Positions 1 to 43,756 of a stretch of 43,756 nt of DNA are shown one piece after another (within the stretch, counting starts at the first letter, position 1; every line of letters begins with the position of its first letter). Where the stretch lies: the NCBI GenBank assembly GCA_013115145.1, contig JAAPAO010000280.1:1-43756 (forward strand), read 5' to 3'. The notes beneath the pieces were generated by a model. The model was not told the origin of the DNA. It was given only the letters and a program-made list of their open reading frames with translations, and did no database searches. The position numbers and the translations under genes are program-made. This stretch comes from Perkinsus chesapeaki ATCC PRA-425. Taxonomy: Eukaryota; Protista; Perkinsozoa.

Positions 1-69
1 CTATATAACTAATATAGATTATACTATATAACTAATATAGATTATACTATATAACTAATATAGATTATA
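1..69. repeat. 23-bp tandem repeat CTATATAACTAATATAGATTATA x3 (may continue beyond the left edge)
   Basis: Three exact copies read directly. Confidence 0.95.
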
Positions 70-250
70 CTATTATTGTTTGAGTATAATAGCATTTTAG
101 TATTTTCCACTGTAGCATAATACCTTCACTGTAGTAGAGTCACCGGTGCAATTACTAGTATCCCATATGCCAGCCTCGGCGCTTGTTATCCTACCTTAAA
201 CCATAACTATGTATCCTTCTTAAGTATTCCCTTGCCTTTCCTTCCCTCAG

Positions 251-930
251 GCGCCTCCATCTCGGCCTTCGCAAAACTATCAAGTTGCTGGTGGTGTATA
301 TGTCCCTGTCAACAACACTACAGCGGTAAGTATCGGCCCTTGGAGTGTTGTTGTTTAGATCAACCACATTAGAATCTTAGATTTTATCTCGTTGATGGGA
401 TTGTAGACCCTCCCCTCCACCTGCTGTAAATTCTATACCTAGTTTTGGAACTCCATCCAAGTGGTTTGAGGAAGATCGTCTTGTGGAGTAGGACATGGTC
501 GAAGTTTACCATAGGGCTTAGAAGATACATTCATATAGGATTGTTGCTCTTAAAAGTTGTGTTAGAAATGTCCCTCTTTTCACGTAACGTATTTTTGTTA
601 AACTCTAGACAACTAGGAGGCCCCGAGGATTGCATAATAATAAGAGGATGTCATTCTATGTAGCTTCCTCTGGTGTCCAGTGTGAGCTGGAGATGGTACG
701 TTGAGGAGCTCATGCTTTCCTTCAGGCAACCAACGGCAATGTGACGGTTATAAGCGGTGGAGAGACGACATTGGAACGTGTGGTCTCGGGTGGAGGAACT
801 ATACCAATCCCAACAGCACGGCCAATTGCGATAGTAATAGCAAGGCTCATGAAGTAACCTCCTGCGTATCTTACCACCTTTCAACCTTAGGTTTGTCCAG
901 TCTGCAAGTGCACAGTAGTGACCCGAGTTC
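251..930 (+). CDS. Fragmentary multi-exon hypothetical gene (boundaries approximate)
   Basis: Open segments bounded by AG/GT, e.g. APPSRPSQNYQVAGGVYVPVNNTTA and SSGVQCELEM|ATNGNVTVISGGETTLERVVSGGG joined across a 30-nt GT-AG intron. No family recognised. Confidence 0.35.
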
Positions 931-1799
931 ACAACAGGACAGGAGCATGCACCCTCCTAGCAGCCGCCGGCTTGTGTTGCACTTGTAACTATTACCGAGC
1001 TACTCGATGGCTAGCAGTTTGCCATTCTTTCAGTTCCTTTAATTTTCTGGATTCCATTTTGCTGTTCTGATCTGAAGGATGTGATCCATGTGTGCCCAAA
1101 TTGCAGGTCACCTATTGGGATGTAATAAGAAGGGGGGAGTGGTTGGTTATGGGGCAATGTTTTGTGACTGTAGATTATCGTATCCACATATTATATATAG
1201 TAACATTTACTGTCGTTAGGGTTATGAAGCACACTTGGTGTTTCACTTTTCTGGTTTGTATAGGCTGGGGTACTTGTCGTATATAGGAAACGGTTGATCG
1301 ATTAAGAAATAGGTTTACATGCTTTTGAATAACGGGCGGGGATCATGAATCATATCACATTTCCGTTGACGATTGTTGAAACATTATATTGTTCATTCGG
1401 TTGTGGAGTACTACTTTCGGAGCAGACTTGGCATAGATCGGGCGGCAGGTTCCAGAACACATTGCATGACTGATCTTGGTATATTCCCTTCGGTGTCCAA
1501 ACGTTGACTATTACGTAGTATTATATTACTGTGAAGGGAAGGCTATCGTTAATAAGCATATTAATGTACAAGTTATGTCGGTATGATATAATTAATTATC
1601 ATATCTGAAATGTTACGTTACAGTGTAAAGCTCGATAAGAGAAATTATATATAGCCCGGATATGGATTTTCACCCGGATCTCGAGACCGTATTTTTTTGG
1701 TTCCAAGATACCACAGAGGTTGCTGTTGATGTCCCACTTTTTGTACGTATAAGCTCCCGTTGCGGGTTTCGGTGAACCGCGAATGTGGCAGAAAGGCGT

Positions 1800-3842
1800 A
1801 ATATTTATAAAGCGTTCCTCTGTTAAGATCTACTGTTGCGTTGAGGTTGGGGAGTCACGGAGGAACACCGTATGATCCCAGGCGTGCTTCTGGTCTAGGA
1901 ACATAGTCTTTAGGAAAATATCCATCTTGTGTGAGGCTGCTAGATGCCTCCTTGGCTGGGACAGAAAGGTAGTTGACCCCGAGCGGAAAGGGGCCATTCA
2001 GAGGCAACTCGTGGAAGGGTTATAGGATATCGTTGATAGGATTATCGTCGTTATAGGATTGACGTCATTCATCGACTTCATCGACACGAGCCGATTCTCA
2101 GAGCTTTCTAGAGCAGAATAGTGGAATTTGGTTGCCACGAAGCATATTGTTTTCTTCGACCGGAATTTTCGATGAACTTCTGAGACGTCGCATTCGCGAA
2201 AGTGTTAATTGCTAAGGATTCAGTATACTATCTGTATTCGTTTGTTATATGGTTTGTGTAGTCATTATTGAGAGAATAGGATAAGTCCTATTGGCTTCAG
2301 TTTTCATCAGTTTATGTCATCCGCGGGTTCAATTGCCAAAGTTCGGGACAGGAAAAGGTAGTACCACTGGGCGAAAAGTTAGGTCCAATAGGAGTTCGGT
2401 TTTCGGACGGTACTCCAGTCGTAGTTGGACAATGGTTTTGGCGTGAAGGCTTTCCTCAGCAGGGGCGGTTGCTAGGAGAATGGATTTACTTGCAGCCTCG
2501 AGGGGTAAAATTCATTTCTTTCCTTTGCTTGAATTTTCTAATTCTGAGTTTATTTTGAAAGTATTTACATTCGTTCAGTGCTGCCGTTGGTGGATATAAA
2601 CTGCTAGCATTGTCGTCAAACAAGCCTTTCAATATGTGGGTGGAGTTGATGTTACCTAGTGGAGAGTGGATATGGCTGGAAATGGTCATTGGTACGAAGA
2701 GGGGATGTAGGGAAGCGTCAAAAGGAGCGTATTTGAGTTGTCTATGGGCATGTGTTTTCTGGTGAAATGATCATACTGTCTCCTCTTTAACTCCAAGGAA
2801 CATAGTTCTGTGAGGATATATAACTCCCTGTATTGGCGTGGCTTAATGGGAGCGGCAGTGATCATCCTAGCAAGGAGATTGAATTGCGCACAGTCGCACG
2901 TTGAGGTTGTCCGGAGACTCCTCATCACTGCCGAGTCAGCAGCAAGTCAGTTTTACCTTGAATCGACTTGTTCGTTTGCAGAGGTTTTGCTTCAATTCGA
3001 TTGGCTAGTCTGTTGTGCCACTGCAGATCGAAATGCAGCTATAACGTTGAAGGTGCCGCAGAAGGAACCAATCTCGGGGCTCAGGATTTCCAGCGTAAGC
3101 CGGCCGGCCGGAGGAGGGGACAGGCGTTGAGACAATTGTGTGACGCTGGCCCGAGTTCAAGATCTAGACAGCTTTTTAGTAAAGGGGGCCTTTCCGGGTG
3201 TAGTATATTCCAATATGGTCTCACAGGCGCTTTGCTTTGAAGAAGGAAATTGCAACCTCTCACGTTCTGTGATTATCTGACTTTAACAGTGGGAGGGAGT
3301 ATGGCAAGGAATTGAGTGGGGATTATGATAAGTTGACAGTTGGCTTGTAGTTGACTATGGTTCAGATGAGCTACTGTTGGAGCTTGCCTGACGCTTGGAA
3401 ACAGTGGCTTATTGAAAGTGGTCGACCTTATGCAGTTCAGTTTTCTGTGGACGAAGGAGGGGTAGTGAGGTGGGCTACTATTCAGGGACCATTGAATTAC
3501 AGCCAAACTAGGCTATTAAGAAGGGCGCAGTGAAGCCACAAACCGTTGAGTAGCTTGACAGCACTGTTAATGCGTTGTAAAATGGTCGAACTAGAATTCG
3601 AATTGGAAGGGGAGCGCGTTCGCTCGATTACAGCGTGAAATTGATATGATGATTCCTATCAGAATACTGGTGGTGATGATAGGTGCCTTCTGGTGTCCTG
3701 TAGAACCGTACATGAGCTGGATGTAGTAACAAAAGTGGGGAATACGGTATAGGGAAAGTCGATATTGTAGGTATTATTGCTGGCAGTGGAGCGAAGGATA
3801 GCTGGGAAAATTGAGGTGATAAAAAAGAGGAAATACAGATGA
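1800..3842 (+). CDS. Multi-exon hypothetical protein (5' end unresolved)
   Basis: Successive protein-like exons (GPIGVRFSDGTPVVVGQWFWREG; GGYKLLALSSNKPFNMWVELMLPSGEWIWLE; WSLPDAWKQWLIESGRPYAVQFSVDEGG; VLLLAVERRIAGKIEVIKKRKYR*) separated by short GT-AG introns. May be more than one gene. Confidence 0.4.
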
Positions 3843-4139
3843 GTATTAAAAGATAGTAGCCAGTACTAGATTAAGAAGATGTATATTAATGATGCTAAGA
3901 TGGAACCCGATGTATACTAAGATGCATTAAGTTGTATATTTAGTCAGTTGTTTACGGGCCCTGCGGAGAAGTGTCACTTGTCAGTGTTGTCAGGATTTCT
4001 CGGAAAAATTCACGGTCCTCATTTTGGAACACCGAACCGGAGGGTGGGAGAAAAAACTGTTGAAAATCGCAAAAGGATGGTTGTTAGTATATGATAGCAG
4101 AGATGAAGTAGGGCGGAGCGAAGCGATTTTTGTTTACCA

Positions 4140-4694
4140 TATTTACTGATAGGAAGGATCTTGGCTGTTGGATTCGGTGCAGTTATCGGACAGTTTAACA
4201 ATAAGGAGTTTGAGCGACAGTGGAAACTGTAGGGAACTATTTTTGTATAGGGTCAATTTGTACGTAACTGTATTTGGTAGAGTGCAAGAAGCCATACACG
4301 AAAAGGTTCAGCTCAGAATTGGTTCGTTCCGGGGAGGTATTGAATGTCAATGTGTTTGTATGACAAGTGGGCACGAAGAATACAGTGCGTTGAGGTTTAT
4401 TGGGAAAGTTGACTAAAATTGAGCATTTCGTGTTGGTGAATGGGAGGCCTTGGCCATTCCTTGGTGTTGCCGGTGTTACTTGGCTCAGTGTTACCGTCAC
4501 CACTCGGTAGACGTAGGCATGAGAACGAGACTATCGATTATAATATACAACTCAGCAAGAAGCTTTTTCTGGACGTGGAGGAGGTTATCGATCTCGATTT
4601 GTTCAAAAATGTCGCGAGGAAGATGGTTTCGGGGGGTTTTGCGGGCGCTCAAGAAAGGTTTGGGGACGACCTTTGTAGGCTCGCCTTTGACTAG
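4140..4694 (+). CDS. Multi-exon hypothetical protein (approximate)
   Basis: Exon-like frames RILAVGFGAVIGQFNNKEFERQWK and ENETIDYNIQLSKKLFLDVEEVIDLDLFKNVARKM...LAFD* with short GT-AG introns. Confidence 0.35.
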
Positions 4695-5191
4695 GGGACT
4701 GTTACGATGGTCATCAGAAGGCGGCGGAGATATTTGGTCTGTGGGCTTGGAAGTGTGTTCCTGGAATGAATGCGAAGGAAAGGAAAATACGGTATGGAAT
4801 GTAATTATATGTTATGATACGTTTTGTGTGATATAACGCTACATTATATAACATTTCCCTATAGGTTAGTATTTGGCCAGTTAGGTTATACTACTGCCAC
4901 GTTCCTCTGGAGAGCGCGATAGGCTGGTCACAGCCCTCCGCTTAGCAATGTCCGTGGAGCCTCTACCGAGGCCTGTCAGCTGCGTTAGAGGTGGGCACTT
5001 TGGAGACGGAATGGTATGGAAGCGTGCGCAACGCGGTGGTGGAGGTTGTTGCGTGATTGGGGATCGTTTTTTGGCGTTAAGCTGATTCGCCGGCCGACAG
5101 TGTGGTGAGTGGGTTATAAAATGAAGACATCAGATAATCTGATTCAGGTTCTTAAGATATCTCAACTTGAGAAACTTGAAATCTCAAATAG

Positions 5192-5277
5192 GTATATTTC
5201 CTTTACGTAAAGTATCTTTTTTTACGTTAAGTATATTTCCTTTGCGTAAAGTATCCTTCCTTTACATAAAGTATATT
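5192..5277. repeat. Imperfect 19-20 bp tandem repeat (GTATATTTCCTTTACGTAAA-like) x4.3
   Basis: Unit starts at 5192, 5212, 5231, 5251 and 5271. Confidence 0.8.
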
Positions 5278-5279
5278 AG

Positions 5280-7660
5280 CGTCCTTATCCTTTTCGTTTT
5301 GCAGAGCAGCTCGAAAGTCGCGTCCAGCGGTTGATAGGAGAAGTCGAAGAATTAAAATCGGAGTTACTGCTGAGTAGAAAGCTGGATAGGAAAGTAGGCG
5401 CGGAGCGTATTCAAAATCTTCAGTGCGGCGGTGGTAGGACTTGCTGCCTTCGAGCGCTAACGTTACAAGTTCGTTGATGCCTATTAAGCTGGATGGTGGC
5501 CAGGACTCCCTGCTCGAGGTGGGTTGTTGAAGGTTGTAGCCGGAGGACAACACAAAGAAGGGTGTGTGGAAGAATAATCCAACCAATGAGATATTGGCAT
5601 GCGTCACTCTACTTCAATCAATGCTCTATACGAACTGGTACCATCGCGTAATCAATAATCACTGTGAGTATCTTACCGTTTTTTTCCTAGCGTGCTCGCG
5701 AGCGATCGACATGAAATATTCTTCACACTGTTGTCACATGTCAATTTCTCATACTACACAGTTTCATGCAGGACATTCATCTCACTTCGTAGGTCGTCAC
5801 TGCAGTGAGAGCAAGAGCTATGGCACGTTTGATGTGGGCCAAAGAGTACCGCCCTGCATGACCGAGATGGTGCTAATGTTCAAAGTATCTTTCTTGCCCT
5901 GATGGTGTTGTGTTACCGCTGTACGGAGGGGTGGAATGATTGCCAGTTAATTGCGTGGATTTTGAAATGCAGTCGGCGCTGCAAGGTGGAATGCAGGTAG
6001 GCTGACTGTGTCCCTTATGGGCGCTCTCGGGTATCGTGGAATCTAGAAAGGAATTGAGCTCACTAGGGATTACAGTGAAACATATGACATGTGTTCTGTG
6101 GGGTCTGTTCAACAGAAAATAAAGTGTAAAAAATGTTTCTATGTATCAGCTTTAACCTTTTCTTCAGCGAGTGTTTTTAACCAACAGTAATTAGTCTGTT
6201 CATTACTCTTTTGTCTCTCCCCGAGGCACTTCAAAGTTTAGTTTCTCAGGCCTCAAATGTATTATAATGAAGCTCCCAATTTATGTTCATAAATCGGTTG
6301 AAAAAATGGTATTGATTACTCTTTCGATGAGAGCATTTGAGTGATGAATTCCGTCCGATCGGTCTCCGGGGTATCCGAATGTGTAATTAGTATAATAACC
6401 GACACTATGGTAGCTTGCTCAGGCACTTCAAGACGGTGCATCGAAAATGGTCGATTCTATCAAAACAAGCCTGAGTCCAGGCCCGGAATTCGCGGCGCTC
6501 AGGGATGATGAAGAGCATCATACAGGTAAGGATGGGTAGCTCGGCCTGTCTAGAAACGAGGCGATTGTTGCGAATTCTCGTGGCGGACTCTCGTCGCCGA
6601 ATACTCCTCGTCACGGTCTTAGACAGCCTCTTCGGTGAAATAGAATATTGTTTTTGTCGTGATATTACGGCATTTCAATTTGAATTTGGTACGGTTGTTG
6701 TGGCAGATAATTCTATCTATTTGAGAAGGCCCCACGGCAATATAGCTTTCAGCAGAGCCTTTACAGTGTCGGAATCGCCGACCGTCAAGTACGCCCCTAG
6801 AAGGCATCAGGTAGGCCTCCTCGCTGCCAACGCGGCATTGGAGGAAATAATGTATTTCTATTCTATTCCGAATGACCAGGATAGTTGTCGGTGTTGGAAT
6901 GCATCTGCTCGACCACACACATCTCTTGTAGTGTGACGAATTCTCCACCCGTTTTCCCCCTCCTTTGGGCCAAAGGAGCTTGCGGACTGTCTCGCTTCAG
7001 CATTGAGGTTCTCGATCTCAGCTGAGGAAAACTAGCGCTAAGTTCGTCGGTGACACTTTAGGCACAACAGTGTCCAAGCGTTTGGCGTACCGCAGCGTTG
7101 TTGCTTAATCACTTACTACTCCTACGAATTCAGAGTAGCGCTCGCTCGAAACGGGGAGCATCTCCGGATTCACATCGAGGGTCATGAGTATCTCATTAGT
7201 TGCTAATCACTCACTAGAGCATACTTTCCGGGGAAACGAGAGCGTCGGACAAGTGTGGAATAAGTCTACTATTTCATGATGGTCGAGTATACCGCGTCCT
7301 CGATCCAGGATGCGCATGTTCATACGGAAAAACCGCGCGCCTCGAAATCGATCCCTGTTGAACTTAACAGTGCTAAAGTAACCCTAGTAGGGTTCCCTGG
7401 TGAAACTATGGACGGTTACATCTCCGTATATGAGTGCTGCAGAATTGTTGCTTTTTGTTAGTCGGGAGATCTTGCTGCAAGGTTGCAGAAAACCGCTGAT
7501 GTGGCCTCAGCCCGGCTCAGTTCACCGGTAGGCAACTGCAAGTAGGCTTCTTTTCCGTTGTTCGCGCGAAGCTCGTAAGTGGTGAGAGATAACACCTTGC
7601 GTAGGCCATTGGTCTCTTTTTTGGATGGGATGGATGCGTGGCTTATAAGCACCACATTGA
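5280..7660 (-). mobile_element. Degenerate Ty3/gypsy-like LTR retrotransposon remnant (gag-like, possible protease, integrase); RT/RNase H not found
   Basis: Minus strand about 5900-5580 reads through stops as PSGQERYFEH*HHLGHAG...YEVR*MSC (HHCC zinc finger) then V*RIFHVD...GKILTVIIDY (gypsy integrase core). About 5400-5300 gives SAVTP..L..GRDFR. A stop-interrupted colinear frame at about 7260-6620 is gag/protease-like. No LTRs identified. Confidence 0.65.
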
Positions 7661-7672
7661 CTCAAATTAATT

Positions 7673-7770
7673 TCTCTCTTTCATATGTCGCTGGTGGCGA
7701 ACCGGCTTGATTCTCTTTTTCGATATGTCGCTGGTGGCGAGCCGGCTTGATTCTCTTTCTTCGATAAGTC
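7673..7770. repeat. 40-41 bp direct repeat x2.2 (ATATGTCGCTGGTGGCGARCCGGCTTGATTCTCTT...)
   Basis: Unit starts at 7683 and 7723, partial at 7764. Confidence 0.85.
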
Positions 7771-7860
7771 TTGCGGTGCCTCGGTTAAGTGGTAGTTCTT
7801 TCGCAACTAGTTCTGTTGTGGCTTGATATGCTTTGATTATCGGTTACTTGTTGCACGCAG

Positions 7861-8319
7861 GTTATTGAAACGGCGGCACGCCGAAAGTCTACAGGATCGA
7901 GTTTGGGAAAACCGAGAAGTCGCAGGGGAACCCCGAGCAGTTCGCCGGCGCTGGATAACCTTCTAGCTCAACCGATACATGCAGATCCACACGGCTCGCC
8001 AACTGTCGATGAGAGCTTTGCTGTGTTGCCGCTGGCGGGGATTGAACCTGCGCGGGATCCAGTGCCGGAGGTTGAGTTTACTCCGCATGGGGAATTGGGC
8101 GAGCTGGCGGACTTGTCGGCACTTTATGATGAAGTTGGGAACCCGATCGCCGAGTTTGATGGGGAAGAGCGTCACTTTGACGACTCACAGAAAGTGGAGG
8201 GGCCGGGGATCGTACCCGAGTCGCTAGTGGGAGAGCTGACGAGGATGCCTACTGGCGAACTGGTGGCACTGATTCGTCGAGTGATAGAACTGCGGCCGGA
8301 CGTCGCAGTGGCATTGTGA
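7861..8319 (+). CDS. Acidic/Pro-rich open frame of unknown function, possibly a terminal exon
   Basis: Open frame following ttgcacgcag at 7860 (VIETAARRKSTGSSLGKPRS...ELRPDVAVAL*). No upstream exon traced. Confidence 0.35.
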   Translation, partial: VIETAARRKSTGSSLGKPRSRRGTPSSSPALDNLLAQPIHADPHGSPTVDESFAVLPLAGIEPARDPVPEVEFTPHGELGELADLSALYDEVGNPIAEFDGEERHFDDSQKVEGPGIVPESLVGELTRMPTGELVALIRRVIELRPDVAVAL

Positions 8320-9755
8320 GACACTCCGTCGCTCGCCGCAGGACCGGCGTTTGACCACGTAGTAGGTTTGTAGGGTTCACTCCACCAGTAGCGCTTACCG
8401 CCCCACGCCGACGTCGGTAAGCATCTTATCATTGTTGTGCACGCATGTGCAGTTTTGTAAGTAGCCATGTTAGTTATCATGGTTTGAAGGGGTTTCCCTT
8501 AGCGTCATCTGAATAGCGGTTTTCATAAAGTATCTTTCTTTCCTTCAGTCAGTCTTGAGTTTGCTACTGTTGAGGGACTGTCAGTATTAAAGTGCTTGCT
8601 GGTTTCCCCACTTACGCGAATCAAGTGAGGTGACCAGAGAGCATTTGGCCACTGTTTAAGCTCACCTTACTGAATTACTGCATCCTCAGGAAATATCGGG
8701 CTCTCTTTTATTGCTAGTATACGTAGAGTACAACTTGTCGTCTTGTTGCTCTACCTCATACAGATGTCGATAAATGTTGGAGGGCAGGTGAATAGATAGC
8801 GGTCACTGCTGTGTAGTCTGTAGCTTACTATTAGCAAGGGTCACCTATTGAAGATCTAAATTACTTCTTTTTGTTTACGGAGAATCCTTCGCGTGTCTTT
8901 CCCCAGTGTTACCAAGTCGTCCTTACAGTGTATGATCTATTATACTGTTAAATTACTCTTTGAATGAATTGCGCATGCGCGCGGTCAGTCGACACAGCCG
9001 ACTCAATATCAGTTCGCCGCCACCCGAACAGTCCTCATCTCGAGGGTGTCAATGAGTGGCGTAAAAAGCATTATGTATTTCTACAGGTGAGGTTTCTGCC
9101 TGCTGGCATCCTTGAGCACTCTAGCCGTATTTTTACCAAGAGAGATATCATATTTTGTTTTGTGAAGTTGTAATGTACTTCTATTATGATAGTTTGAGCA
9201 TATAATACCTATATTATACAGGTTTTCATAGTTGAATATCACTTTATAGAGCCCAACAAGCCATTTCGATTGGTATTAGTTACATCATCAAGCTCGATGG
9301 GTAGACCCTTATTTTTCCATACAACCCTCTACTACTAGCATGTTGAAGTAATGTGTGAGTTATGTTTTGTAAGTACTATTGATTATATTTGTTATTATCA
9401 GCCTATCCGATTACTCCGGGGAGAGCATGTTAATAACCTTTTTGTTATTATTGATATCATTTCCGACTTTGTGCTTCCACCCCAGGAAGTAGACTGTCCT
9501 GATGAACCTGCCAAGGTTAGAGGATCAAAAATTAAATGTATAGAAAAATACGACGAAGACCCCGCAACTGCTGATAATGCATTGCGTAGTCTACTTGTTC
9601 GGCATCCACCGAGACATCACGTGATTATACATAATATATATTATGCAATTACACGACGACACATCTCCAAATTGTTGCTAAATTAATTCCAATTTACTCT
9701 TTTCGAAACCTTTTTTTCCAATGTACGTTTTTGATATATTTTTCCATTTTTTCAG

Positions 9756-11777
9756 CACGGCATTTGGGGGCACAACAGCGACCTTTTGGCTGTTCGTGAA
9801 GCACTGCTGTCACAGTGCAAAACTCGGTTATCGGAATCGAGCGGGTTGTATGTGGATCCGACTACTAAGGAAGAGATTCAAGTCATTACCGTTATCTCCA
9901 ACGTCAATACAGGGAAGACACATGATGGTGCTAAGGAGGGAGGGGAGAACCTCTTCCGGTAAGCGGGAGCCGCTTCGATTGTGAAGCTGACGTTGGTGGA
10001 CTAATTTTCAGAGTAGTTTTTCTGGCGACTTCTTCGACCTCGTAACAGACCGCTTGAGTTGATTTTGCTATCTAGTCGTGAGAGCTTCACGCAAATCTTG
10101 TTCGCTCGCCGCCGAGGGTTCCAATAAAGCTCCATTATGGAGCTGTCTCATATTCCCACTATGTTGTTAACAACAACAAGATAATTAAGGTTATCTACAC
10201 CCTAACTACAACAACATAATGGTTATCTACACCCTAACAACAACAACATAATGGTTATCTACACCCTAACAAAAACAACATAATGGTTATCTACACCCTA
10301 ACAACAACAACATAATGGTTATCTACACCCTAACAACAACAACATAATGGTTATCTACACCCTAACAACAACAACAACATAATGATTATCTACACCCTAA
10401 CAACAACAACAAAATAATGGTTATCTACACCCTAACAACAACAACAACATAATGGTTATCTACACCCTAACAACAACAACAACATAACGGTTATCTACAC
10501 CCTAACAACAACAACAACAACAACATAATGGTTATCTACACCCTAACAACAACTTATTGTTGTTAGGATGTGTGTGGAGGACAAACCTCTGTGATGCTAC
10601 CAAGGGGCTCTAGAGACTTGTCACGATAAATTCGGGTCTTGACCACCGTCATAAATTATCATAATGACTTTAGTTGCAGGCTCGACCTTACTTTGACATA
10701 ATCACGTAGTAGTAATTTAAGATTGAAAATCTCTCAGTAAGCTGGCCGTCCATGGCTGGTGGGCAAGCTGAAGTACTGGACTCAAGTTTGGGACACCAAA
10801 GGCGACTATAGATTGCATACTTGCGTATTTTACTTCGGAAGGCTTAAGCTCTTGAGTGGGCCGCGCCACATAGGATGGCGCGACGGTGAATGATAAATAA
10901 GGAATATTCTTTCAGGCTAGTGGAAGACACTTGTGAAGCCGGCAGCTACATTTCACTAATTGGTCACTCACTTGGTGGCCTTTATTGCAGAGCAGCATTG
11001 AGGCTGCTGGCGGCACAACCGTCACGATGTAGGCAGCGTTAGGGGGACCAGCGGAACGTCGTGTGCCGGGATCGAACTTGCGGCTTCTGTCAGATCCCTA
11101 CGCCGATCCAAGCGAGACTATTGGAAGCTTGGGCTTGGTACCAGTAAATTACATCTCATTTGCAACGCCGCATTTGGGCCTTCGAGAAATGCCTGCGTAC
11201 GTTTGTTCCCGCCCTTCCGAATGATGTGTTCATAATTCCATCTCAGAGTTGTACAGTTTGGCGCTCTTGTTGTAAGTGGAAAGACAGGATCAGATCTACT
11301 ATTGCGATCGGACACTCTAGGGGAGTGGCTCATTGATGAGGTAAGGTGTATAGTAGCTATCTGGGTACTTTACGAAACGGACTCTACCGAATTTGGAAAT
11401 TTAGAAATTTCACTTTCAATGGTATTAGATATTTCTGAGTAATACTCGGTACTACTGACTCAGTTATAAAAACCAAGGTAAACCGTAATACTCAGTAGTA
11501 CTGAGTATCACGGTTTACCTTGGTTTTTATAACCGTATAACGATTTTAGGCTCCCTATGGATTTAGGATCCCCCTTATCTTAGTAGTCTCTTTCATCTCT
11601 ATTATCTCTTCTATTCAGGACGCCCTTCGAGGGCTGGCCCTTTGCAAGCGAAGGATAGTGTACGCTAATGTGGCCAATGACTTGATGGTTGGGCCGTGGA
11701 CCTCGGCGATCTCTGATGGGTTTCCAGAGGAGGTAAGTGAAGATGGTCAACTATTGCAGACCGTTCGCAACTACTAA
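9756..11777 (+). CDS. DUF676 / putative serine esterase (alpha/beta-hydrolase lipase); first exon unresolved
   Basis: Spliced reading HGIWG...GKTHDGAKEGGENLFR|LVEDTCEAGSYISLIGHSLGGLYCRAAL...PVNYISFATPHLG...GKTGSDLLL...KRRIVYANVANDLMVGPWTSAI...TVRNY*. These are the family motifs in order. Introns include 9959-10915 and 11341-11618. Confidence 0.88.
10189..10553. repeat. Intronic minisatellite GGTTATCTACACCCT(AAC)nATAAT x11, unit 32-41 bp
   Basis: Unit starts at 10189, 10221, 10253, 10285, 10317, 10349, 10384, 10419, 10454, 10489 and 10530. Only the AAC count and single bases vary; there are no unique spacers. Confidence 0.95.
11463..11533. repeat. Near-perfect 71-bp palindrome (35-bp arms, 1 mismatch, 1-nt centre)
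   Basis: GTTATAAAAACCAAGGTAAACCGTAATACTCAGTA-G-TACTGAGTATCACGGTTTACCTTGGTTTTTATAAC. Confidence 0.95.
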
Positions 11778-12017
11778 GGCGAATTCGTGCTTCAAAAGGC
11801 ATATGGAGAAATATAATGAACTTGATAACGCGCTTATTATTGCTGTGTCTCTGTAACGATATTAATAATAATGTATGATATAAACACTGGCACGACTATC
11901 ATAACCCAGATGGTCTAAAACTTCCCTCACGAAGATTCAACATCGAACTTCTTACATTGTAAAAGTGATCGAAAAAAATCGGTTGGTCATATAACTTTGG
12001 GAGGAGGTTTGTGGCGA

Positions 12018-12235
12018 ATGATACAAATAATATTGCTTACATTAGCTTCAGTTGCGGCATTCCCGTATCTCTTCCGTATTGGACTTTTCAGGTATCAATG
12101 CGTTGCCGTGCCCATCCACGACAGCCCGTTGAGGTTAGTCAAGAGGTGAGCCTGTCTAAGCGGCTGGCCGGTGGCATTCCACAACTGTTGCAGGTTCTGG
12201 ATACATTCAGAGCGTACAGGGCTTCTGGGATACGT
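12018..12235 (+). CDS. Possible 5' exons of a secreted hypothetical protein (3' end unresolved)
   Basis: MIQIILLTLASVAAFPYLFRIG... is signal-peptide-like, followed by a GT-AG intron and FWIHSERTGLLGY. Confidence 0.3.
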
Positions 12236-13302
12236 ATGAGGGGCGAAGTTTCCAAACCGGCTATGAAGAGAGGTAAGCTTCAGTTTCGCTAAGCTTGGGA
12301 CTTACTGCGGTCACTGTGTCGGTGCGAAATGAGCAATACTAAGGATTCGTTATTTTTTGCAAGGTGAATGATAAGGCATGGTGAATTGCAGTGTTTTCTG
12401 TGCGAATCTCACCCTTTGGCACGTTAGTTGATATTACTATTTTATATGAATAATTTTCCCAGATAATTCCAATGCGCTGTTGTAATCGGACTCGAGTATT
12501 TCTCATGTACTCAAATGAATTTCGCCAGAAAAGTTGCTGATCAGTTTCTGTTCTTGCTCAGGTGCGTCATCTAACAGTAGCAGTCGTAGTGCCAGGAAAA
12601 ATAGCTCTGTGAGAAGCTTCAGCGTGAGGGAGATGAATTCGTCTACGTTATCGGCGCCAGCGAGACTGTTCGATTCCGAAGCCGGTGATGGGTCATTCGA
12701 TGATTCTAGTGATTCTGGAGAGATGAAAGGAGAAGAAGTGACTCTTCCAAAAATGAAGAAAAACAAAAAGTAAATCCCCTCGCCGAGGTTCGAACCTGCG
12801 CCCAGTGGTTGTTGGGAACTTTCAGGTGTTTGAAGAATCTCAATTGTGAACAGCTTGCCAAGCTTCGACGGATGATCAAAGCTTTGGAGACCCTCGAATG
12901 GACGCCTTATCCTTGCGACTGGAGGTATTCACTATCATTCGACTACAAGCTGAGCGGCTCTTCAGAATCGATTGGTAAACTTCAGTGGAGCGAGGTTTTT
13001 TCGTTTTAGTATCGTGCAAGGTACCAACAATAGTGAAGAGAGTGCGTCCAAGTGGGAGCGGTATCTTGTATATTATAGGAAACCAAGGGTAAGCTGAATA
13101 AAGATGCAATTTTCTAACTGTAATTTTTGTAAAGGCTTCTCATTTGAAGTGGATCCTTGTGAAATTCGGGTACAGTTTGAAATGCTCTTATTACGACATT
13201 ACTGTAGCCTCTAAATTAAAAGGGGAGGAGGTCTCATTAATCATCACGATCATTTCAGTGACTTGATATTGAACCTGAGCGATAGGACTTAACGTCGCGA
13301 CA

Positions 13303-14323
13303 ATGAGCGGTTACGTCACACGAGAATGCCCGATTGAGAATTGCACGTTAATCGATAGGAGTATCGCGGCTCAGTTTTGTCGTTTCTTCAGATAGAGAAT
13401 CCTGGTAACGGAGCACACTTGAAGATTATCAATATTGATGTATCGAAGTCTGGAGCAGGCGATAGCGTTCTGGCGCACATGGCATCGAATAGGTAGCCGT
13501 TTAGGGGTATTAACTTTTCCATTCCAACATTCAGGTTCTTATGGTTGCCAAGTGCCGACGTCGACGCTGAGGATGGGTCGCCGTGTACTACTCAGTCAAC
13601 AGAGACGAGCACCAAGCATTCGGCCTCGAAAGTGAGCTTTATGATCTTATAAAATTTCTCCATACTGTGTATTTGATAATGATTTTTTGTCAGTTTAGTA
13701 AGTAGAATATATAAATAAGTAGTAGTCATACCAGTGTTTTCCTCCTCGGTCGCCCTATCAACTTTTTGCGAAACCGTCGATAAATTGCGCGTAGCAAAAT
13801 TATAGAACATATTTTTTGCGCAAAAACCGAGGAAAACCCATCGAAAGTGAGCAGAGTTTATAACCTAATAGTAGAAAGAGTAATAGACTTCAATTCTAAC
13901 CTTCTTACCAATCCATGTATCCTATAGAATATCATCCTAATCAAACATCATGTGTAGTATCATCACGTAATAATAATAATTACACGATTTTGGCAATTAT
14001 ATATTATACGGTGAATCAGTTGTAGTAGTCAGTTAGAGAATATATAATAGGTTAAGAATGACGAGCCACATGCTAACCAATAATATTGATTGCTTCCAGT
14101 GGCGTAGCTGGGTACTTGACATTGGGTATTGACATGACGAAGCAATTTGCTTCATCAAAAAGGAGTTTATTTCTCTAAAGAGGACAATGTGGGCGGTTAT
14201 TCTATCATCAAGGAAATTGAACGTCCTGAAGTCATGGCTGTTCTGCTTCAGGTTTTAGCGAGGGCACCGACAACAGCTATATCTCCACCGTCATCATCAA
14301 GACGCTATAAGATGTCACTTTAG
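13303..14323 (+). CDS. Multi-exon hypothetical protein (approximate)
   Basis: Joined exons IENPGNGAHLKIINIDVSKSGAGDSVLAHMASNR|FLWLPSADVDAEDGSP..., later GVAGYLTLGIDMTKQF and KEIERPEVMAVLLQVLARAP. Confidence 0.35.
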
Positions 14324-14399
14324 ACAGCTACTGTTGTTGTGTAGGTCGGTTCCTTGTAACAGTTCTGTCATCAATCGTTTGTGTACTTTTGTCCCGTAT

Positions 14400-16090
14400 T
14401 TTACTACTCTCCTCACGACATCCGTAACCCGGCCTCCTGGCACCGCTATGTTGCCGCTAAGTTCATCAGACACTTAAAATGTATTTTACCTTGGTGATAC
14501 TGGCCTAGAAAGGGCAGCGGTATCGGTGGCCTTCAGCAGCTGTATAGGCAGTTCTTCATCTCACTTAGTAGTCTGGCATTATCAACAAGCTGCGTTACCA
14601 TCTGTAGGCCTCCTCATCATTGATAATATAAGATGTTTACCCACTTCTATGTTAATATTGCAGCTTTAGATAAATATGTTACTGTCACTTTTTGAGGAGT
14701 TGAGTTTTGCAGTCTAAGGGAGGTACAGCAAGGTCTGGAGAGTAAAACGTTATTACGGCCAATAGAAACCACGGCTAATGTCGAAAAGAGTGTCGAGGTG
14801 CATCGGGCGCTAAGGGTCCTCGTTAGTGTCACTTAAGGTCTGGGTGCCATGCCAAATTATTTGGAATCCACGATAGACCGATATATACCCAGGAAACGTC
14901 TACAAAGACGTATCTACGATGTATGCTGTAGCTCTAATCTGAAACCAATTGTCACTTTATCATTTATACGTATATTACTCCCTATCAATATAAGGTTATT
15001 GGTACAGTACTTCTGGCTCGGGCTGAAGTATAATATTATTATAATGATAGTATTTAATGATTATCTGATACATTATAACAATAGAGAAGCAACGTTACTG
15101 TTAGTTCTATGTTCTATCATACGAATATTAGTATTCGGTTGTGCCTGTGAAGTTCATCAGCTTTTGAATGGATACCGCCACTGGTGCTTCAAGCAGCACG
15201 CCGCGAAGTGATCCGTTTGTATCTTTTCGAGACTTTAAGGTCACAGTCCAGTTGTATCCCATTGGCAACGTAAACGGCCTCCTCTTCTTCCCATCACTCT
15301 CATCGTTCTTATAAGGCCCCGCCACTGAAACAGTGCAAGTTCGCGATGGCGGGGGAAATGCCGGTCCGAGTGCTAATGAACTTTTTGGAAGGCGCTGTAA
15401 GTCACAGCGGCGTCGACACAAGCGATCCGGCGCGCAGCCAGGTGGGAATTTCGGGCCTTAAAAATGTTGGTACGTCTTGCAGGTGTATGTGTACGTAAAC
15501 AATTTCTTCTATCCAACAGCAGACCAAATTATGGCCGACCTCTGCCGGGAATTTGGTAGAGTTGACCGCGACGCTGATGGAACGATAAAGGGAGGTGAGC
15601 TCGCTTGGCGGGAGGAGCTAAATAGGATGATGTAAAGAGTCCATGAAATGGCACGTTGCAGACTGCAAACACACGTTGCATACACTGCAGCTTGCAGTGC
15701 TTCTTGGTTGTTGTAACATTGCTTCCTTGAAATCAAGTATCCGACTGAGGGTCAATCAGTGTAAATCGCTCAGTGAGTGATATACAAATGAAATAAACCT
15801 CCCTCGCCGCCTTGCATATCAACGTCGAATGGAATGCTGAACTATAAGCAATACTCGTTTTGTCCTATCTGCGAAATGAACTTGTGATTTGCCACGCCCG
15901 TTGAATACTTGGCCGTTTGTCATGTCACGGAAAGTGACCTCGCAGGGTCGGAATTACTTGTTTTCGCTCACTATTGGGAATAATGCTACAGTGTTCATGC
16001 TAGAGTGCTTCCTATCCATCAAATATTTCTCCTCAGGCGTCCTTAAGCTCCACTACTCGGTGGGGCCAGCTTACGCTTAGCTACCTTCAC
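14400..16090 (-). CDS. Multi-exon hypothetical protein (approximate)
   Basis: Minus-strand exon-like frames VTFRDMTNGQVFNGRGKSQVHFADRTKR and GPYKNDESDGKKRRPFTLPMGYNWTVTLKSRKDTNGSLRGVLLEAP bounded by GT/AG. Confidence 0.35.
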
Positions 16091-16170
16091 CACTGCACTG
16101 TTGTCATGTACCTCGACTAAATGTCTTGTTATTTTTCCTAACATTCATCTCGCAGTTGTTTGTCTTGATT

Positions 16171-18616
16171 ATGGCTACTAGGGAGGCAAGGGAGGACAAA
16201 GCCTTGAAGCAAGCAGTTACGGTAGGCAACTTCCGTTCGCTGGTGAGTCCGATATTTTTCCGCTAAGATGCTCGTCTGTATGTACCGCGAGTTCTTTCCG
16301 CAATCTTCGCCTGGCAGCGGTCCTCCTGGTGTGGATATGTTCCGAGCGACGGCTTTGTGTTTCTTACATTTGTACTCGCTTTCTGAGCCCTATGCTATGA
16401 TAAAGGCAGAGGAGAATAATGTAAGCCAGAACATAGGCTATTTCCATGTGCATAAAATGGTCACTGCGGGAATGTATGCATGCGGTTGGGCACGTGTTGG
16501 CAAGGGAGGAAAAATTTCGGAAATTTCGTAACGTTCCGGGGAAGTTTTTCCATTTCCCAACTTCGAGTGCATTTCCTATATCATTCGATGATGAAGTTGT
16601 ACAGCAGAGCTGAGCAAGGCAGCTATTGGAGCCCCGGTGCTGAATATTGTTAGAACTTCCTCCAGTTTCTGCAATGAGCCGTACCTGGTGTGAAGGTCTC
16701 ATGAGTGTAGTTGAAATTCCTTCTGACGGCTGGCAAGAGCCTTTGATAATGAGAGTAACGGGATTATCGCACCTTACGAGAATGTAGAGGTAAAGGCAAT
16801 CTCCTGGAATCTACGAATCTATTGGATATAGAATAATATGAAGAAGCTGATAAGGTCGACACTCTTCAAGTTGCTGATATCGGACATGGCGTCAGACCGA
16901 CATTCGTGTTCCACTGTGATATTTATTATCCGATACTGTGTGGTGTGCATGCCATACATCCCTCCGTGTTGAAATGCCTACATGACGATTGCTGATGATG
17001 AATGATGCTACTTGGCTGTGTTTCAGTCTACCATACCTCTCACTTTAGCATGCATTTGGCTTGCTTATAAAGTAACTGACTCTAGTGAGAAATGTACTTT
17101 GCGGATGAGGGACCTCTTGCGATCGCACAACAGGTCAGACTTGCAGGGCTTCGCTTATATTCAGTCACTTTCAAATCAGATGGGCATCTGCGGTCCGTCG
17201 AGTTCAAATGAGCAAGGAAACGGTGAGACAATGGCTTGCAGGAATTCCTTATTTTTAGCAGTAAAAAGCGTACCGTTCCGACCGGGCCGAACACTTGGTT
17301 GTCGTGTTGCAAAATCCCCATCTCTCGCTGGGCGCGACTTGTACTCCTTAAAGAAGTGGCCACAGACAATCTTGTATTTGAAATCTCGGAAATTTTCTTA
17401 CTGAGCATAGAACGCTGATTAGGTTGAAATCTTATTTTCAGAGTGGGAAAGTCGGTATGATTACCGCGGTCAATCCGCCCGAAGAGGAGATAATAGAAAA
17501 GATATGCATAAAGGTATACCTGCCGTTTCGGACAAGCTGATCTCAGTCTTCAGGAGGGAGTGCTTCTACGGATATCCAAGTGCCAATTTGACCGAGACTT
17601 GGACCTTCCTGGACGAACATTGCGGATCGTACTGAGCGCGGTAAGTTGGCATTTGATCATCACAGTCTCATCCAATGAATCAGCTACTGTATTCTGTTTG
17701 AAATTCTCTGTCTTGGCTCGCAGTTATTTCGTATTACTAAGCTCTGGACTCCATAGCTTAGTAATGTTGACTCCAGAGTCTGGAGTGGCTCATACAATGA
17801 AGCTCTTAGATGGAGAACTCGGTGAATCTCTGCATTTGGTCTTTTCTCTTTAGGTGCTTCCATCATCCCTCTCTAATGAGGTGCGTGCTTCTCTTGTCAC
17901 CAAGGCCTATGAACTTATCGATTCTTCATACTTATCCCCGAAAATCGTAACGCAGCGTAGTGGTAGGATACTGTAGGTCAGCCAATCTGCTAGCAGTTTA
18001 CTATCAGGCGAGATAGTAGCCGTCGCTTGTGCAATGCTGTCCTTGCGGTTGTTCGGTGTTGTTCCCGTGCGTCAAAATGACATCATTGGTGGATCGGTAA
18101 GACCTTTCTTTTAAACGTATTCTTTGTAACCTTATAACCGTATTATCCTTCTTACCGTATTATCCTTCTTACCGTATTATCCTTCTTACCGTATTATCCT
18201 TATAATCGTATTATCCTTACAACCGTATTATCCTTATAACCGTATTATCCTTATAATCGTATTATCCTTATAACCGTATTATCCTTATAACCGTATTATC
18301 CTTATAACCATATTATCCTTATAACCGTATTATCCGTCTAACCGTGTGTGTGCAATCGAGGCTTTCAGTACTCTACGTGGTACGAGCCCTTCCTAGCCAA
18401 ACCGTGCCGTGCTGAAGAGGTTGAAGAAGTCGCCCGCGAAGTGGTTCTCGCGTACGTAGATGTGTTTTATGTACAGCCTCACTATTGCCTGTTAGATACA
18501 CATTGAATGAGAAAACGATGCAGGTGGCGTCCACGACGACGACAGTGTCACCTCCGTCCCCTCCTGCCTTGCAGCAGCAGCAGCAACAACACACTTCTGA
18601 TATTCACAGACTCTAG
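16171..18616 (+). CDS. Cyclin-like protein (transcriptional cyclin L/K/T-like fold)
   Basis: Spliced motifs TLACIWLAYKVTDS..TLRMRDLL, EEEIIEKICIK|EGVLLRISKCQFDRDLDLP, AYELIDSSY, GEIVAVACAMLSL and WYEPF...VEEVAREVVLAY match both cyclin boxes; poly-Gln C-terminus. Some 5' exon junctions are uncertain. Confidence 0.72.
18130..18335. repeat. Intronic 17-bp minisatellite CCTTATAACCGTATTAT x12
   Basis: Twelve units in exact 17-bp register from 18130; variants include CCTTCTTACCGTATTAT x3. Confidence 0.95.
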
Positions 18617-19289
18617 CATCTCAAATGTTTGTGTTGAGCTTGAGAAAGAATTCTATCGTGGAAAAAGCTAGCATCGCTTCACTGGCTTAAAATTCCTCAT
18701 TATTACCATGATTTTTGTGCATTTTGTTAGGTGCTCGATTCAACGTTAAGTAGCGCGTCTTCCTCCCGGCGGCCTATAGGAGAAATTGTATGAATCAGTT
18801 GCTTCGTCGCATCTTTTCAGGGCTCCATTTAGCACTGGTTATTCGAGGTGAGCCAGAACTCCCCAAACTGAAAATATAAAGTTCACTTTTCCGTGTTTGT
18901 GAGGTCTACACATGCAGTACGCGTTAGCAAGCTCCTCGAGAAGGGTGCGTGGCCCCGTTTGGTTAGCGGTTGATTTCCGGGAATTCTTAATTGGATTGGG
19001 TATTCTTGATTCTGTGATACTGTTTACGCTGATGGTCCGAAGTGTTGGCGTTCTCCCTCACGTAGTTTCAGAATTAATGCTGATGTCACAGCGGTGGCAA
19101 AGGGCTCTAACTGCAGCGGCGCGCCGCCAACGTCGCCCAGTCGGGCCGGACTACTGGAGTTCACAGCGAGGATTTTTCTCTCGAAGTCGGGCGAATAGGC
19201 AAAGTGCGTGTGCTTGGATTGATGGTGTTTTCTCTAATGGCATGGAGCAAGGTGCGGAAGCTTGTACCGCCGCTTGGCTTAGTACGGTT

Positions 19290-20575
19290 ATGTCAGTTGC
19301 GAACAACACTCCACTATGGGTCATGAAAATCGCTTCGCAGTTGCTTTTCTGGCCAACTTTTGCTTGGAATTACGTAAGCCAGCTCTGTGAACCATATATA
19401 TACCTCCCCGTGTCCGCCCGGTGAATTTATCATGCGAACGGATTGTCTTCAGCTACTTTACATCAGACGGTCCGATGACGGTTGGTACTCCACTATAGTG
19501 GAGCTTGAGACCGGAGGAAGGCTGCTGCTCGGCCCAGCACCTGTCTTCAAGGTGAGGTTTTCCTTTTAAGGCTTGCCTGGTCTAGAACACCGTTGTGGTC
19601 TTTTCATATCGTATACGAGGGACATCCTCTGCTGTGCGATTAACCGAGACCTCGGGGTGCCCGAGTTGGAGATGTTTTTCCCGTTTTATCAACTGTGGAA
19701 AAGTACTCGGTTATGACATGCGCCGGTCAATACTCAGAATTTACAGAAATTCTAGAGCTGCGAAAATGTAGTTTGATAACAAAGGATGTCTTTCCGAATT
19801 CATGGTTGTTTACATTTCAGTCGATGCGAGATACTCTTACCAAAACGGAGGGCGTGACGGTGTTTGTCAGCACCCTTCATCGAGACTTCACCGACTCTTC
19901 TGTGGAGTCGCATACATTCCCAATGGTAGACTTTGTGTCGCCCGACTTACACACCGTTGAAGAGGCGGTCGAGTAAGCCGGGAATCGGGTGCTGCGGTTC
20001 GAGTCGTATTAACATAGCTCCTGTTGGCCGGCAATGTACATGGAGTAAGGATGACAGTAGATCTCTATTTCGCAGCGTTTGGTCTTTGATAGGAGCTCGT
20101 TCTTATTACGAAGCACAATGGAGTCAGTGCCATCTTTAATACTGACACATTGGGCTAGTGTGACTGGCATCCGCTTGTTATGTGTATTTACTATTGCCTT
20201 TGTAAAAACTTGACTCGGGTCAATCCCAGTGTGATCCAATGGTCCTTATTAGGTATGTCGACGAGCGGCTAGCAGCAGGTAAGACCGTGTATGTGCACTG
20301 TAAAGCTGGGAAAGGCAGGTGAGCCTAATGAACCTGTCGTAATGTGTCGAGTGCCACTGTTGGTTGTAGGTCGGGGACTATTGTGATTTGCTGGTTGATG
20401 AAGCACTTTGGCATGTCCCCTGAAGAAGCCCAGGAGTACTTGACGAAAGCCCGCCCACAAGTTCTTAAAGTACGCTTGTGGTGTTAGTGTTTTATCATCA
20501 TGTCGGCTAAGATCGCGGTAGAATTTAGTGTCTGTTGCTCGAGAGACTGCTGAGGCGGTGTTGGCCATGCATTGA
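19290..20575 (+). CDS. PTPMT1: PTPMT1-like dual-specificity (phosphatidylglycerophosphate) phosphatase
   Basis: LLFWPTFAWNY|LLYIRRSDDGWY...LLLGPAP, FPMVDFVSP, active-site GKTVYVHCKAGKGR|SGT, and MSPEEAQEYLTKARP. Last exon uncertain. Confidence 0.82.
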
Positions 20576-20614
20576 AGATGGCACCTTGTGGTTCTCGTTC
20601 CCTCCGTTCCTAAC

Positions 20615-20694
20615 GACAGTTTGGCCGAGTGGTCTAAGGCGCTAGCTTCAGGCGCTAGTCCGAAAGGGCGCGAGTTCGAATCTCGCAGCTGTTA
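20615..20694 (+). tRNA. trnL-CAG: tRNA-Leu(CAG)
   Basis: Full cloverleaf: CTAGC-TTCAGGC-GCTAG anticodon arm, long variable arm TCC-GAAA-GGG, GCGAG-TTCGAAT-CTCGC T arm. Confidence 0.95.
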
Positions 20695-21123
20695 CTTACG
20701 TACCTCAACCCATTCCTTTCGTAGTGTCGTGCTCAACTAGTACTTATGTCGAAAGATCCGCTCCCGGGATTACCTTTTCCCCTTTTCTCAGATCCTCTCT
20801 AAGCGAGAGGTTGTCCAAGAGTACTATACGAAGCACGTAGCCAGTTCAAAGAAGACCTAGTGTTTCCATCTACCCGTGTTGTGAATCGTCGGGCAACGTG
20901 ACACTTCTGAAAAATGGATTCATGAATCGCTTCGCTCCGCCGAGATCAGTAGCGCGCGCCCTAATAAAAGATAACATCTGCTGTGAGAAAGCCAGTCTTC
21001 GGTAACTTGAGGCAAATCTCCTCTGTAACATTAAGCAGAGCTTTCCGAGTTAATTTATTAAACTGGGGGGATGAGAGGGACACTCGGTGTAGGTGGTAGC
21101 GTTGCCTCTTTTTGTGCTTTACA

Positions 21124-22107
21124 ATGCCGGCCGTTGGAAGGAACACTAAGATGCAGCAATGGCTCAACTACCGAGTCAGAGTCACATTGCATGACGGCAG
21201 AATTATGGTACTAATGAACTTCATATTGGTGATCATGACGTACTATGCTTAGATCGGGCAGTTCATGGCTTTCGACAAGCATATGAATCTGGTCCTTGCT
21301 GACACAGAGGAATTCCGGAAAGTAGTTTGACTTGGGGAATGGGCTGGTTGAATGCTTTGATAGGTCCGATCTAAGGGGGAGTCTGGATTGGGCGAGGAAA
21401 GGGAAGTTAAGAGAATGCTGGGTTTGCTGGTAATGATGAAATTCGAAGGGAATGCGATAAGTTGCGGTACGTAGATCCTTCGTGGTGAGAACATAATCTC
21501 AATGACGGCCGAGGCACCTCCACCGAATGTGAAGAAGAGCGAGGGCCCAATGGTAGTATTGTTGTCTTTGGTATTTCGGGAAAGTGTTCTCTTTTAGGCT
21601 GGTCCTGGTCGCGGGCACGCAGCTGGTCGTGGTGTCCCTATTGCACCACTAGGTCAGGGTCCTCAAGGGCTTACTGGACCAGTAATACCACACTTCCGTC
21701 TATTCGTAGTTTAATAACGCTTTGTCAGATTCGTGGTGTTGGCGGTCCTGCTCCTGCTCAGATGGCACCCGGTGCTCCTCCAGGTAGGTTATCCCTCGGG
21801 AATCTTAGAAGGCGAGCATGAAATCGACCCAGAAGGGTTACACTTAACGTTCATCGTTTATCTGGGAACATATTCGATGGCATATCTTCGCTAGGGGCAC
21901 ATTTCGACATCCGGGGATCCACGTTCATAGTTCCTAGCGGCTGTATGTTTCTCCTCCTGCTGACGTGATGTCTCCTTCAGGTATGCCCCCCATGCCTGGC
22001 TTCCCAGGGATGCCTCCGCCGCCACCAGGAATGATGCCAGGGATGCCCGGAGTAATAGCGGAGATTTTAGTGCGATTTTATGAGTGTGTGTTTTTCAGCA
22101 ACATTAA
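21124..22107 (+). CDS. SNRPB: Small nuclear ribonucleoprotein Sm B
   Basis: 8 exons (21124-21207, 21253-21321, 21364-21429, 21475-21552, 21598-21681, 21729-21783, 21981-22051, 22099-22107) give [37 protein letters not shown]...ILRGENIISMTAEAPPP plus a Gly/Pro/Met-rich tail. The last micro-exon is inferred. Confidence 0.95.
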
Positions 22108-22610
22108 GGACAACGTTTCTTCTCCTCATACAAGAGGAATTGGCATAAGAAGACTGCCTGTCGTAGAATGGTTAAGGAGTCTCAATTGGTTATATTATGT
22201 GGTGTTTAGCAGTGTGAATCTAATAGACAGTTGCCGGGCTTTGGTCTTGGAGAGGGACGGACGCGGGGATTTTTGAGCTCTTGGGATTGGTATTTTCTGA
22301 GGTGAATGGTGGATAAAGCGATGCTGTCAGAAAGGCTCGCAGGTATTCATATGCTAGCTCACTGCGGAATAAGGATGAGTTAATTCCGGGAATGGCACTG
22401 AATTTTTGTCTTCACAGAAGTAGTGGAGGATAATCACAGAGCATAGGTGTTGCTAGGAGAATGGAAAGATGTTTCCTTTTGGACTAGCTACGTATCTCCT
22501 ATTAAAACAATTCAATTGTATTCACTCCAAATCAATCGCGTTAGGAACACATCTTTATTAGGGTAGATGAGCCCTGAATAGATTACCATTGTAGCGTCGT
22601 TACTTTGTTA

Positions 22611-25089
22611 ATGTTCGGCGGTGGTGGTGCAGATCTTGGCGGCTTTGGTGGTTATGGTGGCTTCGGAGGTGAGGTCAAGGTTTGAGGAAAGCTCCCTCGG
22701 TGGTCGGTTGTACTACCGTCCATCTACTGTTTTTGTAGTGTGTGATCATCGAGACTTTCGTCTGGCTATATCTACTTGTTTGGGGCGTGTGATATGGGAT
22801 TAGCTGCCATACAATAACCCCCTGTATCAAAAACGGTGCTGTCTACTCAATTCACAGTTGTTGTTTGTGCCTTGGAAAGAAACGGAAACGGAACCATGCA
22901 CTGGATTTACTTCTTTCTTGACCACCTCTCTAATTCCTTTTGGTGTGGCAAGTTTCAGAAAATAAAGTACTTGCGGCAAGTACCGAGTCATCGAAAGCAA
23001 GATTCTTGCCAGCTTCCAGCTGACTGTTTCTCCTATGTTCCAGCTTCATCAGGTTTCGGAGCATCCCAAGCCGGTGGCTTTGGTGGGGGTGGTGGCATGA
23101 CACAGGGCATGGCTGGTGGAGGCGGAGGTGGGGGAGGCTTTTATACCAGCCCGGCCAGACGTAAGGCAACTCTCTACGGCTAGAGGTGTCAGTAAAGATT
23201 TCCAGAGTCGGTTGGGGGGTTTGGCGGCCCTGCATCACCGGGAACAGCTCGATCGAGGGTGGATTATTCAGCGAAGGAATCGATGGGGCTCATACCGGTT
23301 ACAGTGGCGATGGTGGCTAATGCTGTTGGAGAACTAGAAGTGGGAGAGAATAATCCTAAGTAGTTGAGGGTGGTATTGTAGTAGTGTGCATAGCGATTGT
23401 GATGGAAAGCATTGATCTTATCCAAGTGACCAAATCCTAAAAGCATGTATCTTGTCGACATCTTCATTCGCGGGGATTTCATTGCATCTCATAACTGAGA
23501 ACGTTGTAAATGTAGGACCTATGTGTCAGGTCGTAGTACGCCTGGGGTTGGTTTCATCGGGAACATATTTCCTCTTGGTATTAATTGAAAGCTTCTCACT
23601 TTTCCTCCTTTTCCTTATCTCTCTCCCCCCTAGCCGACCTGCGGGAGCCGCATTCTACTTACTCGCAAATGCTATATCGCACTACAGTATTATCGTATTG
23701 CTATAGTTATATATTGCTACTCTGATGTCACTAGTACCTATATGCATGATAGGGTACTGGGCACATTCAAGTTCGCATCGACATCACCGTTGCTGATGGC
23801 TACGGCATGACCATGGCTAATCTTCGTTGTACAGGTTTCACGGTAAGGAGGTATCGATGGCGGAGATAGTGGGAGCGGTTGTGGACATTCAGAGGAAGAA
23901 CGAAAAGTAATAGGTGGTTTATATTCCACCATCTGCTCTGTTCTACAGTGCATTGGAGTACACCATAGATGACGGCACTGGTTGTATTCTTGCTAAGCGA
24001 TATCTTGACGGAGGTCTCTCGACGTTAGGTGGTAATGAGGAAGGGTAAGGCTGGTGAATTAGGTGGCTCAGGTGCTCCGGGGGAGGACATTCAAATAGGG
24101 CAGTACGTCACTGTGGTGGGACCAGTGAAACGCTTCTCCACTGAAACCGCGATCACGGCTCACAAGATGGAACCTATTACGTCGTAATAAAAGGGAGACA
24201 GAAATTGTGTCGAGTATGAACTTCCAAATTATAATTGTGCTTTTAAAATCGTCGGTGGGATTATCGATTGAAGCTGTGTAACTCGTATATTTCCTTATAC
24301 GCGTACCTGGCTGAAGGAGCCTCGAAGTGAAAGACAAGAGACTTGTGTCTAGGACTTCCCTCATCGAGAAGGGAAGTCAGGAGGCTGTCCGTTAGCGTTT
24401 GAGGGTAGTTTCGTTACCTGAAGAGATTCATCTCGTGTGGGTATAGTGATGTCGATCAGTAGTACAGTTGCAATCGATTTGTTGTAACTGATCAGCCCCG
24501 ATCGTATCGCCTATCATATCATAGCGGTCAGCCACGCCATGGTTATGTTGACGGAGGAGATACCCAATATGAAAGCTTCATTGCAGAATTCGGGGAATGC
24601 TCAGAGCAGCGGACAGCAGCAGCATCATCATGCGGCTGTGAAGCAGCAAGATGGTAGTGACTTTGGTTGCCGATGTGGAATGGAATTGATGTAGTTCTGG
24701 GAGGATTTGGCGGAACCAACTATCAGACGCAGAGCCATCAGTCGTTGATGCAGAGGAACAGTAAGCATCATGGGCGAGGTTATGAGGCTACTCGTGGCGG
24801 CCTTGTTGTTGTTAGGCTCGATTGGAGGGAATGCTATCCTGGGTAGGGCTAGACAGATGCTCATACCGGAGTTGAGGGCGGCATTCGGAGGCATGATGGC
24901 AGCGTTCTCGAGGCAACAGGTTATTATGAGATTTAATACGAGGTTCTCCATGGATGAGGTAGGGGGTGTCTGGGCGAGATTTGGTGGAAAAGTAGGTATC
25001 AGATAAATCAAATGTTGCAAGCGTTGACGGATGACGGTCAGCTGTATACGACTGAAGATGACGATCACTTCAAGATGTCAGGCGTGTGA
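22611..25089 (+). CDS. RPA2: Replication protein A 32-kDa subunit
   Basis: 10 exons: Gly-rich N-terminus, LIPVTVAMV, FHGKEVSMAEIVG, LEYTIDDGTG, IGQYVTVVG, IAYHII (OB fold) and a winged-helix tail LTDDGQLYTTEDDDHFK. Long introns at 22669-23043, 23360-23834 and 24184-24495. Confidence 0.92.
23393..23505 (+). ncRNA. Candidate intronic box C/D RNA in RPA2 intron 3
   Basis: C-like GTGATGG at 23399-23405, CTGA at 23495-23498, imperfect terminal stem AGCGATT/GAACGTT. Not validated. Confidence 0.35.
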
Positions 25090-25766
25090 GGCTAATTAGC
25101 ACTTCGAAAAGCTGGACCAATATCCCTGCAATAATCTTGCTATACTTAACCCATCTTACGTTTCCTCAACGTTGTATTTTGTTGGTTAATAATGGTTGTA
25201 GCTATGCTAACACACCGCTTTGTAATGAGAGGAAGATTTATTTTACATTTTCCTTATTCGATCTTTGCGTGGGTCTTTCGGTCTTCGGTGGTGATGCGCT
25301 GACGGAGCCGTGCCGTGTGCGCATGCGTGCAGATTTCAGAGTCGTAATTTGTGATGATGCTGCAAGGTAGCTTTTTTTCGAATGGGGGCAATCCTCTGCC
25401 ATATAAGGAGGTTCTGTGTGAAAACTCCAGTATCTGGGACGTCACAATTTGGAACACAATTGTGCCAGGGGTTGCATAATGTCCCGTGTAGATAGGAGGC
25501 TCCTTTTACACTTATGGTTCGGGTTGATGGGTTGAGTCCTTAGCTTGTACGTTGCTACATTATCTTAATAGTCGGTATAGTGGAAGAAAGTGTGGTATGA
25601 GGCCTACCTGGTGCAGTTGGTTAATGCACTTGGTGTCATGAGCGAAGACAACGGTAGCACACAACGCTGCTGTCTCCTTAGCGGAAGAAGCTAACGTCCA
25701 CGGTGAACACTAAAAACACTCACACTTAATTGATTTCAAACAAACTACTTTCAATCTTTTTCAAAT

Positions 25767-26933
25767 ATGTCGTCTTCTAACGAGTTAATCTTGAAGCTGC
25801 ACACTACCGAGGAGACTCTTCGTGTTCGTGTCGATGCTGAGAAGTGCAAGGACATGGCACAGATCAAGGGTTACATCGAGCAAGCCTGGCCTGCTCTCAA
25901 GGGCAAGGAGTATCGTATCTACTACTTGGATGATTTCGACGAAATGTGCCTATTAAACGATCTCTCTGTTGGTGATGCTATGTCTTTGCCTGGGAAGATG
26001 TTCAAGTCCGATGACGAGACTGCCGTACCTGTTCTCGATTTGTTCATCAAGACCGATGCAGACAAGACCGGTGCTGTTAGGAGCGCTCAGGAAGATACTT
26101 CCGCAAGGAATCTTGCTAGGTGGTTGACCGACTTCGATTACATGAACACCTTTGATGATGCTTGGCAGCTGGTTGATAGCATGCTTGCTACTGGTCAGGA
26201 TCTTGACAGTGTCGCCAGACATCTCCAGAACAGGCAGAACCAGAAGCAGGCTGTTGCTGCGGCTCCCGTTGCAGCCGCTCCCGCTGCTGTGGAGGCTCCT
26301 AGAGGAGAGAAGCGGACTGCTAGCGAAATGGAGAAGGATGACAGCAGCAGCAAAGCCATTCAGCCTCACACTAAGTCCACTGGTACCATCTCGGCTACTA
26401 CTCGCAATGGAGATCATGAGTATCATATCGAGAGGCATGTGAAGTCCGAGAAGGAGGCCGTTGATACTATGGTAGATTTGCTAACAGAGATGGGCTTTGT
26501 TGACAGCAAGGACAAGGCTAAGGAGCTCGTGAATGGTTTGGTTGGTTCTGGTAAAGATCTCCAACGTGTTGCCGATCATATCGTGTCTAGGGCAATCGAG
26601 CAAGAGCAAGACTCTTCTCGTGCTCAAAGGGACATCGCCAACGAGATGAGGATGGTTGACCAAGATTCTACTGCTCGTGACTTCGCCGACCTTCTTGATG
26701 ACTTTGGTTTTGTGGAGAGCCGTGATGCTGCCCGTGAACTAGTGGGCTCTTTGATGGCCACTCAGCAGAACCTCAGTCGTATCGCCGATCACTTCATGCG
26801 TCATGCTCGAACCACATCTCTCAAGGGTTCTAAGAAGGTAGCTGACGCTCAGAAGAAGGCTGTTGGTGATGTCGCCGAGAAGAAGGCTCCTGCTGACAGT
26901 AAGGCTGCCACTGAGCAAGAAAAGACTGCGTAA
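25767..26933 (+). CDS. PB1 + 3x UBA-like repeat protein (p62/SQSTM1-like architecture), paralogue 1, intronless
   Basis: 388-aa ORF. N-terminal LILKLH...RVRV and acidic YYLDDFDEMCLLND..GDA (PB1 basic Lys plus OPCA-like motif). Three ~43-aa helical repeats, the second containing LTEMGF. Confidence 0.88.
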   Translation: MSSSNELILKLHTTEETLRVRVDAEKCKDMAQIKGYIEQAWPALKGKEYRIYYLDDFDEMCLLNDLSVGDAMSLPGKMFKSDDETAVPVLDLFIKTDADKTGAVRSAQEDTSARNLARWLTDFDYMNTFDDAWQLVDSMLATGQDLDSVARHLQNRQNQKQAVAAAPVAAAPAAVEAPRGEKRTASEMEKDDSSSKAIQPHTKSTGTISATTRNGDHEYHIERHVKSEKEAVDTMVDLLTEMGFVDSKDKAKELVNGLVGSGKDLQRVADHIVSRAIEQEQDSSRAQRDIANEMRMVDQDSTARDFADLLDDFGFVESRDAARELVGSLMATQQNLSRIADHFMRHARTTSLKGSKKVADAQKKAVGDVAEKKAPADSKAATEQEKTA

Positions 26934-27480
26934 ACCTACTATAAATGATGAAGCAGTAATTACCGAAAATACCCTATTAGGTTCTAATTACTCCATATAC
27001 CTTTCTATGGTTCTTTCATTCCTTTATCAAATATGCTATAACATAGCATTTTCTAAATAATCACTCTACGCTTGTGTTTTTGGTAGAGGTCGAAAGTTAA
27101 CTTTGCAATTGCCTTACGAGCGCAGTGGTGACCATTTAGCAAAAACATGATGTTGGCGCTCATCACGAGATTTGTGTGATTTACCTATCGACGGCATCGA
27201 AGTCTCTAAGCTGCGTTTGAGAACTGTTGATTGATTATTAGCATCGAGCTGAATGTGGCAATGTTCCGGCTCCATTTGTAGACCGGTTGTTGTTGCGGCT
27301 TGTCCCAGGCCATTGATATTGAAGACTGGCCATCCTCCTAGAGGAAATCATAGTGGAAGAATGTTAGCCTTTTCCATGCAGCTTCAACATAAACCTATTT
27401 GGCAGCTCGCCTCTACTCTTGTCAATAAGGAACTTCGTAACACGCTCTCCGTAGACGACTGCTTGATGGGCTATCTGCAT

Positions 27481-27660
27481 ATGACTGTCATGAGATTGTA
27501 CACTTACTTCTACACATGACTGTTATGGAATAATTCACTTCTACAAATGACTGTCATGAGGTAATTCACTCACCCCTACACATGACTGTTATGGAATAAT
27601 TCACTTATTTCTACTATACATGACTGTCATGAGATAATTCACTTACTTATCCTACACATG
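27481..27660. repeat. Alternating A/B minisatellite (31-38 bp) with palindromic core ATGAC-T-GTCAT
   Basis: Unit starts at 27481 (A), 27516 (B), 27547 (A), 27582 (B), 27620 (A), partial at 27658. Confidence 0.9.
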
Positions 27661-27793
27661 AATCTGAGGCCCCATCTTCCTCTGAAGCGACTTCCAAGTG
27701 ACAACAAAACAAGGAACAATGAAATATAAGAGTATTTGAAAATGATGAAGTAGACAACTAAAAATAGCATTACTCATGGCAAAATTATTGCGC

Positions 27794-28837
27794 TTAATGA
27801 GTCAGACTCTTCTTGCTAGCATCGGTTCTACCAGCCTCCAAACGCTTAGTAAGGCCGTCAAGATCAGCCTGAGTGGCCATTAGAGCACTGACGAGTTCTC
27901 TTGCAGCGGCCTTGTTCTGAATGAATCCGAAATCACTGAGCATGTCGACGAAGTTCCTTGCTAGAGGATCAGCTTGAACATTCTGAAGCTCCTTCGTCTC
28001 ATCTTGGACTTCCTTGGTATCCTTGGCATCAGCCTTCTCGTAACCCATCAGGCGATCAGCAACCTTCTGCATACTTGACATGTCGTCAAACATGTTGTTG
28101 ACGAGTTGCTGGCCACTCTTCTTGTCACCGACAAATCCAGACTTGTTCAAGAAGTCGGCCATCGCATCTTTAGCCTCCTTCTCGGAAGATACTTCCTTCT
28201 CCATATGCATCACCTTGGGCTCAGAGCCTGATTGCTGGACAGCCTTCTCACAGCTAACGCTGACCGCAGGCTTCTTCTGCGAAGTAGCAACCTGCTTTTG
28301 AGCAGCTTCGTCCTGCTCCTCAACGGAGGGCTCTTCCTTCTTGTCGACGACAGCCTTCTGCTCCTTCTTTTCGGCCTTCTTAGCCTTCAATGAATCGGCA
28401 ACCTTGGCCATATCCTGATCAGCAGCCGCTAAGCTGTCAACCAAACGCAATGCTGCGAAAGGATCAGTGACATAGTCCAAGTCGTCGAGCAAATCAGCAA
28501 CCATGAGAGCAGTGGGGTCCAATGGAGTAAAGCTAGGCTGTTCACCTCCCTTAACGTCCACGTAGATATCCAATACAGGGACAGTATAAGAGATCTTGCC
28601 CCTAGCATTAGCAACTGCCAAAGCATCAGGGAGAGAGAGGTCGTTCAGTAGACACATCTCACCGACGTTGTCCAAGTAGAAGAGGCGATAGTCGCGGAAC
28701 TGAAGTTCACGCCAGGCCTTCTCCACAAAACCACAGAGCTGCTCGTAGGTCTGGCACTGTTCGGGATCGACTCTAACACGGATTGTCTCCGAATCAGAGT
28801 GCAACTTAAGGCATAGAACACTTGCGATAGATGACAT
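27794..28837 (-). CDS. PB1 + 3x UBA-like repeat protein, paralogue 2, intronless
   Basis: 347-aa ORF; LCLKLH...RVRV, FYLDNVGEMCLLNDLSLPDA and the same three repeats. Confidence 0.88.
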   Translation of the reverse strand: MSSIASVLCLKLHSDSETIRVRVDPEQCQTYEQLCGFVEKAWRELQFRDYRLFYLDNVGEMCLLNDLSLPDALAVANARGKISYTVPVLDIYVDVKGGEQPSFTPLDPTALMVADLLDDLDYVTDPFAALRLVDSLAAADQDMAKVADSLKAKKAEKKEQKAVVDKKEEPSVEEQDEAAQKQVATSQKKPAVSVSCEKAVQQSGSEPKVMHMEKEVSSEKEAKDAMADFLNKSGFVGDKKSGQQLVNNMFDDMSSMQKVADRLMGYEKADAKDTKEVQDETKELQNVQADPLARNFVDMLSDFGFIQNKAAARELVSALMATQADLDGLTKRLEAGRTDASKKSLTH

Positions 28838-29370
28838 ATTTAAATGATTAAAGAATTGAATAGATAACTACGAAGCGATATATGTGACCAAAACAAGTTA
28901 TTCAGAGCACCACATGAATCGTGTTTTCGAGAGCATGACTCTTTGCTGAAGCTTTGTTCGGCTAGTAGCGATATGATGCCAACTACACAACAATGGTGTA
29001 ACACAATGCTGTCTCCTCTTTATTCTCCGCGGCTAGAGTATACAGCAATTACTGAAGAGATTTCTTCCAAATATAAAGGCTTGCTGACTAGTGGTGTAGC
29101 AGGTGCCATTCATTTCCTGGGTGTTCATAGAGGCAAGGACACCGGTATGTTTCCCCGATCGGGCATCGTCTCCATCACGAGTATCTTGCGCAGAATCGTG
29201 TTCATGTCCCCAGCTTCGGTGGCGCAGCTAAGATACGATCTGCTCATCATGAAAACGTGAGCGTCATTAGCTATTCAGTGAGATATAGGAGAGGGATATT
29301 CGTTGGTGATATAAAGTACTTGTTTCTTCCTGTAGTTTCAATTGAATTTCTTTCATAAATACTATCAATA

Positions 29371-30474
29371 ATGTCAAGTGATCTTATTCTAAAGCTTCGT
29401 ACTAGAACACAAACGATGAGGGTCAGAGTTGCCTCTGAGAAGTTGACTGATATGTGTCAAATTAAGGACTATATCGAGAAGGTCTGGACTCAGTTGCAGG
29501 GCAAGCAGTATCGTGTGTACTATGTCGATGAGTTCGGCGAGATGTGCCTCTTGAACGACTTGTCTCTTGGTGATGCTATCGCAACTGTCAGAGAACAGGC
29601 TGCTGCTCTCAACATTACCCCTGTGTTGGACTTATACATTCAAGACGAGGGTGAGGAAGTTCCACTATCATCTGCCGTTCCTGAGGAAAACATCGCTCAA
29701 CAGGCTGACGTCGCTGATACCCTCGCACAGTTGTTGGACGATATGGACTTCATGGACAGTCTGGACGCCGCCGAGCAGTTTGTTGATGGTCTGGTAGCAG
29801 CTGACTCTGATTTGGATGCGATACTAAGCCACTTGCAAGGTGATGACGGTGCTGCACAACGGAAGGTTGTTCCCGCAGCTCCTGCCAAGTCTATTGCGGC
29901 TCCTGAGAAGAAGTCCACGAAGGCCGTGCAGAAGGCTGCCAAGCCCTCTAAACAGCCGTCTACCACTGGTGAGATTGAAGCCAGCGGATATGAGCAAGTT
30001 GGTGATAAGGCACCCAAGCAGTTCCACATTGAGAGACAGGTGTCTTCTCCGAAGGAGGCTTCTGATATGATGGTCGACCTTCTCTCGAAGATGGGCTTTG
30101 TTGACAGCAAGAAGGACGCCCAGGACCTCGTAGCAAATCTGACAAGCTCTCCTGATGACTTGCAACGAGTTGCGGACCACATTGAAGATTTAGTAGAAGG
30201 ACGGGAGCCTGCTGTTATGGATGATACTGCCAGACAGTTCATCGACATGTTGAATGATACCGGTATGGTTCAAGACAAGGACGCTGCCGAGGATCTTGTT
30301 GGTGCATTGGTAGACGCTGAGCAAGATGTTGACAAGGTCTTTAACAACTTCCTCGAAAGGACCAATTCCAAACAGCAGCAGAAGGCAATTCAGCAGCCTC
30401 ACAAGTCTACGAGGAGGTCCCATCGGAGTCGCCGTTCTTCCAAGAAGCAACAGGCTGCTCAGTCCTCCGCATAA
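29371..30474 (+). CDS. PB1 + 3x UBA-like repeat protein, paralogue 3, intronless
   Basis: 367-aa ORF; LILKLR...RVRV, YYVDEFGEMCLLNDLSLGDA; repeat 2 contains LSKMGF; basic C-terminal tail. Confidence 0.88.
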   Translation: MSSDLILKLRTRTQTMRVRVASEKLTDMCQIKDYIEKVWTQLQGKQYRVYYVDEFGEMCLLNDLSLGDAIATVREQAAALNITPVLDLYIQDEGEEVPLSSAVPEENIAQQADVADTLAQLLDDMDFMDSLDAAEQFVDGLVAADSDLDAILSHLQGDDGAAQRKVVPAAPAKSIAAPEKKSTKAVQKAAKPSKQPSTTGEIEASGYEQVGDKAPKQFHIERQVSSPKEASDMMVDLLSKMGFVDSKKDAQDLVANLTSSPDDLQRVADHIEDLVEGREPAVMDDTARQFIDMLNDTGMVQDKDAAEDLVGALVDAEQDVDKVFNNFLERTNSKQQQKAIQQPHKSTRRSHRSRRSSKKQQAAQSSA

Positions 30475-31075
30475 GTGCGTAGCTTTATTGATTTTCATAC
30501 TAATCTTATAAAATACCCATTTGGTGATATAACTATGATACTGAGAATATAATTCTCTTCTAATAATTACTTGGCTTTGTGTTCTGTAGTAGCTGGGTAT
30601 TGGTATTCAGAGGGTTTCAACTCGGCACTCCCTACATCCGTACAGGAAGGGAAGTGCGGTGAGAATTGCAAACGTGCCTTCGACCTTACGTCGATTATTG
30701 TGACAGCTCGTTGATTGATGTATGTATCAGATATATACCTCGCCAGTGAGTAGCTCTAGCAGCCTAAGTAAGCACACAGTGTGTGTACCGTACACAGTGT
30801 AGGATGCTCGCTCCTAGAGCAATGCTCTATAAGTGACATAGCTAAGCGTGTGTGAAAGCGGGTGCGCCTGTTCGAAGCCTTTGTAAGGAGATCTGCGTTA
30901 TCTGCCTTCATCGAGGAGCTAATGGTGTGTCGGGACTTCAGAATTGAAATGTAGAACATGTCATTCCACAGAACGACGGAGGCGTAGCACTAGCGGTTAC
31001 AAGCCGATAGATTGTATATCCAATATCCATAATGTAAGCTTCGTGCTTGAGAGCTGCTCTGTGGGTACATCTAAC

Positions 31076-31155
31076 GACAGTTTGGCCGAGTGGTCTAAGG
31101 CGCTAGCTTCAGGCGCTAAACCGAAAGGGCGCGAGTTCGAATCTCGCAGCTGTTA
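31076..31155 (+). tRNA. trnL-CAG: tRNA-Leu(CAG), variant copy with C.A mismatch at the top of the anticodon stem
   Basis: Identical to 20615-20694 except GT>AA at 31119-31120. Confidence 0.8.
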
Positions 31156-31542
31156 TAGTATGGTGTTTTAATGAGTTCGCTCGAAACCATGAAGTCACTT
31201 CATTGAAGTGTTAGTCATGTATATAACAGTCGGCGCCACGACTGGCAAAAACGGTTTGAGCGAGAAACTTTAGTAGAGCAAATTGTTAGCTGGAAGCACA
31301 CCAGTTCACTTTCGCAAGTATGTCCCATGCGGCGCAGTAACCCCCAATAGCACCATCATCAGCGGTGCTAGAGAGTCCTGGGCCACGTTTTAGCCACTTT
31401 TGGTATGCTCAACGCATTTTACCGTGGCCAGTGAGCTAAAAGCTGCTCTATGTTAATTCAGAACCTAGTTCTTGCCTCAGTGAGGTCAACTTCCGCGCCC
31501 TGATTTGTGAGTCCACGGGAGAGCGGTATTCTTTTAATACAA

Positions 31543-31615
31543 GCCCAGATAGCTCAGTTGGGAGAGCGCCAGACTGAAGATCTGGAGGTCCTCAGTTCGA
31601 TCCTGGGTCTGGGCA
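31543..31615 (+). tRNA. trnF-GAA: tRNA-Phe(GAA)
   Basis: 73-nt cloverleaf, CCAGA-CTGAAGA-TCTGG anticodon arm, TTTT terminator just downstream. Confidence 0.96.
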
Positions 31616-31894
31616 CTTATTTTAGTCCTTACTTTTCCTATCTAGACTCCATGGGCATCGAAATCTATTCAGGGATCAGAGAATACCACACGGACGCATG
31701 CACATGTTGCCGATTGCGCGCGCCGCTCAAAATGGTGGAATAGGCATACAATGTCCGCCGAAACGATCCTTCCATAAGGGAACACGTGAGAGCTCTTTGT
31801 GTTGATGGGACAGGGCATCCACTGCTTTCTCGGCATCAGACCTTGGTTAGCCAAAGTAGTCAAGGAACTGGATGATCCAGTCGGGATCTTTAGA

Positions 31895-31966
31895 GTCGTT
31901 ATCGTCTAGTGGTTAGGACGTCACGTTGTGGCCGTGACAACCCCGGTTCAAATCCGGGTAGCGACT
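31895..31966 (+). tRNA. trnH-GUG: tRNA-His(GUG) with T at the discriminator position
   Basis: GTCGTTA/TAGCGAC acceptor stem, TCACG-TTGTGGC-CGTGA anticodon arm, T6 run at about 31980. Confidence 0.95.
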
Positions 31967-32188
31967 ATTTCTATCTACATTTTTTAGATCGAGTATCTGA
32001 GTTTTATAACACTCTAGTCAGATGAGGCTGAACCTTTAGAACAGTGTCTAGAACCTCTACAAGGCCGCAATACAGCAGTTGCTCGCACGATAACCGAGAA
32101 GGTTGGTCACCCGGGGCCATAGTGCGTGCATCCATCACCCGAGACTTACTTGCGATGTCGTGCAAAGCTACGAGGTTAATACACACAA

Positions 32189-32253
32189 GCCCAGAACGGG
32201 AGAGCGCCAGGCTGAAGGCCTGGAGGTCCTCAGTTCGATCCTGGGTCTGGGCA
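32189..32253 (+). pseudogene. tRNA-Phe(GAA) derivative lacking the 5' half of the D arm
   Basis: Aligns to 31543-31615 with TAGCTCAGTT replaced by AC; anticodon arm CCAGG-CTGAAGG-CCTGG. Confidence 0.85.
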
Positions 32254-32325
32254 TATCATATCTTAGTGAGTTTCTACGGGCAACCTGTTTGCGTTCCTGA
32301 TTGACCACTCTGCGCTATTGTGACA

Positions 32326-32386
32326 GTCGCTATCGCCTAGCGTTTAGGACGTCACGCTGTAGTTTGGCTCGAATCCGGGTAGCTAG
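32326..32386 (+). pseudogene. Degenerate tRNA-His copy
   Basis: GTCGCTATCGCCTAGCGTTTAGGACGTCACGCTGT...GAATCCGGGTAGC aligns to 31895-31966 with substitutions and loss of the 3' anticodon strand and variable loop. Confidence 0.8.
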
Positions 32387-32733
32387 CCGCGAGTGCTATG
32401 ATACCCTCCCAACATAGTTCCAACATCCTCCCAGTCCAATTGCATTTAGCGGGGTAAACCATTTACCTGAACGCCTCAGAACTACGGTGAGGGGTACGAT
32501 TATCGTACTACGATATTAATGGCTTATGAGACCTAGGTCACAGGCCAACTTACCAGATATCCCGTAACGAAGCTTTATAAACTCAAAAGCGGCCTCATAA
32601 ATGATCTAGGATTAAAAGCATCGTACAACCCAAGGCTGCTTCAACAAAATGTCTCCTCTCTTAAGGAAGGTTGGTAAGTGCGTATGTAAGCCCGTGCTCC
32701 GCACGAAAAGATATAGCAAGAATACACATTGAA

Positions 32734-33630
32734 CTATTTCTTCTTCTGTTCTTTATCCCAGATTTCGCAGTGCTTCCTCTGACACATCGCAGTCCCCAAC
32801 GTGAATAGGTAAGTACCAAACAGCCAGCCGGCGGCACCCAGATAGGATTTGTAACCGTCAATGTCGAATGCCACATCGAGAATTCTCTGTACGATTGCTG
32901 AACGAAAGACGATAGAATGGTCGCCACAAACGCAGCGCGATAACCGACAGAACAATCCGGCAAAACAGCCTCAAGAATGGTAATGATGAATCCCAACGTA
33001 AACCGAAGCCTAAAACTCCCACAATGCGCAGGCGACCAATGCAGGTGAGAAATAACCCCCTTACTAAAATAAAGCGCATGTACGATGAGGTAGCTCGGAG
33101 TAGTCAACCTCACAATGGCTTTCAAGTCTCCTTTACGCATTCGGTACCTGGCAGAGCAATTGTAGAAATCGGTGGTGAAGAAACGGCTTACATCATGCCG
33201 TAGGCATGTCTTAACACCACCCAAACAGCACCACAACCAGCTGCGAAGTTGGGACGTCCACAGAGAGCGCACAACCACATTGTGAAAAGCATGTGGTTTG
33301 CTGATTACACAGCGCTGACAAACCCCTACGTAAGGCTGCTGCCCTTACTGTTCTCAAGTTGATTGATATGCGCCCTCATAGCGCGCTGAAGCGGCTCTGG
33401 TGCGCCCTCTGCGCCCTTGGGAAACCCCCACTTGAAGTAAAAGCCTGTGAAAGAGTGGGAAAACCTTCAAGGTTGCTGGACCTACGGCTCGCGCCGATAC
33501 ATATGAAGTCTATCATACCGCACTGAACAAGCCAAGCCACAGTGACGGCACTAGGAGCCCAGAAGTTGATAATGAACGCCGAGGAGAAGGCATCCATATT
33601 AAGGCGACCGTTTGCGGCAAGTATGGACAT
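32734..33630 (-). CDS. MAPEG family membrane protein (microsomal GST-like)
   Basis: Spliced reading IGASR|FYFKWGFPKGAEGAPEPLQRAMRAHINQLEN|TNHML...PNFAAGCGAVWVVLRHAYGM|YRM... carries the MAPEG RAxRAHxNxLEN motif and the downstream helix pattern. Last exon join inferred. Confidence 0.82.
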
Positions 33631-33899
33631 TAACGATCATCCAACGACTATGTAAGAGAGATTAACCGAGGCTCAATCTACAAGATTGGTACATGCCTTC
33701 CCCGTGAAGTTGAATATCCTTTTTTCTTATCATTTCTCATCTACTATTGAGCTTTAGTCTGAACCGCTGTAGCCTAGTACTAAACCACCCAGCTAATAGG
33801 CATATCTAAATCGATTCCCAACTGTAGTACAGTTGTAACAGTTACTGTACAGAGACAGAGGAGAGCCATCGGTACGAGACTCGAGTGTTTATCTCAACA

Positions 33900-36135
33900 A
33901 ACTCGACAGTGTAGAACAGTTTACACTTGCCAGGCTTACGTGGTTCTCCTACAATCAATGGAGGAGTAATAAGGGAGCTTCGAAGCTTGCGAACACGTCA
34001 ATCCCAGCTTGCAATCTCAGGATCCACTATCAACTGGGACTAACTCAAAAAATCGGTGTCACAGAAACAAGCTACGAAAATATAAGTCTTCTTGGGAGAT
34101 CTCGGACGGAGCGATTCTGAATCCAAACGAGTGAGCTTGGATTCTATCATCTGAATTACCTCCGGATGGGCCTCCATGTACGCAAATAATATTCCTCGAG
34201 GATCGGACACTCTGTTGTTGCTGATGTCAATCTCCTAAGAAACCTTATAACGGGTCTTTCAAATCGATCCCGAGTCCTACAACGTTCAGCATGGTGCTCT
34301 CGGACATAAGGATCGCCAGTCTTTGCATTCCCCAGTCACATATGCCGTTGTACGACAGATCAACCTGAACAAATCATTCGCGCAGGGGCATGTCAGAATC
34401 ACACCACAGGCGGAGGGCTGCAGGAAGCCCCAACTTTCAGTCATCCTGAGGGATCTTTCGGAGAATCCCGACCAACCCGTAGCACTTGACGAGCTCCATT
34501 GCTGCGCAATCGAGTTAGTGGATTGTGGTACGATCGGCCAGTTCACCCGTCAGCGAGAGACAAAAAATAGAAAATTTTCTAAAATTCTCGCTGTTTTTCC
34601 CCCACAGGAACAATCTATATTTTCTCGCTAAGTGGTCACACCTGGTGAACAAACCAGCAAGTCGATGTACTGATAGACCGACGCTCACTTTTAGCTTCTG
34701 CCTCGGCGACATAACCGATTGGATGTACTCGAGAAGATCCGCAAGGCCCCGAACAGACAATCTGTTATTTGCCAACTGAAAAGCCGAACAATCAGCGACA
34801 TCGGTAAATATTATATACCTTGATTTCCTGCTCCGGAGCAACGTCCAAGTCCAAGAGGGATTCCAAAATTTTCTGCAGCTGGGAATCTGTGAGGTCAAGG
34901 CCGCTGAGATCGACTGCTCGTATCTGAAGGAATGCGCCTCAAAGGAAAAAACGGATATGCTTTGAAGAAAGCTTGGATTCAGAACACTCGATGGGAAACG
35001 ATCAATGAAAATTCAAGTCAGACCTTCAAAATTTTCGAAAATCGAAAATCTATCGGCCTTCCTCAGCGTTTATACCTCTTATTACAATGTCGCCGTTGAG
35101 AACTATTCAATTGTGGAATATGCAATAATCTGGATACCAGAAGTTCAACTTCCCCATCAACCCATGTAGAAGAGCTCCGAAACGGGCCGCCAGCAACGCC
35201 TGCTCACTCACATTGCCGTCAGTGTTCTCCTTACATACACGCTGCATTGAGTTGCACACCTCCGAGATGGTATCCCCAATGGTAACGAAGCCATCAGGCT
35301 TTTCTAGAAACAAGCGCCCGCCTTGAATAGTCGGGGAAAGGACCCGGCAAGAGTCGTTCCACATACAAGAAGCTGATAGAAGAGCAAAAGATTCCCTATA
35401 GGTTGGCAGTAGAGCCCGTGCTCCGGGCTTTAGTCTGCCATGTTTTCTGCGCTGCCCGCTCTGGTACAACGTGATTGGGGAACGTCTCTGGTGAACAATA
35501 TGATACTACACAGCCCAAGTTGGCAGCAAAACCAAACTCCACAGAACCTCCATCTTTGCACCTACCGGGCCTAGGAAGCTTCCGTCATAGCGAACTGTCC
35601 ACATCTACTCAAATTGATCGAATATTACAACTCAGTAACCAATATGGAAAAGAAACCCGAAAGATAATCTTCATACCGCTCCTTCGTCGCATCACGCCAA
35701 AAGGAGGGTGATGTGACAATAATAAGTCAGTTAAATATTCTATTTATTTCCTCTCAGTCGAAATCGCTGGAATCGACTCTGCTGCTGATGCTGCTGCTGT
35801 TGTTGTGCGGTATGGTCACCTTCATCATCAACTAGGGAATCATGTCGGCTCATAGAGTATACCTCAGACGGGTCCGAGGGAGGGACTATCGCTGAAAAGA
35901 AAACAATATTCGATAACTACTCCGTATCGGAGCTCCAACTCGAACAAACTTGAGCTAGACAAAACTGCCCGAAGATAAACAATAAATTTAGCTCCACTTC
36001 CCAGTAAACAGATTTGAGCTTAATAAGTGTTGCATCGCTGAGCGAGCCGTGCACTGCAGAGATTTCTGGTAGGGGTAAGAGGTGGCTTATAATTTTGCAA
36101 GGACTTACCACGGCTAGAACAAAACTAAGGGTCAT
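33900..36135 (-). CDS. Multi-exon protein with RI-type leucine-rich repeats (ends approximate)
   Basis: RAVDLSGLDLTDSQLQKILESLLDL...EIK|LANNRLSVRGLADLLEYI, plus other open exons with GT-AG borders. Confidence 0.5.
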
Positions 36136-36425
36136 CTATCGGATGTTTCCAGGAGGGATGCATTTGTGTTTTATTTTAGTTTAAGAACATATTCTCTATC
36201 TTCATGTTAAAAACACTTTTTGAGGACGTATTCCTCTCAGACTAGATTAAAGTGGAAAAAATTTCGAAAATTTCCTTCCGATAAAATTTTCCGAAAGAGA
36301 AAATTTATCTCCCTGATTACAATCGCTGCTGTGGCCCGGCACTTCAACTTTAGATCCAAACCAGTCATCCCATCCATCATTCCCGCTCGGTTGGACCGTT
36401 TTTTCGTGGCCTAACTCGGAGAGAA

Positions 36426-37956
36426 TCACAAAGCCTGGGTTGGCAAATTACCTTTATCCTTTCCGAAATCACTGTCCTCGTCAACTGCAGCGAAGTCCGA
36501 TGCCACGCTGTCGTAGGAGATTTGGTGAGGCACACGAGGCTGAGGAGATGACGACTTGAAAGATTTCAGGAAATTCGTTCATTACGTTTTCTGGAGGTCG
36601 TTTCAACTTTGATACATCTGCCGGAGTGGAGCCCTATAGGAGCGATTAGCACTCCGACCTTAGCCTGTTTAGTATTACCTCCCCGCCGAGCATTTCGCGT
36701 AATAATGTGGACCATGAGTCACCACTGGAGCTCGAGCCTGCCGAAGAGGATCCGAAAATTGTCGACAGGAATCGGCAACTTACTGGGAGATTCTTCACCG
36801 GAAGGATGGATGAACGGCGCCGCACGGGGCGCTTGTGGAGTTTTGGGATCTGAAGAATTTCCGTAACGGTTTTTACTCTGATAAAAGTACATTCCGATCG
36901 AGCAGCTGCATTTCTGTCGCTTCGCATAGTTTGCGAGTCTGCCGATTCAGAAGGTGGCCCGGCCTGTTCCTCCTCTTGGGCTTGTCGGGCCAGACATTCG
37001 TCAATGCATGCCTCCAACTCGGCATTGTTGTTGAGAAGAACCTAATGACGTAATACAGTAGAAGACGGTTTGTACAACTGTGGGCAGCTGTCGATGACTA
37101 GCAAGCCTTGTTCGCACAATGCCACGTTTGATGTCATTTACTCATGATGCTCACCGTTACTTGGTAAAATTTCATATCAACATACGCCCTAAGAAAATTC
37201 CCCTCAGTTGAGCAACCCTATCCATCTCGACCGTAGTAAGCACGTTGTCACTCGTAGATTGGCAAAATGTTCGTCGCCCGCGTTGCCAATTTTTCTTGTA
37301 TATTTTCTCGAGATCCGCACAATCCGTACCAAGGGTGGAGCGAGTGCAAAGCTCCAAGCATTCTAGTGACTCTTCGACTTTCATACAGGCGCAAGTTGGG
37401 AGCGAAAAATTTGGACGCATTGAACCAACATGTAGGGAAAACACAGTAGAGAGTAACCTTAGTGGGCTCTAGAAGAAGCTTTAAACCATTAGGGATTTCG
37501 AAAAGGGTATGATTACTGTAACTAAATATGCAATACCGTACCAGCTGAAAGCCCCACTACCACAGGTTGAACTACCTCATCAATAACATCAACCCTCATT
37601 GTCGGGAACATCTCCTGTAGAGTTTTAAAAGCCTCAGCGAGCGGTGAGGCAACCACTTGTACGTATTCGTCATCCGCATTCGGTCTGAAATGCCCAGTTG
37701 AGTTTCGTAGAGAACCCTAGGCTTACTCCGCCATCGGAGAGCTGGTTGAAGCGACAGGTGGATTCTGCGGTGCTGCCGCCTGCTTCGATCTTTTTAGCCC
37801 TCTTCCGAGCAACATGGATCAGGGAAAAACTGACAGACAGTTGTCAAGGACTAGATTCCTCGCTCGGCGTCTCCGCAGCCAATTGAATAATCTCCAGAAT
37901 AGCGCTTAAGGTGTAAAAACACCCAACATTCCGAATCGACTCTCGAGCGACTCCAT
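36426..37956 (-). CDS. CUE-domain (ubiquitin-binding) protein; start uncertain
   Basis: AFKTLQEMFPTMRVDVIDE|VLLNNNAELEACIDECL joined across intron 37575-37042 gives the CUE MFP...VI..VL....E..I..L pattern; acidic C-terminus. Confidence 0.7.
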
Positions 37957-38168
37957 GACTGTACTGCTACTGTAGAGTTATTGAATTAAACATTTCAAGG
38001 GTTAAAATGTTTATTAATTTTGGAACATGAATTCCCGCACGCAAACGCACAAGGAAAATATGAACGGCAAGAATTGAACCACTTTCCAATCGTGGAAGAA
38101 ACTAATTCAAAACATTGTAGGAAGTTGATAGTTGAAACCGACTGTTCTTCCAGACAGGGTTCCTTAGC

Positions 38169-38845
38169 TTAGCATGGTACAAGAATAGGCTTTTCGACCC
38201 TGCGGTGCCATAGGTCCGCCGTAAGGCTGGAATTGCTTGAAGGCCAGTGTAGAGTTGAAATTTCCTTATGGAAGTCGCACACTTTCAATGGAGCCCCAAA
38301 GTCTATTCCGGTGATAAGTGACGCACTATTGTGACGCGAATCGTGCTGCGTTATTTTGTGCGGAGAGAGCGCCGTAACTATTTGCAAGTCCTTTGTAATC
38401 TCTTTCCTCAAACCCTTGCTATATTGTGCGGTACGGTAACAGTGGAGTCGTTGACGATAAACTGGCTTTGAAAGTCGAGAATGAACCAATCTAGATCTTC
38501 GTCGATGAGCTTTGAAACAAGTTAGTCCGAAGTTAGTTTCGAAAACTGAGTTGATAATTTCCGATGATTTCACTAGAGGTTAATACCGATGCGCTGGGGC
38601 GCGCCGTAAGCGCATGCGATTGTGTCGGCAGCAGCACGTGCGGGCTGGGGGCTGCCTCAACCATGAGGATTGTGGTGTGACTTAAAAGCGTTGGTACACA
38701 CCCAGTTGTTAGGAAGTCTCAGATACGTAAAATGATGGGAATCAGTGTCTTTTAAATAACCCTCAATATGAGTTCTTCCAATGCAGCTCCAGGCGATGAT
38801 GGCTCTCAACGAGTATGGCGAACAAACGCAGGGAACTACTATCAT
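38169..38845 (-). CDS. Possible multi-exon hypothetical gene
   Basis: Exon-like frames LIDEDLDWFILDFQSQFIVNDST and DLQIVTALSPHK...LITGIDFGAPLKVCDFHK. Not assigned. Confidence 0.3.
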
Positions 38846-39091
38846 GTTTTAGATCTAGTCATTACTGATCCTGAGGTAATAAAGGCTTCGAATTGAGTTA
38901 GAGGGATTCTGGGAATGGTTACCAGAATGTATTCGGTAAGCCCGTTCATGAACCATACAGGTTTCTCTTAAGAGTTAGGAAAAACTGATTAGTTCTATTT
39001 AATCTTTTACTTAAAAAAGGAAAACAACAAGCTCGACTATTATTGAACTCGATTATGAGTTTGAAACTCTCCAAATTGGTTTTAGGTAACT

Positions 39092-40784
39092 GTGAGAGCT
39101 CGGAAGGTCATCAGGGCTACATTCCTCATCTTTATAACTCTTTGCGCCCGAGCTGCTCTGTTGTTGGCGGATGGTACTAATATTGATTCTCTGTCTGCTT
39201 GCACAATCCTCGACAGGTCAGCCGTTAATGCAGACCCTGATTGGAATCGGTTTTGTAGCAGTTATTCCAGCATTCGGCTACTTCGGGGCTAAAAAAGCGT
39301 GAGCGTTCAGGTGCAGTTTGATAGTGAAATGATGCTTTGTAGGTCACCAACTTTGATGAGCGTATTCTGCTTGCTAATGTTAATACACGCTTCACATGCC
39401 ACCGCCCTGCTGATATATGTCTTAGTGGCGACTTTCACTGATGGATGCTTGTAAGCTGATGGAGAGAGCTGCTCGTATTGTAGTAGATCAGATCTCGGTT
39501 AATTTAATACTTGTTAGTGTGGGACCCCTTTTATCAATCCTGCATAGAGTATGATGAATACCCAGCACTCATTGGACTTAGCCTTTCAGAACGCGATTTA
39601 AATCCTATAACACGGATTTCTACCTGACTGTGTCATCTATGTAGCTGATGATCTTCGCTAATGAAGCACATTGCAGCTCTTAAGGAGCTGATTTACTGTC
39701 ATTTCATTTTCCCACCTTGTTGATCTATTCCGAGATCTATGTTCCTTTTTGGTTACAAAACAGGAATAGTTCCACCTATTTGATCTAAGTTCCGAGTGGG
39801 CTTCCGATTCATGAAAGAATTGACGATCGTTTCTTTGGGGATTTCAAACATTGTTTTTCAGAGAAGTTGATGACCCAGGTCACCCAGGAACGGTGGTATG
39901 TCAGAAAATAGTGTGGAATTGGATGTTCACAATCGCCGTTATATTACTGGCAGTTTGGGCCAGTCTTGCGTTTTATGGTTCATACCAGGGATACAGGCTC
40001 TTCGTCAAGTTAGCCAGCGGGGATCAGGTAAAAGTCGGGAGTTACCACCACGCACTCTCCAGATGGCTCATTCGAATTGGAGAAGTGCAAGGGTCTGGTG
40101 TTAAGCGAGAAGGTCAATAGTCGAACGGGAATCCACTCGCACCGGGCCATTAGTTCCTTCGGGAAAGCTGTACGAGGGAATTTGACCGTTCCTGATGGTA
40201 TGTTGTAAATTAGGTGTTTGTAGAGTCGATTTTCATAAGGTATCTTCTGCTCTCGGTCGACTGTTCAAATTCTGTTTATATATGCATGTACTTGCCTACA
40301 TTTGTCAATGAGGAAAATTAGTGGAAAGATAGGACGCCTTTTTACTGGTGTTGGGCATGAAAACTTTTGAGACTGAGCCGACAAATATTCCAGGATCCAA
40401 TCCAAATTGCTGAAGATCCCGCTATATCGGATTTTGCATTACTCTGGTCATTCAGCAATCAATGCATTTGTTAGATGCTTCACATTCATCTTGAATGTCT
40501 GAGCGGGTGCTCTTGTAGGAATTATTCTCATTGTTGTATTATTCAGGTGGCCGTCACCGAAGAGGAGATGGCGTCACCTGGTTTCGAGATGAATCAGGCA
40601 AACGGCGATGTTGCCTTTGGAAAGGTAGTAGGAATCAGTCTTGGCTTGTTTAAATAAAGTGTGTTTGGTTCAGCCGGTCACAAGCAGTACAACTCCCAAA
40701 TCCGTCGACGATATTGAAATGGGGAAGCCGCAGCAGGCTAGTCGTCGACATAGCTCAACAACGTTGGACGGTGATGACCTTTAG
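39092..40784 (+). CDS. Four-TM membrane protein with acidic low-complexity tail (start and some junctions uncertain)
   Basis: Hydrophobic spliced segments ATFLIFITLCARAALLL; LIGIGFVAVIPAFGYFGAKK; LMSVFCLLMLIHASHATALLIYVLV; WMFTIAVILLAVWASLAFYG. Confidence 0.62.
39543..39632 (+). ncRNA. Candidate intronic box C/D snoRNA
   Basis: Perfect C box ATGATGA at 39551-39557, D box CTGA at 39624-39627, terminal stem CATAG/CTGTG, internal CAGA (D'-like). Same strand as the host intron 39451-39859. Confidence 0.55.
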
Positions 40785-40926
40785 AATGACGGCATCATCG
40801 ACCAAGCTGTAAGTGTTAGCAACATTGCTTATAATGAAGTCTACAACACGTATTGAATCCACTGAGCTCGATAAGGTTCAGTAGTCAATATCATCCGATT
40901 GCAGGAGAATAATCTTTCTAATACTT

Positions 40927-41037
40927 ACTAGAGGAATCTCATTATCACCTACTAGAGCATCTTCAGACTCCTGTATCAATTAGTAGAGGAATCTTATTAT
41001 CACTTACTAGAGGATTGTATTCAATACTACTAGTGAG
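40927..41037. repeat. Degenerate repeat built on TACTAGAGGAATCTYATTATCAC
   Basis: Two near-complete copies plus partial TACTAGAG subunits. Confidence 0.65.
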
Positions 41038-42181
41038 ATTCCCCATCTCTTGATGGCAGGGGTTAAATTAGTAAGAGTTCTCTTATCGTCGCTCGACCTC
41101 ACTGAGTTAAGCTCAGTGTTGTAACCGATACATAGCTGGTCACCTCAACCCCATCTTCAGCGGACCGGACTTGTCGTTACTGTTTTGGCTTAAGGTACTG
41201 CATGTCTGCATTCGCCAGATTGCTAACCTTCTGTACTCTAATCTGTGAATCATGTGCCCGAAGAACATCCCCCTTGCAAAAGATGCATCGATTTCAACTG
41301 TGAGGATGTTGTTCATAACGGGAGATTGAATATTCCCGAGCGAAGACTTTCTCCTCCATAAATACTATTTCAAAAGAGACTCGGATGGATGTTGCGCAGT
41401 AACCATTATGAGGGGCACAACGGCTCACTGAAGCTCGATCGAACAATGAACAATGAAATAAGTGACGTCCTGTGGACTCGTAGTTGCTCAATTAGGTTTG
41501 AAAAAAGTGAGAGTGGGGCTGTAAAATGCGTGGCTAAAAAGTTACATAAACGAGAAGCCGTAGCATTTTGAGCAGGGGCTACCAGCGACTGAGTCAGTCG
41601 GAGTTACTCTTGGGCACCTTGATGAACTCTTTCAAGGAGTGCTTTCATTATCATAGGCTACGGTCACCAAGCATAACTACTACATTCATTACAGGGGTTG
41701 CGTATGTCCTTTTGGAGGGTTACGATTTTTTTTGTTTGTTCGAATGCAGATTCAGGTAGTTGTGGCTGTTCGCTTGACAACTAAGTCGTATTTGCAAACT
41801 GATGTCATAAACTGTTCTCTAGTGTCGAGTATGGTACGTTTTTCACGCCTGCTCATATGGCATGTTCTTACAAGCATTGGTACATATCAAAAGTGAGAGG
41901 CCCATCCGCCAGAGAGTTGGGATACAAGTTGAGAGTGCTGTGCCAGCTAAGAGTCCGAGAACGAATCTTGTGCGCACATATCCGACGCATCTTTGCGAGT
42001 GCGCAAAGATACTCCTTCTTGTCGCTCGCCCTCATATCTGACACGGTTGGATACCCTCAGTCCTATCCGATCTCGAACAGTCTGTTAGCGTAAGCAGAAT
42101 CGAAGCGTTCCTGCAGTATCAAGAGTGTAAGGCATGTTGCCTATCAGATTTATTTCTGACGACTGTTTTCCTCTGTCAATC

Positions 42182-43756
42182 ATGAACTGTCGTCTTGCTT
42201 TCTTCGGTCTCCTGTTCAACTCCGTGGTGGGATCGAAGCTTAGAAGGATGCAATTATCCACTACTGCAAGCCCATCATTCAGTCCAAGTGACCGCGAGCG
42301 CTGTGATGACTACTGTCAACGTGAGTTGCTTTGCGCTTCAAAGTTCTTGTTAACGCTCTTCGTCAGACTTGAACGGCTCCCCGAGTTACTGTAAATACTG
42401 GTTGAACCCACCGGTATGTCAGGCAGGCGACCAGCCATGCTCACCAGATGTTTGTGTTGGTAATTCATCTCACCGTACTCCTTCGAACTGCTCGATTGTT
42501 TTCAGTTCCCCCAGGCGCCACGGTCCCACCAATATCAACGCCGTCCCCAGAAGACTCTAACGCCTGTGATGGATATTGCAAAGGCCTCAACGGACCGTCG
42601 AGTTACTGCAAGTGGTGGCAGTCTCCGGCAGTTTGTCAGTTCGGTGACCAGCCTTGTGGCGATGTTTCTGTGTGCGATCCGACGACACCAACATCCACTC
42701 CCGAGCCTCCGACTACAACGCCTGTAGTTTTCACCACACCTAGTGTGGCGACCACTACACCTAGTGTGCCGACCACTACACCTACGGTCCCGACTACCAC
42801 ACCTACGGTCCCGACCACTACACCTACGGTCCCGACCACCACACCTACGGTCCCGACCATCACACCTACGGTCCCGACCACTACACCTACGGTCCCGACC
42901 ACCACACCTACGGTCCCGACCACTACACCTACGGTCCCGACCACTACACCTACGGTCCCGACCACAACACCTAGTGTGCCGACCACTACACCTACGGTCC
43001 CGACCACCACACCTAGTGTGCCGACCACTACACCTACGGTCCCGACCACAACACCTAGTGTGCCGACCACTACACCTAGTGTGCCGACCACCACACCTAG
43101 TGTGCCGACCACTACACCTAGTGTGCCGACCACTACACCTACGGTCCCGACCACTACACCTACGGTCCCGACCACCACACCTACGGTCCCGACCACTACA
43201 CCTACGGTCCCGACCACTACACCTACGGTCCCGACCACTACACCTACGGTCCCGTCCACTACACCTACCGTCCCGACTACTACACCTACGGTCCCGACCA
43301 CAACACCTACGGTCCCGACCACAACACCTACGGTCCCGACCACTACACCTACGGTCCCGACCACTACACCTACGGTCCCGACCACTACACCTACCGTCCC
43401 GACCAATACACCTAGTGTGCCGACCACTACACCTAGTGTGCCGACCACTACGCCTAGTGTGCCGACCACTACACCTACGGTCCCGACCACTACACCTAGT
43501 GTGCCGACCACTACGCCTAGTGTGCCGACCACTACGCCTACGGTCCCGACCACTACACCTAGTGTGCCGACCACTACGCCTACGGTTCCGACCACCACAC
43601 CTACGGTTCCGACCACTACACCTACGGTTCCGACCACTACACCTAGTGTGCCGACCACCACACCTAGTGTGCCGACCACTACACCTAGTGTGCCGACCAC
43701 TACGCCTACGGTCCCGACCACTACACCTAGTGTGCCGACCACTACGCCTACGGTTC
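42182..43756 (+). CDS. Secreted protein: signal peptide, two Cys-rich modules, long PTTTP(S/T)V mucin-like stalk (3' end outside window)
   Basis: Introns 42321-42366 and 42460-42505 (46 nt each) join CDDYCQHLNGSPSYCKYWLNPPVCQAGDQPC and CDGYCKGLNGPSSYCKWWQSPAVCQFGDQPC; the frame then stays open to the window end. Confidence 0.88.
42751..43756 (+). repeat. Coding 21-bp tandem repeat, about 48 copies (TTTPSVP / TTTPTVP)
   Basis: Two unit types, ACCACTACACCTAGTGTGCCG and ACCACTACACCTACGGTCCCG. Confidence 0.97.

Follow-up and report, generated by a model that had tools for sequence, protein, structure and literature searches.

A Perkinsus-only family of PB1 proteins with three acidic helical modules: candidate subunits of a p62-like scaffold

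Introduction

Receptors of the p62 type, which polymerise through PB1 and gather ubiquitinated cargo into condensates, are regarded as an invention of animals that evolved from NBR1. In the window analysed here, a stretch of 43,756 nucleotides of the Perkinsus chesapeaki contig JAAPAO010000280.1, an earlier note made from the sequence alone had pointed to three neighboring genes as a possible lineage-specific p62-like system, each combining a PB1 domain with three UBA-like repeats. The question raised by this locus is whether a protist may have assembled a comparable scaffold and, if so, which of its parts can be recognized. Such an idea can be put to the test, as Perkinsus, an economically important parasite of oysters and clams, is amenable to transfection.

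Results

Three selected genes of a multigene family

The three paralogues are intronless open reading frames at precisely the coordinates and in the orientation (+,-,+) that had been described; paralogue 2 forms a convergent pair with paralogue 1 and a divergent pair with paralogue 3. In full-length comparison they are mutually 35-43% identical, and each consists of a conserved N-terminal domain of about 95 aa followed by three copies of one acidic module of about 50 aa (R1 to R3) on a disordered, charged chain. The features are as follows.

25767..26933, + strand: paralogue 1 gene, 388 aa, with PB1 and three helical modules (ORF)
25767..26051, + strand: paralogue 1 predicted PB1, aa 1-95 (alignment with the paralogue 3 model; Lys, both Arg and the acidic motif kept)
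26085..26237, + strand: paralogue 1 R1, aa 107-157, D-Y loop (alignment; profile comparison)
26433..26594, + strand: paralogue 1 R2 with the preceding H-I-E-R motif, aa 223-276, MGF loop (alignment; profile comparison)
26655..26816, + strand: paralogue 1 R3, aa 297-350, FGF loop (alignment; profile comparison)
27794..28837, - strand: paralogue 2 gene, 347 aa (ORF)
28547..28837, - strand: paralogue 2 predicted PB1, aa 1-97 (alignment)
28376..28519, - strand: paralogue 2 R1, aa 107-154 (alignment)
28037..28198, - strand: paralogue 2 R2 with the preceding H-M-E-K motif, aa 214-267, SGF loop (alignment)
27818..27979, - strand: paralogue 2 R3, aa 287-340, FGF loop (alignment)
29371..30474, + strand: paralogue 3 gene, 367 aa (ORF)
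29371..29652, + strand: paralogue 3 predicted PB1, aa 1-94 (AF2 model; PB1 matches in PDB)
29695..29847, + strand: paralogue 3 R1, aa 109-159, D-F loop, net charge -14 (AF2 helices)
30034..30195, + strand: paralogue 3 R2 with the preceding H-I-E-R motif, aa 222-275, MGF loop (AF2 model)
30217..30375, + strand: paralogue 3 R3, aa 283-335, TGM loop (AF2 helices)

Intact orthologues of each gene are found in P. chesapeaki, P. olseni and P. marinus; those of paralogue 1 are 80% identical in P. olseni and 71% in P. marinus. A further P. chesapeaki copy exists for paralogue 2 (91% identical in aa, 94% in nt; dN/dS 0.17) and for paralogue 3 (90% in aa, 88% in nt; dN/dS 0.10), and these ratios denote purifying selection. 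Conservation in three species together with such ratios goes far beyond what is expected of chance ORFs: all three are genuine protein-coding genes under selection and belong to a multigene family.

A search of 1.84 billion representative proteins found this family in Perkinsus only, with at least seven paralogue lineages and with members mostly labelled hypothetical; the architecture is also missing from a published PB1 survey, which agrees with the claim that it had not been described. The triplet is one part of this larger family and not the whole system. Another P. chesapeaki contig, JAAPAO010000216.1, bears a six-gene array of the same family, likewise PB1 plus triple module, and part of this array matches paralogue 2, paralogue 3 and the tRNA genes that lie downstream of them with 88-94% identity at the DNA level. 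In contrast to the window, the array has different flanks, two copies of paralogue 2, two further members and, instead of a counterpart of paralogue 1, a member that is 41% identical to it and lies on the opposite strand. The locus in the window represents part of that array, duplicated and since diverged, together with one extra paralogue.

The N-terminal domain

The assignment of the N-terminal domain to PB1, as originally proposed, is supported by an AF2 model of paralogue 3 (pLDDT 79-89 in this region), in which strands 4-10, 15-21, 47-52, 58-60 and 85-92 and helices 28-38 and 63-80 form the beta-beta-alpha-beta-beta-alpha-beta order of a ubiquitin-like beta-grasp that superposes on solved PB1 domains. 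Nearly all top Foldseek matches in the PDB are PB1 domains (E 4e-5 to 1e-2), including NBR1 (2bkf, TM 0.83, rmsd 2.3 Å) and Par6 (1wmh_B, TM 0.85; by target) as well as those of aPKC, p62, MEK5 and p40/p67phox, with entries for p62 and AtNBR1 PB1 filaments among them. None of the three window proteins matches Pfam PB1 (PF00564) directly. The relatives P0031, P0035, P0037 and P0040 score 24.7-27.9 bits against a curated cut-off of 23.6 bits, and the family profile reaches Perkinsus relatives that pass this model at E 2e-29 to 4e-5, so that PB1 membership of the window proteins holds transitively. The same profile also matches a canonical PB1-ZZ-FW-UBA NBR1, P0044 (E 4e-4 among the 1.84 billion proteins).

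The basic lysine and the acidic OPCA-like loop that had been noticed are both recovered. K8 in beta1, R17 and R19 in beta2, and D53, E57 and D68 are invariant in a 15-sequence alignment and kept, with few substitutions, among wider relatives, and D63 is almost as well conserved; the acidic motif reads Y-x-D-[DE]-x-[GD]-[ED], accompanied by D63 and D68. In an NBR1-like PB1 domain, the positions matching these basic and acidic residues are the Lys and the OPCA; the motif is less acidic than the canonical one, most of all in paralogue 2 (D-N-V-G-E). At the sequence level the domain carries both faces, as type AB does, the type able to polymerise in p62.

The helical modules

The three repeats of each protein are homologous to one another by profile comparison (hhalign probability 96.7-98.1%, E 4e-10 to 1e-13), as anticipated. 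In the AF2 model of paralogue 3, R1 comprises helices 108-124, 131-143 and 148-156, R2 helices 227-240, 247-257 and 264-275, and R3 helices 285-296, 303-315 and 320-338; modelled alone, R2 again gives three helices (pLDDT 85). Every module is negatively charged (mean -6.1, lowest -17), and so are the whole proteins (-16 to -21). The loop and flanking motifs that had been read from the letters are present: a UBA-type loop occurs in R2, as MGF in paralogues 1 and 3 and SGF in paralogue 2, and in most R3 copies, R1 has D-[YF] with D in place of G, and H-[IM]-E-[RK]-x-V-x-S-x-KEA precedes R2 in all three proteins. Paralogue 3 lacks the aromatic residue of this G-F loop in its R3.

The description of the repeats as UBA-like fared less well, for the three-helix prediction stood and UBA identity was not confirmed. 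Only two of 41 repeats match Pfam UBA (PF00627; best E 0.071) and two Pfam CUE (best E 0.049), in each case over just 12 residues of the helix1-MGF stretch; hhalign against a canonical NBR1 UBA gives a probability of 1.6%, a PDB profile search returned no UBA, and Foldseek and VIA searches of the PDB, Swiss-Prot AFDB and ESM Atlas, in which small helical folds are often missed, returned neither UBA nor CUE. Like UBA and CUE domains, the module has three predicted helices, the first of them hydrophobic and leading into an [MS]-G-[FY] loop, but it is about 50 rather than about 40 aa long, with longer helices, strong acidity and a loop that R1 and some of the R3 copies keep only in degenerate form.

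A p62-like relative within the genus

The same module occurs as the C-terminal domain of the P. marinus PB1-ZZ-ZZ proteins P0031 and P0047 (37 bits), where it is preceded by a conserved D-[AT]-G-S-W-T-[ER]-V that fits the LIR pattern; by pattern scan, S-W-T-[ER]-V is a good LIR candidate. The order in P0031 is PB1-ZZ-LIR-like-module, which places the module where p62 carries its UBA. Proteins of this kind (PMAR011080 / PMAR011078) belong to the same PB1 subfamily (86 bits) and are 33-38% identical to the window genes, but they combine a single module with a pair of ZZ fingers and a W-type LIR-like motif, whereas the window genes have three modules and neither ZZ nor W-type LIR-like motif. The lack of a ZZ finger noted earlier was borne out by Pfam, which gives neither ZZ nor FW in the window proteins, and neither is visible in the alignment. 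A LIR pattern scan gave no candidate common to the three paralogues and none in paralogue 1; P-S-F-T-P-L lies just upstream of R1 in paralogue 2 (aa ~100-106) and is conserved in its clade, and S-G-Y-x-x-V, a match by pattern only, is partly conserved in the clade of paralogue 3. Elsewhere in Perkinsus the same PB1 subfamily is fused to other modules, namely an OB fold (P0035, P0037) and BTB-BACK (the P0030 gene model).

Discussion

Based on these data, we hypothesize that the PB1 domains may pair front-to-back with each other and with those of other family members, and possibly also with the p62-like PB1-ZZ-ZZ-LIR-like-module protein of the genus, which would yield mixed oligomers or filaments displaying many copies of the helical module. 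This module would act as the cargo-binding unit, and since in the p62-like relative it sits where p62 and NBR1 bear the ubiquitin-binding UBA, its ligand would, as a best guess, be ubiquitin or a ubiquitin-like mark. Given that neither ZZ, FW nor a LIR common to all three is present, the triplet proteins would not be complete receptors but co-polymer subunits that raise the valency of a scaffold for selective autophagy or for condensates. For the window proteins we infer polymerisation, hetero-assembly, ubiquitin binding and a link to autophagy, and our confidence in the explanation as a whole, a Perkinsus-only family of PB1 and triple-module proteins serving as hetero-polymer subunits with a ubiquitin-type cargo module, is evenly balanced. 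The suggestion of a lineage-specific p62-like system is plausible only by analogy with the P. marinus PB1-ZZ-ZZ-LIR-like-module protein. A bolder version, which we regard as rather unlikely, is that Perkinsus independently built, outside animals, a p62-style condensate or autophagy adaptor system from a PB1-ZZ-ZZ-LIR protein and a dozen or so co-polymerising PB1 subunits, with a new acidic three-helix non-UBA domain as the cargo- or ubiquitin-binding unit and the mix of paralogues setting valency and cargo choice.

The same proteins might instead form a PB1 scaffold of the Par6/Bem1/MEK5 kind with a genus-specific module for something other than ubiquitin, such as basic partners or self-association, the C-terminal place of the module in the PB1-ZZ protein then being coincidental domain shuffling. 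The failure of every UBA and CUE test, the strong acidity of the modules, the fusion of the same PB1 subfamily to unrelated OB and BTB-BACK folds and the lack of a LIR common to the three genes all favor this possibility, of which we are nevertheless somewhat doubtful, because a LIR-like motif followed by a C-terminal module in the PB1-ZZ-ZZ protein is exactly the p62 layout, the helix1-[MS]-G-[FY] loop pattern is UBA-like, and automatic profile annotation in UniRef names one member 'UBA domain-containing' (another is named 'PB1 domain-containing'). It is far less probable that the modules are nucleic-acid-binding units resembling helix-hairpin-helix motifs, as in the RecR N-terminus, and the proteins PB1-oligomerised DNA or RNA binders. 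Four structural searches consistently put RecR N-terminal domains first (Foldseek TM by query 0.57-0.66; VIA Z 5.6-6.0, over about 52 residues at an rmsd of about 3 Å), and sister PB1 proteins bear OB folds. However, these closest matches are not significant, with E above 1 and Z < 8, as is common for helical models, there is a single Gly and no G-h-G hairpin, and the negative charge of every module and protein is ill-suited to a nucleic-acid-binding surface.

That the genes are non-functional, either as duplicates in decay or as noise from annotating repetitive DNA, could be argued from the partial segmental duplication and from the fact that no RNA run containing the stretch was found. Nevertheless, the ORFs are full-length and intact, long ORFs being rare in the rest of this genome, the domain residues are invariant, and in practice this reading is refuted by the dN/dS values and the orthologues in three species.

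If the co-polymer hypothesis is correct, a protist genus that has, besides a p62-like gene, an expansion of PB1 proteins bearing the same tail module in three copies each would offer a natural experiment on how valency and hetero-polymerisation shape such scaffolds, and would define a new small helical domain family. Should the module not bind ubiquitin, a previously unannotated genus-specific family of PB1 scaffolds would still have been found, which is of narrower interest.

Among known systems, NBR1 is pan-eukaryotic, with the architecture PB1-ZZ-FW-UBA, and provides the best structural match for the PB1 domain. In contrast to NBR1, the window proteins have neither FW, ZZ nor canonical UBA, and consequently fall outside the minimal definition of an NBR1 homologue, which is FW plus either PB1 or ZZ (PMC9582228). 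With p62/SQSTM1 they share an N-terminal PB1 in which a cluster of basic Lys/Arg residues is combined with an OPCA-like acidic motif, followed by a disordered linker and one or more small helical modules towards the C-terminus; likewise, the C-terminal position of the single module in the Perkinsus p62-like protein is that of the UBA in p62. They differ in having no ZZ and no LIR common to the three genes, and in bearing three modules, not detectably UBA in sequence or fold, in place of one UBA. As p62 arose in early Metazoa (PMC9582228), any likeness of the Perkinsus proteins to it reflects parallel evolution rather than orthology.

Gene organization and conservation

The features of the locus are the following:

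25767-26933, + strand, gene 1, 388-aa ORF
27794-28837, - strand, gene 2, 347-aa ORF
29371-30474, + strand, gene 3, 367-aa ORF
31076-31967, tRNA cluster (Leu-CAG, Phe-GAA, His-GTG), directly downstream of gene 3

Genes 1-3 account for three of just 8 ORFs of at least 150 aa in the 43.8 kb of the window; genes 1 and 2 are convergent and genes 2 and 3 divergent, with the start codons of the latter pair 533 bp apart. Their products share 35-43% pairwise identity in full-length alignment, and among public proteins their closest matches belong to P. chesapeaki (90-91% identity), followed by those of P. olseni and P. marinus. The sequence details reported in the earlier note were all found, namely a conserved N-terminal region of ~95 aa, three repeats of ~50 aa (R1, R2 and R3) and no Cys-rich finger, together with D-[YF] in R1, an MGF loop in R2 of genes 1 and 3 (SGF in gene 2) and the motif H-[IM]-E-[RK]-x-V-x-S-x-KEA preceding R2, and the observation as a whole is confirmed. 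The database protein of gene 1 (P0010) has 389 aa with an extra terminal Phe, the continuous ORF having 388 aa and then a stop (26931-26933), and the deposited model was probably drawn with another 3' end. A second tRNA-Leu(CAG) is located at 20615-20695.

Orthologues of each of the three genes exist in P. olseni and P. marinus, and a maximum-likelihood tree displays at least seven paralogue lineages in Perkinsus, with genes 1, 2 and 3 each in a clade of 96-100% support. Relative to the copies carried by another P. chesapeaki contig, JAAPAO010000216.1 (L001), gene 3 has a dN/dS of 0.10 and gene 2 one of 0.17, and the values stay below 0.2 when PB1 part, repeats and linkers are taken separately. 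RNA data provided one 33-base partial match from two tiny runs (0.00 share). That the three ORFs might be pseudogenes is ruled out by the dN/dS values and the conserved orthologues, and genes 1-3 are genuine and belong to an old gene family.

The array on L001 comprises six family genes within 11.8 kb, and the block it shares with the window (27794-32261 versus L001 6392-12973) includes only gene 2, gene 3 and tRNA genes, at a nucleotide identity of 94% for gene 2 and 88% for gene 3. The likeness between both contigs could be expected of two allelic haplotypes; however, no alignment was obtained for the flanks and the intergenic DNA, and since only the gene 2-gene 3-tRNA block aligns this explanation was rejected. 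The position of gene 1 is filled on L001 by another family member, 41% identical and encoded on the opposite strand. The shared block has the appearance of a segmental duplication, not of a pair of alleles, and the window is a diverged partial duplicate (dS 0.2-0.5) with an extra paralogue, not a new kind of locus.

Some further observations concern the two arrays. The segment at ~32197-32261 of the window is similar to L001 sequence around tRNA-Phe. Paralogue 2 is present twice in tandem on L001, as copies of 349 aa each at 6392-7441 and 8391-9440 (dS 0.05, dN/dS 0.17); either the gene was duplicated recently or the assembly contains it twice. In a comparison of the window with the L001 copies, dS is 0.05 and 0.17 in the PB1-coding 5' parts (28547-28837 and 29371-29652) and much higher, 0.25 and 0.93, in the repeat-coding parts; gene conversion between the arrays, or constraint on the 5' coding DNA, would be possible causes of the low 5' values.

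The N-terminal PB1 domain

When scanned directly against Pfam, the three window proteins matched no family significantly, PB1 included, and the PB1 profile likewise had no significant match among PDB sequences in an HMM search. An AlphaFold2 model of the region, built from a 19-sequence family alignment, displays pLDDT 79-89 over residues 1-92 and the order beta, beta, alpha, beta, beta, alpha, beta. When this model was compared with the PDB by Foldseek, the top matches were almost only PB1 domains, among them those of NBR1 (1wj6, E 4e-5; 2bkf, E 7e-5, TM by target 0.83, rmsd 2.3 A) and Par6 (1wmh_B, TM 0.85), those of aPKC, MEK5, MEKK3, p40/p67phox, Cdc24 and p62, and the p62 and AtNBR1 PB1 filament entries. 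The family profile retrieved only 30 proteins at E <= 1e-3 from 1.84 billion representative proteins, including a canonical metagenomic NBR1 of PB1-ZZ-FW-UBA architecture (P0044) and Perkinsus relatives that score above the Pfam PB1 cut-off of 23.6 bits (P0031, 27.9; P0037, 27.5; P0040, 25.4; P0035, 24.7 bits). The predicted fold, the structural matches and these relatives support the PB1 identity claimed in the earlier note, and the N-terminal domain is almost certainly a PB1.

In the HMM alignment to P0044, K8 of the family falls on the beta1 Lys and D53, E57 and D63 on acidic residues of the OPCA motif. Residues K8, R17, R19, D53, E57 and D68 are invariant in 15 aligned full-length N-terminal domains, with few substitutions in more distant relatives, and the acidic motif is below canonical acidity, least acidic in gene 2 (D-N-V-G-E). 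A PB1 with both a basic and an acidic face is of the type able to chain head-to-tail, as in p62. The assignment to this type made in the earlier note is borne out at the level of the residues, K8, R17 and R19 on one face and the acidic motif on the other, and we consider oligomerization of the proteins through their PB1 domains to be rather probable.

The helical module

R1, R2 and R3 are mutually homologous (profile-profile probability 96.7-98.1%, E 4e-10 to 1e-13). Three helices per repeat are predicted both in the full-length AlphaFold2 model (pLDDT 60-70) and in a single-module model based on a 41-repeat alignment (pLDDT 85; helices 6-20, 26-38 and 40-55), while the linkers are predicted to be disordered (pLDDT under 50). 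The region of the conserved motif preceding R2 is modelled at low confidence as a beta-hairpin (pLDDT ~48-58; residues 200-224 of gene 3, window 29968-30042), and the H-[IM]-E-[RK]-x-V stretch of all three paralogues may constitute an N-terminal extension specific to R2. The module is acidic, with a mean net charge of -6.1 (range -17 to -1), and the whole proteins carry -16 to -21.

The earlier note had taken the repeats for UBA-like domains. Membership of UBA is not established, as no sequence, profile or fold test gave a signal above noise. The Pfam models of UBA and CUE each match two of the 41 repeats (best E 0.071 and 0.049, respectively), PUB and several unrelated Pfam families match as often, and the UBA match spans just 12 residues, helix 1 and the MGF. 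Alignment by hhalign of the repeat profile to the canonical UBA of P0044 gave a probability of 1.6%, with only L-L-D-M-G-F aligned; a local hmmsearch agreed with this, and the repeat profile, searched as an HMM against PDB sequences, produced nothing significant and no UBA. Likewise, no UBA or CUE was retrieved by Foldseek (PDB and Swiss-Prot AFDB), VIA (48,161 chains), VIA re-ranking or an ESM Atlas shape search, in which sub-threshold RecR N-terminus and generic helical matches alone appeared, small helical domains being easily overlooked by such fold and sequence searches. The expectation that the repeats would model as three-helix UBA bundles thus held for the three-helix units, but these are longer than a UBA and retrieved no UBA structures. 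An ESM Atlas feature search returned, with weak scores (<=0.55), PB1 clusters, an oomycete PB1+CUE cluster, sequestosome-1 and UBA_5, which are leads and not evidence.

In every search the best structural match of the single module was the RecR N-terminal three-helix (HhH) domain, at levels below those meaningful for the tools (TM by query ~0.6, Z 5.6-6.0, 52 residues, rmsd ~3 A). A nucleic-acid-binding HhH was rejected as a reading, given that all modules are acidic. In a search of 1.84 billion representative proteins, the repeat part of the family profile found proteins of Perkinsus only; the module has no annotation as a domain and is restricted to the genus, the PB1 itself being known.

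Relatives and putative function

Two P. marinus proteins, PMAR011080 and PMAR011078 (P0031 and P0047; 500 and 503 aa), consist of a PB1 of the same subfamily as that of genes 1-3 (86 bits), two ZZ fingers (Pfam E 2e-24), a long disordered region, a LIR-like motif and, at the C-terminus, one module (37 bits), in this order. The conserved motif D-[AT]-G-S-W-T-[ER]-V fits the core LIR pattern, the order of the parts is that of p62, and the module sits where p62 keeps its ubiquitin-binding domain. Given this order and the dating of p62 to an early metazoan origin (PMC9582228), the module would fill the ubiquitin-binding slot of a convergently p62-like protein. The automatic UniRef names 'UBA domain-containing' (FOL47_003682) and 'PB1 domain-containing' (FOZ61_009866) point toward a p62-like reading too. 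The p62-like system proposed in the earlier note is therefore plausible from the architecture of these relatives, its ubiquitin-binding part being unproven, and by analogy ubiquitin is a possible but somewhat doubtful ligand of the module.

Genes 1-3 carry neither ZZ nor FW, and a pattern scan found no LIR candidate common to them; the clade of gene 2 has a conserved P-S-F-T-P-L directly after the PB1, that of gene 3 a partly conserved S-G-Y-x-x-V, and gene 1 has no candidate fitting the LIR pattern. Since ZZ, FW and a shared LIR are missing, we hypothesize that the three products would be co-polymerizing subunits that raise valency, rather than complete receptors. The full mechanism, with co-polymerizing PB1 scaffold subunits and the module as binder of ubiquitin or cargo, stands at even chances in our estimation.

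Other gene models concern the wider family. In P. olseni the same PB1 subfamily is joined to an OB-fold (Pfam tRNA_anti-codon) domain (P0035, P0037 and P0051), one such model, named '60S acidic ribosomal protein P1', being probably a merged gene model. P0030, a P. chesapeaki 'kelch-like' protein, is a BTB-BACK model that runs on into the last PB1 strand and three modules; either separate genes were merged in this model or the fusion is real, in which latter case the module would be linked to a Cullin-3-type adaptor.

Comparison with known PB1 proteins

In a published survey of PB1 architectures, the families given for Chromista are the kinase, NBR1 and CBS ones, PB1 with a triple module being absent from it (PMC7051960), and nothing on this architecture was found in the literature on Perkinsus PB1 or on PB1 with CUE or tandem UBA, so that the claim of an undescribed architecture is upheld. 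The window proteins belong to neither p62 nor NBR1, because both ZZ and FW proved absent from their genes. PB1 followed by three modules is a new variation on the PB1-adaptor theme, and the lineage-specific family that carries it is genuinely undescribed.
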